The notes beneath the pieces were generated by a model. The model did not search any database. It was not told where the DNA came from and saw only the letters and a list, made by a program, of their open reading frames with translations. Source: Candidatus Fermentithermobacillaceae bacterium (GTDB taxonomy: Bacteria > Bacillota > Sulfobacillia > Fermentithermobacillales > Fermentithermobacillaceae). Taken from it: a stretch of DNA of 64,000 nt. Where the stretch lies: NCBI GenBank assembly GCA_012841375.1, contig DUUV01000028.1, positions 563 through 64,562 on the forward strand, written 5' to 3'. Every line of letters begins with the position of its first letter. Positions within the stretch are counted from its first letter, which is position 1. The position numbers and the translations under genes were made by a program. This document shows, piece by piece, positions 1 through 64,000 of this stretch.

Positions 1-745
1 AAGGGTTTCCTACCGTCTTTCTGCTCATCACGGTCCTGTAGCCACCCGGCATGCCGAAAAGATCGCGCTCAGTATCCCGGCCGCCTTGGGCTGCCATGTC
101 GCGGAGCACAGTCTTCACTGCGTCGAACATGCACCTAAACTCAGCGTCAGATAGCGTTCCCATTACGCGCTTGGGATGTATCTTGGCAGTCCACAGGATA
201 TCCTGGAGCACTCCGTTTCCCAGACCCACAATCCTCTGCTCGGTGGCCAGAAACGCTTTGGCGGACAAGGCGTTCGTTCCCCCCGGCTCTGCCAGTCTGC
301 AAAAGTACGGGAAGTCGAATTCGTCCTCGAGGGGTGATGGGTTGGTGTTTGTCGAGCATGCAATGGGGATCCCTTCAGATTCATGACCCACTTCATAGCA
401 GAACATGCAGCCCCACATCTGGACCGTGCAACTTATGGCGGACCCGTCTTCGAACTGGATGAGAAGCTGGTGTTTTGCGGGGCGTTTCTCGCCCGGCGCA
501 TGGTACCTCATTGGAGTGGAGATCTGGAGGCGCATTTCTTCCGCCTCTATCCGCACGTTGCCGCTCCACACGTGGGCTCCGGTCACATTCTTGCCGACCA
601 GCTTTGCCGGATAGTCTGCGGGATCGCCGGAAAACCAGGCAAAGCCGTGAGGACTATGATTGGCGACTACATTGGAAATGCGCTTGCCTGTCAGCGTCTT
701 CTTGACCTGTTCCGCCAGGGCATAGCTCTCGGGAAGCTCGATCAT
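1..745 (-). CDS. Fpg/Nei-family DNA glycosylase (endonuclease VIII-like), C-terminus runs off the window start
   Basis: Absent from the ORF track because it has no stop in the window. Manual translation from ATG 745 (RBS GGGGGTG) gives MIELPESYALAEQVKKTLTGKRI...KAFLATEQRIVGLGNGVLQDILWTAKIHP...GGRDTERDLFGMPGGYRTVMSRKTVGNP, with the N-terminal ELPE motif and the H2TH motif GLGNG..QDIL. Confidence 0.85.
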   Translation of the reverse strand, partial: MIELPESYALAEQVKKTLTGKRISNVVANHSPHGFAWFSGDPADYPAKLVGKNVTGAHVWSGNVRIEAEEMRLQISTPMRYHAPGEKRPAKHQLLIQFEDGSAISCTVQMWGCMFCYEVGHESEGIPIACSTNTNPSPLEDEFDFPYFCRLAEPGGTNALSAKAFLATEQRIVGLGNGVLQDILWTAKIHPKRVMGTLSDAEFRCMFDAVKTVLRDMAAQGGRDTERDLFGMPGGYRTVMSRKTVGNP

Positions 746-1011
746 GGTTTCACCCCCGTCATACGGAGTCCAAGAGGCCGGAGGAGCACTTCCTCCTCGC
801 CTGGACAAACACCTTTTTCGCTATGCTCCCAGGTCTCAAGTTGGCTCCGGCTTTGTCCAGGCTGAACCAGGCGATGTCGTCGACAGTCCGAAAGGAAGAA
901 CCACCCGGTAGAGAGAAGACCTGTAACACCTCGCCGGAAGGGTGGAGGTTGTCACCATACCCGCTCCAGAAGACTGTGCAAGCAGGTCATCCACCGTTAG
1001 GAGGCAGCCGG

Positions 1012-1326
1012 ATGAGGTTTCCCGGTGAAGACGGAGGTATCTGGTACCACGGATCAGACAAGGTGTTCAATGTACTGCGCGAGGGCAGCACGATTACGCA
1101 GTGGAGGGAACTGGCTGAAGCGTTTTCGCACCAGCCAATCATCCTGTCCTATGATGACGATGGCAAGATTGACCATAATGGGACGAAGAAGGGCTATCTC
1201 TACATCATCGACGAGCCGGTTCAGATAGGCGTGGATGTGTACCAACATCCGCGCACCACAATGAACCCGGGTTTGGAGTTCCTCACAAGGCGTCCGCTGG
1301 CTGTCAGGTTGATTAGGGAGCTATAG
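1012..1326 (+). CDS. Small (104 aa) protein, putative ADP-ribosyltransferase fold (Arr-like)
   Basis: AGGAGG RBS before ATG 1012, inside track ORF 823..1326. Motifs WYHGS, GYLYIIDEP and EFLTRRPLAVRL parallel FYHGT, GYIYIVEP and SYRTCEPLRIV of rifampin ADP-ribosyltransferases. Confidence 0.55.
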   Translation: MRFPGEDGGIWYHGSDKVFNVLREGSTITQWRELAEAFSHQPIILSYDDDGKIDHNGTKKGYLYIIDEPVQIGVDVYQHPRTTMNPGLEFLTRRPLAVRLIREL

Positions 1327-1507
1327 CCCGAATAAAGGCAGGCGTGGATATTGCTCGCCGGTTTTGCTCGTCGATTCGGCTCTAGTGGGATGTTGCGGTG
1401 GTACGAAAAGCAGGGCCTGCCGAAGGACAGCACAGTCTCTGCCCAAGGAGTGAAGCAGGGCCTACACAAGGATTGCTCAGGAACTACCACGGACAGGAGG
1501 AGACACC

Positions 1508-1951
1508 ATGAGTGCAGAGATAGAACCGATAGTCGTTGAGCGCATCTATGAGGCTCCCATCTCTGTGGTCTGGGAGGCCATCACAGATAGTGAGAAGATG
1601 CGCCGGTGGTACTTCACGGAGATGACCGACTTCAGACCTGAAGTCGGCTTCGAAACAGAGTTTACTGTCCACCACGAAGGTCAAGACTACGTGCACCAAT
1701 GGAAGGTCACCGAGGTTGTTCCGGAATGAAAGATCGCCTACCGGTGGCGATATGGGGGGTACGCGGGAGACTCGTCAGTGACCTGGGAACTGTCAGAGGC
1801 ACCGGGCGGCACGAGACTGAGGCTCATCGCCGCCGGGATAGAGACTTTTCCACAGGACAACCCGGCCTTCAGTCGCGAGAGCTGCCGGGCGGGGTGGGAG
1901 TACTTCCTGCATGAACGGCTGGCGGCTTTTCTCCAGGGAGGCACGCCATAG
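1508..1951 (+). pseudogene. SRPBCC/AHSA1-family (START-fold) protein interrupted by an in-frame TGA at 1727-1729
   Basis: MSAEIEPIVVERIYEAPISVVWEAITD...EVVPE*KIAYRWRYGGYAGDSSVTWEL...GWEYFLHERLAAFLQGGTP*. The same frame continues to TAG at 1949-1951 with a typical SRPBCC C-terminal half. Confidence 0.8.
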
Positions 1952-2137
1952 GAGGCAGACCAAGGGGAGGCTCGATTTCCTGACATCCGGGTGGAGAAGA
2001 TCGACAGAGCACTAAAGGATGAGGTCCAAGACCTCCTCAATCGTCCAAGCACCTCACTGACGGACGTCGACTTGAGCACTGTAGCGGACGGTGTCCACGA
2101 AGGTTCTTTACACGCCCCTGGGTCCTTCACGCGGTGT

Positions 2138-3028
2138 CTACCCGCTCCTGCCCGGCTCCGCCTTCCTGGCGAAAAACACCATCTCGCCTGCATGTTCGTC
2201 CAACGGGATGTCCTCGGTCACCGAGCCTTGCTCGTGGAACACTCGCAGGCCGGCGCTATCCAGCATCAGTCTGACTTCCCGGGGGAAGTAGAAAGCCAGC
2301 GTGTCGGTGGTCTCTGCCCGTCGAAGGAGAGTGTCGCCGTACCGTTCTTCGAGGACTATGTGGTCGGTCTCCAGTTGGTTCACGAAGTCATAGTGGGGCG
2401 TGAACCTATCGATGATTGTCGTGCCTGTCACCGGATGAGTGAACTCGAAGGTCCTGGTGACGCCGTTGGACTCTATCATGAGACGGACGTCTGGGATGCT
2501 GCAGTCGAGGATAAACACCCCGTTGTCCTGTAGATGGCGCTTTGCAGTCTTGAGAAGGGAGAGCGCCTCACCCCGGTCAGTCAGGCAGCTAAGGAGGTTG
2601 CACGGGGCGATCACCAGGTCAAACGTCTCTCCGAGGTCAAGGTCGACGACATTGCCCTTGATAACCCTAGTCCTTTCCTGCGTAGAAGGGGATTCGCGGT
2701 TCAGCTTCTCTTTGCATAGGGCTATCATGTCATCTGAGTTGTCCACGCCGGTCACGTGGAATCCGGCGGCGGCCAGCGGGATAAGAATGCGGCCCGTACC
2801 CGACCCGAGTTCCAGGATGCTCGAACCCGCTTTGGCTATCCCTGGCGTTCCGGAGGAGACGGTGCCCGAAGGAAGGCCATCGGACGGAAGACCGTCGCCT
2901 GGCAGTTGCTTGAGCGGCCCGCAGTACCTGGACGCATATCTCACATACGCCCCCACGTCTCCCAGCCCGGCGTGGAGTATGTCGTAGAACTCGGCAAAAA
3001 AGCCACCAAACTCGCCTTGCTTGACCAT
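2138..3028 (-). CDS. Class I SAM-dependent methyltransferase
   Basis: SAM motif ILELGSGTGRI, VTGVDNS and FDLVIAP. Start placed at ATG 3028 after a CAGGAGG RBS rather than the track start 3244. Confidence 0.88.
   Translation of the reverse strand: MVKQGEFGGFFAEFYDILHAGLGDVGAYVRYASRYCGPLKQLPGDGLPSDGLPSGTVSSGTPGIAKAGSSILELGSGTGRILIPLAAAGFHVTGVDNSDDMIALCKEKLNRESPSTQERTRVIKGNVVDLDLGETFDLVIAPCNLLSCLTDRGEALSLLKTAKRHLQDNGVFILDCSIPDVRLMIESNGVTRTFEFTHPVTGTTIIDRFTPHYDFVNQLETDHIVLEERYGDTLLRRAETTDTLAFYFPREVRLMLDSAGLRVFHEQGSVTEDIPLDEHAGEMVFFARKAEPGRSG
2871..2900 (-). repeat. 15-bp tandem duplication (DGLPS x2) within a low-complexity insertion in the methyltransferase
   Basis: Plus strand ggaaggccatcggac / ggaagaccgtcgcct. 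Confidence 0.6.
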
Positions 3029-3329
3029 AAGAACCTCCTGCGGCCCGGCCACACGCACCCGGACAGACATAAACCTCTGCTCATGACCGGTGCCCTTGTC
3101 GCCCGGCTGCGCGCTCCTGAACAAACACGAACCTTTGGTTCTGAACTGACGCTCATGTCGCCCGAGCCCGGCACACGCCCCCACAAACACAGACGCGCGA
3201 TTGTGGTTCCCTGGGCCGATATCTGCCTCCGGTTCAGTAGGCACTGTCAGTCTTGTATTCTTCGTGGAGGGACGACTTTCCTTTGCGCCTCACAGTGGAT
3301 TCTACATGAACGTGGCAGACTTGGCGGAA

Positions 3330-3359
3330 TTGACGTATCTTTTCCACCGATCATAGAAT
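3330..3359 (+). promoter_or_regulatory. Putative sigma-A promoter of the ABC exporter pair
   Basis: TTGACG-18 bp-TAGAAT upstream of GTG 3415. Confidence 0.5.
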
Positions 3360-3414
3360 GGCATCAGCCATTTGATCCCAGTCCATTACCACAAAGCCTG
3401 CGGGGGTTCGAACT

Positions 3415-5301
3415 GTGAAAACCCGAGCAGCCATTTCCGGCGATCTCCGACGGGTCACGGGGCTGATAGAAAGCCCCTTCAAGACATACCTGCAACTGAG
3501 CCTCCTCTTAGTGACTGAATCGCTGGAGCCGGCGTTAGGCGCTTTCGCCTTGAAAGGTCTTCTGGATGCCTTCGTGGCGTTGAATGCTTCTCTTGTTTGG
3601 CGGGCGGCACTTGTCTTCTTTGGAGTAACGGTCTTTGGCGCGCTCATTGGAGGCACGGGCGTTTCGATGCGGGTCCGTCTCGTGGAGGAACTCGCCCGCA
3701 GGCAACGGGAGGCCTTGATGCGCTCCGGGGTCGAGATGCCCCTCCTTCAGTTCGAGAAACTCCCCCGCGGCGACTTGGCATCCAGATTGACATCTGACAT
3801 CACTGTCTCGTCACGAGTCATTACTGAATGCTATCTCCTGGCCAGGGTCGCATTGCGCGCATTCGCTGCGGCGGCGTACATGCTCACCCTGAATTGGCAA
3901 GTCGCCCTGGCTTGCGCCCTCACGGGCCCGGTTACACTGGTCGTCAGCGGAACCATTTCCAGACCTATCAACAAGCGGTCTATGGAGCTCCAGACGGCTA
4001 TCGGCCAAGTCTCGTCCGAAGCCCTCAATACGCTGGAGGGTGTCCAGGCTATCAAGTCCTTCCTGGCAGAGGACTCGGCTGAAAAACGCTTTCTCACAAG
4101 AGCGTCTGCTGTCAGGCTGGCGGCCGTGAGGATGTCCTCGGTGTTCGCGTTGAACGCCGCTTGGATGGGCACAGGTTCCCTCTTGCCATTTGCCGTCACG
4201 TTTGGGTACGGCGGTTACATGGCTGTCCAAGGCAGGCTTACCATCGGAGGGATACTGGCGCTGGTCAGCCTCTGCAACAACCTGGGCTGGCCGTTGGCGG
4301 GCATGGGACGGTCTCTGGCCAACGTTCGAAGGAGTCTCGGGGCTTTCCGCCGTGTCACTGAGATCCTGGACCTTCCGCGGGATGTGGACCCGGTCCCCGC
4401 TGACGGGCATCCTGAGCAGCATGTCATCGAGAGCGAATGGGACCTTCCGCCGGATGCGAACCTGGCCCCGGTTGAAGGGGCAGCGATCACAGAGCGCGCA
4501 GATTCACTGAGTAGAGCCGGAACCACCGACCCGTCCGCCGACGCCATACCAGAACCAGAAGACGCAGGCCTTTCGATAACCGTTCGCGGCCTTTCCTTTG
4601 AGTATATCCAAGGCACCCCTGTTCTGAAGGACATCTCCATTGAGATACCGGCCGGGTCTCTGGTTGTTCTGGCGGGGAAGAGCGGCTGCGGCAAGAGCAC
4701 TCTCATCAAGGTCCTCGCCGGGCTCTACCGCCCGTATCCCGGCACGGTGTTCATCGGAGACCGGGACCTTCACTATGAGGCGAGCTGGGCTCGCACTGTG
4801 ACTCTCTACCTGCCCCAAGAGCCCTTCCTCTTTTCAGGTTCCCTGCGGGAAAATCTTCAGTTGGCCAATGCAGAAGCCACCGAAGCCGAACTGCGACAAG
4901 CATTGTCCATCGCCGACGCCCTGGAGTTTGTTGAGCGGGATGAGGGTGGCCTGGACCGCAAAGTATCCGAGAGGGGGAGCTCATTCTCAGGTGGGGAGAG
5001 GCAGCGTCTATCCATTGCCCGGACGCTTCTCAAGAGAGGCGCGGTGCTGTTGGTCGATGAGCCGACGTCCTCGGTGGACAGAGAGTCCGAGGAGCGGATC
5101 TGGTCCAGTCTCCTCCTGGCAATGAAGGGAAAGACCTGTGTAGTCGCAACTCACCGGTTGGAGATAGCCGCGAGAGCCGACCTTGTTTTTGTGATGGACG
5201 GTGGCCGCATTGTCGAGTATGGAACCCATGCGGATCTTCATATGCCCGGGACCGTCTACAGCAGTCTCGTCGGCGAAACGGGAGGGGTGATGGCCGGATG
5301 A
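3415..5301 (+). CDS. ABC exporter subunit (TMD+NBD, MsbA/multidrug type)
   Basis: Hydrophobic N-terminal domain, Walker A GKSGCGKST, signature FSGGERQR, Walker B LLVDEPT, H-loop ATHR. Confidence 0.92.
   Translation: MKTRAAISGDLRRVTGLIESPFKTYLQLSLLLVTESLEPALGAFALKGLLDAFVALNASLVWRAALVFFGVTVFGALIGGTGVSMRVRLVEELARRQREALMRSGVEMPLLQFEKLPRGDLASRLTSDITVSSRVITECYLLARVALRAFAAAAYMLTLNWQVALACALTGPVTLVVSGTISRPINKRSMELQTAIGQVSSEALNTLEGVQAIKSFLAEDSAEKRFLTRASAVRLAAVRMSSVFALNAAWMGTGSLLPFAVTFGYGGYMAVQGRLTIGGILALVSLCNNLGWPLAGMGRSLANVRRSLGAFRRVTEILDLPRDVDPVPADGHPEQHVIESEWDLPPDANLAPVEGAAITERADSLSRAGTTDPSADAIPEPEDAGLSITVRGLSFEYIQGTPVLKDISIEIPAGSLVVLAGKSGCGKSTLIKVLAGLYRPYPGTVFIGDRDLHYEASWARTVTLYLPQEPFLFSGSLRENLQLANAEATEAELRQALSIADALEFVERDEGGLDRKVSERGSSFSGGERQRLSIARTLLKRGAVLLVDEPTSSVDRESEERIWSSLLLAMKGKTCVVATHRLEIAARADLVFVMDGGRIVEYGTHADLHMPGTVYSSLVGETGGVMAG
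4368..4482 (+). repeat. Degenerate direct repeat with 72-bp period in the TMD-NBD linker
   Basis: ggaccttccgcgggatgtggacccggtcccc at 4368 versus ggaccttccgccggatgcgaacctggcccc at 4440 (DLPRDVDPVP / DLPPDANLAP). Confidence 0.7.
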
Positions 5302-7229
5302 GTCCGAAGCCGAGCGCAAGAAACGACAAAGATGGTGGAGACGACAAAGACGGCAGGAAAGGTAAAATCGAGACAAGCGACAGAGCCCGTGAAGAAGGGG
5401 CTCGGACCGAGCGTTCCCGCGAAAAGCGGCCGGACTCTTGGAGGGATGTCCGGGATATGCTGTCGTTCCTCGGCGCCTACTGGCCCCTCTATATCGTCTG
5501 CATATTCCTTAACATATGCGCCAACCTGGCTTACGGCCCGGGCATAGCCTACTCACTGGCGGTTCTCACTGATTCCATCACCGCCAAAGAGATCTCCCTG
5601 GTGTGGAGAGCGGCTCGACTCCTCGGGCTCATGGCCGCAGCCATGGGTGCCTTGGCGGGCATATCTCACTTCCTGTCTAATTGGACGCTGGAGGCCGTCG
5701 CCCTAAACATCCGGAGGAAGGTAATGTCCAGGGCGCTAAGGGCGAACCTGTCATACTGGCACATCCAGAAGACCGGGGATACCGTATCATTGCTCGTAAA
5801 TGATACAGAGACTGCCAAGCAGGGCCTGAGCCTGCTTCACGGTCTTGTGGGAGATATCGGACTCATTGTGTCGTGCGTGGTGACCCTCATCGCCTGGGGG
5901 CCCGGCACCGCCTTGGCCCTCTTCGTCCTGGCGGCCCTCTGCATGTTTGTGGGAGCCCGTTTCGCCGAGCCGGTCGGGAAGGTGAGCGATGAGTACCAGG
6001 CTGAGACCGCGAATACCACTTCGGCCGCCACGGAGCTCTTGAGCGGGATAGCAGTGGTGAAGTCGCTGAAGGCGGAACCCATCGCCCTTGGGAGGGCTCT
6101 CAGGACTGTCGACCGGCTGTACGGGGTCGCCCGGAAGAGAGGCCGGCTGCTGGGACTTCAATACGGAGCCACCGCCATCACCCAAGGTCTTTCCTCCGTG
6201 GGCGTGCTCATCGTGGCCGCATTCTTGTCTCTACGAGGCCGGATGACCGTGGGGCAGGCCGTAGGCGTCATGCAGCTCGCGTCTCTCCCACTCAACGTGT
6301 TCGGTTCACTCGGCGAGAGCTGGGCGACGATCCAGCAGAACCTGGCGGCCAGCAGGCGGCTCAAGGTTTCCATGGAGATACCGGTTGAGCGGGACGCCGG
6401 AGACGCCCTCGCGGAGGGATCTCCTGACGCCCGTGGCGCCCTTCAACCCGACGCACGCGCTGCGCTTCATCCTGACCCCCGCATGGCGCCTCGACCTGAA
6501 GTTCAGACCGGGCTTCAGCAATCCCATGCCCACACCGCGCTTCACCCGGAGGATACAGACTTCGTGCTTGAGTTCGACTCGGTGACGTTTGGCTATGACC
6601 GGGAGAGGGCCGTCTTGGACGGAGCGTGCTTTCGGATCAGAGAGCGGCAGAAGGCAGCGCTGGTGGGCCCGAGCGGCGGCGGCAAGACATCGGTCTTGAG
6701 GCTCATCCAGGGCTTCTACGAACCGTGGGAAGGTACCATCAAGCTCCGGGGGAAGGATGTTTCGAGCATACCGCTCAAGGAGCTCAGGAGCCAGGTGGGC
6801 ATTGTCCCACAAGAGCCTTTCATCTTCCCGGGGACGGTCCGCGAGAACATCGCCATGGGAAATGAGCAGGCTTCTCTGGACGAGATCATCCGCGCGGCCA
6901 AACTCGCCAATGCCCATGAGTTCATCGCCGGACTGCCCGAAGGGTATGACACGGTGCTGGACGAACGGGGAGGCAACCTCTCCGGAGGACAGAAGCAACG
7001 GATCTGCCTTGCCAGGGCGTTTCTCAAAGACGCCGGTCTGTTGCTCTTAGATGAGCCGACGTCGTCGGTTGACGCCGAGTCCGAGGCCCTTATCCGTCAA
7101 TCGGTGGATGAGTACGCGTCCCGCAAGACGGTGCTGGCTGTGTCCCACACCGAGGGGGTTGTTGAAGGAGCCGGTGTAGTCTTGTCGGTCGCAGACGGCA
7201 AGGTGACCGAGACGCGACGACGAGACTGA
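5298..7229 (+). CDS. ABC exporter subunit (TMD+NBD), probable heterodimer partner of 3415..5301
   Basis: ATGA overlap with the upstream gene, Walker A GPSGGGKT, signature LSGGQKQR, Walker B LLLDEPT. Confidence 0.92.
   Translation: MSPKPSARNDKDGGDDKDGRKGKIETSDRAREEGARTERSREKRPDSWRDVRDMLSFLGAYWPLYIVCIFLNICANLAYGPGIAYSLAVLTDSITAKEISLVWRAARLLGLMAAAMGALAGISHFLSNWTLEAVALNIRRKVMSRALRANLSYWHIQKTGDTVSLLVNDTETAKQGLSLLHGLVGDIGLIVSCVVTLIAWGPGTALALFVLAALCMFVGARFAEPVGKVSDEYQAETANTTSAATELLSGIAVVKSLKAEPIALGRALRTVDRLYGVARKRGRLLGLQYGATAITQGLSSVGVLIVAAFLSLRGRMTVGQAVGVMQLASLPLNVFGSLGESWATIQQNLAASRRLKVSMEIPVERDAGDALAEGSPDARGALQPDARAALHPDPRMAPRPEVQTGLQQSHAHTALHPEDTDFVLEFDSVTFGYDRERAVLDGACFRIRERQKAALVGPSGGGKTSVLRLIQGFYEPWEGTIKLRGKDVSSIPLKELRSQVGIVPQEPFIFPGTVRENIAMGNEQASLDEIIRAAKLANAHEFIAGLPEGYDTVLDERGGNLSGGQKQRICLARAFLKDAGLLLLDEPTSSVDAESEALIRQSVDEYASRKTVLAVSHTEGVVEGAGVVLSVADGKVTETRRRD
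6423..6551 (+). repeat. 24-bp degenerate tandem repeat (8-aa units) in the TMD-NBD linker
   Basis: PDARGALQ / PDARAALH / PDPRMAPR / PEVQTGLQ / QSHAHTALH / PED, with units starting at 6423, 6447, 6471, 6495 and 6519. Confidence 0.75.
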
Positions 7230-7344
7230 GACGGTTTTGGGCCCTAGGAAGAGAAGTAAGGCAAGTGTAGATGCATCCGGTAGAACTCACGCAGCGCTCA
7301 GGCATTTCTGCATGTTGCGCTCTAGCCCGCCGACGGGCGCCTAT

Positions 7345-9678
7345 CTACACGATCGCCCACAGCCCGGAGATGATTCCGGTGATGAAGAGCGTCGCGACCC
7401 AGTCTCTCCACGTGATCGCGAACGAGACCCGGTAAGTCCTGTCGCGGTAGAGCCCGAACGCCCGGCCCTCCATGGAGATCGTGAGGTTGTCCACCTTCTC
7501 CAGAGCCGATATCACCAGGGGCATGACTGTGTACTTGACGTAACGGGGGAGACTCTTTAGGCCGGCGGAGCCCACGTCAATTCCCTTGCTAAGCTGGGCG
7601 TTCCTCACCTGAACCATCTCGTATCCGAAGATCGGGATAAACCTTAAGGCCACAACCAGCATAAAGCCGTACCGGTAGGGGAGTCCTGCCTGCATTAGGG
7701 AGTAGGCCAGGTGGTTCGGGTCGGTGGTGACGACAAAAAGGAAACTGGTGAAGATGACGTTCAGGAACCGAAGGGCCAGGCCAATGCCTCTCACCAATCC
7801 CTGAGACCACACGACCACACTGACCCGGCCCAGAGAAAACAAAGGGATAGGCGTGCCTTGCTTGAAGAAGAACATCTGGGCCAGCAATACGGTGGCGGAA
7901 AACACCGTCAGGACCCTCAGCCTTCTGCGGAAGCGGTCGAACCCGGCACCGCTGAGAGCCGCCCCCAGCACCAGGGAGGCGGACAGCACGGCTTGGCGGG
8001 ATATCCCGGATGCGGAGAAAGCGAGCACGGTGATGAGGACGAGCAAGAAAGCCTTGCACAGCGGGTTCAACGAGTGGAGGAACGAATGGCCCGGCTGAAA
8101 GCCTAACACTCTGGGCGATATACCCGGACGAACACCGGCAGCGTTGTCAGCCGTGCGCCGGGAAGACTTGCTCCCAAGGCGTCCGTCCTCATCGAACTCG
8201 CTCTCGGAGTGGGCAGCGAACGGGGTGAACTCGTGCCTTCCCATCTCCCGGAGCGCTTCAAACGCCCGATCGGTGTCCGCATCGACCGCTACGCATCCGT
8301 CCTGGAGGAAAATGACTCTTGAACACATCGCTTGGACCAGCTCCGGATCATGGCAGACCATAAGGGTCGCCCCGCCTTGCCGGACGTGGGCCGCCAGTTC
8401 CTCCGCAATTGCACTCACCATATCAGGGTCCTGTCCCGTGAACGGTTCGTCCAGGAGCAGGAGCTTCCGGTCGTACACCAGGAGCGACGTCATGTTGAGG
8501 CGCTTCTTTTGCCCCATGCTGAGAGAGAAGGGACTTCTGTCCTCAAGCCCGGCCAGCCCGAACCTCTCCGTTATCTCCTGAAGTCTGCCGGAAGGGCTCT
8601 TTCCCAACCCTTCGGCCGTAAGCATGATCTCGCGGCTGACTGTGCTTTCAGACACCTGGTGATTAGGGTTCTGAAATGAGAGGCCCACAAACCCTGCCCG
8701 TTCCCGGACCGGCGTCCTCACAGCCTCTGCTCCGCCCAACGCGATAGAGCCGCCCGTCGGCTCAATGAGGCCCATGATCGTAGAAAGCAGGGTTGACTTG
8801 CCGCTCCCGTTATCGCCCATGAGAGCCACGATCTCGCCCGGCCGGATCTCGAGTGAGACATCCTGGAGCACTTGCCGCTGTCCGTACCCAGCGCACAGGT
8901 CCCTAATGGATAGAAGCGGCGGTCCCTGGCTTCCGGTCTCGTCTTTCGTCCGGACAATCCTCCCGGCAATCCGCCTGGCCGCCTGAACGAGGGGCCTGCC
9001 TTGCTCCTCGAAGACGTTCCCGTTCTCTACTCGTATCAGTCTGTCTGACAAGCGGGCGAGATGTCTCAGCCGGTGTTCCACGACCATTATCGCTGTGCCC
9101 GTCTTTTTCAGGGCGGATAGCGTGTCCAACACCGCCCGGGTACCTGACGGGTCGAGATTGGCCGTGGGTTCGTCCAAGACGATGACCTTGGGACGGAGGA
9201 CCAAAATGGAGGCTATGGCCACACGCTGCTTCTCACCGCCGGACAGGGAATAGACGTCTCTCTGGGCAAGGTGCTCCGCTCGGCAGGTCTTGAGCGCTTC
9301 CATGACCCTGCCCTCAATCTCCCGGGCAGGGACCTTCAGGTTTTCCAGGCCGAAGGCCACCTCGTCCATCACTGTCAGGGTGCAGAGCTGGGCTTCGGGA
9401 TCCTGGCGCACCATCCCGATGGTGCCCAAGAGTTGAACAGGGGAATGTGAGCGGGTATCCAGACCGCCGATCAAGACTTCGCCCGTCATCTCGCCGGCGA
9501 TGGAGTGGGGGATAAACCCTGCCATGGCCAAGCAAAGGGTGGACTTGCCGCCTCCGCTTGGCCCGGTTACGGTCGTGAACGACCCTTCGGACAGGGAGAG
9601 CGACACCCCCGACAGAGCGTGCCGTGTGCCGCCCCTGTAACGGAAGGACAAGTCCCTTATGTCTACCGCAACGTTCAC
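7345..9678 (-). CDS. Single-chain ECF module: two ATPase domains fused to an EcfT transmembrane domain
   Basis: NBD1 GPSGGGKST / LSGGEKQR / VLDEPT. NBD2 GDNGSGKST / LSMGQKKR / LLDEPF. C-terminal EcfT motifs LHSLNP..K, ALRFIP, NAQLSKG and SMEGRAF. Confidence 0.9.
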   Translation of the reverse strand: MNVAVDIRDLSFRYRGGTRHALSGVSLSLSEGSFTTVTGPSGGGKSTLCLAMAGFIPHSIAGEMTGEVLIGGLDTRSHSPVQLLGTIGMVRQDPEAQLCTLTVMDEVAFGLENLKVPAREIEGRVMEALKTCRAEHLAQRDVYSLSGGEKQRVAIASILVLRPKVIVLDEPTANLDPSGTRAVLDTLSALKKTGTAIMVVEHRLRHLARLSDRLIRVENGNVFEEQGRPLVQAARRIAGRIVRTKDETGSQGPPLLSIRDLCAGYGQRQVLQDVSLEIRPGEIVALMGDNGSGKSTLLSTIMGLIEPTGGSIALGGAEAVRTPVRERAGFVGLSFQNPNHQVSESTVSREIMLTAEGLGKSPSGRLQEITERFGLAGLEDRSPFSLSMGQKKRLNMTSLLVYDRKLLLLDEPFTGQDPDMVSAIAEELAAHVRQGGATLMVCHDPELVQAMCSRVIFLQDGCVAVDADTDRAFEALREMGRHEFTPFAAHSESEFDEDGRLGSKSSRRTADNAAGVRPGISPRVLGFQPGHSFLHSLNPLCKAFLLVLITVLAFSASGISRQAVLSASLVLGAALSGAGFDRFRRRLRVLTVFSATVLLAQMFFFKQGTPIPLFSLGRVSVVVWSQGLVRGIGLALRFLNVIFTSFLFVVTTDPNHLAYSLMQAGLPYRYGFMLVVALRFIPIFGYEMVQVRNAQLSKGIDVGSAGLKSLPRYVKYTVMPLVISALEKVDNLTISMEGRAFGLYRDRTYRVSFAITWRDWVATLFITGIISGLWAIV

Positions 9679-10709
9679 TTCACTACCAACTTGCTGACCT
9701 TCTGCACCCAGTATCCACCTTCGTAGTTTCCGGCAACCAGCCGCAAGGTATCTCCTTCTTCGATGATGATCATCCGGTCATCTGCCATCACGTCGGCAAG
9801 ATCAAAGTCAACCTGATAGCCATCGGATGCCACCACCGTCACGGTCTTTGACCCGGGCTTCGGGCCGGCCTCGCTCAAGATATCAGTGACAAGCACCCCC
9901 GTGTACTCCCTGGGGGCGACATAAGTGACCTGTCCTTTGAGCTCGGCAACTACGGTGACCTTTTCCAGCCTGGAGATGTCCACGGCGAGAGGTTTCTCCA
10001 CGTTGCCCTCCACGCCCAGCGCCGCGCCTTTCCAAGGGGCCTCATAGACATTAGTGAAGTAGTATCCTGCACCCACGGCCAACGCTACAGCCAAGGCCAG
10101 GGTGACATAACGGACTGACTTGGGCGAGGATGGGACCGAGACCGGGGCTTCCTGCATCATGCTGGGACGCACTTGGTGGACCGTTGTGAGCACCGAGTAA
10201 CCGAAGCCGCCGGCAAACAAAGCTCCCGACACCAGCGACAGAAAGGTGATGAACGCCAGGTAGCCCCATGGAGCCCCCGAGAAATACACCAACTGGAACA
10301 CAATGACGTTGGCGGCGGAGGCGATGGCGCCCCCTGTGATATAGGAGAGGACGCTGCGCCTTCTAGTACCCGCAAGCAAGAGGTCGACCACCAAACCCTG
10401 TACCAGTGACACTATGACGATGACAGACCCGTGGGTGCTGCCTGTAAGGAGTTCCACGGTGCCTTTGACCAACCCGCAAAGCGAACCTGCGCCGAAGGAC
10501 CGCACCAGTCCCGCCGCCAGCACTATCCAGAAGACATGGAGCCCGGATACGAACTGGCCCGCCCCGAACGGTACGCCGAGCAAGTTGTTCAGGAGAGTGC
10601 CAAGATAGCCCACATAGGTGCTCATGACCCCTCCCAGCCCGCTCAGGACTGCTATGATCAGGAGGTCTCTGGTGGAAAACCTGTACGGTTTCGCGGGTGC
10701 TGCTCTCAC
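9675..10709 (-). CDS. ECF S-component (YkoE-like) fused through an extra TM helix to an Oxidored_molyb-like (SUOX-fold) domain
   Basis: FSTRDLLIIAVL...GLHVFWIVLAAGLVR..GAG...VELLTG...SLVQGLVVDL fits the S-component pattern. The tail carries YTGV, ASDGY, LRLV and WVQKVSKLVV. GTGA overlaps on both sides. Confidence 0.78.
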   Translation of the reverse strand: MRAAPAKPYRFSTRDLLIIAVLSGLGGVMSTYVGYLGTLLNNLLGVPFGAGQFVSGLHVFWIVLAAGLVRSFGAGSLCGLVKGTVELLTGSTHGSVIVIVSLVQGLVVDLLLAGTRRRSVLSYITGGAIASAANVIVFQLVYFSGAPWGYLAFITFLSLVSGALFAGGFGYSVLTTVHQVRPSMMQEAPVSVPSSPKSVRYVTLALAVALAVGAGYYFTNVYEAPWKGAALGVEGNVEKPLAVDISRLEKVTVVAELKGQVTYVAPREYTGVLVTDILSEAGPKPGSKTVTVVASDGYQVDFDLADVMADDRMIIIEEGDTLRLVAGNYEGGYWVQKVSKLVVK

Positions 10710-12358
10710 CTCGGTCTCACCTCCAGTCTGACCACGTTCTTAACCCATCTGGCGCCGGCCGATTCATATATGCCCCAGCCTTGACCTTCGACTGACGTAC
10801 CGGCGCAATCATCATTGCTGTAGACTCCGTCCGGCGGAAAGAAAGCGATCCTGTAGCCTTCCTGCCAATCGGGCGGCGTCTTTCCATCCGCGCTGAGGGC
10901 CACTATCATGTCACCCTGGATCTCAAGCCATGAGTCGTCGGGGAACACGTTCCGGTACGAGAATTCCTGAGCGTACCCGTCGGACGCGTAAACCACCAGG
11001 GTATCGGACTCTTCCATCCCGCCTACAAGGTCCAGGAGCACTCTCACCGGCACTCCACGATACAGCCTCTCGGCGCTCAGGTTCTCATAGCGGTTTTGAT
11101 ACTTGACCTTTGCTTCCCGCGTTTCGAGTCCCGAAAGCTCTTCCAGTGAGAGGAGCATCTCTCCGCCTTTGCCGCTGAGCACCAGATCATCGCTTGCGTA
11201 ACCGGCAGGCTTCTCGACAGGGGTGACCGTTATCCCGGCGGGTGTGGCCTCTACCACGGCAAAGTGATGGAAGCCGCCATCCTGGGGAGAGGCGTAGAGA
11301 CCAGCGCCGCCTCCACCGCTGGTAACGAACGTCACGCCTTCGACTGCGTTCTGGCTGAACATGTGGACGTGGCCGTTGAAGACGGCTTTGACCACGTTCT
11401 CAGGGTCGGTCAACACATCCAAAAGGGAAGCGGCCTCAACCTGGTCCAAGAAGCAGTGGTCTTCGCCCCGGGGGTCAAAGGGCGGCACGTGCATGAACAC
11501 GAGCTTGGGTGACCCCGACGCCCCCAGCGTCTCACGAAGCCAGGAAAGCCCCTCGGGACCGAGTCCCAGGGAGGAGGTATCCAGGAAAACCACTCTCCAT
11601 CCCGCGTAGTCAAAGTAGCGGTTGGGCTGACCAAATCTCGCCTGAAAGAGATCACTGTCAGAATCCCTGACATCGTGGTTTCCCGGAACCGCGAAGCACG
11701 GGACGCCAAGAGCCGAGAGCGCCTCATCGAACGCCTCGAACTCCCGCGAAGCGCCCGATGGGGTCATATCGCCCAGGTGCACAAGGAATTCCGCTTCGGA
11801 TTCGTTGATCAGTGGGACCATACTGCTAAAAACATTGTTTCGTCCCTGGGTGTCGCCTATGACCGCGAAGCGCAGCGGCTCTGTCTCTTGAGGCGTGGTT
11901 TCAAGGATGATCCTCCCGGAGCCCCTTTTCACCAAAACTTCCATGGAGGTGGGGGAGAGCCTCTTGGTTTCGATCACGGGCTCCGCGCCGGGTCGGTTCG
12001 AGCCTGCCTCAGGGCCATGAACCTCTATCGAGACAGCATCCGCCCTGATGTTCAATACCGATATGGTGAACGTCCGCCTGTCCGACGGGTCTCTCTCCAG
12101 ATCGACGCGAAGCGTCGTGGACAGCGCCTTCACAACGGCACTATCACGGGTCACACTTTGGGCCAAGCCTCCTGTCACGGACAGTTTGGGATCGGGGAGA
12201 TCCTTGCAGCCCGAGAGGCCGGCGGCCAAGACAAGGATAGCCAGGACCGTCCAAGCCGCCACCAGGGGCTGCGCCCCGTAGAACCGCCTGAAAGGACTCA
12301 AGCGAGTCCGGCGAGGTCTCACGGCTCGCGCCCGCGATGCTTTGGGAAAGATGGTCAT
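10706..12358 (-). CDS. Lipoprotein: calcineurin-like metallophosphoesterase fused to a C-terminal Oxidored_molyb-like domain
   Basis: Lipobox LSGC. Phosphoesterase motifs GDTQG, HLGD, GNHD, FMH and GHVH. C-terminal YRGVPV, ASDGY, YRIAF and WVKNVVRLEV. Confidence 0.82.
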   Translation of the reverse strand: MTIFPKASRARAVRPRRTRLSPFRRFYGAQPLVAAWTVLAILVLAAGLSGCKDLPDPKLSVTGGLAQSVTRDSAVVKALSTTLRVDLERDPSDRRTFTISVLNIRADAVSIEVHGPEAGSNRPGAEPVIETKRLSPTSMEVLVKRGSGRIILETTPQETEPLRFAVIGDTQGRNNVFSSMVPLINESEAEFLVHLGDMTPSGASREFEAFDEALSALGVPCFAVPGNHDVRDSDSDLFQARFGQPNRYFDYAGWRVVFLDTSSLGLGPEGLSWLRETLGASGSPKLVFMHVPPFDPRGEDHCFLDQVEAASLLDVLTDPENVVKAVFNGHVHMFSQNAVEGVTFVTSGGGGAGLYASPQDGGFHHFAVVEATPAGITVTPVEKPAGYASDDLVLSGKGGEMLLSLEELSGLETREAKVKYQNRYENLSAERLYRGVPVRVLLDLVGGMEESDTLVVYASDGYAQEFSYRNVFPDDSWLEIQGDMIVALSADGKTPPDWQEGYRIAFFPPDGVYSNDDCAGTSVEGQGWGIYESAGARWVKNVVRLEVRPR

Positions 12359-12448
12359 CCGGGATCACCTTCTCGCGACAGGACGGCCGCCGCATGGGAG
12401 TCTCCTTGACTCAAGGCCCTGGAGCGGCCGCCTGTGCGGTTATTGTCC

Positions 12449-13465
12449 TTATTCCGGCAGGTTCACCAGTCTGATCTCGGCAATCTGCTTAACCCCGTGC
12501 TTCTTGCTGGGCAAGCCGGAACCGACCAATCTGAGGGGGCCTTCATCCTCGCCCAGAGGTTTCCCGTCGACTTTGTAGGCAACGATGATGTCCGCGTTGT
12601 AGGCAACCTCCTGGGAAGTGAATTCGACAGTCATGCCGTCTGCCGCGACCACCTCAATGGTGTAGCCCTTGTCTGCCAGACCTTTGTTGAAGAGGTAATG
12701 CCCTCCTTCGGCATCGCCACCGTCGAACATGGATATGACGAGCCAGAGGGGCACCCCCTCATAGACGATAGCGTCGCCTTCTTTGGTCGTCGTCTCAAAT
12801 GTCGCGGCAGGATGGGGAGTATCGGGGCATTCGGCCATGCTTTCGAAGCTCGAGCGGTCCAGCCCAACCGACTCCACTCCGGTCAGGGCGATCTCCCAAT
12901 CCGACAGCCCCTCAACCACAGTCAACTCGGCGACGGACTTTACCCAGAAGTGTCCGTCAGAGACGGCTCCATCGGGCGAAGAGAACCCGAGCCTGGGAAG
13001 CTCGGACGAGAATAGATCGCCGTCGCTGGATGTGATCAACATGGTGTCGAGGTCTGTCACCTTGAGGGCCTGGCCGTCTTCACCGTAGACCATGAGAAGT
13101 CCCTTGACCTGCTCATATGTGAGGGTCATCGTGTAGCCGTCGGATGCGGTGACGGCCAGAGCGTCGTCCTCGGTGAAGCCGCCTGCCTTCTCAAGGACTT
13201 CGTCGATGCTTACGCCCGAGAACGTGTCGGGACCGACAATGGTGCCCGTGGTCTTTATGAAACCACCTTTGCCGTCTTTAACCTCAAGAGAAGAAAGGTC
13301 GATTTCGTGGGAAGTACCGTCCCTGGCGACAACCCGAACAGAGTAGGACGGCGATGCCGGGGGATCGGGCGGCGTGGGATTGGCCTCACCGCAGGCCGCC
13401 AGAAGAACCATGGACAACACGAGGGCTAAGCCCAAGAAAACCGGTGTTCTTCGCTTCAAGCTCAC
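12449..13465 (-). CDS. Lipoprotein with two tandem Oxidored_molyb-like (SUOX-fold) domains
   Basis: GGAGG RBS before GTG 13465 and lipobox LAAC. Domain 1: FSGV, ASDGY, PRLG, WVKSVAEL. Domain 2: YEGVPL, AADG, GPLRLV, GVKQIAEI. Confidence 0.8.
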   Translation of the reverse strand: MSLKRRTPVFLGLALVLSMVLLAACGEANPTPPDPPASPSYSVRVVARDGTSHEIDLSSLEVKDGKGGFIKTTGTIVGPDTFSGVSIDEVLEKAGGFTEDDALAVTASDGYTMTLTYEQVKGLLMVYGEDGQALKVTDLDTMLITSSDGDLFSSELPRLGFSSPDGAVSDGHFWVKSVAELTVVEGLSDWEIALTGVESVGLDRSSFESMAECPDTPHPAATFETTTKEGDAIVYEGVPLWLVISMFDGGDAEGGHYLFNKGLADKGYTIEVVAADGMTVEFTSQEVAYNADIIVAYKVDGKPLGEDEGPLRLVGSGLPSKKHGVKQIAEIRLVNLPE

Positions 13466-13534
13466 ATACACCTCCGTGTGAAAGTAACCGATCTTTGATA
13501 GGAGCATGGGGCCATTGTGTAGTAGCCGGTAGGG

Positions 13535-13564
13535 TCATCCATACGGAGGCACACCAATACGCAT
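13535..13564 (-). other. Possible 9-codon leader ORF (MRIGVPPYG*) behind the riboswitch Shine-Dalgarno
   Basis: GGAAAGGAG-tggttcaa-ATG CGT ATT GGT GTG CCT CCG TAT GGA TGA on the minus strand. Confidence 0.35.
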
Positions 13565-13571
13565 TTGAACC

Positions 13572-13667
13572 ACTCCTTTCCAAATACGGGAGGCCCAGGC
13601 GTTTCCGCCAAGACCCTATCGGCCGCCCCGCCGTGGCCCTACTGCTTTAGGCAAGACGGCTCGGAGT
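13572..13667 (-). ncRNA. Moco/Tuco riboswitch (Moco RNA motif), P3-less variant
   Basis: ACUCCGA-GCCGUCUUGC-CUAA..-GCGGGGCGGC-CGAU-AGGGU..GGCG GAAA CGCC..GCCUCCCGUAUUUGGAAAGGAGU. P1 ACUCC/GGAGU, a fully paired 10-bp P2, a GNRA-capped P4, and the hallmark CCUCCCGUAUUUGGAAAGG 3' tract. Confidence 0.88.
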
Positions 13668-13803
13668 CGCGCCTCATTGTTTCGACACCGGGAGCGCGAA
13701 ATCCTTCGGAGGAAAGCGGGTTCATGCTGTGCAGCGTACCGGTGATTACCGTCATGTAGCAGGGCTGTATTAGCCGTTCGCCCCGCCGGCCTCCGCCCAA
13801 ACT

Positions 13804-14307
13804 CTAGGGAGCGCCGTCGTCTCCGTGTAACCCAGGGAACGCTCCCGCGCGGTACCTGCCATCCTCTCTCAAGATGCTGAGAAGAGCTTTCTCGGCGTCG
13901 CTCAGTGTCAGGCAGTCTTCGGGAAGGGGGAGGAGCTCGGGGATCTCCAACACCTCTTCGCCGTCCCGGGTCGCCTTGCGCGCGAGGCCCAAGTCAACCA
14001 GCAGTTTGACTATTCCCCGGAGGCTCTTCCGGTACGGTTTCCCGTACTCTTCGGCGAACCGCCGTTCCACGTCCTCTTTGGCGCAAGCCTGTCTCGGGTC
14101 GGGTGTGTAGTTCTTGGCCTCGGCGTGCCACCTTTCGAGCCATTTCCACATTTCCTCCCCCTTGCAGCCCGACCAGCCCAGAATGGCAATGGATGTGAAG
14201 GTCACCCCGGCTTCGGCCGGAAGGTGCCGGTGCCACCCGAGCCCAAGAAATTGGCGCACTTGGGGCAAAGACGTCCACATGGTAGCGTTTTTCTCCTCTT
14301 CGTACAT
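13804..14307 (-). CDS. Hypothetical protein (weak resemblance to DUF6042 or winged-helix proteins)
   Basis: GAGGTG RBS before ATG 14307. Contains GWHRHLP, LVDLGL and IPELLPLPEDCL. Confidence 0.55.
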   Translation of the reverse strand: MYEEEKNATMWTSLPQVRQFLGLGWHRHLPAEAGVTFTSIAILGWSGCKGEEMWKWLERWHAEAKNYTPDPRQACAKEDVERRFAEEYGKPYRKSLRGIVKLLVDLGLARKATRDGEEVLEIPELLPLPEDCLTLSDAEKALLSILREDGRYRAGAFPGLHGDDGAP

Positions 14308-14505
14308 CCTGATCACCTCAGAGGACCCGTTCGCCGCACCCAATGGGAATTCCTGCCAATTAAGACAGAAAGTTGTCGGGGAAGCTGTCTTTTCGCGGTG
14401 CCGTGGACTTACGCAGGACTGAGCCCGGTCCGGTCAGAATCCATCCTTGGATGCGGGAGGCCATCTTCCTCTGAGTGCGCATAACGTCTAGTAGGCATCT
14501 CTTAA

Positions 14506-15528
14506 ATGCTTGGAGGGGAGACGCCCGACGTGAATCCTGACCTGAAATTCGATGTACAGGCTGATACAGAGCCCGACATGAAGCCTGATGAGAAGGCCGA
14601 TGCGCAGCCCGACGAGAAGCCGGATGTGGTCACCGGAAATGGAGAGCCGCTCGGTGCAGGAGGCTTCAGGGAGACCGCCCTCAGGGTCCTAAGGCTCATG
14701 TTTGGGGAGTCGAGGGGATCGAGATGGGCCGGCTTCTGCGTCTTGGTCTCAATACCTGTCATCCTTTACCCATATCGTGTTGGACCCAGGCTCGCGTCGA
14801 TCGCCGGGTGTGTGGCTCTGGGATGCACTGCGTTCCTTCAACTAAAGAGGCGACTGGTCTACATAGCTCTGGTCATCCTGACGCTTTTTGTCTCTATTGG
14901 TCTGAACGGCGCGCAAGTGCTACTCCGTGAGGCCACTGAGACTCCCGAAGTCGCCATACCGGTGATATCCGTTTCGGTTGTCCCGGGTGGCGATTTCTTT
15001 CATACAAGAATCACACCGGAACGTTGTATGCAGGCGGCCGTATGCTTCTATAAGGACGGTGTCGCAGTAGTTGCCGCCCACTCCTGCGAATTGTCCCCGG
15101 GAGTCTTGGATAACCACACCCTTCTCAATGACGTTCATGTCGAGGGTAGGGTCAACGTGATTGAGGACAACTCTTGGGGATTCGCGGTTAGTCCGCTCTA
15201 TCCCCCGGTTGACCGTGAAGAGATGCCTCTTGGAAATGCCCACGAAGTCGCTGTAGGTGAACCCGCTCAATGCCTGCCGCCCGACTCGGAGCCTTTTGAT
15301 GTGGAGATTGCCGGTTGGGCGATGCGGGAAGACAGGCAGTATATCGTCCTCGTCAGCCCGCGGAGGATAACCGAAGGCATGAGCGGCACGCCTGTGCTCC
15401 AGGGTGGCCGGATAATCGGTTTCCTTGCCGCCAAGTGGGCGTTTCCCAGCCGTGCCCCCTATATCGCGTATGCGTCTCCGGCGGCGGCTGTCTATGACGC
15501 GTTCCGAGATCACCTGGGGGGCCGGTAG
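14506..15528 (+). CDS. Membrane-anchored trypsin-fold serine peptidase related to the SpoIVB/S55 catalytic domain
   Basis: Hydrophobic segments around residues 75-135, VAAHS (candidate catalytic His) and GMSGTPVLQGGRIIG (compare SpoIVB GMSGSP..Q.G..IG). The true start may be GTG 14530 after GGAGGGG. Confidence 0.55.
   Translation: MLGGETPDVNPDLKFDVQADTEPDMKPDEKADAQPDEKPDVVTGNGEPLGAGGFRETALRVLRLMFGESRGSRWAGFCVLVSIPVILYPYRVGPRLASIAGCVALGCTAFLQLKRRLVYIALVILTLFVSIGLNGAQVLLREATETPEVAIPVISVSVVPGGDFFHTRITPERCMQAAVCFYKDGVAVVAAHSCELSPGVLDNHTLLNDVHVEGRVNVIEDNSWGFAVSPLYPPVDREEMPLGNAHEVAVGEPAQCLPPDSEPFDVEIAGWAMREDRQYIVLVSPRRITEGMSGTPVLQGGRIIGFLAAKWAFPSRAPYIAYASPAAAVYDAFRDHLGGR
14527..14634 (+). repeat. 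Nine 12-bp degenerate tandem units encoding D-x-x-x repeats
   Basis: DVNP DLKF DVQA DTEP DMKP DEKA DAQP DEKP DVVT. Confidence 0.75.
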
Positions 15529-15679
15529 GGTCGTCCTTCAGGTAAGATCTGCCGTCTTCCGCAGCCTTCGCTTCCTTGCCGAATGCCCTCGGCGATGCGA
15601 AGGACAAGCGATTTTCGCTGTTTTACCTGGAATTTCCCCAAGATCGGCACTGGCATACTATCTTTCGGAGGTGCCGCCG

Positions 15680-16573
15680 CTGAACTTTCTTTCGGTAGCC
15701 TCATCGAAGACGCCTGACTCAATACGCCACATGCTCGGGCGCGAGATCGAGGCATGGGCCAAGAAAGGCGTCAAGGTGTCGGTCCGGGAGTCGCTCAAAG
15801 GCGAACTCCTGGTTTTCCACTGTGAGATCCAGGGGTCCACAGACTCCGTCCGGCAGGAGGTACTTCGAGAAATCAAGGATTCGGTAGCAAACGAGTTGTC
15901 GCACATCATCATTGACGAGTACGAAGCGCTCCTCGTCAATCGCTTGGTCGACGAAAACTACGCCTATCTGTCCTCCAGAGACCGTGGCGTTATAAAACGC
16001 AAGGTTGCTGCGGCGCTCGACGGAAAATCACGACAAGGTTCCGGCTTTCGGGACGGAGCGGAGCGAAGCCGCAGAAAGAGCAGGGTATGGGCCAGGTTGG
16101 CCGAGTATCTGGAGAAGGAAAATGAGATCGTGCTGGAGGGGTTCATCACCTTCAGGCTCAAGGAGTACTTGGAGGGGCTTTTCGACACAGTGGAGGAGGT
16201 GGCCGAGGATCACCTTACTGAGCGGGAGTACCGTGAGTTCCTGCGACTCTTGAGGCATTTTATGGGGAGTCAGAGAAACAAGACCGTCGAGGTCAATGTG
16301 GTCCGGGGCCAAGACGGCTACACTCTCTACGACGACAAGATGGAGCCGGTTGAGGGGGAAGTCGGCAGGTTTCTGGCCAGGCCGCCGCAGGGCATGGACC
16401 TTGGCGTCGACGACATCATAGTAAGCGCGGTGGTGACCCTTGCTCCCGAACGGGTCATATGGCATGGGTCGAAGAATGATTCCCCCTGCTACGACTTGAT
16501 ACATGATCTGTTTGAGGATAATGTGGTGTCTTGCCCCGGTTGCCCGCTGGAGAAAACTCCCGCTCCCACTTGA
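15680..16573 (+). CDS. ytxC: Putative sporulation protein YtxC
   Basis: LEGFITFRLKEY, EREYREFLRLLRHF, DIIVSAVVTLAPERV and a C-terminal CPGC, in the conserved position upstream of thrS. GGAGGT RBS precedes an in-frame CTG at 15680. Confidence 0.8.
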   Translation: MNFLSVASSKTPDSIRHMLGREIEAWAKKGVKVSVRESLKGELLVFHCEIQGSTDSVRQEVLREIKDSVANELSHIIIDEYEALLVNRLVDENYAYLSSRDRGVIKRKVAAALDGKSRQGSGFRDGAERSRRKSRVWARLAEYLEKENEIVLEGFITFRLKEYLEGLFDTVEEVAEDHLTEREYREFLRLLRHFMGSQRNKTVEVNVVRGQDGYTLYDDKMEPVEGEVGRFLARPPQGMDLGVDDIIVSAVVTLAPERVIWHGSKNDSPCYDLIHDLFEDNVVSCPGCPLEKTPAPT

Positions 16574-16619
16574 TCCCGGACTCGGCGGGGGGGTATAATC
16601 CTCAAAACTCATAGTTCAG

Positions 16620-16927
16620 GCTGTGAAGAGGAACGTACCGCGGGTCCGCTGGCAAGAGAGGGATGGCCGAAGGCTGAGAGCCGCCCCGGCGAACGCGGGA
16701 AACACCACCTCGGAGCCTCCGGAGGATCCCGGTTCACTGATGTTGGAGGCCTCAAGGCCGTGAAATCATCGAGGGAGCCCGGGTAACTCCGGCGAAAACC
16801 AAGGCGCGATAAAGCCTGGAAAGAGCCGCCCGCTCACAGGTCTTTGCCGGGTAGCGGACAGAAGAGCGGCTGAACAAGGGTGGAACCGCGGAACCCCGCC
16901 CCTTTACGGGACGGGGTTTTTGATTTG
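16620..16927 (+). promoter_or_regulatory. T-box riboswitch (Thr)
   Basis: AGAGA and GCTGAG stem I boxes, specifier ACC at 16704-16706, T-box GGTGGAACCGCG at 16879, then a terminator hairpin with T-tract. Confidence 0.92.
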
Positions 16928-16984
16928 GGTTCACGGCACACGTAGGTCAGAGTTCGGACGGAAGAGATAGAGGAGGAGATATTA

Positions 16985-18931
16985 GTGGCGGAAGAAAGGC
17001 ACGAGGTGAAGTGGGAAGATAAGTCCTGCTCCTTGGAAGGCGGCAGCACCTTCCTGGACGTCAAGAAGGCCTTCGGCTGGAAGAACGACGTCCTGATGGT
17101 GGGAGAAGGTGACGACGCCAGAGAGCTCAGGGCCAGAGTGACCGGCAGTTGCACGGTCGTGCCGCTCACATTTGACGACGAGCGGGCCAGATGGGCGCTC
17201 CGCCACACCGCGGCGCACATCCTCGCTCAGGCCGTCAAGCGGCTGCGTCCAGACGCGAAACTGGCCATCGGGCCCGCCATAGAAGACGGGTTCTACTACG
17301 ACTTTGACGTGAAGACCCCCTTCACGCCCGAGGACCTGGAGAAGATCGAGGCGGAGATGAAGAAGATAGTCTCTGAGAACTCGCCTGTCGTAAGAGAGGA
17401 GGTCGACAGGGAGAAGGCCAGGGAGCTTTTCCGGGAGCAGGGCGAGCTCTACAAGGTGGAACTCGTAGAAGAACTGCCCGAAGGCGAACCCATCTCCCTC
17501 TACCGCCAAGGCGAGTTCGTGGACCTCTGCGCCGGGCCTCACGTGGCCTCAACGGGCATGGTGAAAGCGTTCAAGCTCCTCAGTGTTGCCGGCGCTTATT
17601 GGCGTGGGGACGAGAGACTGCCCATGCTCCAGAGGATTTACGGAACGGCCTTTATGAAGGCGGAGGACCTTCAGGCCCACCTGGACCGGCTTGAGGAGAT
17701 CAAGAAGCGCGACCACAGGAGGCTGGCCAAAGACCTGGACCTTTTCAGCATCCAGGAGGAGGGAGGCCCAGGGCTTGTATACTGGCACGCCAAGGGAGCG
17801 CTGATCCGCGAGCTCATCGAGGACTTCTGGAGGGAGGAACACAGAAAACGCGGGTACGACATCGTGTACTCTCCGCACATAGCCAAACTGGATCTTTGGA
17901 AAACGTCGGGACACTGGAACTGGTACAAGGAGAGCATGTACTCGCCCATGGCGGTTGAGGAAGTGGAGTACCTGCTCAAGCCCATGAACTGTCCGTTCCA
18001 CATCTTGATGTTTAAGAATGCGACCCGAAGTTACCGCGATCTGCCCATTAGAATGGGCGAACTGGGCACGGTCTACCGTTTTGAGCGCTCGGGAGTACTG
18101 CACGGCGCCCTTCGGGTCCGCGGGTTCACGCAGGACGACGCCCACCTGTTTTGCACGCCCGAACAGCTGGAAGAAGAGATCATCGGCGTGCTCGAGCTTA
18201 CCCAGTACATGCTCAAAGTGTTTGGGTACAGCGAGTACTACTGTATGCTCTCCGTCCGCGATCCGGAAGACAAGGGCAAGTACGCCGGAGATGACGACAT
18301 CTGGGAGATGGGGGAAGCTGCCCTGGCGTCGGCGCTCAAGCGGAAGAATCTCGAGTACAAGATCGACCCGGGTGAGGCCAAGTTCTATGGTCCTGCGATC
18401 GACATCAAGATCAAGGACGCCCTGGGCAGGCTCTGGCAAGGACCTACCATCCAGGCTGACTTCAACCTTCCAGAGCGGTTCGATATCAGCTATATCGGCG
18501 AGGACGGGGCAAAGCACCGCCCGGTCATGATCCACAGGACGGTGCTGGGCAGCATGGAGAGGTTCGTGGCGGGTCTCGTGGAGCACTATGCGGGAGCGTT
18601 CCCGCTCTGGCTGTCTCCTACCCAGGTCCAGGTGATCCCCGTCTCAGAGAAGCAGGCTGACTATGCCACGAAGGTCTCGGAGCGGCTTAAGGAAAAGGGG
18701 TTCAGAGTAGTCTCAGACTTGGGGTCTGAGAAGATGGGGTACAAGATAAGGCAGGCCCAGATGCAAAAGGTACCTTACATGCTTGTGGTGGGCGGCAGAG
18801 AAGCCGAGAACGGCACGGTCTCGGTGCGCCACCGTGCCCTGGGAGACCTAGGTTCGTTTGCCTTGGACGAGTTCATGGACAAAGCGGCCCACGAGGCGAG
18901 CACCAAGGCCCTTGAGCCGGCCATGAAGTGA
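16985..18931 (+). CDS. thrS: Threonine--tRNA ligase
   Basis: RHTAAH, DLCAGPH, MLQRIYGTAF, KRDHR, KPMNCP, RVRGFTQDDAH and a C-terminal anticodon-binding domain. Confidence 0.98.
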   Translation: MAEERHEVKWEDKSCSLEGGSTFLDVKKAFGWKNDVLMVGEGDDARELRARVTGSCTVVPLTFDDERARWALRHTAAHILAQAVKRLRPDAKLAIGPAIEDGFYYDFDVKTPFTPEDLEKIEAEMKKIVSENSPVVREEVDREKARELFREQGELYKVELVEELPEGEPISLYRQGEFVDLCAGPHVASTGMVKAFKLLSVAGAYWRGDERLPMLQRIYGTAFMKAEDLQAHLDRLEEIKKRDHRRLAKDLDLFSIQEEGGPGLVYWHAKGALIRELIEDFWREEHRKRGYDIVYSPHIAKLDLWKTSGHWNWYKESMYSPMAVEEVEYLLKPMNCPFHILMFKNATRSYRDLPIRMGELGTVYRFERSGVLHGALRVRGFTQDDAHLFCTPEQLEEEIIGVLELTQYMLKVFGYSEYYCMLSVRDPEDKGKYAGDDDIWEMGEAALASALKRKNLEYKIDPGEAKFYGPAIDIKIKDALGRLWQGPTIQADFNLPERFDISYIGEDGAKHRPVMIHRTVLGSMERFVAGLVEHYAGAFPLWLSPTQVQVIPVSEKQADYATKVSERLKEKGFRVVSDLGSEKMGYKIRQAQMQKVPYMLVVGGREAENGTVSVRHRALGDLGSFALDEFMDKAAHEASTKALEPAMK

Positions 18932-18979
18932 CGGCAGGCGCAAGGTAGAGCGGGGTCGTCTCCAAGCCCCGATTACGTT

Positions 18980-19008
18980 TTGACATTGAGCTCTATCCCA
19001 TATAGTAT
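18980..19008 (+). promoter_or_regulatory. sigma-A promoter of infC-rpmI-rplT
   Basis: TTGACA-17 bp-TAGTAT. Confidence 0.7.
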
Positions 19009-19038
19009 GTATGAGTGCGCAGACGAACTGCGCCTACA

Positions 19039-19165
19039 ACGAAGTAGAAGCCATCCGCTTCTCACCTTACGGCTCGCGGAGCCGGCAAGGTTCACAGATA
19101 GAGGTTCGTCGCTTCTTTGGCGACAGGTGACTTCTGTGGGCGGGTGGTTCACCCGCCCATCTTGA
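19039..19165 (+). ncRNA. L20 leader (infC leader RNA)
   Basis: GAAGTAGAAGCCATCCGCTTCTCACC...GGTGACTTC followed by a GGGCGGGT/ACCCGCCC hairpin, directly upstream of infC. Confidence 0.8.
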
Positions 19166-19195
19166 TTAGAAAGGGCAGAAGGGAGGCTGAAAAGT

Positions 19196-19756
19196 ATTAG
19201 TCAGGACCAAAGGGTCAACGAACAGATCCGAGTCAGAGAGGTAAGGCTGGTTTCGCAGGACGGCGAGCAGTTGGGCATCGTGCCCACTCACGAAGCGCTG
19301 AGGATCGCTCGCGACAGAGGCCTCGATCTAGTCGAGGTTGCCGCGCAGGCCAGGCCGCCGGTTTGCCGCATTATGGACTACTCCAGGTGGAAGTACGAGC
19401 AGGCCAAGCGCGCCAAGGAGGCCAGGCGAAAGCAGAAGACCCAGGACGTAAAAGAAGTCAAGATGAGGCCGACCATTGACCAGCACGATTTCGATGTGCG
19501 CGCGCGGTCGGCGGAGAAGTTTCTACGTGAAGGCGACAAGGTAAAGGCGACCATCATGTTCCGGGGCAGGGAAATGGCTCATCTCAAGAACGGCCAGAGG
19601 GTTCTCGAGAGGCTTCTGGAGCGGGTAAAAGACATCTGTGTGGTGGAGAGAGCGCCGAAAATCGAAGGACGCAACATGACCATGATGCTTTCACCCAGGC
19701 CCCAGACGGCTACCTCGACTCCTAAGCCGCCGGCCGAGACTCGGGAACAAGCATGA
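19196..19756 (+). CDS. infC: Translation initiation factor IF-3 (ATT start)
   Basis: GGGAGG RBS then ATT AGT CAG GAC, in frame with track ORF 19271. Motifs VNEQIR, DLVEVA, PPVCRIMDY, KEVKMRP and MFRGRE. Confidence 0.96.
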   Translation: MSQDQRVNEQIRVREVRLVSQDGEQLGIVPTHEALRIARDRGLDLVEVAAQARPPVCRIMDYSRWKYEQAKRAKEARRKQKTQDVKEVKMRPTIDQHDFDVRARSAEKFLREGDKVKATIMFRGREMAHLKNGQRVLERLLERVKDICVVERAPKIEGRNMTMMLSPRPQTATSTPKPPAETREQA

Positions 19757-19780
19757 GGCGTCAGAGGGAGATGTTCCATA

Positions 19781-19984
19781 GTGGCTAAGAACAAGATGAA
19801 GACCCACAGCGGGGCTAAGAAGCGCTTTTTCGTGACCGGAACCGGCAAGATACGGCACTACCATTCGGGCCACAGCCACAGGCTAGAGGGCAAGGACGCC
19901 GCAAGGAGGCGGCGCCTGAAGAAGGATTCAGGCATCACAAAGGTGCACGAAAAGAGAATCCGGACCCTTATTCCCTATAAGTAA
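19781..19984 (+). CDS. rpmI: 50S ribosomal protein L35
   Basis: KMKTHSGAKKRF, located between infC and rplT. Confidence 0.97.
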   Translation: MAKNKMKTHSGAKKRFFVTGTGKIRHYHSGHSHRLEGKDAARRRRLKKDSGITKVHEKRIRTLIPYK

Positions 19985-20027
19985 GGGACGAAGATTCATC
20001 AAGCGCTTGAGAAAGAGGGTAACGTAG

Positions 20028-20387
20028 ATGCCTCGCGTCAAGACAGGCACAATCAACAAGCAGAGACACAAGAAGATCCTGAAGCTTGCCAAAGGGTATT
20101 GGGGCAAGCGCTCCAAATCGTTCCGGATGGCCAATGAGACGGTCATGAAGGCTCTCCACTACGCCCGGAGGCACAGGCGGGAGAAGAAGAGAGAGTTTAG
20201 GAGCCTATGGATCGCCCGCATCAACGCCGCGGCAAGGCTGAGCGGCATGAACTACAGCACGCTGGTGAGCGGACTCAAGAACGCCGGAGTGCAGATCAAC
20301 AGGCAGATGCTGGCCGACCTAGCCGTCACCGATGAGAAGGCTTTCCGCGACCTGGTTCAAGTAGCCAAAGAAAAGGTTGCCAAGTAG
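20028..20387 (+). CDS. rplT: 50S ribosomal protein L20
   Basis: MPRVK...LAKGYWG...[11 protein letters not shown]. Confidence 0.98.
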
Positions 20388-20399
20388 GTTTCGCGCCTT

Positions 20400-21212
20400 A
20401 TGTCACGTGAAGTGCCCTGGAGGTTCATAAAGAGCCTCGCGGGAAAGAAGGAGCGAGAGAAGACCCGCATGACGGTAGCCGAAGGACCGCCTTCGGTGAC
20501 GGCTGCGCTGGAATCAGGTGTTCAGATCGAACACCTGGTTATGTCGCAGTCCTTTGTCCGTTCCCCGAAGGGGGAGTCGGTGACTCGTCTCCTTGAAAAG
20601 GGTCCGGCACCTAGGGAAGTGTTCACGGTGCCGGATGACTTGTTTGAGCGGATGTCAGAGACCAAGACACCCAGCGGGGTACTGTGTGTCTTGGGCGTCC
20701 CCTTTCGGTTTCCAAGAGGTTTGCCCGGGAGCCCGTGGAAAGAAACGCTTCAGGTCGTGGGTGTAGACATCCAAGATCCGGGAAACGTAGGTACGCTGGT
20801 GAGAGCAGCCTCGGCAGTTGGGGCCTCTTTAGCGGTTTTTCTCGGCGCCAGCGCAGACCCTTTTTCCCCCAAGTGTATCCGGTCTTCGGCAGGGACCGTG
20901 TTCCGGGTGGCTGTCCAGTGCTTGGAGCAAGATGTGGCCCCGTCAGACTATCTTTCTCAGACTGCGTCGGCAGGGACCGCGGTTTTCAAGGCGGTCACTT
21001 GTGGGGGCATCCGGCCTTGGGATGCCGATTTCACCGGGCCTACGTGCATAGTAGTGGGCAACGAAGCGAAGGGACTCGGCCAAGATGTCCTCTCCGCGCC
21101 CGGCCAGAGCATCTCGATTCCGATGCCCGGCGGGACCGAGTCGCTGAACGTGGCCGTCGCTTCCGGAATGGTCCTCTATGAGGCGCTCCGGCAGAGAATG
21201 GGACATTCCTAG
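20400..21212 (+). CDS. TrmH/SpoU-family RNA methyltransferase
   Basis: IQDPGNVGTLVR, VVGNEAKG, SIPMPGGTESLNVA. Confidence 0.93.
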   Translation: MSREVPWRFIKSLAGKKEREKTRMTVAEGPPSVTAALESGVQIEHLVMSQSFVRSPKGESVTRLLEKGPAPREVFTVPDDLFERMSETKTPSGVLCVLGVPFRFPRGLPGSPWKETLQVVGVDIQDPGNVGTLVRAASAVGASLAVFLGASADPFSPKCIRSSAGTVFRVAVQCLEQDVAPSDYLSQTASAGTAVFKAVTCGGIRPWDADFTGPTCIVVGNEAKGLGQDVLSAPGQSISIPMPGGTESLNVAVASGMVLYEALRQRMGHS

Positions 21213-21215
21213 ATT

Positions 21216-21243
21216 TTGTCGCCAAGAAAGCGCGTGCTATAAT
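21216..21243 (+). promoter_or_regulatory. sigma-A promoter (extended -10)
   Basis: TTGTCG-16 bp-TATAAT with TG at -15/-14. Confidence 0.6.
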
Positions 21244-21274
21244 ACCTGAAAGGAAACCGGAAGCGGGGGTAGCC

Positions 21275-21394
21275 ATGCGACTTTCACAAGCGTTCTGGTC
21301 TTGTTTTGAGAGAACCGGATCTGTGGTTGCGTACCTGCTTTACTGCTATTATCTTAAGGTTGAGGAGACGGGAGTAAACCAAGAGGTCCAGTAA
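21275..21394 (+). CDS. YqzL-like small protein (39 aa), below the ORF-track cutoff
   Basis: GGGGGT RBS. MRLSQAFWSCFERTGSVVAYLLYCYYLKVEETGVNQEVQ* fits the FW..F..TG...AYLLY pattern. Followed by hairpin CCCCGGT/ACCGGGG. Confidence 0.7.
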   Translation: MRLSQAFWSCFERTGSVVAYLLYCYYLKVEETGVNQEVQ

Positions 21395-21449
21395 CTACCC
21401 CGGTGACTACCGGGGAGAACTCACCCGTTTCATACAGTCAGCCATACAA

Positions 21450-21682
21450 GGCAATGATGGAGAACGTGGGCGGAAGGTAGCGCACAGAGAGGGGAACGGC
21501 TCGCTGAGAGTTCCTCCGCGAAACCGCCGGAATTCGCTCCGGAGCCTCCGGACTGATTTTGAGGTAGGTCCGGCGTAACTCCTGCGATAGGGGAGCTCAG
21601 AGGGGGCCGGCAAGACCGGTCAAGCCTGGTGGTACCGCGGGAGCGAGAGCTTTCGTCCATTGGACGAAGGCTTTTTTGTTTG
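21450..21682 (+). promoter_or_regulatory. T-box riboswitch (Phe)
   Basis: AGAGA and GCTGAG boxes, specifier TTC at 21533-21535, T-box GGTGGTACCGCG at 21628, terminator AGCTTTCGTCC/GGACGAAGGCT plus T-tract. Confidence 0.92.
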
Positions 21683-21797
21683 CTCGACGGAAGTCCGATG
21701 AGGGCCGTTTCAGGGCCCTTTGGACTATCTGGGAGATATCAGCATAGCCCATGCGAAAGGGGGAAGAAGGGGAAAGGCCGTCATCCCCAGCGAGACG

Positions 21798-22832
21798 ATG
21801 AGAGATCAAATAGACGACCTACAGAGGCGGGTGTCGAAGGAGATCGAGGAAGCCGGAACCCTCGCCGAACTGGATGAAGTGCGCATCAAGTACCTGGGTA
21901 AGAAGGGAGAGTTGACGAATCTCCTCAAAGCCGTGGGCTCTCTTCCCAAGGAGGAGAGACCTGAGTTCGGGGCCAAGGTAAACTCACTGCGCGAAGCCAT
22001 AGAGACCGGCCTGAGAGAGAAGAGCGGGTACTTGGATAGAAAGGCCCTTGACGAGAAGGTCAGGCGGGAAGTCGCGGATGTTACGCTTCCGGGCAACTTG
22101 CCCGAGATAGGCAGCTTGCATCCCATCACCAAAGCCCTCCGCGAGATAGTACAGATCTTCTACGGTATGGGTTTCACCGTCTACGAGAGCCGGGAAGCCG
22201 AAACCGACGAGATGAACTTCGTGAAGCTGAACCTAGCGCCTGGACACCCTGCGAGAGACGCGCAAGATACCCTCTATCTAACAGATACAACGCTTCTCAG
22301 GACTCACACATCTCCGGGGCAGATTCGAGGGATGCTCGAGATGGAAGGGAGGCTGCCGGTCAGGTTCATAGTGCCCGGCAGGGTCTACCGCCGCGACCCC
22401 TTCGACGCCTCTCACAGTCCCGTATTCCACCAGGTGGAAGGCCTGGTCATCGACCGTCACATCACCTTTGAGGATCTGAAAGGGTGCTTCCTGGAATTCG
22501 CCAGAGGTTTCTTCGGCCCGGATACCCAGATAAGGCTCAGGCCAAGCTACTTCCCCTTTACCGAACCTTCGGCCGAAATCGACGTGTCGTGCACCATCTG
22601 CAGGGGACGGGGATGTCAGGTTTGCAGCCGTACCGGGTGGCTGGAGCTCTCGGGTGCGGGAATGGTCCACCCGAGGGTGATACGCAACGGGGGATATGAC
22701 CCCGAGGAAGTCACAGGTTTCGCTTTTGGCTTTGGACTTGACAGGGCAGCGATGCTCAAGTGGGGCATAGATGACCTGCGGGTATTGTTTGAAAACGACC
22801 TCAGGTTCTTGACCCAGTTCGAAGGGCTGTAA
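21798..22832 (+). CDS. pheS: Phenylalanine--tRNA ligase alpha subunit (start uncertain; frame open from 21720)
   Basis: HPARDAQDT, LLRTHTSP, HSPVFHQVEG, RPSYFPFTEPS, GFAFGFGLDR. Confidence 0.97.
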   Translation: MRDQIDDLQRRVSKEIEEAGTLAELDEVRIKYLGKKGELTNLLKAVGSLPKEERPEFGAKVNSLREAIETGLREKSGYLDRKALDEKVRREVADVTLPGNLPEIGSLHPITKALREIVQIFYGMGFTVYESREAETDEMNFVKLNLAPGHPARDAQDTLYLTDTTLLRTHTSPGQIRGMLEMEGRLPVRFIVPGRVYRRDPFDASHSPVFHQVEGLVIDRHITFEDLKGCFLEFARGFFGPDTQIRLRPSYFPFTEPSAEIDVSCTICRGRGCQVCSRTGWLELSGAGMVHPRVIRNGGYDPEEVTGFAFGFGLDRAAMLKWGIDDLRVLFENDLRFLTQFEGL

Positions 22833-22846
22833 GGGGGGCGTGAACG

Positions 22847-25297
22847 ATGAAAGTGCCGTGGAAATGGCTGAATGAATACGTGGAGTTGGATTGGACTCCC
22901 GAGGAGGCTTGCGAGAGACTCACGCTCGCCGGGGTCAAGGTGGAGGAACTGACTTACGAAAAGGTTGACCTGTCGGGAGTGGTATCGGCGCTGGTAGAGG
23001 ATGTCTCTCCTCACCCTTCCAGGCCCGACTTGAGAGTGGGGCTCTTAAGCACAGGGACCGGACGCTTTACGGTGGTGAGCGGCGCTCCGGGCCTTCTGAA
23101 AGGAAATATGGTTCTCTTGGCCGTACCCGGTTCACGTCTACCGGGCGGAATGGCTGTCGAGACAAAGAGCGTGGCCGGAGTAGAGTCCCAAGGGATGGTC
23201 GTTTGCTCCAACGAAATTCTCGCCGGGGCGGAACACAGGCCCGGTGAGGACATCATCCTGTTGCCCGCAGGCATCCCCCTGGGGCTGGCTGCTCAGGAGA
23301 TCATCGATCTGGATGACTGGGTCATGGACCTGGACCTGACGGTCAACTACTCCCACTGCCTATCTATACTGGGAGTGGCGCTTGAGGCCTCAGTCCTGTC
23401 AGGAAAGCCCCTTAAGCTGCCCTCGCTCCTTGAGAAGTGGGACTGGGCAGGGCCCTGGGGAAGCCGGCGCCCAGAGGACGACCCGGAGATGCCGGGTGAG
23501 TGGAAGATCGAGCTGGCCGACCCTGACCTGTGCCCGCGCTACGTAGGCAAGCTGGTCAGAGGAGTCCGTCAGACGTACTCGCCGCCGGAAATTGAAAGAC
23601 GGCTCATGCTTGCCGGCATGCGCCCCATCAGCGCCATCGTCGACGCCACAAATTACGTGATGCTTGAGACCGGTCAGCCTCTCCATGCTTTCGACGCCGA
23701 CAAGCTGGAGGGGAGAGTCATCTGGGCCCGGAGGGCGAAGCGGGGAGAGGCCATAGAGACGCTTGACGGCGAGGAGAGGCCGCTGGACGAGGGTATGCTC
23801 GTGATAGCCGATGCCCATGGACCTGTCGCCGTGGCAGGCGTTATGGGAGGCGCGCGTACCGAAGTATCGGGCGAGACTCGTAATATCCTCCTGGAATCAG
23901 CCTTCTTCGCGCCAATCCCTACCCGGCGCGCATCGCGGAAGCTCAGGCTGCGCACGGAGGCCGCGCTGAGATTTGAGAAGACGCTGGACCCCACCGCTCA
24001 GCCTGTGGCCATTGAGAGGGCAGCCGGGCTCATATCCGAATACACGGGAGGAGTCCCCGAGCCGGCGAGAAGTGACGCCAACGTCATGGAGCCGGTGAAT
24101 AAGTCCATCTTGTTCTCTACGAGGGTCATTAAGAGAGCTTTGGGAGCCCCCATTTCCGCCGGTAGGTGCAGGGAGATATTCGAGAGCCTCCGGTTCGCGC
24201 CGGGTCCTGTGACCAAAGTCGGCGAATGGGAGACGATGGAGGTAACCGTCCCTCCCAGAAGAGTAGACATCGAAGAAGAGATCGACCTTTGCGAGGAGAT
24301 AGCGAGGCACCACGGCTACCACAACTTCGAGCCCAGGCTCCTTTCGCCGGCCACTCCGGGCGGGCCGCCGAGCAGAGAGTACGTCTGGTCCGACAAGCTG
24401 AAAGACTTCCTCGTGTCAATGGGTGGTCGCGAAGTGGTCACTACGTCGCTTCTCTCCCAGGAAGACCTCAATGCGATGGGTTGGGACGCGGGCGATGCCC
24501 GCGGCACCCCGGTACCGCTTCAAGACCCGTTGTCATCCAACGAGTCCGTCCTCAGGACGAGTCTCCTGCCCGGGCTCCTAAGGGTGGTCTTCAGGAATCA
24601 GAGCGTAAGGATGCCCGGAGGCTTCTTCTGGGAGACCGGACGGGTATTCTACCCGTCGGCCGAGGAATTACCTCTTGAGGCCCTGCAGTTGGGGCTGGCC
24701 ATGTACGGCAACTTGAGAGAGGCGAGCTGGGTAGAGGGATCTCTCGAAGCCACCTTCTACAGGCTTAAGGGGGTCGTGGAGGCCTTACTCAGGCTCATGG
24801 GACTGGAGGCGTCGTTCCTGCCGGGGGCGTCCATGCCTTTCCACCCGGGAATATCGGCACGAGTGGTCGCCGGCCATTCGACCGTCGGAGAGATCGGCGA
24901 GGTCCATCCACTGGTCATGAGAAACCTGAACCTGACCGGGAGGTGCGCCACAGGGTGGCTCTCCATCGAGGCCATCTTGGCGATGGCCAAAGAGAAGCGG
25001 TTCACTCCGGTATCCAGGTTCATGCAAGTCGAGCGGGACATAGCCGTCGCGGTGGACGCCGGTGTGCTTGCCGGCGACGTGATCAAGGTAGTCGAGGAGA
25101 CGGCGAGGGATCTGGCTTCGGTCAGGGTGTTTGACGTCTACGACAAGCCGCCCGTCCCAGAAGGCAAAAAGAGTCTCGCCCTCCGGTTGACGTACCGACC
25201 TTCCGATCGCACGCTGACAGAGGAAGACTTGTCGACCGACCGCGACAGGATAATCGATGCTCTCCGGGCCCGAGTGGGCGGAGAAATCCGCCTTTAG
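22847..25297 (+). CDS. pheT: Phenylalanine--tRNA ligase beta subunit
   Basis: MKVPWKWL, VDATNYVMLETGQPLHAFD, VPPRRVDI..EIDLCEEIAR and a C-terminal FDX-ACB domain. Confidence 0.97.
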   Translation: MKVPWKWLNEYVELDWTPEEACERLTLAGVKVEELTYEKVDLSGVVSALVEDVSPHPSRPDLRVGLLSTGTGRFTVVSGAPGLLKGNMVLLAVPGSRLPGGMAVETKSVAGVESQGMVVCSNEILAGAEHRPGEDIILLPAGIPLGLAAQEIIDLDDWVMDLDLTVNYSHCLSILGVALEASVLSGKPLKLPSLLEKWDWAGPWGSRRPEDDPEMPGEWKIELADPDLCPRYVGKLVRGVRQTYSPPEIERRLMLAGMRPISAIVDATNYVMLETGQPLHAFDADKLEGRVIWARRAKRGEAIETLDGEERPLDEGMLVIADAHGPVAVAGVMGGARTEVSGETRNILLESAFFAPIPTRRASRKLRLRTEAALRFEKTLDPTAQPVAIERAAGLISEYTGGVPEPARSDANVMEPVNKSILFSTRVIKRALGAPISAGRCREIFESLRFAPGPVTKVGEWETMEVTVPPRRVDIEEEIDLCEEIARHHGYHNFEPRLLSPATPGGPPSREYVWSDKLKDFLVSMGGREVVTTSLLSQEDLNAMGWDAGDARGTPVPLQDPLSSNESVLRTSLLPGLLRVVFRNQSVRMPGGFFWETGRVFYPSAEELPLEALQLGLAMYGNLREASWVEGSLEATFYRLKGVVEALLRLMGLEASFLPGASMPFHPGISARVVAGHSTVGEIGEVHPLVMRNLNLTGRCATGWLSIEAILAMAKEKRFTPVSRFMQVERDIAVAVDAGVLAGDVIKVVEETARDLASVRVFDVYDKPPVPEGKKSLALRLTYRPSDRTLTEEDLSTDRDRIIDALRARVGGEIRL

Positions 25298-25339
25298 GAC
25301 ATGAATAAGCGCGAATGACGTTCTCAGGATGATATTGCC

Positions 25340-25371
25340 GCCTCCTCGCCTTGAAGGCGAGGAGGCTTTTT
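25340..25371 (+). terminator. Intrinsic terminator after pheT
   Basis: GCCTCCTCGCC-TTGAA-GGCGAGGAGGC-TTTTT. Confidence 0.9.
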
Positions 25372-25423
25372 GAGCGCGCTCCCACGAACGGGCGGCCGAC
25401 GGCATCCTCAATCGTGCAAGGGA

Positions 25424-25452
25424 TCATAATCCGGTTCCCCATCACATATCTT
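25424..25452 (+). promoter_or_regulatory. sigma-E-like sporulation promoter
   Basis: TCATAAT-14 bp-CATATCTT, resembling the B. subtilis spoIID sigma-E promoter layout (TCATATT-14-CATAGACT). Confidence 0.55.
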
Positions 25453-25486
25453 TCCAGAGAAACTGAGCTCGAGAAGGGGATGGCGG

Positions 25487-26434
25487 GTGAGAGTCCCTAG
25501 ACGCTTTAGAGGCGTGGCCGCCCTCTTGGCCGTCATAGTGATATCGCTTCTTGGAAGAGCTGCAGCGGCTCCCGAAAACCCTGCTTTCGTGCGTAATGAC
25601 GAGCCCGCCGAACCCCTTGTCCCTTCCCGTATCCCCGTAAGGCGAAACGACGTCTACGACCTGAAGGTCCGTCTTGCCGAATTGGGCTTCTACTCGGGAC
25701 CCATCGATGACGTCTACGACGAGACTGCCGTGAGCGCAGTCAAGGCCTTTCAGAAGAGCTACTGGTTGACGCCTGACGGCGTGGTAGAGAAGACCACGTG
25801 GCGGGCACTTGGCCACGGAGTTACCCGCCCCTTCACCGAGGCGGTCGGAGAGCCTCCCGAAGGCCGTATAGAGATCGTCGTTGATACCTCCACGCTCACT
25901 CTGACCGTCCTTGTAGACGGAAACCCCTGGCGCGAATATCCCATCGCAGGAGGTAAATGGACGGATCTGACTCCCGTTGGCGAGTGGAAGATCGTCGACA
26001 AAGGATACAAGGTGGGAGGCCCGTTCGGCTCCCGCTGGATGGCTCTGAACGTCCCGTGGGGCAACTACGGCATTCACGGCACTGACAGGCCGTGGTCCAT
26101 CGGGTCTTACGCCAGCGCAGGATGTGTCCGCATGTTCAACGAGGATATCGAGGAGCTTTACGACTTGGTGGACGTCGGGACGAGCGTCAAGATCAAAGGG
26201 TACTTGCCTCCGCTTGACTGGAATCGCGCCTTTGTCTACGGGACGGAGGGCCCCGAGATCGTGGTCCTCCAGGAAGGGCTCCGGCAGTTCGGTTTCGACG
26301 CAGGTCCGTGCGACGGCATCCTTGGCGAGCGGACAGATGCGATGCTCGATGAAATGGCGTCCCTCTTCGGTTTTGGCAGAGGAAGGACCGCGGTCCGTGA
26401 CCTAATCACAGTAATGGGGATAAGGGGAAGATGA
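25487..26434 (+). CDS. L,D-transpeptidase (YkuD domain) with flanking peptidoglycan-binding domains
   Basis: Signal peptide, PG-binding motif AVKAFQKSYWLTPDGVV, catalytic YGIHGT...ASAGCVRM. Confidence 0.92.
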   Translation: MRVPRRFRGVAALLAVIVISLLGRAAAAPENPAFVRNDEPAEPLVPSRIPVRRNDVYDLKVRLAELGFYSGPIDDVYDETAVSAVKAFQKSYWLTPDGVVEKTTWRALGHGVTRPFTEAVGEPPEGRIEIVVDTSTLTLTVLVDGNPWREYPIAGGKWTDLTPVGEWKIVDKGYKVGGPFGSRWMALNVPWGNYGIHGTDRPWSIGSYASAGCVRMFNEDIEELYDLVDVGTSVKIKGYLPPLDWNRAFVYGTEGPEIVVLQEGLRQFGFDAGPCDGILGERTDAMLDEMASLFGFGRGRTAVRDLITVMGIRGR

Positions 26435-26488
26435 TATGGCGAAGGGGTTTGTCTTCCTGTCAGGAACCGGCCTGAGAGCGGTGCTTGG

Positions 26489-27691
26489 ATGAGGTACGTA
26501 AGGATGCCCTTCCGGCTAAGAAGGTTGATCGCCGCTTTTTGCCTGGTTGCCCTTACCGCAACGCTCTCTTGCCTAACGCGCGCGGAAGGCCCCGAGAAGT
26601 ACGACCTTCAAGGCGTCAGGCTGGTCGTGTGGGACTCGCTTCAAGCCAAATTTCCGGGACACAGCGATTATTCGGAAGAGGTGTCCCGGGTGATAAGCGC
26701 TTTTTGCCTGGAGACCGGTGTGACCGTAGACCTCCATTACGCCGAAAGGCGTGAAGTCCTGGAACTCTTGTCGGACCCGGGTCCTCGTCAGGAACCTCAC
26801 CTTGTTTTTTCCGGTGAGTGGCCCGTCATATCCGGTAACTTGCAGGACATCCGGGGCGACGTAGACCCGGAACTCTTCATCGATGCGGCTCAGGCTTATT
26901 GGATGAGGGACGACCGGCTCTTCGGCATACCCGCTTTCATCCAGTGGACCGGCACTGCCGTCAAAGGAGCGGGGGCATTGGATGAAACAGGGGCCGGAGA
27001 CGACCCCGACACCGAACTCCCGCCACCAGAGCCTGCGAGGACAGGGTATTGGGTCGATTCGCCGGCTTTCCTCCGGTGCGCCCTGGACGCGCCCGGAGCG
27101 TCATGGGACGCGGAGCGTGTTATCGAGTACTTAGAGTGGGCCAAAGACTCGTTCGGCCTCTATACGGCCGACCCACTCCTATCGTGGCAAACGGGCGAAG
27201 TAGATGCCCTTTACCCGGTAAACCCCTACCTCTACAAATGGCTCAAGGTATCACAGTCAGGTGATGTCTCGGTCAAGATTGTTCCTCCCGAAACGCCGTT
27301 CGGGGACAGCCGGTTCCACTATACGGTGCCTGCCTATGTCGTCCTCTGTGAGGAAGCGCGCGAGAAGGCCGCCGCCGCGCAACTGGGACGGCGCCTTGCG
27401 GCAAGCCTGGGTAGGTGGGCGGCCAGGACACTCGGATGTATTCCGGCGCTTATAGATGACATGCCCATCTTCAACTTGGAGAGCGACTTCACCTACGCCG
27501 AACGCCGGAGACTATGGGACTCGGTGAGCCAGGGAAAGTCCGTCGCCCCGGACATCTCGGAATACCTCGAGACGTCATCGCTCGCGGGAGCGCTGGTCGA
27601 CCCGCTGGAGATGTTCCTTTCCGGGAAATCGACGGCCGGCGATCTGAAAGAGCTCATCCGCGGGGCTTTCTCAAGGCATACTAGACCGTAG
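26489..27691 (+). CDS. Secreted hypothetical protein, possibly a distant extracellular solute-binding protein
   Basis: N-terminal signal peptide and an LFGIPAF segment reminiscent of family-1 substrate-binding proteins. Confidence 0.5.
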   Translation: MRYVRMPFRLRRLIAAFCLVALTATLSCLTRAEGPEKYDLQGVRLVVWDSLQAKFPGHSDYSEEVSRVISAFCLETGVTVDLHYAERREVLELLSDPGPRQEPHLVFSGEWPVISGNLQDIRGDVDPELFIDAAQAYWMRDDRLFGIPAFIQWTGTAVKGAGALDETGAGDDPDTELPPPEPARTGYWVDSPAFLRCALDAPGASWDAERVIEYLEWAKDSFGLYTADPLLSWQTGEVDALYPVNPYLYKWLKVSQSGDVSVKIVPPETPFGDSRFHYTVPAYVVLCEEAREKAAAAQLGRRLAASLGRWAARTLGCIPALIDDMPIFNLESDFTYAERRRLWDSVSQGKSVAPDISEYLETSSLAGALVDPLEMFLSGKSTAGDLKELIRGAFSRHTRP

Positions 27692-27726
27692 GGCGTTTAG
27701 CCCCAGTAGACCTCGGAGGCGATTCT

Positions 27727-28350
27727 TTGCAGGCTTTCTTGGAACTACTTGGCATCTCGGTCTTTCGCACGGTGCTTCTCTTCTTGCTGACACTCGTGGC
27801 AGTCAGAGTGAGCGGCAAACGATCGGTCGCGCAGTTGGCGCCTTTCGATCTGACCATCATAATCATGATGGGTTCCATCGCCGCACTTCCGCTTGAAGAC
27901 CCGGAAATCAGCATCTGGGCAGGCATCATACCCATCGTGGTTCTATCTGTCCTTGAGTATGTCCTGAGCGCCCTGACGGTCAGGTGGAGGGGGCTGGAGA
28001 AGGTCACCCAAGGGATGTCCACTCCGGTCGTCTTGAACGGCCAGGTCCTGTACGACAATCTGAAAAAGGAGAGGGTCTCGGAAGCGGACCTTCACATAAT
28101 CCTCAGGCAGGCCGGAGCCGAACGGCTCGAGGATATCGCCCTGGCGGTCCTCGAGCCCACAGGACAGTGCTCGGTCATTAAGAAAAAGGAATCCCAACCG
28201 GTTACTCTGAAGGACATGGATCTCATGACGCTCACCAGGATGGACGCCATCAGGGAGCAGGTAGCCGGGCGCGGCAAGGAACGTCTCGCGGATGTCATCC
28301 AGGCGGTATCCCGAAGGAGTTCGTCCGGCAGGAAGCGAAACATGGTCTAG
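27727..28350 (+). CDS. DUF421 (YetF-like) membrane protein
   Basis: VRVSGKRSVAQLAPFDL..IMMGSIAA, LKKERVS, AVLEPTG. Confidence 0.9.
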   Translation: MQAFLELLGISVFRTVLLFLLTLVAVRVSGKRSVAQLAPFDLTIIIMMGSIAALPLEDPEISIWAGIIPIVVLSVLEYVLSALTVRWRGLEKVTQGMSTPVVLNGQVLYDNLKKERVSEADLHIILRQAGAERLEDIALAVLEPTGQCSVIKKKESQPVTLKDMDLMTLTRMDAIREQVAGRGKERLADVIQAVSRRSSSGRKRNMV

Positions 28351-28397
28351 ATACGCGATTGTCTCGCGGTTCTCAGCCGTGACGAGGAGGGACTGCC

Positions 28398-28967
28398 GTG
28401 CTTCAGGAAGTGAGGGCCAGGGCCCTGGATTTTGCTTCGTACCTTGAGAAAGCCGATATGAACGTGCCGACCATGCGTGAGAACTTCAATGATACGGAGA
28501 TAGGTGAGGATGATCGCGAGTATTTCGCCCGCCTTGCCGGGAGGCTCCCCGGGGGCTCGGTTTCGGTCCTGGCGCTCTCCGAGTCCTGGTGTGGCGACTG
28601 CGTAGAGAACCTGCCCGTATTCGCCAAGGTAGCCTCGGAGTACCCGTTTCTATGCCTCTTGATCGTCCCAAGGGACACGAACCTTGACATCATGGACCGG
28701 TACCTCACGGACGGCAAGAGGACAATACCTGTCTTTGTGTTCTTTGACGAGTCCGGAGAGGAGTTCGGGAGGTTCATCGAGCGTCCTCCGGGCGCGCACC
28801 GGTTCTTGGACGAAGCCAGACGCAGGCTGGCGGGTCTGGACCCTGATGCGCAGAAAAGAGGTATGTACAAAGCCAGGGCCGACCTGAGGAAGCTCTACAA
28901 AGAAGGTCTCCGCGACGAAACAATCGGGGCCATACGGCAAATACTGGAGAGCAGGTATGGATCCTAA
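28398..28967 (+). CDS. Thioredoxin-fold protein
   Basis: SESWCGDC active site, YLTDGKRTIPVFVF. Confidence 0.88.
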   Translation: MLQEVRARALDFASYLEKADMNVPTMRENFNDTEIGEDDREYFARLAGRLPGGSVSVLALSESWCGDCVENLPVFAKVASEYPFLCLLIVPRDTNLDIMDRYLTDGKRTIPVFVFFDESGEEFGRFIERPPGAHRFLDEARRRLAGLDPDAQKRGMYKARADLRKLYKEGLRDETIGAIRQILESRYGS

Positions 28968-31335
28968 GACTCTGGAGCTCCTGGAGTTTAGGAAGGTCCA
29001 GGAGATGCTGGCCAGGGAAGCGGACACGGATTTCGGGCGACAAAGGGCGCTGGAGGCGCTGCCCACCTCTACTGCCGTAGCCAGAGAAGCTCAGAGACTG
29101 GGTAGGGAACTCATGGAGGTCCTGTCCAGAACCGCGTCTCCCGGGCTCTCGGGCGCCACCGAGGTGAGGCCCAAGGTGAGCGCCGCCTCTCAGGGCGTTG
29201 TCCTTCAGGGGCCCGACCTAAAGCGCATCCTGGACACGGTCACAGTCATGGAGAGCCTCTCCCGCTGGCTTGACCGCGTGTCTTCCGGTCACCCCGAACT
29301 CACCCGTGTTCGGAACCTGATACCATCCCTTCCTCACCTGCGGTCCCGGCTATATGAAACGGTTGGCGTGGACGGCGAGATCAAAGACTCGGCCAGCCCC
29401 ACGCTACAGAGCATCCGCCGGTCCCTAATGGATTTTCGGGACAGGTTGAGGAAAAGGGCCGAAGAACTGGCTCGCCGCAAGGACATAGCCCAGTATCTTC
29501 AGGAATCAATCGTCTCAATCCGGGACGGGAGGTACGTGCTGCCGGTCCGCCAGGAACATGCCTCCAAGATAGGAGGGTTGGTCCACGACCAGTCCGCTTC
29601 GGGCCAGACGCTCTTTGTGGAGCCGCCCGAACTCTTGGAGATGGCCAACCAGATGAGGCGGCTCGAACTCAGGGAGCGGGACGAGATCGACAGGATACTG
29701 GTTGAGGTCTCGGCCATGGTCGGAGATGCCAAGGGGCTCCTTGACTCGGGGTGCCGGGCTCTCTCGGATTTCGACTTCGCTCTCGCCAAGGCAAGGCTTG
29801 GCTTCCGGTGGAAAGGGTCTTTTCCCACCTTGTCGAGTGAGCGCGTGCTCAAGTTGAGCGAAGCGTGGCACCCGATGCTGAAAGGGAACCCGGTGCCCAT
29901 GGACATCTCCCTGTCGGAAGATGAAACCAGGACCGTCGTCATCACCGGCCCCAATATGGGCGGGAAGACCGTCGCCCTCAAGACGTGCGGCCTCTTGACG
30001 GCTATGGCACTGTCGGGTTTCCCGTGCCCATGCAGGGAAAAGACCGTGGTTGGAGAGATCACTGACGTCCTCTCGGATATTGGAGATGAGCAATCCATCG
30101 AAGAAGATTTGAGCACGTTCTCTGCCCATATCTCCAACGTCGTCAGGATACTTGAGGAGGCAGGGCCGGGGAAGCTCATCCTTATGGACGAGCTGGGAGC
30201 CGGGACCGACCCTCAAGAAGGGGCTGCCCTGGCACTGGCCGTGGTGAAGCGCCTGAACGATTCGGGCGCCCTTTCGGTTGTCACAAGCCACTTCAGCGAG
30301 CTGAAGGTAGCCGCCCAGGAAACCCCGGGGATGCGGAACGCCTCTGTCGAATGGGACGCCGTGAACATGCTTCCCACTTACCGCCTGGTCGTAGGCAGGC
30401 CGGGCCGCTCCAACGCTTTCCTCGTAGCCAGGAGGCTGGGATTGCCTGAAGATGTCCTCGAGGACGCGAGAGCCAATATGCACGAGAACCTACTCCACCT
30501 CGACGACATCATCGAAGACATGGAGAAGTCGGCTCAAAGAAGCAGGGAGGAGGCCCATGCCGCGGCCTTGGACAGGCAGAAGGCTGCCCGGCTCCTCTCT
30601 GAATGGGAAGAGAAATCGAGGGCGCTGGAAGCGTCGAGAAAAGAGATCTTGAGCCAGGCAAGACAGGAAGCGGCCTCGATTGTGACCCGGGCCAGGGTCG
30701 AACTGGAGAAGGCGATCAAGGAATTTCGAGACTGGGGTAAGCGGGGGAAGTCTGACTACGCCGCAGCCGTAAGGGAGGCCCGGGATCGCCTGAGGTCCGC
30801 GCGGGACGAGTTCGGTCCGGAGGACAAGGCGGTCGCCGAAGGTTCTCCGGTCTTGCCTGAGCAAGCCGTTCCCGGCATCGAGGTTACGGTCTCAGGGTTT
30901 CGCGAGACAGGCGTCCTGGTTGAGCCGCCCGATGACGAAGGATCGGTTGTCGTGAGGGTAGGGTCTCTGACCATGCGGACTCCGCTCCAAGACCTGCGCC
31001 ATGCGCAAGGTGGAGAGAAAGAGCGCCGGGATCAAAGCCCGGCCGCCAAAGAGAAACGGCCGGACGTGTCTTGGCAAAAGGCCCAGGAAGTCTCGTTTGA
31101 GATCGACCTAAGGGGCATGACCGTGGAAGAAGCCTTGACCGCTCTGGACAAACACTTGGACGACGCGCTCCTGGCAGGACTCACGCAGGTCAGGATAATC
31201 CACGGAAAAGGGACCGGCGCCCTTCGAAAGGCGGTCTCCGAGTACCTCCGGTCAGATTCCAGGGTCGCCGGGTCGCGCCTGGGCGAAGCCGGAGAAGGGG
31301 GAGCCGGAGTCACGGTGGCCAAGGTCAGAACCTAG
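28957..31335 (+). CDS. mutS2: Endonuclease MutS2
   Basis: ITGPNMGGKT, SDIGDEQSIE, DELGAGTDP and a C-terminal Smr domain (IDLRG...IIHGKGTG). Confidence 0.97.
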   Translation: MDPKTLELLEFRKVQEMLAREADTDFGRQRALEALPTSTAVAREAQRLGRELMEVLSRTASPGLSGATEVRPKVSAASQGVVLQGPDLKRILDTVTVMESLSRWLDRVSSGHPELTRVRNLIPSLPHLRSRLYETVGVDGEIKDSASPTLQSIRRSLMDFRDRLRKRAEELARRKDIAQYLQESIVSIRDGRYVLPVRQEHASKIGGLVHDQSASGQTLFVEPPELLEMANQMRRLELRERDEIDRILVEVSAMVGDAKGLLDSGCRALSDFDFALAKARLGFRWKGSFPTLSSERVLKLSEAWHPMLKGNPVPMDISLSEDETRTVVITGPNMGGKTVALKTCGLLTAMALSGFPCPCREKTVVGEITDVLSDIGDEQSIEEDLSTFSAHISNVVRILEEAGPGKLILMDELGAGTDPQEGAALALAVVKRLNDSGALSVVTSHFSELKVAAQETPGMRNASVEWDAVNMLPTYRLVVGRPGRSNAFLVARRLGLPEDVLEDARANMHENLLHLDDIIEDMEKSAQRSREEAHAAALDRQKAARLLSEWEEKSRALEASRKEILSQARQEAASIVTRARVELEKAIKEFRDWGKRGKSDYAAAVREARDRLRSARDEFGPEDKAVAEGSPVLPEQAVPGIEVTVSGFRETGVLVEPPDDEGSVVVRVGSLTMRTPLQDLRHAQGGEKERRDQSPAAKEKRPDVSWQKAQEVSFEIDLRGMTVEEALTALDKHLDDALLAGLTQVRIIHGKGTGALRKAVSEYLRSDSRVAGSRLGEAGEGGAGVTVAKVRT

Positions 31336-33355
31336 GCGCGTGCCCGTGGGGGCATATCCCGACAGGGATCTGGTTCTTGATGAAGTACTCCGTGTAGATG
31401 TCTTCTGCAGGGCAATAAGGCCCCGGCATCAGCGTCGTCTGCTTGCATATCTTCAGGGAGATTATGCTCTGAGGAGGAGTGAAGCCCGCCGTCTCGTCCT
31501 TGCATATCTCTCGCATCATCTTACCCCATATCATGGCAGGATAGCTTCCGCCCGTGATCTTCCACTGCTCCATGGTCTTTGCCTGGTCGAAGCCCATCCA
31601 GACGATGCCCACCGTATTCGGAGTGTAACCTGCGAACCAAGCGTCCTTCCAATCGCTGGTCGTCCCGGTCTTGCCGGCGGCAGGTTTGCCGATGTTGGCG
31701 GCCCCGCCGGTTCCGTGCCGGATCACGTCCTCTAGCATGCTCGTCATGAGAAACGCGCTCTCTTCCGAAATGGCCAGGGTCCGCTTGGTGTTATGCTCCT
31801 CCAAGGGGTTGCCGTCCTTGTCTTCAACCCTGAGGATTGTGATGGGCTCAACCCGAATCCCCCTGTTCGCCAGTGTCCCGTAGGCGACGGCCATATCCAG
31901 GGGAGAGACCCCGTATGTCAGTCCTCCCAGGGCGAGGGACCTGGTGTAGTCGTTCCGTCCATCGGGCGTCCTCTCCTTGACCAGTGAGGTTATGCCCATC
32001 TTCTCGGCGGTCTCAAGCGACTTGGGGATGCCTACCATGTCTTGGACTTTGCAGGCGATCACGTTGAGGGATTCCTGCACCGCATACCTGATGGTGACCG
32101 GCACGCCTGAGAAGGTCCCGCTGTAGTTCCGGGGAGAGAACTCTTCTCCCGTGACCGGGTCGGTCCAAGTCACAGGGGTGTCTTCCACAAAAGTCGTCGG
32201 CGTGATCCCCGCTTCCAGGGCGGGGACGTATACTGCCAGCGGTTTGAAGGCCGAACCGGGTTGTCTCTTGGTGTCGACGGCCCTGTTCCAGGCAAGCATC
32301 TCCTCATGCTTGCGGCCGCCCGACATGGCCAGGATATGACCGGTGTCGGCATCCAGGACCACGGCCGCGGCCTGCATGCTCTCGGCGTCCCGGTACGGGA
32401 AATCGGCGTCCAGAGTGTCGGCAATGGCTTTATCCATGGCCCGCTGGGCGGCGGGGTCGTAGGTCGTGTAGACCCTGAGGCCACCGCCGTAGACGGTCTC
32501 CGAAGGGTACCTTGCGAGCAGCTGTTTCAGCACATAGTCGAAGAAATACGCGCCCTCAGTATCGGCGACGGTTCCCCTTTCCAGAGTCTCAAGGGGTACT
32601 TGCTTGTACTCGGCCGCCTCCTCGGGAGAGATAAAGCCGTAAAAGGCCATCTGGTCAAGGACTTGGTTCCGTTTGGTGAGGGCCCCTTGAGGGTTGTCCG
32701 CAGGATCGTAGAGATAAGGCCCGTTGATCATGCCGGCGAGAAACGCCGCCTCGTCGACGGTGATGTCTCTCACCGACTTACCGAAAAACGCCTTGGCCGC
32801 GGCTTCTGGGCCGTATGCCCCTCTACCGTAGGGGACGATGTTTACATACATCTCCAGGATTTCGTCCTTGGTGAACTGTCGTTCCAGTTTGAGGGCGAGC
32901 ATGGCGTCTTGGATCTTACGGGTCAAGGTTTGCTCGTCAGTGAGGAAAGCCTTCTTGGCCAGCTGTTGGGTAATGGTGCTGCCGCCCTGAAAGTCTTGTT
33001 TGGTGACGTTCAGGAACAAGGCCCGGGCGATGGCCCTGATGTCCACTCCGATATGTGAGTAGAACCTGTGGTCCTCGGCAGCCAGCACCGCGTTTTTGAA
33101 GTGCTCCGGCAGCTCCTTGATATCGACCACCACTCTGTTTTCGGTCGAGTGTAGCTCCGACCACAGGTCCCCGTTTCTGTCGTACACGAAGGACGTCTCA
33201 GACGGTTTGGGTTCAAGGTTGGCGAGAGTAGGCAGGGCCTCATAGGCCTTGGAAACCATATACATGGCGAAACCGCCTGCGGCCAGGCCCGCAAAAAGGA
33301 TAGTGAAGAGAAAGATGTCCAGCCACGGTATTCGTCTTTGCCTCTTCTTAGCCAC
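31325..33355 (-). CDS. Class A penicillin-binding protein (PBP1A family)
   Basis: Transglycosylase EDHRFY, GGSTITQQL and RKIQD. Transpeptidase SAFK, SLN and KTG. Confidence 0.96.
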   Translation of the reverse strand: MAKKRQRRIPWLDIFLFTILFAGLAAGGFAMYMVSKAYEALPTLANLEPKPSETSFVYDRNGDLWSELHSTENRVVVDIKELPEHFKNAVLAAEDHRFYSHIGVDIRAIARALFLNVTKQDFQGGSTITQQLAKKAFLTDEQTLTRKIQDAMLALKLERQFTKDEILEMYVNIVPYGRGAYGPEAAAKAFFGKSVRDITVDEAAFLAGMINGPYLYDPADNPQGALTKRNQVLDQMAFYGFISPEEAAEYKQVPLETLERGTVADTEGAYFFDYVLKQLLARYPSETVYGGGLRVYTTYDPAAQRAMDKAIADTLDADFPYRDAESMQAAAVVLDADTGHILAMSGGRKHEEMLAWNRAVDTKRQPGSAFKPLAVYVPALEAGITPTTFVEDTPVTWTDPVTGEEFSPRNYSGTFSGVPVTIRYAVQESLNVIACKVQDMVGIPKSLETAEKMGITSLVKERTPDGRNDYTRSLALGGLTYGVSPLDMAVAYGTLANRGIRVEPITILRVEDKDGNPLEEHNTKRTLAISEESAFLMTSMLEDVIRHGTGGAANIGKPAAGKTGTTSDWKDAWFAGYTPNTVGIVWMGFDQAKTMEQWKITGGSYPAMIWGKMMREICKDETAGFTPPQSIISLKICKQTTLMPGPYCPAEDIYTEYFIKNQIPVGICPHGHAPRF

Positions 33356-33513
33356 TTGTTCACATCCCCCGCAGGGTTATTGTACTCTAAGACAGGCCTC
33401 AGGAGCCCAAGCAGTCCAGTATCACAGACGAAAAAGCCGGATAGTCAGGTTCCCCCATTATAACATCGAAGACATGATATAATCCCTGGAAACGAACCCG
33501 GGAGGAAGCCCCC

Positions 33514-34743
33514 TTGGAGAACCTTGAAGCGAAGAGGCAAGTCGAGATCCTGGGAGACAGGGCGGAAACCCTGGTCACGCCCGAGGACCTCTACGAGAAA
33601 ATAAAGGTCTCCCTGGAGACCAAGCGACCCATGAAAGTGAAACTGGGCGTTGACCCCAGCGCACCGGATCTGCACCTGGGCCACGTGGTCGTCATGAAGA
33701 AACTCAGGGAGTTTCAAGAGCTCGGCCACGAGATCTATTTCGTCATCGGCGACTTCACAGGCATGATAGGGGATCCCAGCGGCCGTTCGACCACGAGGCG
33801 CCAGCTCTCCAGAGAAGAGGTGCAGGCCAACGCAGAGACCTACCGGGACCAAGCCACCCTCATTCTGGACCCTCAGAAGACCCACACGGTGTTCAACAGC
33901 TCTTGGCTTACGCCTATGAACTTCGTCGACGTCATAAAGCTGGGGTCCAGGTTCACCGTGGCACGGATGCTGGAACGGGATGACTTCAGGAAACGCTACG
34001 AGGGAGGGCTTCCCATCGGCGTCCATGAGTTCATGTACCCTCTGGCCCAGGCCTACGACTCGGTGGCCATAGGCGCCGACGTAGAGTTGGGTGGGACCGA
34101 TCAGACTTTCAACCTTCTGGTAGGTCGGGCGATCCAGCCCGAGTACGGGCAGAAACCTCAGGTGTGTCTCACTCTGCCGATCTTGGCGGGGCTGGACGGC
34201 GTCCAGAAGATGTCCAAGAGCCTGGGCAATTACGTGGCGGTGAAGGACGAGCCCAACGAGATGTTCGGCAAGATCATGTCGATCCCCGACGCACAGATGA
34301 GCACCTACTACAGGCTGGTCCTCACGAAAAGCCGGGCGTGGGTGGAAGCCCTTGAGGCGGACCTCAAGTCTGGCAAGGCCCATCCCATGGACGCGAAGAT
34401 GGCCTTGGCGGGTGAGATCGTCAAAGAATTCCACGATGCGGCCGCCGCCGAAGCCGCCAAGTCGGAATTCCTGAGGGTGTTCAGGGAAAGGGAGATCCCG
34501 ACCGAAATCCAAGAGATATTTGTAGATGAAGGAAAAGAGGGCGACCAGATCGGCCTCGCCCGGCTCGTTTGCCTTACCGGCCTCGCGTCTTCCTCTTCTG
34601 AGGCAAGGAGGCTCCTTAAGGGCGGCGCCGTACGGGTAGACGGGATCAAGCAGAGCCTCGAGTCGGCGACGGTCACTCTCTCAGACGGCATGCTCCTCCA
34701 GGTGGGCAAGCGCCGGTTCTGCAAAGTCAGGGTAGGGCGTTAG
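33514..34743 (+). CDS. tyrS: Tyrosine--tRNA ligase
   Basis: GVDPSAPDLHLGH, KMSKS and a C-terminal S4 domain. Confidence 0.97.
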   Translation: MENLEAKRQVEILGDRAETLVTPEDLYEKIKVSLETKRPMKVKLGVDPSAPDLHLGHVVVMKKLREFQELGHEIYFVIGDFTGMIGDPSGRSTTRRQLSREEVQANAETYRDQATLILDPQKTHTVFNSSWLTPMNFVDVIKLGSRFTVARMLERDDFRKRYEGGLPIGVHEFMYPLAQAYDSVAIGADVELGGTDQTFNLLVGRAIQPEYGQKPQVCLTLPILAGLDGVQKMSKSLGNYVAVKDEPNEMFGKIMSIPDAQMSTYYRLVLTKSRAWVEALEADLKSGKAHPMDAKMALAGEIVKEFHDAAAAEAAKSEFLRVFREREIPTEIQEIFVDEGKEGDQIGLARLVCLTGLASSSSEARRLLKGGAVRVDGIKQSLESATVTLSDGMLLQVGKRRFCKVRVGR

Positions 34744-34758
34744 CCAAGCCTCCGGGAA

Positions 34759-34787
34759 TCAAGTTCAAGTCTCCAACCGCATATAAT
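34759..34787 (+). promoter_or_regulatory. sigma-E-like promoter upstream of yunB
   Basis: TCAAGTT-14 bp-CATATAAT. Confidence 0.55.
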
Positions 34788-35499
34788 GAGGAGCTTCTTG
34801 AGAGAGGGAGGGCTCCTCATTTTTCGCAGGAGGAAGTTGCGTTCCGGCGCCTCCAGGCTACCGGGAGGCGTCAGGATTGGGGCGGGAACTAAGGCCGCCT
34901 TGTACTGCCTTGCGGCCTTAGCTCTTGTCGTGTGGTTGTTCCTTTGGGCCGAACGCTCGATCATCCCTACCCTTGTGGCCATAGCCGAATCGGAGACCAC
35001 CCGGGCGGCAAACGAAGTGATCGTGAGCACCATAAACGAGCATCTGGCAACCCTCCTAAACGGCAAGGTGCTCCTTGAGTTTGAGACCGGACCGACCGGA
35101 GATCTGCTCTACGTAAGAACCAACACCACCGCCCTGAATCAGGTCCAGGCCGACGCCCTCGAAGTACTGCAGGAGGCCATCGGCGCTCTGGAGCCTTTCA
35201 CTATCCGGGTGCCCATGGGCCAGGCATTCGGCTCCAAACTGTTCGCTCCCGTAGGTCCCAAGATCCCCGTGAAAGTCATCCCCTACGGTACAGTGAGGGC
35301 TCAGGTGTACGACTCGTACGACGTTACGGGCATCAACCAGACCAGGTACAATATACTGTTGAGAGCCACCTGTTCCGTGCGCGTCATCATTCCTCTCATC
35401 TCGGCCAGGACCGAGGTCGTAACCGACATCCCGCTCACCACAGTGCTTATCCCGGGCAAGGTGCCTGACACGTACTTGTCCTTTCCCCCCGTGAAGTGA
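34786..35499 (+). CDS. yunB: Sporulation protein YunB (true start probably downstream of the track start)
   Basis: N-terminal TM helix, IRVPMGQAFG, GPKIPVKVIPYG, GINQTRY, IPGKVPDTY. Confidence 0.9.
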   Translation: MRSFLREGGLLIFRRRKLRSGASRLPGGVRIGAGTKAALYCLAALALVVWLFLWAERSIIPTLVAIAESETTRAANEVIVSTINEHLATLLNGKVLLEFETGPTGDLLYVRTNTTALNQVQADALEVLQEAIGALEPFTIRVPMGQAFGSKLFAPVGPKIPVKVIPYGTVRAQVYDSYDVTGINQTRYNILLRATCSVRVIIPLISARTEVVTDIPLTTVLIPGKVPDTYLSFPPVK

Positions 35500-35598
35500 G
35501 AATGTCGCGTGCCGTGCGGGAACCCTAGTTCTTGGGCCCCGGATAACCCGCGGGCGGCCGGCTCGCATGTCCTGGTATAATGAGTCATAGCGCGGGAG

Positions 35599-36351
35599 GT
35601 GACGGCCTTGGCGATCCAAGACTACGCTTCGGCTTCGGAGCACTTGATAAGGTGGATGCGCGACCGGGCCCGGGAAGCGGGGGCCCGCGGAGGAGTGTTC
35701 GGCCTTTCGGGAGGTCTCGATTCGGCGCTGGTCCTGGCTCTGGCAAAGAAGGCTTACGGGCGTGAATGCCTGGCCCTCATCATGCCTTGCCATTCACTCC
35801 AAGAAGATGTCGATGACGCCCTCGATCTGGCACGCCTGTTTGATTGTCCTTACCGGGTGGTTGACCTCGGACCCGCATACGATGCTTTGCTCGCCTCGTT
35901 CCGGGACGCCGGAGTCCCACGAGTGTCCGAGTCCTCACTGGCCGAGGCCAACTTGAAACCCCGGCTCCGCATGGCGACATGGTACTATTACGCCAGCCTC
36001 ATGAACTACCTGGTGGTGGGCTGCAGCAACAGGGATGAACTCTACGTAGGGTATACGACCAAGCACGGAGACTCGGGCGTTGACATAATGCCCCTCGCCA
36101 ACCTCACTAAGGCCGAGGTAAAACGGATGGCTGCTTTCCTGGGGGTTCCCGAAAGGATCGTCGAGAGAGTGCCTTCGGCCGGCCTGTGGAAGGGCCAAAC
36201 CGACGAAGAGGAAATGGGCATTACATACCGGGACCTGGACAGTTATCTCTTGGGACAGCCCGTGAGCGACGAAGCCCGGGAAAAAATCGAGCGGAGACAC
36301 AGGAACTCAGAGCACAAGAGGAGAATGCCTCCAGTCCCGGACAAGTTTTAG
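35599..36351 (+). CDS. nadE: NH3-dependent NAD+ synthetase
   Basis: GLSGGLDSA, NLKPRLRM, YTTKHGDSG, PSAGLWKGQTDE. Confidence 0.96.
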   Translation: MTALAIQDYASASEHLIRWMRDRAREAGARGGVFGLSGGLDSALVLALAKKAYGRECLALIMPCHSLQEDVDDALDLARLFDCPYRVVDLGPAYDALLASFRDAGVPRVSESSLAEANLKPRLRMATWYYYASLMNYLVVGCSNRDELYVGYTTKHGDSGVDIMPLANLTKAEVKRMAAFLGVPERIVERVPSAGLWKGQTDEEEMGITYRDLDSYLLGQPVSDEAREKIERRHRNSEHKRRMPPVPDKF

Positions 36352-36362
36352 GAGGATTTCTT

Positions 36363-37103
36363 ATGGCAGGACACTCGAAGTGGGCGACGATCAAGAGGCA
36401 CAAGGCCAAGATGGACGCCGCAAGGTCCAACATCATCTCGAAAGCCATCCGCGAAGTCATGCTGGCGGCACGCCAGGGTGGCGGGAACCCCGACGGCAAC
36501 TTCCGGCTCAAGATGGCCATCGAGAAGGCAAAGGCGTCCAACGTCGCGATGGACAGCATAAATCGCGCGATCAAGCGGGGGACCGGAGAGAGCGGAGAAG
36601 GCGTTCAAGTTGAGGAGCTCACCTACGAAGGGTACGGGCCCGGAGGAACTGCCGTGCTGGTTGAAGCCGCTACCGACAACCGCAACCGGACCGCGGGCGA
36701 GATCAGGTTCATCTTCTCCAAACACGGAGGGAAGCTTTCGGAGATCGGTTCCGTGGCGTGGATGTTCGAGCAAAAGGGAGTCATCGTGATCGAGAAGGGC
36801 GAACTGTCGGAAGACGATGTGCTCACAATGGGCATAGAGTCAGGCGCCGAAGATGTGCGGGCCGAGGAAGATTCTTACGTCATCTACACCGCCCCGGGCG
36901 ATCTGGACGCCGTGAGGAGACAGGTTGAGGCTGACCCCAGAGTGGTCATCGTATCCGCGGAGTTGGACCAGAGCCCCACGACCACGGTCTCCGTCGAGGG
37001 GGAGGACGCCGACAAGGTGATCCGGCTCCTCGAAGCGCTGGACGACCACGACGACGTCACCAAAGTGTACTCCAACTTCGATACGCCTGAAGCCGAGGCA
37101 TAA
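36363..37103 (+). CDS. YebC/PmpR-family protein
   Basis: AGGAGG RBS, MAGHSKWATIK, YEGYGPGG, TDNRNRT. Confidence 0.96.
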   Translation: MAGHSKWATIKRHKAKMDAARSNIISKAIREVMLAARQGGGNPDGNFRLKMAIEKAKASNVAMDSINRAIKRGTGESGEGVQVEELTYEGYGPGGTAVLVEAATDNRNRTAGEIRFIFSKHGGKLSEIGSVAWMFEQKGVIVIEKGELSEDDVLTMGIESGAEDVRAEEDSYVIYTAPGDLDAVRRQVEADPRVVIVSAELDQSPTTTVSVEGEDADKVIRLLEALDDHDDVTKVYSNFDTPEAEA

Positions 37104-37148
37104 ATACGTCTCTTCCAGGGAAAAATAAGGTCCCTGGAGTGAGACGTA

Positions 37149-37736
37149 TTGGCAAAACCACCCCCAAGCGCGTACAAGCGATGGGTCTTGGTTCTCATCT
37201 CGATATCCGCCGTTGCCTGCACGGTCATTGCCGGCAGCATGCTCATGAAGGGCGGCGGGCTGAGCCTTCCTTTCTTCACAAGCCAAGCCGACGCGTCAAG
37301 ACCCGATGTGCGGGTTGAATATCGCACCGAGTACTTGAGGTGCGGCGATGCACTTGTGGAGTATCGCGAGCATCCGGCCGCCGAACTGGACTCAGTGATG
37401 GCAGGCTTGTCGCAGGCGTGGAGCGTTGCCGAAGGTTCAGGGCCCGGAGTTCGTCTTCTGCGGCAGATCGACGATTACTGCGATACTCACTTAAGGTGCA
37501 GGCTGATCGCCATCTACCGCGGATACGTCTGCGTATTCAGGGGGAAAGATCCCGACCCCCGGTTCCTGGTAAGAGAGCTGCCGGATATTCGAGAGACAGA
37601 CCTCGCCGAAAGGGATAGGGCTTTTCTGAGGAAAGGCTACGTCATCGAAGCAGATCCACAGATGCCACAGACCGAGGTCCCGGCGGCCCTGGACCGGGAA
37701 GTCGTCGTCTATCTGGAAGGGATAAAGGAACACTAG
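37149..37736 (+). CDS. BofC C-terminal-domain-like protein
   Basis: Signal/TM segment and C-terminal IAIYRGYVCVFRG...L...DRAFLRKG. Lies upstream of the ruv genes, as bofC does in Bacillus. Confidence 0.55.
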   Translation: MAKPPPSAYKRWVLVLISISAVACTVIAGSMLMKGGGLSLPFFTSQADASRPDVRVEYRTEYLRCGDALVEYREHPAAELDSVMAGLSQAWSVAEGSGPGVRLLRQIDDYCDTHLRCRLIAIYRGYVCVFRGKDPDPRFLVRELPDIRETDLAERDRAFLRKGYVIEADPQMPQTEVPAALDREVVVYLEGIKEH

Positions 37737-37762
37737 GTAGAAGACTTGCGCGGGTGAGACCC

Positions 37763-38263
37763 ATGCGCATACTCGGACTTGATCCAGGAACCGAGAGGAC
37801 AGGGTGGGGGGTTGTGGACTCAAAGGGCCACGAATTCCTTGCCGTGGACTACGGCTGCATAGTGACCAAGAAACAAGACAGCCTCCCGGAGAGGCTGCTC
37901 GTTATTTGGACCGAACTCACCAGGATAATCGCGAAGCACTCTCCGGACGTAGTGGCAGTCGAGGAACTGTTTTTCGCCAAGAACGCCAAATCGGCCATTC
38001 ACGTGGGTCACGGCAGAGGCGTATGCCTCTTGGCGGCGGCCGCCAACGGGCTCCCCGTGGAAGAAGTGACTCCACTGCAGGTAAAGTCGTCGATTGTGGG
38101 ATACGGAGTCGCTACCAAGGAGCAGGTAGGGACAATGATCCAGAGGATCCTGGGCCTTTCGAAAGTCCCGCGGCCCGACGACACTTGCGACGCGCTGGCA
38201 GTCGCCGTGACGGCGTGCACCAAACGCTCCTTCAATGCCCGACTGGCCAAGGAGAGGAAATAG
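37763..38263 (+). CDS. ruvC: Holliday junction resolvase RuvC
   Basis: MRILGLDPG, AVEELFF, PDDTCDALAVA. Confidence 0.97.
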   Translation: MRILGLDPGTERTGWGVVDSKGHEFLAVDYGCIVTKKQDSLPERLLVIWTELTRIIAKHSPDVVAVEELFFAKNAKSAIHVGHGRGVCLLAAAANGLPVEEVTPLQVKSSIVGYGVATKEQVGTMIQRILGLSKVPRPDDTCDALAVAVTACTKRSFNARLAKERK

Positions 38264-38300
38264 ACCGAAAAAGCTTCAGAGAATTGACCGGAGGCAGGAC

Positions 38301-38894
38301 ATGATAGCCGAACTGAGGGGAGTCTTGGTGGACAAAGGCAAAGACACATTAGTCGTGGATACCGGCGGAGTTGGCTACGAAGTGCTGGTGACGCAGGGAC
38401 TCCTTAATGCCCACTCTCTCCAAGACAGCATTCATCTTTATACCCGGTTGGTCGTGCGAGAAGACGGAATGACTCTCTACGGGTTCAGTACCCGTGAGGA
38501 AAGGGCGTGCTTTGATCTACTCCAAAGCGTGAGAGGGGTCGGCTCGAAGGTGGCCCTGGCAGTCGTTTCCGCCATGGAGCCCGAGGAGTTCTACCGGGCG
38601 GTCATCGCCCAGGATGAAGAGGGGCTCACAGGCGTCCCGGGAGTAGGGAAGAAGACCGCCGCCAGAATCATACTGGAGCTCAGAGACAGGATCGGCCTTG
38701 GGGCGTCCAAAGGGCCGGCTCCGAGGTCCCGGCCCCCTCGAGATGTCAGCGAAGAAGCCCTTGAGGCCCTCCTCGCATTGGGATATACCTGGCAGGAAGC
38801 CAGGGATGCCGTGGCGAACATAAGTTTGGAGATGACCGGAGGCAACCTCGAAAGCGTCTTGAGGGAGGCCCTAAGAAGACTTGCCCGACTCTAG
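38301..38894 (+). CDS. ruvA: Holliday junction helicase subunit RuvA
   Basis: [27 protein letters not shown]. Confidence 0.97.
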
Positions 38895-39912
38895 AAACTT
38901 GATATCCAAAGAGAAGCAGTTGGAGGACGAACACGTCGAAGTATCTCTTAGGCCAAACTACCTGCACGAATACATAGGCCAGGAAGTGGTCAAGGAGAAC
39001 CTGAACGTGTTCATTGAGGCCGCCCGGCAGCGCGGAGACGCCCTGGACCACATCCTTCTCTCCGGCCCGCCCGGACTTGGGAAGACTACCTTGGCCCACA
39101 TAATCGCCAACGAACTGGGGACAAGCATAAGGGTGACCTCCGGCCCCGCCATCGAAAGGGCGGGCGACCTGGTTGCCATCCTCACCAACCTGGAAGACAG
39201 GGACGTGTTGTTCATAGACGAGATCCACCGGCTGAGCCACGTGGCCGAGGAAGCCCTGTATCCTGCCATGGAAGATTTCAGCTACGATTGGGTGGCGGGC
39301 AGGGGGCCCCAAGCCAGGACCTACCGGCTGAAGCTTCCCAAGTTCACCCTGATCGCCGCGACGACCCGGAGCGGACTCTTGACTTCGCCTCTTCGAGACA
39401 GGTTCGGCATCAATTTCAGGCTGGAGTACTACACCGATGAGGACCTGTATCAGGTGGTGGAGAGGTCCGCCAAAATACTGGACATACCGCTCCACAAGGA
39501 CGGCGGCATGGAGATCGCCCGGAGGTCCAGGGGGACGCCGAGAATTGCCAACCGGCTGCTTCGCAGGGTGCGCGATTTCGCTCAGGTCCGAAAGGACGGG
39601 GAGATATCAAGAGAGGTGGCCGCCGAGGCCCTGGCCATGCTGGACATCGACGAGATGGGTCTGGACAGGCTCGACAGGCAGATCCTCCTTACCGTGATAG
39701 AAAACTACGGCGGGGGGCCGGTAGGCCTGTCCACGCTGGCCGCTTCACTCTCGGAGGACCCGGGCACGTTGGAAGATGTGTATGAGCCCTATCTCCTGCA
39801 GATCGGGTTTCTGGAGCGGACGCCCAGAGGTCGCAGCGTCACCGCCAAAGCCATGGAATACATGGGGAAGTCAGGCGCGCGAAGCCAAGGGAGGCTGTTC
39901 GAGAGACCGTGA
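38881..39912 (+). CDS. ruvB: Holliday junction helicase subunit RuvB
   Basis: LRP...[31 protein letters not shown]. Confidence 0.97.
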
Positions 39913-40436
39913 GAGTCCTGATGCACTCGTGCTGCGCCCCGTGTTCCACCTTCTCACTGGCCCTCATGAGATCCATGGGGTATTCGGTGAGCGCCCTGTT
40001 CGTGAACCCAAACATATATCCCGAGCATGAAGGCGAGAAGCGGTGGCTCACGCTCTGGGAATTCGCCTCTCTAGAGGGGATGCCCGTCTGCCGGGTGGAG
40101 GTTGGACATGAGAAGTGGCTGGAGACTGTGTCGGCCGACCTGGCCAAGCCCGGGCGCTGCGTCTTGTGCTACAGGACGAGACTTGACGAGACGGCAAGGA
40201 GGGCTAGAGACGAGGGGTTTCAGTACTTCACAACCTCACTCCTTCTCAGCATCTACCAGGATCACGATGCCATAGTCCGAGAAGCGCGGGAAGCGTCCCG
40301 GAGGCACTCGGTGGAGTTTCTGTACTTTGATTTCCGGAAAGGGTATAGAAGGAGCAGGGAAATGGCTCGCGGAAAGCACCTGTACATGCAGAAGTACTGC
40401 GGTTGTGAGTTCAGCCTGAGGGGTGAGAACCGGTGA
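39909..40436 (+). CDS. queH: Epoxyqueuosine reductase QueH
   Basis: [32 protein letters not shown]; located in the que cluster. Confidence 0.9.
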
Positions 40437-40654
40437 ACGGCCAGTTCGATCTCGGTCGCTCAATCATTTTGTTGGGGCTCCTGTTGGTCGGCCTGGGTTT
40501 CGTGATCTCGGTCCTGGGCAGGCTGGGATTCGGTCGCCTCCCCGGCGACATCACCGTACAGAAGCCCGGGTTCACTTTCTACTTTCCGTTGGCCAGTTGC
40601 GTGCTCTTGAGTCTTCTCCTCACGCTCGCGTTCTGGCTTCTGAGGAGGAGATGA
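40433..40654 (+). CDS. DUF2905 small membrane protein
   Basis: GRLPGDI...FYFPLASC..LSLLL. Confidence 0.88.
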   Translation: MNGQFDLGRSIILLGLLLVGLGFVISVLGRLGFGRLPGDITVQKPGFTFYFPLASCVLLSLLLTLAFWLLRRR

Positions 40655-40655
40655 G

Positions 40656-42119
40656 ATGATTCCCGGAGGGAAGAAAAAGGCGGCGGCCGGCCTGTGGCGC
40701 GCCGTGTTGGTGGTAACCTTCGTCCTCTACTTGGCGCTTCACGTCGGGTCTCCAGAGGCAACCCCGGCGCTCCTGGCAGGCGGCTCTTCGCCGTCCGGGC
40801 CTACATCCCCAGAGGTGCTCGTCGGCCTTTTTCGTACTCAGTCGGTCAGTTTCGGCTGCGGCGGGAACTGGTCTCTCACGTGTTCCAATGGAGAAAGAGT
40901 TTCCCTGAAGGCCGGGAGTTCCCTTACTCTTGATGCGTCGGGGTCGCGCATAACGTGGACGGTATCGGGAGGAAGCCCCGTCAAGTCAACGGAAAGCGGG
41001 AACCTCTTGGTGTCGCCTGCCTCGCCCGATGGTCCTTTCATCTCGGTGACCGCAGCGCAAGGCGCAGGCACCTCCTATCGCTTCATGACGTTCCGCGGCA
41101 GCATGGTGGTGATGGTCGATGAGGGGGGCCTACTCGTCGCCAACGCGATCGATATGGAGGAATACGTTCAGTCGGTCGTCGGCGGCGAGGTCATCGACTC
41201 GTGGCCGGTTGAGACCTTCAGGGCTCAGGCGGTGGCGGTGCGAAGCTACGCCGCGCACAAGACCGGTCTCCGGAGGGACTGGCCGGACCGGGACTACGTG
41301 AGCGTGTTCGCTTCGCTCCGACCCGAAGACGTCCTCATTTGGTCCCATGACCAAGTATACAGAGGGATAGGGGAGGAAACGGCCGCCACGCGTTCTGCCA
41401 CGCTGTCAACGAGAGGCCAGGTCCTCACACACGGAGGGTTGCCCGCCGCGACCTATTACCATTCAGATGCGGGCGGGATGACAGAAGACCCGTGCTACGT
41501 CTGGGGAAGGGGCGTACCCTACCTGGTGGCCGTCGAAGAGCCGCCCCACGAGTCTCCCCATTCTTCTTGGACGGTGACGCTCAAGCCCGAAGACTTGACG
41601 GCGGCGGCAGACCGTTTGGGACTCAGTCTGCCCGGGCCAGTGGACGCCCTTCGGGGGCTGGAACGGGGTGTTTCGGGCAGGTGGTTCACGGTCTCCCTGG
41701 GGTCCGGTTCTGACTTCGCGCCTGTCCGGGGCAACGACTTGCGGGCGGTGCTCCCACAGATCAAGAGCACTCTATTTTCCGCCTATACGGTCGGAGGCGG
41801 GCGGCCCACCGAAGGCTCGCTTTCCTCAGGCATGTGTTTCAGCGTCGCAGGGTCGGCGGGCGTCGTGCATGGAGTCCACCTGGGGTCGTCCTACATAGCC
41901 GGAAAGTCGGGGGAACCCCTTCCTCCGCCGGACGACGTAACCGTCTTGTCGGAGACGAGGGCCGGAAGTCCTCCTTACGTGGTCCTGCAGGGCTCAGGGT
42001 GGGGCCACGGCGTCGGCCTTTCTCAATGGGGCGCCCGGGGACTGGCCCTGGAAGGCAGAGACGCCCGTGAAATCCTCAATCTGTACTACCCTTCGACAAC
42101 GCTGGAACAATGGTGGTAG
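40656..42119 (+). CDS. SpoIID/LytB-domain protein
   Basis: EEYVQSVVGGEV, AQAVAVRSYA, DQVYRG, GWGHGVGLSQWGA. Confidence 0.92.
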   Translation: MIPGGKKKAAAGLWRAVLVVTFVLYLALHVGSPEATPALLAGGSSPSGPTSPEVLVGLFRTQSVSFGCGGNWSLTCSNGERVSLKAGSSLTLDASGSRITWTVSGGSPVKSTESGNLLVSPASPDGPFISVTAAQGAGTSYRFMTFRGSMVVMVDEGGLLVANAIDMEEYVQSVVGGEVIDSWPVETFRAQAVAVRSYAAHKTGLRRDWPDRDYVSVFASLRPEDVLIWSHDQVYRGIGEETAATRSATLSTRGQVLTHGGLPAATYYHSDAGGMTEDPCYVWGRGVPYLVAVEEPPHESPHSSWTVTLKPEDLTAAADRLGLSLPGPVDALRGLERGVSGRWFTVSLGSGSDFAPVRGNDLRAVLPQIKSTLFSAYTVGGGRPTEGSLSSGMCFSVAGSAGVVHGVHLGSSYIAGKSGEPLPPPDDVTVLSETRAGSPPYVVLQGSGWGHGVGLSQWGARGLALEGRDAREILNLYYPSTTLEQWW

Positions 42120-43172
42120 GTGGAACCGTTGAGAGTGGACGAGTTCGATTACTGTCTGCCGCAAGAGCTCATCGCCCAAGTGCCTCTTGACCGCCGCGAC
42201 GAATCGCGGCTCTTTGTGTTGGACCGCACTACCGGGAGGACGGCGCACAGGCGTTTTCACGACATCAAGGAGTATCTCCGTCCCGGGGACGTACTGGTGG
42301 TGAACGACACCAAAGTGATCCCCGCGCGCATGCACGGGAGGCGGGAGACGGGTGGGAAGATAGAGGTCTTGCTCCTCAAAAACCTGGGCGGAGACGACTG
42401 GGAGTGCCTCGTCAAACCCGGTCACAAGACCAGGATTGGAGACGCCATCACGATCTCCGACCCGGAGGCCGATGGGCAAGAGGTCGTCCTCAGGGGCACG
42501 GTGAAAGGCCGCACGGAATACGGGGGAAGGGTCGTTCACTGGGGCTACGACGGCACGTGGGAAGGTGCGCTCTCCCGGGCGGGGAAGGTCCCGCTTCCCC
42601 CGTACATCAAGACACCATTGACCGACCCGTCCAGGTACCAGACGGTCTACGCCAAGATGCCCGGATCGGCGGCCGCCCCCACGGCGGGGCTCCACTTCAC
42701 TCCGGAACTCCTTGGGGACCTGAGGGAGATGGGGGTCCTGGTAGAGGCCGTCACCCTGAACGTGGGCCTCGGGACTTTCAGGCCGGTGAGCGAAGAGACG
42801 GTCGAAGCCCACGTGATGCATGAGGAGTATTTCCAGATAAGCCGGAGCACGGCAGAAGCACTCAATGCGGCCAGGAGGAAGGGGGGCAGGCTCTTCGCGG
42901 TGGGGACCACGGTGGTCCGTTCGCTTGAGAGCGCCTCAACTGAAGCCGGAGAGGTGCTGCCGTTTTCGGGTGAGACGAGCATTTTCATCTACCCGCCCTA
43001 CCGCTTCAAAGTGATAGACAGCATGATAACCAACTTCCACCTGCCTAAGTCGACGTTGATCATGTTGGTGTCGGCGTTCGCGGGTAGAGACACGGTCATC
43101 CGGGCATACGAAGAAGCCGTATCCTTGAGGTACCGGTTCTTCTCGTTCGGAGACGCCATGTTGATCCTTTAG
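42120..43172 (+). CDS. queA: S-adenosylmethionine:tRNA ribosyltransferase-isomerase
   Basis: FDYCLPQELIAQ, LPPYI, RYQTVYA, AAPTAGLHF, TNFHLPKST, YRFFSFGDAM. Confidence 0.98.
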   Translation: MEPLRVDEFDYCLPQELIAQVPLDRRDESRLFVLDRTTGRTAHRRFHDIKEYLRPGDVLVVNDTKVIPARMHGRRETGGKIEVLLLKNLGGDDWECLVKPGHKTRIGDAITISDPEADGQEVVLRGTVKGRTEYGGRVVHWGYDGTWEGALSRAGKVPLPPYIKTPLTDPSRYQTVYAKMPGSAAAPTAGLHFTPELLGDLREMGVLVEAVTLNVGLGTFRPVSEETVEAHVMHEEYFQISRSTAEALNAARRKGGRLFAVGTTVVRSLESASTEAGEVLPFSGETSIFIYPPYRFKVIDSMITNFHLPKSTLIMLVSAFAGRDTVIRAYEEAVSLRYRFFSFGDAMLIL

Positions 43173-43177
43173 GATTC

Positions 43178-44320
43178 TTGAGGGGAGAGACGGATTTGGC
43201 CCAGAAACCGGACCTTGTTTTCAGTTGCGAGTACCAAAAAGGAAAGACCAGGCTAGGCCGCATTCGTACGGCCCATGGTGAATTCGAGACGCCCGTGTTC
43301 ATGCCCGTGGGGACCCAGGCGACCGTGAAATCGGTCCTCCCGGAGGACGTCTGGAACACGGGGTCCAAGATCATCCTCTCTAACGCCTATCACCTGCATC
43401 TGAGGCCAGGTACGGCTGCCGTCAAGGCGGCAGGCGGGCTCCACCGCTTCATGAACTGGAAAGGCTCCACCCTCACCGACAGCGGCGGTTTCCAGGTGAT
43501 GAGCCTGGGGTCAATGGTGAAGGTCACCGACGAAGGGGTGTCTTTTAGGTCCCACATTGACGGAAGCTCCGTGTTTTTCTCGCCTGAAGTGTCGGTGGGA
43601 GCCCAGGTAGACATCGGGGCCGACATCATCATGTGCTTCGACCAGTGTGTGCCGTATCCCGTCTCCAGAGAGGTCGCCCGCCAAGCGGTGGCGCGTACCA
43701 CGCTCTGGGCCGAGAGGGCCAAGTCGGTCGCCGTGCCCCCGTCTCAGGCCCTCTTTGGGATCGTGCAGGGCTCTGTCTGGAGCGATCTCCGAAAGGAGTC
43801 AGCCCTGGCCCTCTCGCGCCTGGATTTTCCGGGCTATGCCATAGGGGGACTGGCCGTCGGCGAACCCAAGAAGGAATTTTACGAAATCGTCCGGTTCACC
43901 GTAGACTGCTTGCCGGAAGACAGGCCGAGATACCTTATGGGAGTGGGACACCCTGTTGACCTCGTTGAGGGTGCTCTCAACGGAGTAGACATGTTCGACT
44001 GCGTCCTTCCCACGCGAAACGCCCGCCACGGCAGGGCCTTCACGTTCCAGGGAGGCCTGAACCTCCGCAACCGGAAGTACGCCTCGGACTTTGGACCACT
44101 TGAGGAAGGTTGCGACTGCGTGACTTGCCGGGAGTTCAAGAGGGCCTACTTGAGGCACCTTCTTGTGGCGGGAGAGACACTGGGTTCGACTCTTCTCACC
44201 ATACACAACCTCCGGTTTTTCCAAAGACTCATGGAGCGACTCAGAGAGTCAATCCGTCAAGGGACCGCGGAATCCCTCCGCCAGAAGCTAATGGACGCCT
44301 ATCCATTCGGCCAAACCTAG
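43178..44320 (+). CDS. tgt: tRNA-guanine transglycosylase
   Basis: TPVFMPVGT, TDSGGFQV, GIVQG, RYLMGVG, DMFDCV and zinc-binding CDCVTC. Confidence 0.98.
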   Translation: MRGETDLAQKPDLVFSCEYQKGKTRLGRIRTAHGEFETPVFMPVGTQATVKSVLPEDVWNTGSKIILSNAYHLHLRPGTAAVKAAGGLHRFMNWKGSTLTDSGGFQVMSLGSMVKVTDEGVSFRSHIDGSSVFFSPEVSVGAQVDIGADIIMCFDQCVPYPVSREVARQAVARTTLWAERAKSVAVPPSQALFGIVQGSVWSDLRKESALALSRLDFPGYAIGGLAVGEPKKEFYEIVRFTVDCLPEDRPRYLMGVGHPVDLVEGALNGVDMFDCVLPTRNARHGRAFTFQGGLNLRNRKYASDFGPLEEGCDCVTCREFKRAYLRHLLVAGETLGSTLLTIHNLRFFQRLMERLRESIRQGTAESLRQKLMDAYPFGQT

Positions 44321-44470
44321 GTGCCGTCCCGGCCATCTTTGAGGTCGGGCCGCCGTCCTTCATGATATTTGCCGTGCTCGGAAAAGGTAATCCATGAGAC
44401 TTGGTCGAACATGGAAAACCGAAGGCGTACAGTTTGTGTAAGTCAAAACGGGGACAAGGAGGTTGGAAAC

Positions 44471-44746
44471 GTGCCGCAGGGACAATTGCCTTCCTGGACC
44501 AGCTACATCTGGATCGTACTGCTCTTCGCGTTCATGTATTTCTTCACCATCAGGCCGCAACAGAAGGAACAGCGCGAGAGGGCCCAGATGATAAGGGAGC
44601 TCAAGCCGGGAGATAAGGTGGTCACAGCCGGAGGACTCATAGGAGTGATCACCAAGGTTGAGGACATGTCGGTCAAGGTGAGGGTAGCCGAGAGGGTCGA
44701 GGTAGACGTATTGAAGACCGGCATCGCGAGGCCCATAAGAGACTAG
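44471..44746 (+). CDS. yajC: Preprotein translocase subunit YajC
   Basis: GGAGG RBS before GTG 44471; YFFTIRPQQK, LKPGDKVVTAGG. Confidence 0.95.
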   Translation: MPQGQLPSWTSYIWIVLLFAFMYFFTIRPQQKEQRERAQMIRELKPGDKVVTAGGLIGVITKVEDMSVKVRVAERVEVDVLKTGIARPIRD

Positions 44747-44793
44747 AGACGCCAGAACAGATTGGCTTCATTTTGGCACTAAGAATAGATCCA

Positions 44794-44822
44794 ATCCGGA
44801 CGTTCACGTCCGGATTTTTCTT
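44794..44822 (+). terminator. Intrinsic terminator after yajC
   Basis: ATCCGGACG-TTCA-CGTCCGGAT-TTTTCTT. Confidence 0.8.
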
Positions 44823-44898
44823 GTATAATGGGCATGGAAGAAGGAGCGCTGTCGGGGAGAATCGGAGATTCCGGTGGCCGACCGGAGGAGTTCCAAAG

Positions 44899-44917
44899 TG
44901 GATCGAGAATAGATCCA
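44899..44917 (+). promoter_or_regulatory. Candidate operator palindrome TGGATC-N7-GATCCA
   Basis: Lies between a TATAAT (44824-44829) and the GntR gene; the 12-mer AGAATAGATCCA also occurs at 44782. Confidence 0.35.
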
Positions 44918-44957
44918 TTTGTGCCAATTGGTCGGGCCAGTGTAGGGAGGGGCCGCT

Positions 44958-45965
44958 TTGGACGAAAGGTCTTCCTTCGACCTCCGCAGGAAGGGCGGGT
45001 TGCCCATTTACCTGCAGGTGAAACGAAGGATAGAGTCGCTTATCTCCAGTGGTCAGTGGAGCGAGGGACAAAGGCTTCCGACGGAAAGGGCCCTTGCGGC
45101 CGAACTGGGAGTCAGCCGCAACACGGTGAGCCTCGCCTACAGGCAGTTGGAGGCAGAGGGCCTCATCACGTCAAGGCAGGGACGGGGAACCTTTGTCGCC
45201 GAGGCCGACGACATTCTACGGATGGAGAACAAGAGAGAGCGCCTGAACAGGGTCATCGACGCCGCGCTGGATGACGCCTTGGCCCTGGGGGTGAACCTTG
45301 ACGAGTTTCTCGCCGTCATGTCGCGCAGAGTGGAGGAGCGGCGGAAAATGCTCTCGGATGTCAAGATCGCTTTTGTAGAGTGCAACCGGGAGCAACTGGA
45401 CTACTTCAGCAAGGAGCTGGAACTGGGTACCGGCGTAAAGGTCCTTCCGGTCCTTATCGACGACCTCTTGGGCGGGGTGGAAGAGGCCAGAGATACAGTG
45501 GCCCGCTCCGATATGGTCGTCACCACTTTCTTCCACCTCGACGAAGTGCGCGGGTCCTTCCCTGAGAGATCCGAAGACGTCCTTGGGATCGCCCTGGACC
45601 CCGATATGGAGACCATTGTCCGCATAGCCCGGCTTCCTCCGGGCTCCAGCGTGTTGTTGGTCTGCATCTCGGATAGGTTCGCGGAGAGGATCAAGAAGTC
45701 CATGGAACTCGCGGGGATCACCGAGCTCAACGTTGAGACTGTTACCGACAGAGACCCGGCCGTGGTTGAGGACAAGCTCAAGGGCAAACGGGCGGTTATC
45801 GTGTCGCCCGGACGTCAGAAAGAGGTCGCGGCCATGGCCAGGAGGGGGACTCAGATCATCGAGTTCGTCTACCGGCCAGATGCGGGGTCCGTGAACCTTC
45901 TGGGATCTTCCGTTCTTGAGCATCGCAAGAAGAACAGGCAGAAGGGGGTCCGTAGTGGTGAGTGA
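44958..45965 (+). CDS. GntR-family transcriptional regulator with a long C-terminal effector domain
   Basis: PIYLQV, LPTERALAAELGVSRNTV, RQGRGTFV. Confidence 0.93.
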   Translation: MDERSSFDLRRKGGLPIYLQVKRRIESLISSGQWSEGQRLPTERALAAELGVSRNTVSLAYRQLEAEGLITSRQGRGTFVAEADDILRMENKRERLNRVIDAALDDALALGVNLDEFLAVMSRRVEERRKMLSDVKIAFVECNREQLDYFSKELELGTGVKVLPVLIDDLLGGVEEARDTVARSDMVVTTFFHLDEVRGSFPERSEDVLGIALDPDMETIVRIARLPPGSSVLLVCISDRFAERIKKSMELAGITELNVETVTDRDPAVVEDKLKGKRAVIVSPGRQKEVAAMARRGTQIIEFVYRPDAGSVNLLGSSVLEHRKKNRQKGVRSGE

Positions 45966-46164
45966 TTCACCGTATGAGATCGCGGTCAACGAAAAATGGT
46001 GCAAGAAGTGCGGTCTCTGCATAGCGTTTTGCCCCAAAGACGTTTTGGAGAGCGATGGAGGCGGACCAATCGTGAAAGCGCCTTCACAGTGCATCGGGTG
46101 TCTACTGTGTGAGATGCATTGTCCGGACTTTGCCATCACCGTGAAGAGGAGGGCCGAAAAATGA
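45958..46164 (+). CDS. 2x[4Fe-4S] ferredoxin (delta subunit of 2-oxoacid oxidoreductase)
   Basis: CKKCGLCIAFCP and CIGCLLCEMHCPDFAI. Confidence 0.92.
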   Translation: MSDSPYEIAVNEKWCKKCGLCIAFCPKDVLESDGGGPIVKAPSQCIGCLLCEMHCPDFAITVKRRAEK

Positions 46165-47324
46165 ACGGATCAAAGCCCAAACTTCTTCAGGGCAATGAGG
46201 CTTGCGTGGAGGGCGCCATAGCCGCCGGGCTCAAGTTTTTCGCCGGGTATCCCATCACGCCGTCTACTGAAATAGCCGAACTATGCGCCGCGCGCCTCCC
46301 TCAGGTAGGAGGCAAATTTTTGCAGATGGAAGATGAGATCGCCAGCATGGCTGCTATTTGTGGGGCCTCGCTGGCCGGCAGGAAATCCATGACGGCCACC
46401 TCAGGCCCCGGGTTCTCCCTGAAGCAGGAGAACATAGGGTTTGCGGTGGAGGCCGAGATCCCCTGCGTCGTGGTGGACGTGCAGCGAGTGGGTCCGTCCA
46501 CGGGCATGCCTACGTCGGCGGCCCAGGGCGACGTCATGCAGGCCAGGTGGGGCACCCACGGTGACCATGAGATAGTGGTGCTCTCGCCGTCGTCGGTCCT
46601 GGAAGCCTACACCTTGACTGTCACTGCGTTCAATATAGCCGAAGAACTGAGGACGCCGGTCATCCTGCTGATGGATGAAATGGTCGGCCATCTCCGCGAG
46701 AAGGTCGTGTTGCCCGAGAAGTCGGAGCTGGTGGTGAGAGACCGCGCAAAGCCGGATCTTCCGCCGGGTCAGTATAAGCCTTACGCCGACTACGGCGATC
46801 CGGCAAAGATCGCTCCCCTGGCGGCTTTCGGTGAGGGCTACAAGTACCACGTCACAGGCCTCACCCACGGTGAGGACGGTTTCCCGACAAATAACCCCCA
46901 GGCGGGCGCAACGCAAATCAAGAGGATAAACGACAAGATCACATACAGGAAGAAAGACCTGCCTCAAGCAGAAGAGCTCTTCACCGATGACGCCGAAGTG
47001 TTCGTGTTCTCGTTCGGAGGGACCGCCAGGTCGGCCAAAAAGGCCGTCCGGGACGCCCGCGCCGCCGGTCTGAAGGCGGGGCTTATCCGCCCGGTCACCA
47101 TCTGGCCGTTCCTAGAGGAGCCGCTTCTTAAGGCCAAGGCCAAGAAACCCAAGGCCGTGATTGTCCCCGAGATGAACTTGGGCCAGATAGTGAGGCCGGT
47201 CAAGCGTGTCATAGGCGACACGTGCCCGGTGGTCGGCCTGAACAAGTTGGGCGGGCAGTACATCGAGCCCGACGAGATCCTGGAAGCCGTTAAGGAGGCG
47301 ATTCTTCGTGGCTCTGCCTCTTGA
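46161..47324 (+). CDS. korA: 2-oxoacid:ferredoxin oxidoreductase alpha subunit (2-oxoglutarate type likely)
   Basis: FAGYPITPSTEI, QMEDEIAS, TATSGPGFSL, QRVGPSTGMPT. Confidence 0.88.
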   Translation: MNGSKPKLLQGNEACVEGAIAAGLKFFAGYPITPSTEIAELCAARLPQVGGKFLQMEDEIASMAAICGASLAGRKSMTATSGPGFSLKQENIGFAVEAEIPCVVVDVQRVGPSTGMPTSAAQGDVMQARWGTHGDHEIVVLSPSSVLEAYTLTVTAFNIAEELRTPVILLMDEMVGHLREKVVLPEKSELVVRDRAKPDLPPGQYKPYADYGDPAKIAPLAAFGEGYKYHVTGLTHGEDGFPTNNPQAGATQIKRINDKITYRKKDLPQAEELFTDDAEVFVFSFGGTARSAKKAVRDARAAGLKAGLIRPVTIWPFLEEPLLKAKAKKPKAVIVPEMNLGQIVRPVKRVIGDTCPVVGLNKLGGQYIEPDEILEAVKEAILRGSAS

Positions 47325-48135
47325 GAAGTATCTTCGTGTGGGCAAACTGCCACATATCTGGTGTCCCGGCTGCGGGCACGGTATCGTAACTCAAGCCATC
47401 ATACGGGCCATCGACGAAACCGGGCTTGATACGGAGGAGACCGTGATCGTTTCGGGTATCGGTTGTTCATCCCGGGCTCCCGGATACATGAACTTCGACA
47501 CCCTTCACACGACCCACGGCCGGGCCATCCCGTTTGCCACAGGCATAAAGATGGCTAATCCCGAACTCAATGTTATCGTCATAACCGGCGACGGCGACGC
47601 CGCCGCTATCGGCGGCAATCACCTCATTCACGCTGCCAGGCGGAACATCGGCCTTACCGTGGTCTGCTTCAACAACAACATCTACGGGATGACTTCGGGC
47701 CAGTACTCGCCGCTCACTCCCAGGGGCAGCTACGCCTCAACGGCCCCCTACGGCATGTTCGAGCGGCCGTTTGACCTTTGCGAGCTTGTCAAGGGAGCGG
47801 GCGGGTCATTCATCGCCAGGAGCACCGCCTACCATACCCGTCATCTCACCAACATGATCAAAGAAGCTCTGAAGTACGAAGGTTTCAGCTTTGTAGACGC
47901 GCTGTCTCAGTGCCCGACATACTACGGTCGCCGCAACAGGCTTCGCACCCCTCTGGATATGCTCAACTGGTTGAGGGATAGGGCAGTTCCGGCATCTTCA
48001 TGGGACAAGATGACCCCTGAGGAGAAAGACGGCAAGTTCCCTATAGGGATCCTGGTGAACCAGCCCTCCACGGAGCTCACCAAGGTCTATGGTGAAGTCA
48101 TGGTCAAGGCAGCGGCGGAAGGAGGAAGGGGCTAA
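47308..48135 (+). CDS. korB: 2-oxoacid:ferredoxin oxidoreductase beta subunit
   Basis: WCPGCG, SGIGCS, HTTHGRA and TPP motif GDGD...NNNIYGMT. Confidence 0.9.
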   Translation: MALPLEKYLRVGKLPHIWCPGCGHGIVTQAIIRAIDETGLDTEETVIVSGIGCSSRAPGYMNFDTLHTTHGRAIPFATGIKMANPELNVIVITGDGDAAAIGGNHLIHAARRNIGLTVVCFNNNIYGMTSGQYSPLTPRGSYASTAPYGMFERPFDLCELVKGAGGSFIARSTAYHTRHLTNMIKEALKYEGFSFVDALSQCPTYYGRRNRLRTPLDMLNWLRDRAVPASSWDKMTPEEKDGKFPIGILVNQPSTELTKVYGEVMVKAAAEGGRG

Positions 48136-48671
48136 TGCGCAGAGAATTCAGGTTGGCCGGTGCGGGCGGTCAAGGGCTGATTACTGCGGCCATTATCCTG
48201 GCCGCCGCGGCCGCCGAGCACACCGAGTACAACGCCGTGCAGTCCCAGTCATACGGACCTGAGTCGCGGGGCGGCTCTTCCAAGGCCGACGTCATCATCG
48301 CGGACGAGGAGATCGACTATCCCGAGGTGAAGAACCCCGACGTCCTGCTCGTCATGACTCAGGAAGCGTTCGACAAGTTCGCTCCCGGTGTCCGTCCGGG
48401 AGGGACGATCATCGTCGACGACACGTACGTGAAAGACGTGCCGCCCGTCGATGCCAACATCATGAGATACTCAATCAGTGCGAAAGCCAAGGAGTTGGGC
48501 CGCGAGATCGTGGCCAACATCGTGGCATTGGGTCTTCTGGTAGGCGTGACCGGTATCGTGCCCGAAGACGCGACCCTGCAGTCGGTCTTGGCGAGGGTCC
48601 CTAAAGGCACCGAAGAACTCAACGAGAAGGCTTTCTTGGCAGGCGTTCAGGCTGCCAAAGAGATAGTTTGA
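48135..48671 (+). CDS. korC: 2-oxoacid:ferredoxin oxidoreductase gamma subunit
   Basis: LAGAGGQG, QSYGPESRGG, NIVALG. Confidence 0.88.
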   Translation: MRREFRLAGAGGQGLITAAIILAAAAAEHTEYNAVQSQSYGPESRGGSSKADVIIADEEIDYPEVKNPDVLLVMTQEAFDKFAPGVRPGGTIIVDDTYVKDVPPVDANIMRYSISAKAKELGREIVANIVALGLLVGVTGIVPEDATLQSVLARVPKGTEELNEKAFLAGVQAAKEIV

Positions 48672-48713
48672 GGAGATCCTTTGCGCGCGGCGCCCTGGGG
48701 AGGATTGGCGTGG

Positions 48714-49967
48714 ATGCCGGTTGAAGGCACACACCCGCTTGCGATTGCCAGGCATCTGGTGAAGAAGGCATGCGACACGCTTGGTTTGGAGAGCGTCGCG
48801 TACGAGCGGTTGAAAGAGCCCGAGAAGACGCTGGAAGTCGCCATTCCGGTGAGAATGGATGATGGGTCGGTGAAGGTTTTCACCGGATGGCGCTCCCAGC
48901 ATTCGACGGCTCTCGGCCCCGCCAAAGGGGGCATCAGATTCCATCCGGCCACAGACGCCGACGAGATCAAGGCTTTGGCGATGTGGATGACGTTCAAGTC
49001 CTCGGTAATGGGCCTTCCTTTCGGTGGCGCGAAAGGCGGGATCCGCTGCAACCCCAAAGAGATGTCCCAGCGTGAACTGGAAAACCTGACCCGCGGTTAC
49101 GTGCGTGCCGTGGCGGACCTCCTGGGACCTCTCACGGATATCCCGGCGCCCGAGATGTACACGAACGCCCGCGTGATGGCTTGGATAATGGACGAGTACT
49201 CGTCACTCAAGGGCGAGGTCGTGCAGGCCGTGGTGACAGGCAAGCCTGTGGAACTCGGCGGCGTTTCGGGTAGAGATACGGCTACGGCCCGAGGGACTAC
49301 GCTTTGCGTCCGTGAGGCCGCCAGAGTCTTGGGCATCGACCTCACCGGGGCTTCCTACGCAGTGAGCGGCTTCGGCAACGCCGGCTTCAACGCGGCCTAT
49401 TACATGGGTGAGTTTGGGTCCAAGATGGTCGCATGCAACGATACGGGCGGTGGAGCCTACAGCCCGGAAGGGCTGGACCCGGTGGCTGTCCTGACGTGGA
49501 AGAAGGAACGCGGGACGGTAAGGGGATTTCCCGGGTCGAGTGACGTTCCGCCGGACGAGTTCTTCTCGCTTCCCGTGGACGTGATCATACCTGCCGCTCT
49601 CGAAGGCTCAATCACCGAAGAGATCGCCCTCGGTATGGAAGCAAAGCTGGTGGTGGAGGCCGCCAATGGCCCAACGGTTCCGGGCGCCGACTCTGTGCTG
49701 GAGGAGAAGGGCGTCATGGTGGTGCCCGATATCCTGGCATCGGCAGGCGGGGTTACCGCATCGTATTTTGAATGGGTGCAGAACCTCCAGGGTTCGTCAT
49801 GGACACCCGAGGAACTCAACAGGAAACTGGAGAAGATCATGGTAGAATCTTTCTCGTCCGTGTATCGAATGCACCGCGACATGAATGTGTCCATGAGAGA
49901 AGCCGCGTTCTTGGTCGGCGTGAAGAGAGTTGCCGATGCAATGAGACTCCGCGGCTGGCTTTCGTAA
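48714..49967 (+). CDS. gdhA: Glu/Leu/Phe/Val dehydrogenase, probable glutamate dehydrogenase
   Basis: [43 protein letters not shown]. Confidence 0.9.
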
Positions 49968-49990
49968 GTCGCTTAGGAGTCGCTTAGGAG
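49967..49990 (+). repeat. 11-bp tandem duplication (AGTCGCTTAGG x2) that duplicates the RBS region
   Basis: taagtcgcttaggagtcgcttaggagggattc, between gdh and the mutase gene. Confidence 0.8.
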
Positions 49991-50001
49991 GGGATTCACA
50001 A

Positions 50002-51669
50002 GTGAAAGCCGAGGAACTGAAGGCTCTTAAGGAGAAGTGGGAGCAGGGCACAGTTGCCAGGGTTATCCAGAGGTACCCGGAACGCAAGCCCGAGTTCGCT
50101 ACCCAGTCGGGGATCTCGATAGACCGCGCGCTGACGCCCCTTGAGTTAGAGGGATGGGACTACTCTCAGAAGCTCGGGTTTCCGGGCCAATATCCGTTTA
50201 CCCGCGGGGTTCAGCCTACCATGTACCGCGGGCGTTTCTGGACAATGCGTCAGTACGCAGGTTTCGGCACGGCCGAAGAGACGAACCGGAGGTTCAGGTT
50301 CCTGCTCGACCAGGGGCAGACCGGTCTTTCGGTAGCGTTTGACCTTCCCACCCAGGTAGGTTACGATTCCGATCATCCCCTTGCCGAAGGCGAGGTAGGG
50401 AGGGTTGGAGTCGCCATCGACTCCCTTATGGACATGGAGACCGTGTTCAGCGGTATCCCGCTGGATAAAGTCTCGACATCCATGACCATCAACGCCCCTG
50501 CCGCCGTTCTTCTGGCCATGTACCAGGTCGTGGGCGAGAAGCAAGGCGTGAGCCCCGAAAAACTCCAGGGAACCGTCCAAAACGATGTCCTCAAGGAGTA
50601 CGTGGCGAGAGGCACATACATATTTCCGCCGGGGCCTTCCATGCGCCTCGTGACCGATGTGTTCGAGTACTGCGCCAAGACGATTCCTGACTGGAACACA
50701 ATCTCCATAAGCGGCTATCACATCAGGGAAGCCGGCGCTACGGCGGTCCAGGAAGTTGCCTTCACGTTGGCCGACGGAATCGCCTACGTTGAGGCCGCGG
50801 TCAAGAAAGGCCTGGACGTAGACCAATTTGCGGGAAGGCTGTCGTTCTTCTTCAACAGCCACATGGATTTCTTCGAGGAAATCGCCAAGTTCAGGGCCGC
50901 CCGGCGTCTGTGGGCCCGTATCATGAAGGAAAGGTTCCACGCGAAGAACCCCAAATCCATGATGCTGCGCTTCCACACCCAGACGGCCGGCTCGTCTCTC
51001 ACGGCTCAGCAGCCCGACAACAACGTTATCCGTACGACTTTGGAAGCCTTGGCCGCAGTCCTGGGCGGTACCCAGTCTCTGCACACCAACTCCCGGGACG
51101 AAGCCCTGGCACTGCCCACCGAGGATTCGGTGAGGATAGCCCTCAGGACGCAGCAGATCATCGCGTATGAGTCGGGCGTCGCCGACACGGTAGACCCGCT
51201 GGCAGGCAGCTACTATGTGGAGAAACTTACAGACGAGATTGAGGCCAAAGCCGAAGAGTACATCAAGAAGATCGACGATATGGGCGGCGCCACCGAAGCC
51301 ATAGAGCGTGGGTTCCTCCAGCGGGAGATCCAGGACAGCGCCTACAAGTATCAGAAAGCGGTAGAGGCCAAAGAGCGGCTGGTTGTGGGAGTCAACTCTT
51401 TCGAAGTACAGGAAGAACCCCCCAAGGGCCTCCTCAGGGTGAACCCGGAGATTGCCGAAGCCCAGAAGAAGCGTCTGGCCTCTTTGAGAGCCGGTCGAGA
51501 TTCGAAGGCCGTGTCCTCGGCCCTCAAGGAGATCGAGAAAACCGCCAAGGGCGAAGGTAACCTGGTAGTTCCGATAGTTGAGGCGGTCCGGAACTACGCC
51601 ACCATCGGAGAGATATGCGACGTCCTTAGAAACGTGTTCGGCACTTACAGGCCCGGAGCTTTCATCTAG
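50002..51669 (+). CDS. Methylmalonyl-CoA mutase, large (substrate-binding) subunit without a B12-binding domain
   Basis: [10 protein letters not shown] (Tyr at the specificity position, as in MCM), [33 protein letters not shown]. Confidence 0.93.
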
Positions 51670-51682
51670 GGAGGGCTTTCAG

Positions 51683-52099
51683 ATGATTACCAAGGTGAAC
51701 CATATAGGCATAGCCGTAAAGGACCTTGACGCGGCAGTGAAGACTCTGAAGGATGTCTTTGGACTGGAAGCCGCGGGGACTCAAGAAGTGGAATCGCAGA
51801 AGGTGAAAGTGGCGTTCGTCCCACTGGGCGATACGAGGATCGAGCTTCTCCAACCTACATCAGAAGACTCGGCAGTGGCCAAGTTCCTCGTCTCAAGGGG
51901 AGAAGGCATGCACCACATCGCCCTTGAGACCGACGACGTCGCCGGCGACCTCAAGAAGGCCGAAGAGGGAGGAGCCAGGCTCATAGACAAGGAGCCCAGG
52001 CCCGGCGCCCACGGAACCATGGTAGGCTTTGTCCATCCAAAGAGCACTTTTGGCGTCCTCCTGGAGCTTGTAGAGGAGACAGGGAAGCACTCGTCGTGA
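51683..52099 (+). CDS. mce: Methylmalonyl-CoA epimerase
   Basis: NHIGIAV, IELLQP, GEGMHHIA, FVHPKSTFGVLLELVE. Confidence 0.93.
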   Translation: MITKVNHIGIAVKDLDAAVKTLKDVFGLEAAGTQEVESQKVKVAFVPLGDTRIELLQPTSEDSAVAKFLVSRGEGMHHIALETDDVAGDLKKAEEGGARLIDKEPRPGAHGTMVGFVHPKSTFGVLLELVEETGKHSS

Positions 52100-52941
52100 T
52101 CATCGACTGCCACGCACATGTAGTTCCTCCGGAGATCTCGAGGGATCCCGCTCGTTTTGCGGAGCGGGATCCCCATTTCGCAATGCTCACAAAGACAAAG
52201 AACGCCGCTTTCCTGACGGGAGCCCATCTTCTCAGAGACATGGATGCCGGCGGGGTTCAACAGGCGGTTGTCTCCGGGTTCGCGTTCAAGGATACAGGCA
52301 TCTCGCGCCTCCAGAACGACCATTCCCTCGACTTGAGCCGGTCGCACCCGGACAAGATCGCGGCACTGGCGGTGGTAGACCCTGAGGCACCGGGAGCCGT
52401 GGCCGAAGTGGAGAGGTGTCTCTCCCTGGGGGCGTGTGGAGTGGGCGAGGTCTTCCCGGCAGGCCACGGATTCGACCTCCTGGGAAAGGGCATGAAGAGG
52501 ATCGCCGGCTTGTGCCGCGAGGCGGGCGCCGTGGTCCTTATCCATGTAAACGAGCTGGTAGGCCACGCCTATCCCGGCAAGGGAGACGTGGGTCCCCTGG
52601 ACGCGTACCGGTTCGCGGTAGAGAACCCCGGGCTTACCACTATCTTCGCTCATTTGGGAGGCGGCCTGCCTTTGTATGCCGCCATGCCCGAGGTCAAGAG
52701 CCTTGAGCACGTTTACTACGACAACGCTGCCCAGCCGTTCTTGTACAAGCCAGATGTATATATGGCCTTCAAGGCGCTTGGGGTTTTGGACAAGATCATG
52801 CTGGGGAGCGATTATCCCCTGGTTTCCTGCAAAAGATACATACGAGACATTGCCGTATCAGGCCTCTCCCCGAAGGAGCAGGAGATGATTTTGGGGGAAA
52901 ACGCCAAGGGAGTCTTTGGAAAGTATTTCGCCTCCGGATAG
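52096..52941 (+). CDS. Amidohydrolase-family protein (Amidohydro_2)
   Basis: IIDCHAH, GVGE, LIH, FAHLGGG, MLGSDYP. Confidence 0.88.
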   Translation: MIIDCHAHVVPPEISRDPARFAERDPHFAMLTKTKNAAFLTGAHLLRDMDAGGVQQAVVSGFAFKDTGISRLQNDHSLDLSRSHPDKIAALAVVDPEAPGAVAEVERCLSLGACGVGEVFPAGHGFDLLGKGMKRIAGLCREAGAVVLIHVNELVGHAYPGKGDVGPLDAYRFAVENPGLTTIFAHLGGGLPLYAAMPEVKSLEHVYYDNAAQPFLYKPDVYMAFKALGVLDKIMLGSDYPLVSCKRYIRDIAVSGLSPKEQEMILGENAKGVFGKYFASG

Positions 52942-53021
52942 GGAGGAAACACAATCGTCGTTCAGAATACAGTAGAGTGAAGGCAGGGTGGGTCGGAAAA
53001 TCATCCTAGGGGGGCGAGTCC

Positions 53022-53225
53022 GTGAGACCACCCAGAACGGTTGAGTACATCTGCCTTGCGTGCGGGGCTCAAGGGTCTACCCGGCGGGAGGCAGATAGAC
53101 GGGAAGAGCACGACACAGGCGGCTTTTCTCTCAGGTGTCCAAAGTGCGGAGGTTCCGTGCTGTACCTGGAGAGGAAAGCCGCCGAAGATTCTTACGATGC
53201 CGTCGCCACGATAGGAAAAGACTAG
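53022..53225 (+). CDS. Small zinc-ribbon protein
   Basis: GGGGG RBS; CLAC...CPKCGG. Confidence 0.6.
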   Translation: MRPPRTVEYICLACGAQGSTRREADRREEHDTGGFSLRCPKCGGSVLYLERKAAEDSYDAVATIGKD

Positions 53226-53248
53226 CCAAGAGACATAGACTCCCGGAG

Positions 53249-53282
53249 AGGCCGCCATCCCGAAACGGGACGCGGCCTTTTT
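53249..53282 (+). terminator. Intrinsic terminator
   Basis: AGGCCGC..TCCCG-AAA-CGGGA.GCGGCCT followed by a T-tract. Confidence 0.8.
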
Positions 53283-53336
53283 CATTGGCGCGGGAAAGTC
53301 AGTTCACTCAATTATCGTTGGAAAATCAGCTAATCA

Positions 53337-53400
53337 TTGAAGGAATTGCACTCGATGTGTAGAATAGGGGTGTCTAGTGGGGGAGAGTGGTGATTGGTGG
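53337..53400 (+). promoter_or_regulatory. dcw promoter and MraZ-binding direct repeats
   Basis: TTGAAG-17 bp-TAGAAT with extended TG; GTGG at a 10-bp period (53377, 53387, 53397). Confidence 0.75.
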
Positions 53401-53837
53401 CACAGGCCACAGGGTTTGTGGGGGAATACCTTCATACCGTGGACCTGAAGGGGAGAGTAGCCCTGCCCTCAAAGTTCAGGGAGGCTCTCGGTCCCCGTTT
53501 CTACATTGCTCGAGGCCTGGACAACTGCCTTTTTGTCTACCCTAGCGAAGAGTGGGCACTTGTCTTGGAGAAAATCAAGAACATGCCGCTGAACCACAGG
53601 GAAGCCCGTGACTACCAGCGCTACTTCCTCTCGGGAGCGACCGACGTGGAACCTGACCGCCAGGGAAGGATCGTCCTACCCATGTCGCTCAGGGAGTATG
53701 CGGGCATCACCAAGGATGTCTGGATACTTGGAGTCGGGACAAGGGCCGAGATTTGGGATAAAGAGGTGTGGGATCGCAAGAAGATAGATATCGGAAAGAC
53801 CTTCTCGACAATAGCGGAGAGTGTTACAGGCGTATGA
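53394..53837 (+). CDS. mraZ: Transcriptional regulator MraZ
   Basis: FVGEYLHTVDLKGRVALP, DRQGRIVLP, EIWD. Confidence 0.97.
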   Translation: MVAQATGFVGEYLHTVDLKGRVALPSKFREALGPRFYIARGLDNCLFVYPSEEWALVLEKIKNMPLNHREARDYQRYFLSGATDVEPDRQGRIVLPMSLREYAGITKDVWILGVGTRAEIWDKEVWDRKKIDIGKTFSTIAESVTGV

Positions 53838-54748
53838 CCGAGTGTTTTCACCGGCCTGTCATGGTCTTTGAGACGATGTCGTATCTCTTGCCCGACAGTC
53901 CCTCGATTCATCTGGATTGCACGCTTGGTGACGGAGGACATGCTCTAGAAGTCTTGAGGCGTTCAAGAGAGACCTTCGTGTTGGGATTTGATGTAGACAG
54001 CGAAGCGCTCAGCGTAGCGGGAGAGAGGCTCGCAAACGAGTTCGGAGGACGGTTTCTGGCCGTCAAGGCAGATTACCGCCGTCTACCCGAGGCCCTAGCG
54101 GAGATCGGAGTGCCCAGGGTGGACACCATCTTGTACGATTTAGGGGTTTCGTCCAGGCAGTTGGATACTCCCGAGAGGGGGTTCAGCTACTGGGGAGAGG
54201 GGCCCCTGGACATGAGGATGGACCCGGAGGCAGGTATTACGGCCAGGGACATACTCATGACCTACAGCGGAGAAGAATTGGCGAGGATCTTGCGTGAGTA
54301 CGGTGAGGAGAGGTTCGCCTCGCGAATCGCCGGAGAGATACTCAAAGCCAGAGAGGATCGCGACATCGATTCGGCCGGCGCGCTCGTTGACATCGTGAAG
54401 AAGGCAGTTCCCGTGAGGGCCAGGACGGGGGGAGGTCATCCGGCAAGGAGGACGTTCCAGGCCCTCCGCATCGCGGTGAACGACGAGATCGGACGTTTGG
54501 GCAGGGCTCTTCTGGATGGCTTCTACCACCTGAGCGCCGGCGGAGTAATGGCGGTTCTCTCGTATCACTCACTGGAGGACCGTGTGGTCAAAGAGACATT
54601 CAAGAACCTCGCCGGGCGAGGAGAGGCTCAGAGGGTCACGCGGAAACCGGTTACGCCGAAAGCGGAAGAAATAGAGAAGAACCCCAGAGCGCGGAGCGCC
54701 AAACTGCGGGTAGTGAAGAGAGAGATGTCTCATGATAGGTTCATCTGA
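53834..54748 (+). CDS. rsmH: 16S rRNA m4C1402 methyltransferase
   Basis: DCTLGDGGH, DLGVSS.QLD..ERGFS, HPARRTFQALRI, SYHSLEDR, NPRARSAKLR. Confidence 0.97.
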   Translation: MTECFHRPVMVFETMSYLLPDSPSIHLDCTLGDGGHALEVLRRSRETFVLGFDVDSEALSVAGERLANEFGGRFLAVKADYRRLPEALAEIGVPRVDTILYDLGVSSRQLDTPERGFSYWGEGPLDMRMDPEAGITARDILMTYSGEELARILREYGEERFASRIAGEILKAREDRDIDSAGALVDIVKKAVPVRARTGGGHPARRTFQALRIAVNDEIGRLGRALLDGFYHLSAGGVMAVLSYHSLEDRVVKETFKNLAGRGEAQRVTRKPVTPKAEEIEKNPRARSAKLRVVKREMSHDRFI

Positions 54749-55220
54749 ACTCAGGCTGACAGGCGCCGGAGCGCTTGGCTCAAATAGGGTAAGAAACCGC
54801 AGGGTAAGGAGACAAGCCGTACGCTCCGTGCCGCTCGAAGTCTTCGGCATGGCGTATTTCCTTATCATCGTGATGGCCGGCAGCCTGCTGGTCTTGCAGC
54901 CTGCACGAGTGGCGCAAATCAACGAAACAGTTGCTCTAAAGGAACGGGAGCTTCAGTCGCTCAAACTGAGGAACGAAGATCTGAAGAAGGCCGTCGCTTA
55001 CGTAGAATCCCTGGAGTTTATCGAGAGCGAGGCCAGGGGGACTCTCGGCATGGTTGATCCGGGAGACGTGAAGGCCCTGGAGGTGCCCGCGGAACGGGAG
55101 AGCTCCTTCGTACTCGCCAGCGTAGAGCCTAAATCGGAGCGAAGTGGTATACTTTCGCTGATCGGCCGCATAGCTCAGATCTTTGGAGTGAAAGAAGCTA
55201 CGGCGAAGGGGCAGAGGTAA
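54732..55220 (+). CDS. FtsL/DivIC-like cell division protein
   Basis: TM helix plus coiled coil (IESEARGTLGMV), positioned between rsmH and the PBP gene. Confidence 0.75.
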   Translation: MIGSSELRLTGAGALGSNRVRNRRVRRQAVRSVPLEVFGMAYFLIIVMAGSLLVLQPARVAQINETVALKERELQSLKLRNEDLKKAVAYVESLEFIESEARGTLGMVDPGDVKALEVPAERESSFVLASVEPKSERSGILSLIGRIAQIFGVKEATAKGQR

Positions 55221-55253
55221 GGATCTCTTCGCCGGTCACGGAAGGAACCGCTT

Positions 55254-57341
55254 ATGGGAGCAGTGCTTGCCCGAAAACGCGTGGCTCGTGTGCTTGCAGG
55301 AGCCGTAGTCGCGTTTGTATTGCTTTTGGCCCGTCTGGTCTATGTCCAGTTCATCTGGTCAGACACCCTGGGTGAAGAAGCCCTGGACATGCGGATGCAG
55401 GACATCCCCATCCAACCCAGGCGCGGCGTCATCTACGACCGGAACGGGCACGAGCTTGCTTTCAGCATTGATGTAGAATCTGTCTACGCCATCCCGGCTC
55501 AGGTTAGGGATCCCGAAGCCACCGCCAGGACGCTCTCGGAGATCCTGGGCATGAGCTATGACTCACTGGTGGGAAGGCTCACCAGAGTTTCTTCATTTGA
55601 GTGGCTGAAGAGAAAGATCCCCGACGACGTGGCGAGGCGCATCAGGGAGGAGAGGCTCCCCGGCATCGGTTTCACCCAAGAGTCCATGAGGGTCTGGCCT
55701 AAAGGGAGCTTGCTCGCCCAGACTCTCGGCATTGTCGGTATAGACAACGACGGCCTCGAGGGGCTGGAGTACCATTATGACCGGCAGCTCAGGGGGATAG
55801 AGGGACGGTTTACGGTGGAGGTTGATGCCATTGGCGACGCGCTCCCCCAGTCCCAGAAAGGCTATATACCGCCTGTGCAGGGCAGGAACCTTGTCCTGAC
55901 CATTGACGAGGTGATCCAGTTCATCGCCGAAAGAGAGCTGGACGCGGCCGTTGAAAGAAGCCAGGCGGTCGGGGGTTTCGCCATCGCCATGGACCCGCAG
56001 AACGGCGAGATACTGGCCATGGCCATGCGCCCGACCTATGACCCCAACGAGTACGATCGCTATCCCGACGCCAACCGGCGCATAACGGCCATAACCGATT
56101 CGTTTCCGCCTGGGTCTACCTTCAAACCGATCACTGCCGCTGCCGCGCTGGAGACGGGCAAAGTCAGCGTACACGACACTTTCTTTTGCGGCGGGACGAA
56201 GAGAGTCGGAGAGGAAGTCTTGCACTGCCACGTGCACGAAGGGCACGGGAGCCAGACCTTTAACGAGGTCATTCAGAATTCATGCAACGTAGGGTTCATC
56301 GAGATCGGCCTGAGGACCGGGATACCCGATTTCTACAAGTACCTTGACTTGTTCGGCGTGACCAGCGTGACCGGGATCGACTTGCCGGGTGAGTCTTCGG
56401 GAATCATCGTGCCTGAAGAGCTCTGCAAGCCGATAGACCTCGCAGTCATGTCTTACGGGCAGACGCTGCAGCTTACGCCGGTGCAGCTCATTGCGTCCAT
56501 ATCGGCTATCGCCAACGGCGGGTATACGGTAGTGCCCCACTTGGTGAAGGCCGTAACGGATGTCGACGGCGAGATCGTCGAACAGAAGGCGTCGGGAAAG
56601 ATACATCAGGTAATCTCCGACAAGACCTCGACCGAGCTCCGTGTGGCGCTCGAAGAAGTTGTCTCCAAAGGGACCGGAAAACAGGCCTACATCCCCGGCT
56701 ACCGGCTGGCTGGAAAGACGGGAACATCAAACAAAGTAGTCGACGGCGTGTTGGCCGAGGGCAAGTACCTGGCTTGGTTCATAGGTTTCGCCCCTGCCAA
56801 CGATCCCAAAGTGGCGCTCCTCATCATGATCGACGAGCCCAAAGGGGCTTACTACGGAGGGCAGATAGCGGCACCGGTCTTTCAGGGGATCATGAAGGAC
56901 GTCCTCCGTTACTTGGAGGTACCCCCTCAAGAAGAGGTCCCGGGCACCGAACCCTCCGAGCTTGTGGAGGTACCGGACCTGGTAGGTACCGAGGTAACCT
57001 CGGCCCAGGTTGAACTCAGAAAGGCCGAACTCACAGGGTCCAAAGAAGGCCCGGGAACCCGGGTCACCCGTCAGTTCCCGGTGGCGGGAGCCAAGGTGCC
57101 GAAAGGGACCACCATTATCTTGTACACCGAGGAAGAGGTTGTCCCGGGAGAGGGAGAGGTCGCCGTCCCGTCTCTCATGGGTATGGGACTCACTCAGACA
57201 CGCCGCAGGCTCACGGAAGCGGGACTCATTCTCTCGGCCCAAGGCAGCGGATTCGCTGTGTCTCAGGACCCGCCTGCGGGAACCATAGTCCCGTTGGGGA
57301 GCACAGTGAGAGTGATTTTCCGCATGGACGTAGGGCAGTGA
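55254..57341 (+). CDS. spoVD: Class B penicillin-binding protein (SpoVD/FtsI) with two PASTA domains
   Basis: RGVIYDRNG, PGSTFKP, NSCN, GKTGT and C-terminal PASTA repeats. Confidence 0.88.
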   Translation: MGAVLARKRVARVLAGAVVAFVLLLARLVYVQFIWSDTLGEEALDMRMQDIPIQPRRGVIYDRNGHELAFSIDVESVYAIPAQVRDPEATARTLSEILGMSYDSLVGRLTRVSSFEWLKRKIPDDVARRIREERLPGIGFTQESMRVWPKGSLLAQTLGIVGIDNDGLEGLEYHYDRQLRGIEGRFTVEVDAIGDALPQSQKGYIPPVQGRNLVLTIDEVIQFIAERELDAAVERSQAVGGFAIAMDPQNGEILAMAMRPTYDPNEYDRYPDANRRITAITDSFPPGSTFKPITAAAALETGKVSVHDTFFCGGTKRVGEEVLHCHVHEGHGSQTFNEVIQNSCNVGFIEIGLRTGIPDFYKYLDLFGVTSVTGIDLPGESSGIIVPEELCKPIDLAVMSYGQTLQLTPVQLIASISAIANGGYTVVPHLVKAVTDVDGEIVEQKASGKIHQVISDKTSTELRVALEEVVSKGTGKQAYIPGYRLAGKTGTSNKVVDGVLAEGKYLAWFIGFAPANDPKVALLIMIDEPKGAYYGGQIAAPVFQGIMKDVLRYLEVPPQEEVPGTEPSELVEVPDLVGTEVTSAQVELRKAELTGSKEGPGTRVTRQFPVAGAKVPKGTTIILYTEEEVVPGEGEVAVPSLMGMGLTQTRRRLTEAGLILSAQGSGFAVSQDPPAGTIVPLGSTVRVIFRMDVGQ

Positions 57342-58894
57342 GCCGCCAGATGACGAGGAGGACGGGGATGATTATGCGCCTTAGCACCATGCTCAAGGAC
57401 ACGCCCGGTAAAAATGTCCTGGCGGACGCGGAAGTAACCGGCATCGCGTACGACAGCCGCGCCGTGTCGCCGGGGTACGCGTTTTTCGCGATACCGGGTT
57501 TCAAAGATGACGGGCGCCGGTACATACCCGACGCTTTAAGGCGGGGCGCTTCAGCCGTTGTCACAAGCTTGGATGGAACCCCAGACCTGCCCACCGGAGT
57601 ACCTAAAGGAAAAGGTTTTGCCGTCGTAAGCGATCCCCGGAGGGCACTGTCATCGGCAGCCTCGGTTTTCTACGGGCACCCGAGCCGTGACCTCACCGTG
57701 GTCGGGGTCACAGGGACCAAGGGAAAGACGACCGTCTGTCATCTGGTGAAGAGCGTGCTTGACTCGTGCGGGCTCAGGACCGGACTCATCGGAACCGTCC
57801 ACAACATCGTCGGCGATGAGGTGAGACCTGTCACACGGACAACCCCTGAGTCTTCCGACCTTCAGTCTCTCATGAGTGAGATGGTCGCCAAGAACCTGGA
57901 TGCCGTCACCATGGAGGTTTCTTCCCACGCCATGGAGCTGTTCCGGGTCGAGGACATACTGTTCGACGCGGCGGTGTTCACCAATATGGGCTGGGACCAC
58001 CTTGACTTCCACGGCACCATGGAAGCGTACGCCGGCGCCAAAGCCAGGCTGTTCAGCCTCCTGGAAAGGTCCCGGGGCCTTAAGAAGAGTGAACGGCTCC
58101 AGACTGCCGCCATAAACGCGGATGACCCATACGCAGGTCTCTTCCGCTCGAAAGCGGTCGGTAGGGTGGTCACGTACGGGCTGGGAGAAGACTCCGAGGT
58201 ACGGGCAAAGGATGTCCGCATGGACGCTCGAGGGACTACCTTCACCCTCGTAGCCGGCGATATCGAACGAAGGGTCAGAACCGTCCTATTGGGCCGGTTC
58301 AATGTGTACAACTCGCTTGCGGCAGCCGCGGTGGCCTACGGGCTCGGCTTTGACCGGGCAACTATCGCCGAAGGCCTTGAGAGAGCAGAGCCGGTTAGAG
58401 GACGGGTGGAACTGGTCCCCGGTTCTAAGGAGTTCTCAGTCTGGGTGGACTACGCTCATACACCCGAGAGTCTCCGCGACATCCTCGCCCTTGCCAGGGA
58501 AATGAGCACGGGCAGAGTGATCCTGGTGTTTGGCTGCGGCGGTGAAAGGGATGCCGGCAGGCGTCCCGTCATGGGCAAACTCGCAGGCGATATGGCCGAC
58601 TTTGTGATAATCACGAACGATAACCCCAGGAACGAAGATGAAGACCAGATCCTGGACCATATTGAATCCGGCATAAGAGAGAGTCGTGGGAGAGGCTCTT
58701 ATCTCCGAATAAGCGACCGGCGCAGGGCAATATACGAAGCGGTAGAGAGGGCCATGCCCGGAGATGTGGTCGTTGTGGCCGGAAAGGGCCACGAGACCTA
58801 CCAGGTTGTCGGAGACGAAGTATTTCACTTTGACGACGCGGAAGAAGCCCGCAGGGCCATCTTGGCCGTGTCCGGAAAGGATGGAGAGCGGTGA
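57338..58894 (+). CDS. murE: UDP-N-acetylmuramoyl-dipeptide:amino acid ligase
   Basis: GVTGTKGKTT, TTPES, MEVSSH, DYAHTP, DNPR (meso-DAP-type motif). Confidence 0.96.
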   Translation: MSRQMTRRTGMIMRLSTMLKDTPGKNVLADAEVTGIAYDSRAVSPGYAFFAIPGFKDDGRRYIPDALRRGASAVVTSLDGTPDLPTGVPKGKGFAVVSDPRRALSSAASVFYGHPSRDLTVVGVTGTKGKTTVCHLVKSVLDSCGLRTGLIGTVHNIVGDEVRPVTRTTPESSDLQSLMSEMVAKNLDAVTMEVSSHAMELFRVEDILFDAAVFTNMGWDHLDFHGTMEAYAGAKARLFSLLERSRGLKKSERLQTAAINADDPYAGLFRSKAVGRVVTYGLGEDSEVRAKDVRMDARGTTFTLVAGDIERRVRTVLLGRFNVYNSLAAAAVAYGLGFDRATIAEGLERAEPVRGRVELVPGSKEFSVWVDYAHTPESLRDILALAREMSTGRVILVFGCGGERDAGRRPVMGKLAGDMADFVIITNDNPRNEDEDQILDHIESGIRESRGRGSYLRISDRRRAIYEAVERAMPGDVVVVAGKGHETYQVVGDEVFHFDDAEEARRAILAVSGKDGER

Positions 58895-60279
58895 GACCTT
58901 ACTCACTCAAAGAGATAGCGGCCGTTTCAGGAGCCCGCGTCGTTTTCGGTGATGAGGACAGGCTGTTCACCAGAGTAGCGATTGACTCCCGCAAGACGCT
59001 TCCGGGCGATTTGTTCGTGGCCATCGTAGGCGAGCGGTCCGACGGTCATGATTTCGTACCCGAGGTGCGTGAGAAGGGCGCGGGAGGCGCTGTCTGCGAA
59101 CATCCCGTCCAAGGCGTTGGCCCACAATCGGACGGCTTTGGAGTGCTGATGGCCGCGTCTACGATAGAGGTCTTGAGAGACCTGTCCACCCATTACCGGA
59201 GGGAGCTGCCGGTCGAGGTCATCGGTGTGACCGGCAGCCTGGGCAAGACCGGCACCAAAGACCTGGTGGTCTCGGTGTTGGCAACCGAGTTTCCCACGTA
59301 CGGAAACCCCGGCAACTTGAACTCCCACATAGGGCTCCCGTTGGCGGTGCTCGGTATGGACGCGCCCTACCGGTACGCGGTCTTGGAGATGGCCATGCGG
59401 AAGAGGGGCGAGATCGCGGACCTGTGTGCCGTTTCGCTGCCGGCCGTAGGAGTCCTCACCGACATATCTGTTTCCCACATCGGTGTCCTAGGAAGCCTTG
59501 AAGAGATCGCCTTGGCCAAAGCCGAGATCCTGGAAGCCCTGCCCCGAGACGGCTTGGCGGTTATGTGCGGCGACAACGAACACATCCGCAGGATGGGCCA
59601 TAGGGCAAAATGCCGGAGACTCTGCTACGGCTTTGGGGAGGAAAACGACGTAAGAGCCGTAGACGTCGAACCTTTGGGGTGGGAAGGGGCAAACTTCACG
59701 GTTTCCTATAAGGGCGACCGCTTTCCTCTCAGGTTGAGGATCCCCGGAGTCCATCAGGTGCAAAATTCCCTGGCGGCCGTGGCCATCGGTCTCGAGTTCG
59801 GCGTACCGCCTGCCCGGATCCGCGAAGGGTTGGAGAACGCCGTGATGAGTCCCATGAGGCTCGAAGTCCGCCGGCATAAGGGGATCACGATCATCAACGA
59901 CGCGTACAACGCCAGTCCTAAATCGATGCGGGCGGCGTTGGACCTCCTCGCCGACATTCAGAGCGAAAGGAAGATCGCGGTCCTCGGCGACATGCTGGAG
60001 ATGGGGGCTCACGGGCCTCCGGCACACAGGGAAGTTGGGAAATACGCGGCCGAAAAGGCCGATCTCCTCGTTGCCGTAGGCGAACTGGGCATAGAAATAG
60101 TGAGGGGCTGGAATGAAACCGGGACAAGCAAGCGTGCGTCATGGTTTCCAGGGAAAGAAGGCGCCCGGGACCACCTGGGAAATCTACTGAGACCCGGCGA
60201 CGCATGTCTGGTAAAGGCATCCAGGGGGATGGGATTCGAGAGCATCGTGTCGTTCATCGACCAACTGGAGGAGTTGTGA
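58891..60279 (+). CDS. murF: UDP-N-acetylmuramoyl-tripeptide--D-Ala-D-Ala ligase
   Basis: IDSR, GVTGSLGKT, NDAYNASP.SM, LGDMLEMG, KASRG. Confidence 0.96.
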   Translation: MRPYSLKEIAAVSGARVVFGDEDRLFTRVAIDSRKTLPGDLFVAIVGERSDGHDFVPEVREKGAGGAVCEHPVQGVGPQSDGFGVLMAASTIEVLRDLSTHYRRELPVEVIGVTGSLGKTGTKDLVVSVLATEFPTYGNPGNLNSHIGLPLAVLGMDAPYRYAVLEMAMRKRGEIADLCAVSLPAVGVLTDISVSHIGVLGSLEEIALAKAEILEALPRDGLAVMCGDNEHIRRMGHRAKCRRLCYGFGEENDVRAVDVEPLGWEGANFTVSYKGDRFPLRLRIPGVHQVQNSLAAVAIGLEFGVPPARIREGLENAVMSPMRLEVRRHKGITIINDAYNASPKSMRAALDLLADIQSERKIAVLGDMLEMGAHGPPAHREVGKYAAEKADLLVAVGELGIEIVRGWNETGTSKRASWFPGKEGARDHLGNLLRPGDACLVKASRGMGFESIVSFIDQLEEL

Positions 60280-60281
60280 GT

Positions 60282-61283
60282 ATGGAGATCCTGAAAGATG
60301 CCGTGTCGCTGGCAACAGGTTTCTTAGCAGCCGCCCTTCTCGGCAAGGTCCTCATCCCCTGGCTTCACAAAGTGAGGTTTGGACAGCACATCCGAGATGA
60401 TGCGCCTGTGACGCACCGCAAGAAGGCCGGTACCCCGACCATGGGCGGTCTCATTTTCATCCTGGGGACTTTTGTCTCGTCACTGGTGAACCATATCTGG
60501 AGGAAAGGGTCTCCTTCTCTTCAGGAAGTCCTTATCTTGGGCCTATTCGCTCTCATGGGCATCGTCGGGTTCCTGGATGACTACAGGAAGGTGAGGAGAG
60601 GGCGCAATCTCGGGCTAAAGGCCAGGGAAAAACTTGCGCTCCAGATCCTCATAGCGGGAGCTTTCATGTGGTTCGTGGCAGGCACAGGCCGGGGGACTTC
60701 CGTCGTGATACCGTTCTCGGGCAAAGCCCCTGACCTCGGTTTTCTCTACGGCGTGTTCGGTGTATTTATCATAGTGGGCATCGCCAACGGCGTGAACCTC
60801 ACCGACGGGTTGGACGGCCTGGCCGGGAGTATAGTGGCGGAAGGTTTGGCCGCCTACTACCCGGTCGCTCTGGCCGCCGCGGCGGTCTTGGGCATCCCTT
60901 CGCTGGGCGCGCTGGTGGCAGGTTCCACCGGCGCCATTCTCGGTTTTCTTGTATACAACCGTCATCCCGCCAGGGTCATCATGGGCGACATAGGCTCGCT
61001 TTCTCTCGGCGCCCTCTTGTCGGGCATCGCCGTAATCACGAGGACAGAGCTCCTGCTATTGTTCTTCGCGTTCGTGCCGGTTGTGGAGAATATCACAGTG
61101 ATCATACAGGTCATCTCTTTTCAGCTTTTCGGGAAGAGAGTTTTCAAGATGACGCCCATCCACCACCACTTTGAACTCCTCGGTTGGGATGAGGTCAGGA
61201 TCACCAGGATGTTCAGGTTGACGGCAGCCGTAGCGGTAGCAGTGGGGCTCATAGCAGCAGGCTCGGTAGGGCTTTGGGAGTGA
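60282..61283 (+). CDS. mraY: Phospho-N-acetylmuramoyl-pentapeptide transferase
   Basis: KKAGTPTMGG, GFLDDY, NGVNLTDGLDG, MGDIGS, PIHHHFE. Confidence 0.96.
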   Translation: MEILKDAVSLATGFLAAALLGKVLIPWLHKVRFGQHIRDDAPVTHRKKAGTPTMGGLIFILGTFVSSLVNHIWRKGSPSLQEVLILGLFALMGIVGFLDDYRKVRRGRNLGLKAREKLALQILIAGAFMWFVAGTGRGTSVVIPFSGKAPDLGFLYGVFGVFIIVGIANGVNLTDGLDGLAGSIVAEGLAAYYPVALAAAAVLGIPSLGALVAGSTGAILGFLVYNRHPARVIMGDIGSLSLGALLSGIAVITRTELLLLFFAFVPVVENITVIIQVISFQLFGKRVFKMTPIHHHFELLGWDEVRITRMFRLTAAVAVAVGLIAAGSVGLWE

Positions 61284-61300
61284 CTTTCAGGAGGTAGGGT

Positions 61301-62422
61301 GTGAGGAAGGCAAGGTCGGTCGGAACAGCCAAGAGGGGTAACCCCGATTACGTACTCTTTTTCGCGGTCATGACGCTCATGGCCATCGGTATCGTCATTG
61401 TGTTCTCGGCCAGCATGGTGAGGTCTCTGAAGTTCTATGGACACCCCTACTACTACCTGATCACTCAGCTGGTCTGGGCGTGCATAGGCATTTCGTCCAT
61501 GCTGTTCCTCATGCATTTCGACGTCTGGCGTTACCGGTCTTGGGTCCCCCTCTTGACCGGCGCAGGCATCTTCCTCCTCATAATCGTCCTCATCCCCGGC
61601 GTGGGTCAGGTCCGGAACGACGCCAGGAGGTGGCTGGGCTACGGCCAGCTCTTATTTCAGCCGGCAGAGATCGCCAAAGTGACAACTCTGCTCTTCCTGG
61701 CCGACAGCATGGCGAGGAGGAGAGACAAACTCCAGAATTTCGTAACGGGGCTGGTGCCATATCTGGCATTTTTGGGTCTTACCTGCGGCTTGGTCCTTAT
61801 GGAACCTGACTTGGGCACGGCTGTTGCCATCGCCGGAGGGGCCGCGGTGATCATCTTCGTCTCAGGGGCCAACTGGCTGCACCTCACCCTGGTCGCCGGA
61901 ACGGCCCTGCCCGCCCTCGCCTGGGCCGTCTTTGCAGAGGAATACCGGAGGCGCCGCTTCCTGGCGTTCCTCGACCCGTGGGCTGACCCCGATGGGGCAG
62001 GTTGGCAGATCATCCAGGCTCTTTACGCCCTGGGGACCGGAGGCCCTTTTGGCACAGGCATCGGTTACTCAAGGCAGAAGTGGTTCTACCTGCCTGAACC
62101 TGATACAGATTTTGTTTTCGCCGTGCTCGGCGAGGAGATGGGTTTCTTCGGGACCTTCCTGGTGCTCATCCTCTTCGCGACCGTTGCGTGGCGCGGGTTC
62201 CGGGCGGCGATGGCCGCCCCCGATCGCTACTCCTGCTTTCTTGCGGCAGGGATGACGGCCTTAGTGGTGTTTCAGGCCGTCATCAACATCGGAGTCGTCA
62301 CAGGTTCCCTGCCGATTACGGGGATACCGCTTCCTTTCATAAGCCGCGGCGGCTCGTCTCTCGTGATGAACTTCGTCGCCATGGGCATTGTGCTCAACAT
62401 TTCAAGATACGCGACCAGATGA
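61301..62422 (+). CDS. ftsW: SEDS-family protein FtsW/SpoVE
   Basis: ARRWL, QPAEIAK, EPDLG, LPEPDTDF, EEMG, PFISRGGSS. Confidence 0.93.
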   Translation: MRKARSVGTAKRGNPDYVLFFAVMTLMAIGIVIVFSASMVRSLKFYGHPYYYLITQLVWACIGISSMLFLMHFDVWRYRSWVPLLTGAGIFLLIIVLIPGVGQVRNDARRWLGYGQLLFQPAEIAKVTTLLFLADSMARRRDKLQNFVTGLVPYLAFLGLTCGLVLMEPDLGTAVAIAGGAAVIIFVSGANWLHLTLVAGTALPALAWAVFAEEYRRRRFLAFLDPWADPDGAGWQIIQALYALGTGGPFGTGIGYSRQKWFYLPEPDTDFVFAVLGEEMGFFGTFLVLILFATVAWRGFRAAMAAPDRYSCFLAAGMTALVVFQAVINIGVVTGSLPITGIPLPFISRGGSSLVMNFVAMGIVLNISRYATR

Positions 62423-62435
62423 GGGGGCTCTCAGA

Positions 62436-63560
62436 TTGCGACTTGTAGTGACCGGAGGAGGGACAGGCGGGCACATATACCCCGCGGTGGCCGTCGCCAA
62501 AGAGATGAGTCGTTTGCTCCCTCGAACGTCGGTACTGTACGTGGGGACCGGGACGGGCATGGAGAGCAAGATCGTACCCAGGGAGGGGCTTGCGTTCAAG
62601 TCCGTCCGTTCCTCGGGTGTAATGGGGAAGTCGGCCGTGGTGGCGCTCAAGGGACTCGCCAACGCATTCATGGGAGTCTTCGACGCAGTCACTCTTCTCC
62701 GGGATTTTCGTCCGGACGTTGTCTTGGGTACGGGCGGCTACGCGTCGGGCCCCGTCATCGCCGCGGCGCACCTCCTGAGAATCCCCCGGGCCATTCAAGA
62801 GCAGAACGCCGTGCCCGGCAAGACCAACCTGTGGCTATCGAGGATATCCGCGGTGACCTTCGCGGCCTGGGACTACTCAGTCAAGTTTTTCCCGGTTCCG
62901 TCTCGCGTCCTGGTGACCGGAAATCCCGTAAGGAGCGAGGTCCTCGAGGAAACGGGCAAAGACGAGAGCCGCCGGTTCTTCGGGATGGTTGAAAAAGGGC
63001 CTGCCGTGCTCCTTCTTGGGGGCTCCAGGGGCGCCAAAACCCTGGTGGAAGCGGGGATCGCGATCTCAAAGAGAATGCCTGAGGGGACGTCGATGCTGTT
63101 CGTGACCGGAGCCGAGTACTACCCGGAAGCCTGCCGGGCTCTGGGGGCGCGGCCCGGAGACGGGATAGAGGGCGCCTCTATTGGGAATATTATCCTAAAG
63201 CCTTATGTCTACGATATGGCCAAAGCTTACAGCGCCTGCGACCTGGTCATCGGACGGGCAGGGGGGATGACTCTGGCCGAGATCACGGCCCGGGGCATAC
63301 CCTCAGTGATAGTGCCTTCACCGAATGTGGCCGGAAACCATCAGGAGTACAACGCAAGGGCCCTCGAGGAAGAAGGCGCGGCGCTGGTCGTGAGAGAGGG
63401 ACCTCAAGCGGGTAGTAGAGTTGCAGAGGCCGCCCTGGGACTCTTGGGCGACCCGGAGAAGCTTGCGCGTCTGTCTCAGGCTTCCGAGCGGATAGGCAGG
63501 AAAGAAGCAACCAAGGAGATATGTCATCGTCTCATGGAACTTGCGCGAACAGGCAGGTAG
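62436..63560 (+). CDS. murG: Lipid II GlcNAc transferase MurG
   Basis: GGGTGGHIYP, EQNAVPG, GNPVR, GGSRGA, HQEYNA; TTG start at 62436. Confidence 0.96.
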   Translation: MRLVVTGGGTGGHIYPAVAVAKEMSRLLPRTSVLYVGTGTGMESKIVPREGLAFKSVRSSGVMGKSAVVALKGLANAFMGVFDAVTLLRDFRPDVVLGTGGYASGPVIAAAHLLRIPRAIQEQNAVPGKTNLWLSRISAVTFAAWDYSVKFFPVPSRVLVTGNPVRSEVLEETGKDESRRFFGMVEKGPAVLLLGGSRGAKTLVEAGIAISKRMPEGTSMLFVTGAEYYPEACRALGARPGDGIEGASIGNIILKPYVYDMAKAYSACDLVIGRAGGMTLAEITARGIPSVIVPSPNVAGNHQEYNARALEEEGAALVVREGPQAGSRVAEAALGLLGDPEKLARLSQASERIGRKEATKEICHRLMELARTGR

Positions 63561-63676
63561 GTGAACCTGAGTCGGAAGGGGCATGAGGAGATGATACCGG
63601 ACAAGCCCTATGACCGGGCAGACTCAAGCATCATAGAATATATGCCCACGGGTACACGGAGTCAGGAAGGTGCGTC

Positions 63677-64000
63677 ATGACCAAGATACACTTTGTAGCA
63701 ATCGGAGGCCAGAGCATGTCCGGCATCGCGCGGATCCTCCTTTCCAGGGGATATTCGATCACCGGATCAGACCTCAAGGCTTCCGGCTTGACCGAACAAT
63801 TGGAGAAGATGGGCGCGGAAATCCATATCGGACACCGGGCCGAGAATCTGGGTTCTCCCGACATGGTGGTAGTGTCGTCCGCGATTCACGAGGACAATCC
63901 GGAGCTCATGGCGGCCCGGAATAGGGGAATACCCGTGGTCCACCGGATGGACATGCTGCTGGAGGCCGTGAAAGGCAAGAAACTGGTGGCGGTGGCGGGG
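63677..64000 (+). CDS. murC: UDP-N-acetylmuramate--L-alanine ligase (truncated by the window end)
   Basis: Not in the ORF track. MTKIHFVAIGGQSMSGIARIL...GSD...VVSSAIHEDNPEL..AR.RGIPV...AVAG. Confidence 0.92.
   Translation, partial: MTKIHFVAIGGQSMSGIARILLSRGYSITGSDLKASGLTEQLEKMGAEIHIGHRAENLGSPDMVVVSSAIHEDNPELMAARNRGIPVVHRMDMLLEAVKGKKLVAVAG

Follow-up and report, generated by a model that had tools for sequence, protein, structure and literature searches.

Surface processing of a cofactor ahead of its uptake is known from Haemophilus, where the lipoprotein NadN (a NAD pyrophosphatase/5'-nucleotidase) acts with e(P4) and PnuC, a surface metallophosphoesterase (MPE) cutting a dinucleotide cofactor to an importable form. 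Moco and its tungsten analogue, Tuco, are commonly regarded as too unstable for sharing, and to our knowledge every prokaryote using them is assumed to make its own. In the literature we found no description of a tungsten-cofactor salvage route for bacteria or archaea. Pterin binding outside the cytoplasm has been described for PruR, a Cys-less periplasmic SUOX fold in which the pterin is sandwiched between a Tyr and a Trp (site residues Y104 and W160, plus an Asn hydrogen bond from N102) in a truncated pocket that suits small pterins (PMC11194511). On the regulatory side, P3-less Moco RNAs track tungsten-cofactor genes and also control tungstate transporters (PMC2408646).

The window analysed here comprises 64,000 nt of contig DUUV01000028.1 (GCA_012841375.1, positions 563 to 64,562, forward strand) from a Candidatus Fermentithermobacillaceae bacterium (Bacillota; Sulfobacillia), and all coordinates given below are window positions. 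It contains an operon of four genes behind a P3-less RF01055 riboswitch, the second of which encodes an MPE-SUOX-like fusion protein that probably trims scavenged tungsten cofactor outside the cell before uptake.

13557..13678, minus strand: riboswitch aptamer RF01055 (Moco/Tuco), P3-less, forming the operon leader (79.5 bits, E 1e-17)
12449..13507, minus strand: gene 1, lipoprotein with two SUOX-like (Oxidored_molyb-like) domains (PF00174 E 7.6e-10, in two stretches)
10706..12358, minus strand: gene 2, lipoprotein MPE-SUOX-like fusion (P0001) of 550 aa (ORF, Pfam and models)
9675..10709, minus strand: gene 3, YkoE-like ECF S-component with a C-terminal SUOX-like domain (PF09819 E 9.5e-18; PF00174 E 1.5e-6)
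7345..9678, minus strand: gene 4, ECF energising module as a single polypeptide, ATPase-ATPase-T component (two ABC_tran domains and CbiQ; ECF_ATPase models 307-318 bits)

The operon, its riboswitch and their distribution

Gene 1 probably starts at the GTG at 13465, which is preceded by GGAGG, while the ATG of gene 2 has an AGGTGA-like Shine-Dalgarno site upstream and its stop codon shares a 4-nt overlap with the GTG start of gene 3. The first-pass annotation had placed the fusion in a cofactor uptake operon, and the neighbouring genes agree with this: next to the SUOX-like lipoprotein there is a complete ECF importer, with a YkoE-like PF09819 S-component, a CbiQ T-component and two ABC_tran domains (the latter three in the A-A'-T fusion), and the cofactor riboswitch RF01055 lies upstream. 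The core of the gene 3 product matches the YkoE structure 5edl with E 1.4e-12, and SoxC with E 2e-6. All four SUOX-like domains encoded by the operon are mutually homologous, and the same domain also occurs in tandem arrays of up to nine copies.

In the RF01055 alignment of the operon leader the P3 columns are deleted, and this is the single RF01055 copy in the window's genome. P3-less RF01055 also heads 18 other bacterial loci (P3 absent in 18/18), and in about 10 of these it is located directly before the MPE gene. Longer leaders (131-141 nt) were considered as the P3-bearing Moco type, and were rejected as such when the alignment displayed an extended P2 without P3. A TPP riboswitch, expected since PF09819 is the YkoE (HMP/thiamine) family, was rejected as well, as Rfam gave RF01055 and no TPP element.

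The full MPE-SUOX-like fusion is common to about 45 protein clusters, and the operon (lipoprotein, MPE, S-component and A-A'-T) is kept in 58 genomic loci of Bacillota, Thermoplasmata and Asgard MAGs, from which it is clear that the arrangement is not due to chance. Within the class, no other full fusions were present in a sample of 150 genomes. To these we added a transporter-anchored set of 40 loci, which were fetched by the S-component alone with 7 kb around it: the fusion was found in 25/40, another secreted MPE in 7/40, and no MPE within 7 kb in 8/40. An MPE thus adjoins the transporter in 32/40 loci, so it is not usually absent from homologous operons, the finding that the first-pass annotation had named as counting against its proposal; the fusion itself is an accessory component, frequent but not universal (25/40). 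The variant MPE in the seven loci consists of Pur_ac_phosph_N and Metallophos with GDVQD as motif I, i.e. it is like a purple acid phosphatase (PAP), and the presence of two different MPE types beside the transporter suggests that a phosphoesterase has been recruited at least twice. The eight transporter loci without MPE suggest in turn that these systems can do without the step or obtain it from another source; in six MPE-less variant loci scanned for the riboswitch, the operon is long and extends past the fetched 7 kb.

Domain architecture of the gene 2 protein

The order of lipobox LSGC, N-terminal domain, calcineurin-like domain and SUOX-like domain, which had been read from the sequence of the minus-strand ORF at 10706-12358, was borne out by the ORF itself, by Pfam and by structural models (full-length model with pLDDT 89.4 and pTM 0.82).

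12206..12358, minus strand: signal peptide with lipobox LSGC (L48-S49-G50-C51), a hydrophobic stretch ending at Cys51
11897..12187, minus strand: N-terminal beta-sandwich, residues 58-154 (nine strands, mostly with pLDDT above 90)
11213..11875, minus strand: calcineurin-like metallophosphoesterase domain, residues 162-382 (motifs GDTQG, HLGD, GNHD, H290 and GHVH)
10715..11185, minus strand: Cys-less SUOX-fold, PruR-like domain, residues 392-548 (fold search and alignment)

Among 40 family members the N-terminus is hydrophobic in 38 and carries a lipobox-like Cys in 16, and a Tat consensus, which would have fitted export of a cofactor-loaded SUOX enzyme, was found in 0 of the 40. The N-terminal domain, noted earlier as uncharacterised and of about 110 aa, is a beta-sandwich in the model, for which a Pfam search of the isolated domain was empty, without a match to PF16656 even at E <= 10; it is absent from approximately 11/40 homologues.

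The catalytic domain matches Metallophos (PF00149) at residues 162-333 with 58.6 bits against a cut-off of 21.5 (E 1.4e-15), with the motifs at residues 168-172 (GDTQG), 194-197 (HLGD), 226-229 (GNHD), 290 (His) and 329-332 (GHVH). Its sequence-profile matches are GpdQ (E 9e-17) and Rv0805 (E 4e-12), the same two proteins are the top Foldseek matches (E 4e-13 to 2e-12, TM (target) 0.67-0.75), and the next-nearest structural relatives are purple acid phosphatases. By profile, motifs and fold, the gene 2 protein belongs to the calcineurin-like metallophosphoesterase superfamily, within which it does not reach the NCBIfam equivalogs SpdA (49.1 bits vs 400) and CpdA (39 vs 225). Identity as a purple acid phosphatase was rejected, as motif II reads GDMTP without the Tyr ligand of GDxxY, and PF16656 is absent.

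The replacement of the usual motif I His by Gln, already pointed out in the first-pass annotation, is a conserved property: motif I is GD[ST]QG family-wide with Q171 at least 90% conserved in 28 homologues, and D-x-Q rather than D-x-H is present in 40/42 members (~95%). This substitution, together with the SUOX-like tandem arrays of up to nine copies that point to a capture function, would fit a catalytically silent MPE domain serving as a phosphate-recognising receptor module, which captures phosphorylated cofactor jointly with the SUOX-like domain. However, motifs II-V, and with them all other metal ligands and the general-acid His of GNHD, are invariant in the 28 homologues from bacteria and archaea, which makes a silent domain improbable in our view. 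In ADPRibase-Mn, which hydrolyses nucleoside-diphosphate-X phosphoanhydrides, motif I is conserved as D[V/I]Q and the Gln carbonyl is a ligand of metal 1 (PMC4334965), so by analogy motif I of the gene 2 protein would be compatible with activity.

For the C-terminal domain, Pfam remained below threshold, as Oxidored_molyb (PF00174) gave 14.3 bits (E 0.03) with the whole protein and 18.9 bits (E 0.0012) with the domain alone against the 24-bit cut-off, and a sequence-profile search of the domain against the PDB gave no match even at E <= 10. The SUOX-like assignment of the first reading was instead confirmed by fold: the domain-only AF2 model has a pLDDT of 92.8, its top 28 Foldseek matches in the PDB all have the SUOX fold (SoxC, SorA, SorT, YedY, nitrate reductase and PruR), and the modelled domain is unambiguously of this type. 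The best matches are to PruR, i.e. 7kom (E 3e-7, TM target 0.71) and the neopterin complex 7rkb. Invariant residues are found in DGY (Y462) and RW (W538), and these are candidate counterparts of the Tyr and Trp of PruR, placed by sequence order rather than by residue-level superposition; the domain also carries a 24-aa insertion with a near-invariant Cys518. The PW motif and the DcpA-type GGDEF/EAL neighbour of PruR are both absent, the neighbours being ECF transporter genes. The fold does not in itself imply that full MPT can bind, given that the pocket of PruR is cut short to suit small pterins.

The SUOX fold could also be taken to mean that this is a genuine Moco/Tuco enzyme domain, and the protein a bifunctional surface oxidoreductase-phosphatase, in line with Regulski et al., who read similar S. 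wolfei genes as sulphite oxidases (PMC2408646). This is highly improbable, as the Mo-ligand Cys (C-x-G-N) is absent from the hairpin, which reads (F/Y)QN..GN..G.G.Y.GV (position taken from the order of the motifs rather than from superposed structures) with QN..GN replacing C.GN; in addition the Pfam score is below cut-off, the signal is of the Sec/lipoprotein type without a Tat motif, and cofactor synthesis is absent in the host.

Cofactor supply of the host and the proposed trimming step

The window's genome is 97.8% complete, and a Pfam search of it found no MoaC, MoeA or MoaE. With tblastn there was no match to the genes of the tupABC-moeA-moeA/PBP-moaA-moaC-MOSC/moaB cluster of its relatives, whereas the genes flanking the relatives' moa/tup clusters do match this genome with 70-81% identity. 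Judged by these searches, the genome is without MoaA, MoaC, MoaE, MoeA, MoaB and TupAB, although it retains three AORs, a Cys-type FdhA and an overlapping MobA-FdhD fusion. Retention of MobA-FdhD with the loss of all earlier steps implies that the cofactor enters at the level of metal-MPT, and this lends indirect support to the dinucleotide forms that the first-pass annotation had listed among the substrates.

In the host genomes AFOR_N, marking AOR-type tungstoenzymes, was present in 50/50, MoaC in 18/50, MoeA in 21/50 and MoaE in 9/50, the completeness of the MAG being known for 1/50. When AOR-positive genomes are compared, those with the operon carry MoaC less often than those lacking it (Fisher p = 0.015). 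As MoaC is kept in 18 and MoeA in 21 of these hosts, the system is not confined to auxotrophs. Two genomes of the same genus contain AOR without MoaC, MPE or transporter, and AOR genes adjoin the operon in only 1/138 loci. The P3-less riboswitch and the universal co-occurrence with AOR together suggest that the system is concerned with the tungsten cofactor rather than with molybdenum specifically. The earlier proposal of a molybdopterin-processing enzyme therefore holds for the pyranopterin part, which is supported by the Moco-family riboswitch, the PruR-like fold and a host that has cofactor enzymes without the cofactor's synthesis, and not for the choice of metal.

Since P3-less Moco RNAs control tungstate transporters too, the substrate of the transporter could instead be tungstate/molybdate, or another vitamin or a pyrimidine. 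The MPE might in that case be a surface nucleotidase of broad range or serve to collect phosphate, with the SUOX-like domains docking the surface proteins to the S-component. The four mutually homologous SUOX-like domains could merely interact with one another, cofactor synthesis is possible in 18-21 of the 50 hosts, and the near absence of AOR next to the operon would also agree with such a role. We nevertheless consider it unlikely, as imported tungstate would be useless to a host without MoeA, MoaA, MoaC and MoaB, the S-component is YkoE-like and not CbiM/NikM-like, the C-terminal domain shares its fold with proteins shown to bind pterins, and oxyanion uptake needs no phosphoesterase, yet one has been recruited twice.

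On balance we lean towards a surface ecto-phosphodiesterase/pyrophosphatase, which holds the pterin of scavenged W/Mo cofactor and trims dinucleotide or otherwise phosphorylated forms to importable W/Mo-MPT. The gene 2 protein would then be an extracytoplasmic, membrane-tethered dinuclear MPE that processes the cofactor for an ECF-type salvage importer. Its Cys-less SUOX/PruR-like domain would hold on to the pterin moiety of cofactor that other organisms have set free, and its GpdQ/Rv0805-like domain would cut a phosphodiester or phosphoanhydride. The likeliest target would be the pyrophosphate link of MGD/MCD, giving GMP or CMP and metal-loaded MPT still bearing its phosphate; the lipoprotein and the S-component would take over this product with their own, homologous SUOX-like domains, and the YkoE-like ECF transporter would import it. 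In the cell, the AORs would use it directly and MobA-FdhD would re-guanylylate it for formate dehydrogenase, while free cofactor would bind the P3-less riboswitch and switch the operon off. The analysis itself shows the domain anatomy, the fold relations, the conservation of motifs, operon and riboswitch, and a host that retains MobA without the earlier steps of synthesis; we infer from this which substrate is used, which bond is cut, how the product is passed on and in which direction the riboswitch acts. Several points count against this reading. Moco and Tuco in free form decay readily, so that an extracellular pool is hypothetical, and the solved structures closest to the catalytic domain are those of diesterases for glycerophospho compounds and cyclic nucleotides and not of dinucleotide pyrophosphatases. 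The transporter loci without MPE, the hosts that keep MoaC or MoeA, the two genomes of the same genus that have AOR alone and the truncated pocket of PruR weigh in the same direction.

The first-pass annotation had assumed dephosphorylation before import, and the same salvage would indeed operate if the MPE were a phosphomonoesterase that takes the terminal phosphate off MPT or another pterin phosphate and leaves an uncharged pterin for import, much as NAD, FAD and TPP are cut down to the nucleoside or vitamin ahead of uptake. In favour of this, the structural relatives that come next after GpdQ and Rv0805 are purple acid phosphatases, a group of monoesterases, PF16656 is found in the wider sequence neighbours of the gene 2 protein, the MPE of the variant operons is PAP-like, and the ligands of YkoE-type S-components are small heterocycles without phosphate, for example thiamine (5edl). 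Removal of a nucleotide is nevertheless likelier, because we know of no MPT kinase and AOR-type cofactors need the phosphate. The host moreover retains MobA, whose substrate is phosphorylated metal-MPT, the PAP Tyr ligand of GDxxY is missing from GDMTP, and absence of the MPE from 20% of operons fits poorly with an obligatory step; a phosphomonoesterase is thus rather unlikely.

If the trimming of MGD/MCD is correct, the operon may, tentatively, represent the first prokaryotic uptake/salvage pathway for the W/Mo pyranopterin cofactor, common to anaerobes from Bacillota, Thermoplasmata and Asgard archaea, in many of which biosynthesis has been lost, with the fusion as the ecto-enzyme that turns the dinucleotides into importable metal-MPT. 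The comparative data speak against the assumption that each user makes its own cofactor, as a near-complete genome combines cofactor enzymes, without synthesis of the cofactor, and a riboswitch-ruled ECF importer that bears domains of the pterin-binding type. Some anaerobes that depend on AOR or FDH would in that case be auxotrophic for the cofactor and live on what their neighbours release, with cross-feeding of tungsten cofactor in anaerobic digesters and sediments, and this would help to explain how AOR-rich Asgard and Thermoplasmata genomes get by without moa genes. For experiments, the MPE fusion is the part of the system that is easiest to approach: its ectodomain is soluble and its substrate preference would reveal the form in which the cofactor is traded, and the putative pterin-holding domain could help to stabilise or purify labile cofactors.

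Comparison with described enzymes and transporters

In motifs II-V of the dinuclear site, the gene 2 protein resembles GpdQ (the Enterobacter aerogenes glycerophosphodiesterase; 2dxl, 3d03) and Rv0805 (the M. tuberculosis cyclic-nucleotide phosphodiesterase; 2hy1, 3ib7), and their diesterase chemistry is the likeness proposed, by analogy, for gene 2; unlike it, they are soluble single-domain proteins with D-x-H in motif I, without SUOX fold, riboswitch or ECF context. Purple acid phosphatases (kidney bean PAP; 4dhl, 1kbp) share a beta-sandwich followed by the catalytic domain and a motif I without His, and a true PAP-like MPE occurs in the variant operons, whereas gene 2 lacks the GDxxY Tyr and PF16656. 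The ADPRibase-Mn-like diphosphatases (2nxf; PMC4334965) have the D-x-Q motif I in common with gene 2 with a weak sequence relation (E 5e-5), but are cytosolic and eukaryote-centred. PruR (7kom, 7rkb, 7kos; PMC11194511) is like the C-terminal domain in being a Cys-less SUOX fold outside the cytoplasm, in some cases lipoprotein-like, but it is a stand-alone signalling partner of the diguanylate cyclase DcpA in Proteobacteria, binds monapterin or neopterin, and has PW at the position of the lost Cys, whereas the gene 2 domain is fused to an enzyme, carries the 24-aa Cys-containing insertion and belongs to a transporter operon.

At the level of the operon, the closest likeness is to the YkoEDC HMP/thiamine transporter, which shares the core of the S-component, the dedicated group I ECF organisation and a duplicated ATPase; the operon differs in its Tuco-type instead of TPP riboswitch, in the extra outside domain on the S-component, and in its accessory surface proteins, which are normally absent from ECF systems. 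The logic of NadN resembles the role proposed for the gene 2 protein, but its cofactor is another one, no domain for holding the ligand is fused to it, and with its 5_nucleotid_C domain it falls into the UshA/5'-nucleotidase branch.

Operon and fusion protein

The metallophosphoesterase (MPE)-SUOX-like fusion is encoded by the second of four genes which overlap and run in the same direction, flanked by unrelated housekeeping genes. Features at this locus (window coordinates):

13804-14343 (-), DUF6042 gene, just upstream of the riboswitch
Directly upstream of the operon, RF01055 riboswitch, 79.5 bits, stem P3 absent, single copy in this genome
13535-13564 (-), 9-codon ORF MRIGVPPYG*, AUG 8 nt after a conserved GGAG, at the aptamer 3' edge
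13465 (-), GTG start of gene 1 (probable), 5 nt after GGAGG
Gene 1, lipoprotein with two SUOX-like domains
Gene 2, 10706-12358 (-), MPE-SUOX-like fusion enzyme, 550 aa
Gene 3, YkoE-like ECF S-component (5edl, E 1.4e-12), SUOX-like domain at its C-terminus
Gene 4, ATPase-ATPase-T fusion

Gene 1 probably starts at the GTG, from which it has a classic lipoprotein signal, MSLKRRTPVFLGLALVLSMVLLAAC, rather than at the less likely ATG at 13507. The 9-codon ORF may belong to the expression platform. The DUF6042 gene is kept in the closest relative (L001:2675-3077, 63-69% identity).

The fusion ORF is preceded by a good Shine-Dalgarno site and overlaps the start of gene 3 with its stop; the hydrophobic signal of the protein spans residues 28-51, with the lipobox LSGC at its end. 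Pfam searches identified Metallophos at residues 162-333 (E 1.4e-15) and only a sub-threshold match to Oxidored_molyb (residues 423-494, E 0.03). The confident full-length AlphaFold2 model, based on 28 homologues (pLDDT 89.4, pTM 0.82), divides into three domains, a nine-strand beta-sandwich (58-154), the phosphoesterase part (162-382) and a C-terminal one (392-548). The layout described in the first-pass annotation (lipobox, N-terminal domain, MPE motifs, SUOX-like domain) was accurate throughout.

In the family alignment D169, D197, N227, H228, H290, H330 and H332 are invariant, Q171 is conserved in at least 90%, and motif I is GD[STN]QG in 40 of 42 members; next to this conservation, it is quite improbable that the MPE is a silent receptor domain. 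By analogy the motif I Gln would be no defect, because D[V/I]Q is a conserved feature of the ADPRibase-Mn family, whose enzymes use the Gln carbonyl as metal 1 ligand and split the phosphoanhydrides of ADP-ribose and CDP-alcohols (PMC4334965). The closest solved structures, by profile (E 9e-17 and 4e-12) and by fold, are the diesterases GpdQ and Rv0805, with purple acid phosphatases and SMPDL3A ranking after these. Terminal dephosphorylation by the MPE is an unlikely alternative. Two assignments were rejected: CpdA or SpdA equivalog, as the fusion scores far below both cut-offs, and purple acid phosphatase, as it has neither the Tyr ligand nor a PF16656 domain.

A PruR-like C-terminal domain

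When the C-terminal domain was modelled alone (pLDDT 92.8), its top 28 structural matches were all SUOX folds, the best being PruR (7kom and 7rkb, the latter the pterin-binding protein in complex with neopterin), followed by SoxC, SorA, SorT and YedY. PruR is a periplasmic, Cys-less SUOX-fold protein which holds its pterin between Tyr104 and Trp160 (PMC11194511); in the family alignment the C-terminal domain likewise has no Cys at the canonical Mo-ligand hairpin. It also keeps an invariant tyrosine (in DGY) and an invariant tryptophan (in RW, near the C-terminus), which by sequence order are candidate counterparts of the PruR pair. With this Cys missing, the fusion can hardly be a true Moco enzyme despite its SUOX fold, and with PruR as best match it is distinctly unlikely that the substrate is not a pterin and that the SUOX-like domains serve for docking.

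HHalign shows the C-terminal domain to be homologous (probability 96%) to the outside domain of the S-component encoded by gene 3; an additional loop of 24 aa, in which one Cys is near-invariant, sets it apart. Elsewhere this subtype, which comprises 118 representative clusters at E <= 1e-30, is found on its own in secreted proteins of ~200 aa and tandemly repeated, with as many as nine copies in an array. At archaeal locus L045:2178-6683, at least ten SUOX-like domains of alternating subtypes form long arrays directly upstream of the MPE gene.

Cofactor users and makers among the hosts

Species-representative genomes contained the full fusion at 58 loci, in MAGs of Bacillota, Thermoplasmata, Hodarchaeota and Thorarchaeota, with the same four-gene set at practically every locus with enough flank, albeit in varying order. 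A Moco-family riboswitch precedes the operon at 18 bacterial loci, in about ten of these directly before the MPE gene; when aligned, all lack P3, the longer ones having an extended P2. P3-less RNAs were previously tied to tungsten-cofactor genes, with two before S. wolfei 'putative sulphite oxidase' genes as an unexplained exception (Regulski et al., PMC2408646); we suspect that these genes belong to the fusion/ECF system.

AOR-family tungstoenzymes (1-12 copies) are encoded in all 50 operon-bearing genomes examined, versus 5/14 control genomes (p = 7e-8) and 10/14 close relatives (p = 0.0016). MoaC was found in 18/50, MoeA in 21/50 and MoaE in 9/50 of these MAGs, the completeness figure being that of the window's genome only. 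The 18-21 hosts able to make cofactor weaken the auxotrophy argument; biosynthesis-capable hosts are normal for vitamin importers. In twelve Bacillota genomes with the operon, MoaC and MoeA were found and MoaE was not; either MoaE has diverged beyond the reach of the search, or MPT synthase is truly missing:

Genomes G004, G006-G009, G012, G016-G019, G021, G022
Loci L005, L007-L010, L013, L017-L020, L022, L023

Two genomes of the window's genus (G082, G119) have no MoaC, MPE fusion or S-component, and one more divergent AOR-family gene each (E about 1e-64).

In the genome from which the window comes (97.8% complete at 2.37 Mb), MoaC, MoeA and MoaE are all absent. Independently, every ORF of three relatives' tupA-tupB-tupC-moeA-moeA/PBP-moaA-moaC-MOSC/moaB clusters was searched against the whole assembly; none was matched except for weak generic radical-SAM (MoaA) and generic ABC-ATPase (TupC) matches, while genes flanking these clusters match at 70-81% identity. 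MoaB is thus also missing, beside MoaA, MoaC, MoaE and MoeA. In these clusters of the relatives, one MoeA is fused to an oxyanion-binding-type PBP_like domain (PF12727; L162:4207-6135, L161:8734-10662, L160:4598-6748), and may be a tungstate-specific insertase.

The same genome encodes three AORs and, outside the window:

C20:189-4356, Cys-type FdhA (932 aa), then MobA-FdhD (459 aa; PF12804 E 2e-38, PF02634 E 8e-53), stop/start overlap

The last maturation steps are kept, whereas genes for making the cofactor, for inserting the metal and for Tup-type uptake of tungstate are absent; this implies that metal-loaded MPT enters the host cell ready-made, in non-nucleotide form.

An accessory phosphoesterase step

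To avoid circularity, 80 metagenome loci were fetched by S-component alone, and MPEs were counted in the 40 with at least 3.5 kb upstream. The fusion was present at 25/40, another secreted MPE beside giant SUOX-repeat proteins at 7/40, and no MPE within 7 kb at 8/40; recruitment of a phosphoesterase has therefore happened at least twice, and the step is common but accessory rather than obligatory. The variant operons are:

L077, L078, L081, L086, L089, L093, L102, PAP-like MPE ~3-6 kb upstream of the S-component

Here a PAP-like MPE (Pur_ac_phosph_N and Metallophos, motif I GDVQD) replaces the fusion, and has a ~110 aa C-terminal domain in common with the SUOX-repeat protein (1000-1150 aa). 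Metagenome locus L110 (L110:6721-6839 and L110:10719-15039) has two Moco-family riboswitches, one before the S-A-T genes and the second before an SLH protein and a >921 aa surface protein. The latter has an N-terminus resembling Oxidored_molyb as well as LRRs and two Shr-like haemoglobin-interacting domains, and is a candidate receptor which may strip cofactor from foreign proteins.

The first-pass annotation proposed that the enzyme processes molybdopterin or its dinucleotide forms while the fused domain holds the substrate. We likewise predict a dinucleotide cofactor as substrate: with the enzyme tethered outside the membrane, its PruR-like domain would hold the pterin of the scavenged cofactor, and the dimetal site would cut the pyrophosphate link of MGD or MCD or, less likely, remove another phosphoester. 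The W/Mo-MPT product would be handed from one homologous domain to the next until it reaches the YkoE-like S-component and, once imported, would feed the AORs, with MobA-FdhD rebuilding MGD for FDH and free cofactor shutting the riboswitch. In its free form the cofactor is notoriously unstable. That the MPE is an accessory part of the operon would fit a converter widening the usable forms better than an obligatory step.

Full-text literature searches combining Moco riboswitch, ECF transporters and molybdopterin/tungsten cofactor uptake found nothing, and the system served by the enzyme would, if confirmed, be new. The novelty of the enzyme itself is the joining of a GpdQ-like MPE to a PruR-like pterin domain, both of kinds already known.

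Follow-up and report, generated by a model that had tools for sequence, protein, structure and literature searches.

A P3-less molybdenum/tungsten-cofactor riboswitch in the leader of an ECF importer operon, in a bacterium apparently without its own cofactor supply

The 64-kb stretch of a Candidatus Fermentithermobacillaceae contig analysed here (the window) carries, in the 5′ leader of an operon for an energy-coupling factor (ECF) importer, a genuine Mo/W-cofactor riboswitch of the known P3-less form, ordinary as an RNA. We think it probable that this RNA works as a P3-less Moco-family (Tuco/Wco) OFF switch on an importer of a metal-loaded pterin, most probably the tungsten form. The P3-less subclass has been known since 2008, and the interest of this example lies in its target and in its auxotrophic setting: the gene content of the genome narrows the ligand of the P3-less class, long unproven, to a metal-loaded pterin.

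The only Rfam match in the window (cmscan, Rfam 15) is to RF01055, the Molybdenum/Tungsten riboswitch aptamer (Moco RNA motif), at 13557–13678 on the minus strand. It covers model positions 1–135, the full length without truncation, reaches 79.5 bits, where the gathering score is 36 (E = 1.3e-17), and is the one RF01055 match in the whole genome. The core aptamer, from the 5′ to the 3′ strand of P1, spans 13572–13667 (minus strand), as delimited by the sequence, the cmscan structure and covariation in 24 relatives. P1 pairs ACUCC (13667–13663) with GGAGU (13576–13572), P2 pairs 13660–13650 with 13632–13622, P4 pairs 13616–13606 with 13601–13591 around a GAAA tetraloop (13605–13602), and P5 pairs CC (13590–13589) with GG (13581–13580). 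In the cmscan alignment these four helices are intact and every model position of the P3 hairpin is deleted, so that only five bases, C-G-A-U-A (13621–13617), stand in place of P3 between the 3′ strand of P2, GGCGGGGCGGC (13632–13622), and P4, GGGUCUUGGCG (13616–13606). The conserved core nucleotides are all present (CUCCGAG, the CCUAA bulge, AGGG, the GAAA tetraloop, CCUCCC and GGAAAGGAG), the 3′ strand of P1 is the conserved GGAAAGGAGU, and the tetraloop-receptor half reads CACGG, not UAUGG. A reading made earlier from the letters of the window (the sequence-only reading) had assigned the RNA to the P3-less form, and the RF01055 alignment, in which no P3 element is seen, bears this out. That reading had also placed the P2 strands correctly, GCCGUCUUGC at 13660–13651 and GCGGGGCGGC at 13631–13622, which form ten pairs, three of them G-U, and the limits that it gave, 13572 and 13667, are the exact outer ends of core P1.

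The fold is well supported by related RNAs. We collected 80 loci, each coding relatives of the operon's S component (PF09819), and aligned 24 leader RNAs from them. RNAalifold recovered P1, P2, P4 and P5 from these 24 RNAs, and no P3; by pair count, 96.8% of the paired cells hold a pair, and compensatory changes were seen at 18 of the 26 pairs. The covariation score was 0.55, compared with 0.20 for shuffles and at most 0.13 with slid partners. Because pairing and compensatory changes lie far above both controls, the aptamer fold is not due to chance. In Pelotomaculum-type copies, for example, P1 has become UUUUC/GAAAA and the base of P4 has changed from GGG/CCU to GAG/CUU, both compensated. 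The RNAs of L036, L046 and L047 (Pelotomaculum, Desulfotomaculaceae) have AGAGU for AGGGU and CUUCCC for CCUCCC, again compensated, and have lost the conserved Shine–Dalgarno (SD)-like GGAG of P1. Run over the 80 loci, a covariance model of the 24 RNAs found 33 Moco RNAs, all of 105–129 nt and all P3-less. At about 20 bacterial loci the first gene of the operon has the RNA directly 5′ of it; an equivalent RNA is found at the equivalent position in about 20 more remote loci as well as in the relatives L009, L128 and L132.

Downstream of the RNA, four co-oriented minus-strand genes make up the ECF importer operon. Gene A (12449–13459, from the ORF list) encodes an exported protein with an Oxidored_molyb (sulfite-oxidase-fold) domain (PF00174, 39 bits), and its likely start, judged by homology with L009, L128 and L132, is a TTG at 13459 or a GTG at 13465. 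Gene B (10706–12358) encodes an exported calcineurin-like metallophosphoesterase (PF00149, 58.6 bits). Gene C (9675–10709), which has more than 320 homologues, joins an ECF S component (PF09819) to an Oxidored_molyb domain, and gene D (7345–9678) is a fused ECF ATPase–ATPase–T component (Pfam ABC_tran twice plus CbiQ; NCBIfam ECF ATPase, 317 bits). As in a Group I (dedicated) ECF system, one locus encodes the S component, both ATPase domains and the T component, and the operon's Oxidored_molyb-domain proteins, three by the Pfam search, place the RNA in a Mo/W-cofactor context. In the relatives L040, L036 and L025, neighbouring P3-less RNAs precede TupA-like tungstate-binding genes that adjoin the ECF operon. 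The A/B-C-D operon also occurs in Thermoplasmata and Asgard archaeal MAGs (L065–L087, 40–47% identity), and at these archaeal homologues among the 80 loci the covariance model found no Moco RNA. In the window a DUF6042 gene of like orientation (13804–14343, minus) directly adjoins the riboswitch on its upstream side, and so does one in a relative with 88% identity (L132:1343-1852). When Regulski et al. described the P3-less RNAs in 2008, two of them, standing before 'sulfite oxidase' genes of Syntrophomonas wolfei, were listed as unexplained exceptions (PMC2408646). These genes probably belong to the ECF operon family of the window, which is common in Syntrophomonadaceae; the 'exception' would thereby be linked to a widespread ECF uptake operon.

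Gene A starts about 110 nt past the aptamer, behind the GGAGG (13475–13471) of its SD region ACGGAGGUGUAU (13466–13477, minus strand), and a GGAGG followed by a TTG start is found in L009, L128 and L132 too. We found no terminator in 13000–14200, the leader region, and rejected an intrinsic-terminator platform for the window on that ground; no sigma-70-like promoter was found around the riboswitch. Many relatives have a terminator just 3′ of the aptamer, so platforms differ between lineages, and since the leader of the window has none, control is probably translational. As judged from the sequence, the likely route is a candidate sequestor of the ribosome-binding site (RBS), GGUGUGCCUCCGU (13543–13555, minus strand), whose anti-SD CCUCC (13549–13545) would pair with the GGAGG of gene A. 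Minimum-energy folds of the window, L009 and L128 pair GGUGUGCCUCCGU (13555–13543) with the SD region (13477–13466), that of L132 does not, and the leader fold energies are no better than those of shuffles. In constrained folding, with P1 either forced or blocked, the accessibility of the SD shifted clearly in the window (0.00 against 0.22–0.35); L009, L128 and L132 showed no clear change. An antisequestor formed by the 3′ strand of P1 and CCUCC was not supported, merely 4 bp being possible by inspection.

A second feature of the leader is an AUG (13564–13562) that stands 8 nt past the GGAG of P1 and opens a nine-codon frame, MRIGVPPYG, ending in UGA at 13537–13535 (13535–13564 in all, minus strand). 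AUG, UUG or GUG is found 6–9 nt from the GGAG in L009, L128, L132 and L011. L009 retains the nine-codon frame (MCIGVPPYG) with mostly silent changes, and L011 has MSKPKPPT there; a conserved leader peptide was rejected, as L128 has no more than AUG-UAA and the frame of L132 is long and different. Given that the peptide varies among relatives, we retained only the position of the start codon as a feature, a possible riboswitch-gated site of ribosome loading. The frame in the window includes Pro-Pro and runs over the anti-SD CCUCC.

Put together as a mechanism, plentiful intracellular metal-pterin would bind the aptamer and close P1, and expression of the importer would fall. Control would be exerted at translation, through the pairing of CCUCC with GGAGG, in one of two ways. 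The element might be a plain RBS sequestor whose formation is set by the state of the aptamer. Alternatively, a relay may act through the start codon behind the SD-like GGAG of P1: with little ligand about, ribosomes might enter at this P1-gated AUG and unwind the sequestor.

What the importer carries is suggested by the rest of the genome (2.37 Mb in 157 contigs, 97.8% complete, a draft in which absences are not absolute). It encodes three AOR-family proteins that score 374–463 bits over the full length against solved AOR/FOR structures. Their nearest solved relatives are 8c0z and 9q1t, named tungsten enzymes in their PDB titles, and 1aor and 1b25, which are Pyrococcus tungstoenzymes. The DMSO-reductase family is represented in the genome by a single gene, for a formate dehydrogenase (FDH) alpha subunit (TIGR01591, 912 bits); its open frame is of the Cys type and its N-terminus NuoG-like, and directly behind it lies MobA, the one cofactor-maturation gene kept (L005:216-3849, contig C20). 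Searches of the genome found no xanthine-dehydrogenase (XDH)-family gene, no MoaC or MoeA, no TupA (the sole match to PF12849, PBP_like_2, is PstS, and NF041772 has no match) and no ModA/WtpA (TIGR01256, no match). In addition, relatives' proteins from gene clusters under riboswitch control served as tblastn queries (MoeA of two types, MoaA, MoaC, MoaB/MOSC, TupA, TupB and ModA); no orthologue of these was detected, the sole matches being weak radical-SAM-core ones to MoaA.

By sequence family, then, every pterin enzyme found is tungsten-compatible, and the genome reads as that of an organism that uses tungsten-type enzymes but has no cofactor supply of its own. MobA and the pterin enzymes allow the cell to put a metal-pterin cofactor to use and to turn it into the dinucleotide; with no genes for pterin synthesis, metal insertion or oxyanion uptake, import of the finished, metal-loaded cofactor is the simplest reading. 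For the same reasons, an imported and already metal-loaded pterin, most probably in its tungsten form, is the most likely ligand, and the riboswitch would report its level.

Similar genotypes recur among relatives. Across 50 operon-bearing genomes, mostly draft MAGs, MoaC is present in 41 and absent from 9, and TupA-like genes occur in 38. Most of these organisms make the cofactor, so the importer supplements synthesis there. Seven genomes lack MoaC, TupA-like and ModA genes together: that of the window (G000), its closest relative (G001), and G003, G020, G029, G033 and G034. TupA-like and ModA genes are both absent from seven of the nine MoaC-negative genomes, compared with two of the 41 MoaC-positive ones (Fisher p = 1.2e-5). 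XDH-family enzymes need molybdenum, and the family is absent from five of the seven triple-negative genomes; the single such gene in each of G001 and G029 cautions against a strictly tungsten-only cargo, although MAG contamination is also possible. We suggest, tentatively, that the RNA of the window is the sensor of an obligate scavenger living on its neighbours' tungsten cofactor, and that the operon encodes the first known importer for the finished cofactor, no ECF or other importer for a Mo/W cofactor having been found described in the literature searched. If this is true, tungstopterin is a traded 'vitamin' in anaerobic communities.

The absence of P3 has itself been read as a sign of tungsten. 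In the survey of 2008, 58 of 176 Moco RNAs were without P3, 17 of 19 organisms with P3-less RNAs had tupA or wtpA, and sensing of the tungsten cofactor (Tuco) was proposed (PMC2408646). We searched our 50 genomes for RF01055 and obtained 235 matches in 47 of them, with up to 18 per genome, and took the lengths of the best 150 of these 235 RNAs. Of these, 137 measure 115–128 nt. The 13 longer ones, read in the alignment, comprise eight with a P3 hairpin (L118, L119, L120, L121, weakly, L122, L124, L126 and L133), four P3-less RNAs with insertions in P2, and one ambiguous case. P3 is thus absent in about 94% of the best 150 of the 235 RNAs, and its absence is the default in these lineages. Against such a background, an ECF-linked set that is entirely P3-less barely discriminates on the metal; we rejected this uniformity as evidence for tungsten. 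Annotators should not take P3 absence in these Firmicutes as proof of tungsten specificity.

The genes that follow the listed RNAs show a trend in the published direction. A listed RNA adjoins 16 TupA-like genes (called at 170–262 bits, under the strict NCBIfam cut-off of 400); it is P3-less at 14 of them and P3-bearing at two (G037 and G045). The ModA-family genes number four, of which the two high-scoring (172 and 198 bits) have P3-bearing RNAs and the two low-scoring (85 and 114 bits; G008 and G014) have P3-less RNAs. The resulting 14:2 versus 2:2 is not significant (Fisher p = 0.16). G037 and G045 hold both forms: their tupA-like genes have the P3-bearing RNA, their ECF operon the P3-less one. 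This argues against the two forms being interchangeable, yet the simple rule does not account for it. Otherwise P3-less listed RNAs precede varied targets, including Moa/MoeA genes, FDH, hydrogenase, aldehyde dehydrogenase and transporters.

This survey and the gene content together qualify what the sequence-only reading had proposed, namely that the operon's cargo may be tungstopterin in an anaerobe with W-dependent enzymes. It was right that the literature proposes sensing of tungsten cofactor by the P3-less form (PMC2408646; PMC11725836), and the enzymes that it looked for are there, in the three AOR-family genes and the FDH with MobA. The tupABC/wtpABC genes to which it also pointed are missing, with no TupA, TupB, ModA or WtpA in the genome; their absence fits import of the finished cofactor, yet it removes the marker behind the published correlation. 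The tungsten reading accordingly stands in part: the link of the subclass to Tuco and the tungsten-type enzymes speak for it, whereas the lack of tup/wtp and the high background of P3 absence weaken it. Tungsten specificity of the RNA is plausible, though unproven.

Several other arrangements came to light in the same genomes. Syntrophomonadaceae-type genomes (G015, G014, G017 and G024) have 12–18 Moco RNAs each, and some RNAs occur as tandem pairs, for example at G012:C1:1202118-1202462 and G017:C28:14426-14739. In L141 (G048:C33:80500-91300), one P3-less RNA precedes MoeA, MoeA(PRK14498), MoaA, MoaC and MOSC/MoaB, and a second precedes tupA-like, tupB and ATPase genes, which makes a compact riboswitch-controlled supply cluster. 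NAD-dependent aldehyde dehydrogenases (PF00171) follow Moco RNAs at L126:1642-3300 and L136:2147-3787 (both minus strand); the L126 enzyme matches TIGR01237 at 722 bits and its RNA is P3-bearing (G045), and the G003 RNA measures 119 nt. Such a dehydrogenase may stand in for AOR without needing the cofactor, and be repressed while cofactor is at hand. Operons of FecCD permease, ABC ATPase and Peripla_BP_2 genes follow Moco RNAs at L139:425-3353 and L122:540-3781 and are of the type described as 'iron transporters' under the Tuco riboswitches of Eubacterium limosum. As G033 is without MoaC, TupA and ModA, the FecCD system could be a second cofactor-related importer and not an iron system. Small solitary ECF S components (PF12822) follow P3-less Moco RNAs at L016:13257-14037 and L138:2484-2963; in Anoxynatronum a PF12822 S component lies just 3′ of ECF ATPase/T genes, and in G020 one follows a riboswitch-controlled [FeFe]-hydrogenase.

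In vitro binding has been demonstrated for no Moco RNA, even that of E. coli, the ligand being unstable (PMC2408646). The most serious alternative to our preferred reading, one we consider possible but rather unlikely, is that the P3-less aptamer represses the importer without regard to the metal, Mo or W, so that the cargo could be Moco, Wco or both, and that P3 absence is a lineage trait of anaerobic Firmicutes and does not determine specificity. The predominance of P3-less RNAs whatever their target would follow from it, and so would the exceptions in both directions, with P3-bearing RNAs before TupA-like genes in G037 and G045 and P3-less RNAs before ModA-family genes in G008 and G014. The scavenger genomes G001 and G029, with their Mo-needing XDH-family genes, also suit it, and deletion of P3 from the E. 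coli RNA abolished regulation and did not switch specificity (PMC2408646). A metal-blind aptamer sits less easily with the placing of the two forms on different operons in G037 and G045, which suggests that they are not equivalent, or with the P3-bearing RNAs of the high-scoring ModA genes. Moreover, the P3-bearing RNA of E. coli ignores tungstate (PMC2408646), the P3-less RNAs of E. limosum respond to tungsten limitation (PMC11725836), and the genome of the window has tungsten-compatible enzyme families only.

A second alternative, that both the ligand of the riboswitch and the cargo of the operon are a pterin precursor without metal (cPMP, molybdopterin or a breakdown product), is improbable. 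The operon's surface phosphoesterase could trim a phosphorylated or dinucleotide precursor, and in the majority of operon genomes, which keep MoaC and a TupA-like gene, the operon supplements synthesis; but the genome of the window has no MoeA, MogA/MoaB or tungstate/molybdate transporter, and with neither a metal-inserting enzyme nor an oxyanion transporter a metal-free import would be useless to it. Repression in E. coli, furthermore, needs molybdate and MoeA-dependent steps (PMC2408646), which points to the metal-loaded form as ligand. It is scarcely credible that the RNA resembles the family by chance, or as a decayed remnant, and regulates nothing: the lack of a recognizable sigma-70-like promoter or terminator around it might be taken that way, but the E value, the complete set of conserved nucleotides, the compensatory changes and the conserved position in close and distant relatives all speak against it.

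Regulation of this kind would have familiar counterparts. Vitamin riboswitches stand on ECF or ABC importers, as do the TPP riboswitch with ThiT/YkoEDC, the FMN riboswitch with RibU and the cobalamin riboswitch with BtuFCD. The logic is the same, in that a coenzyme-sensing RNA represses the importer of that coenzyme, typically in auxotrophs; here, however, we infer the cargo from the genome, and no Mo/W-cofactor importer is at hand in the literature searched for comparison. With the Tuco RNAs of 2008 the RNA of the window shares P1, P2 with its tetraloop-receptor bulge, P4 with a GAAA loop, P5, the lack of P3 and the same conserved nucleotides (PMC2408646). It differs from them in that its organism has neither the tupA/wtpA markers nor cofactor synthesis, and in that its target is an ECF importer and not biosynthesis genes, an oxyanion transporter or an enzyme.

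The Tuco RNAs of E. limosum, described in 2024, are likewise P3-less members of RF01055 in a Firmicute with AOR-type tungstoenzymes (PMC11725836). Five of them precede WOR1, tupABC, two FecCD-type transporters and focA, and those of the terminator type are derepressed in vivo under tungsten limitation (PMC11725836). Some use RBS sequestors and not terminators, as the candidate sequestor of the window would (PMC11725836). Cofactor synthesis and tungstate uptake by TupABC, both found in E. limosum, are missing from the genome of the window; for E. limosum no ECF operon was reported, and it was there that the response to tungsten limitation was measured (PMC11725836). The moaA Moco riboswitch of E. 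coli belongs to the same family and has the same OFF logic, and in both RNAs the 3′ strand of P1 is an SD-like GGAG. The moaA RNA, however, has P3, controls biosynthesis and is indifferent to tungstate, and the only frame that the GGAG of P1 serves in the window is the nine-codon one, the gene itself starting farther down the leader.
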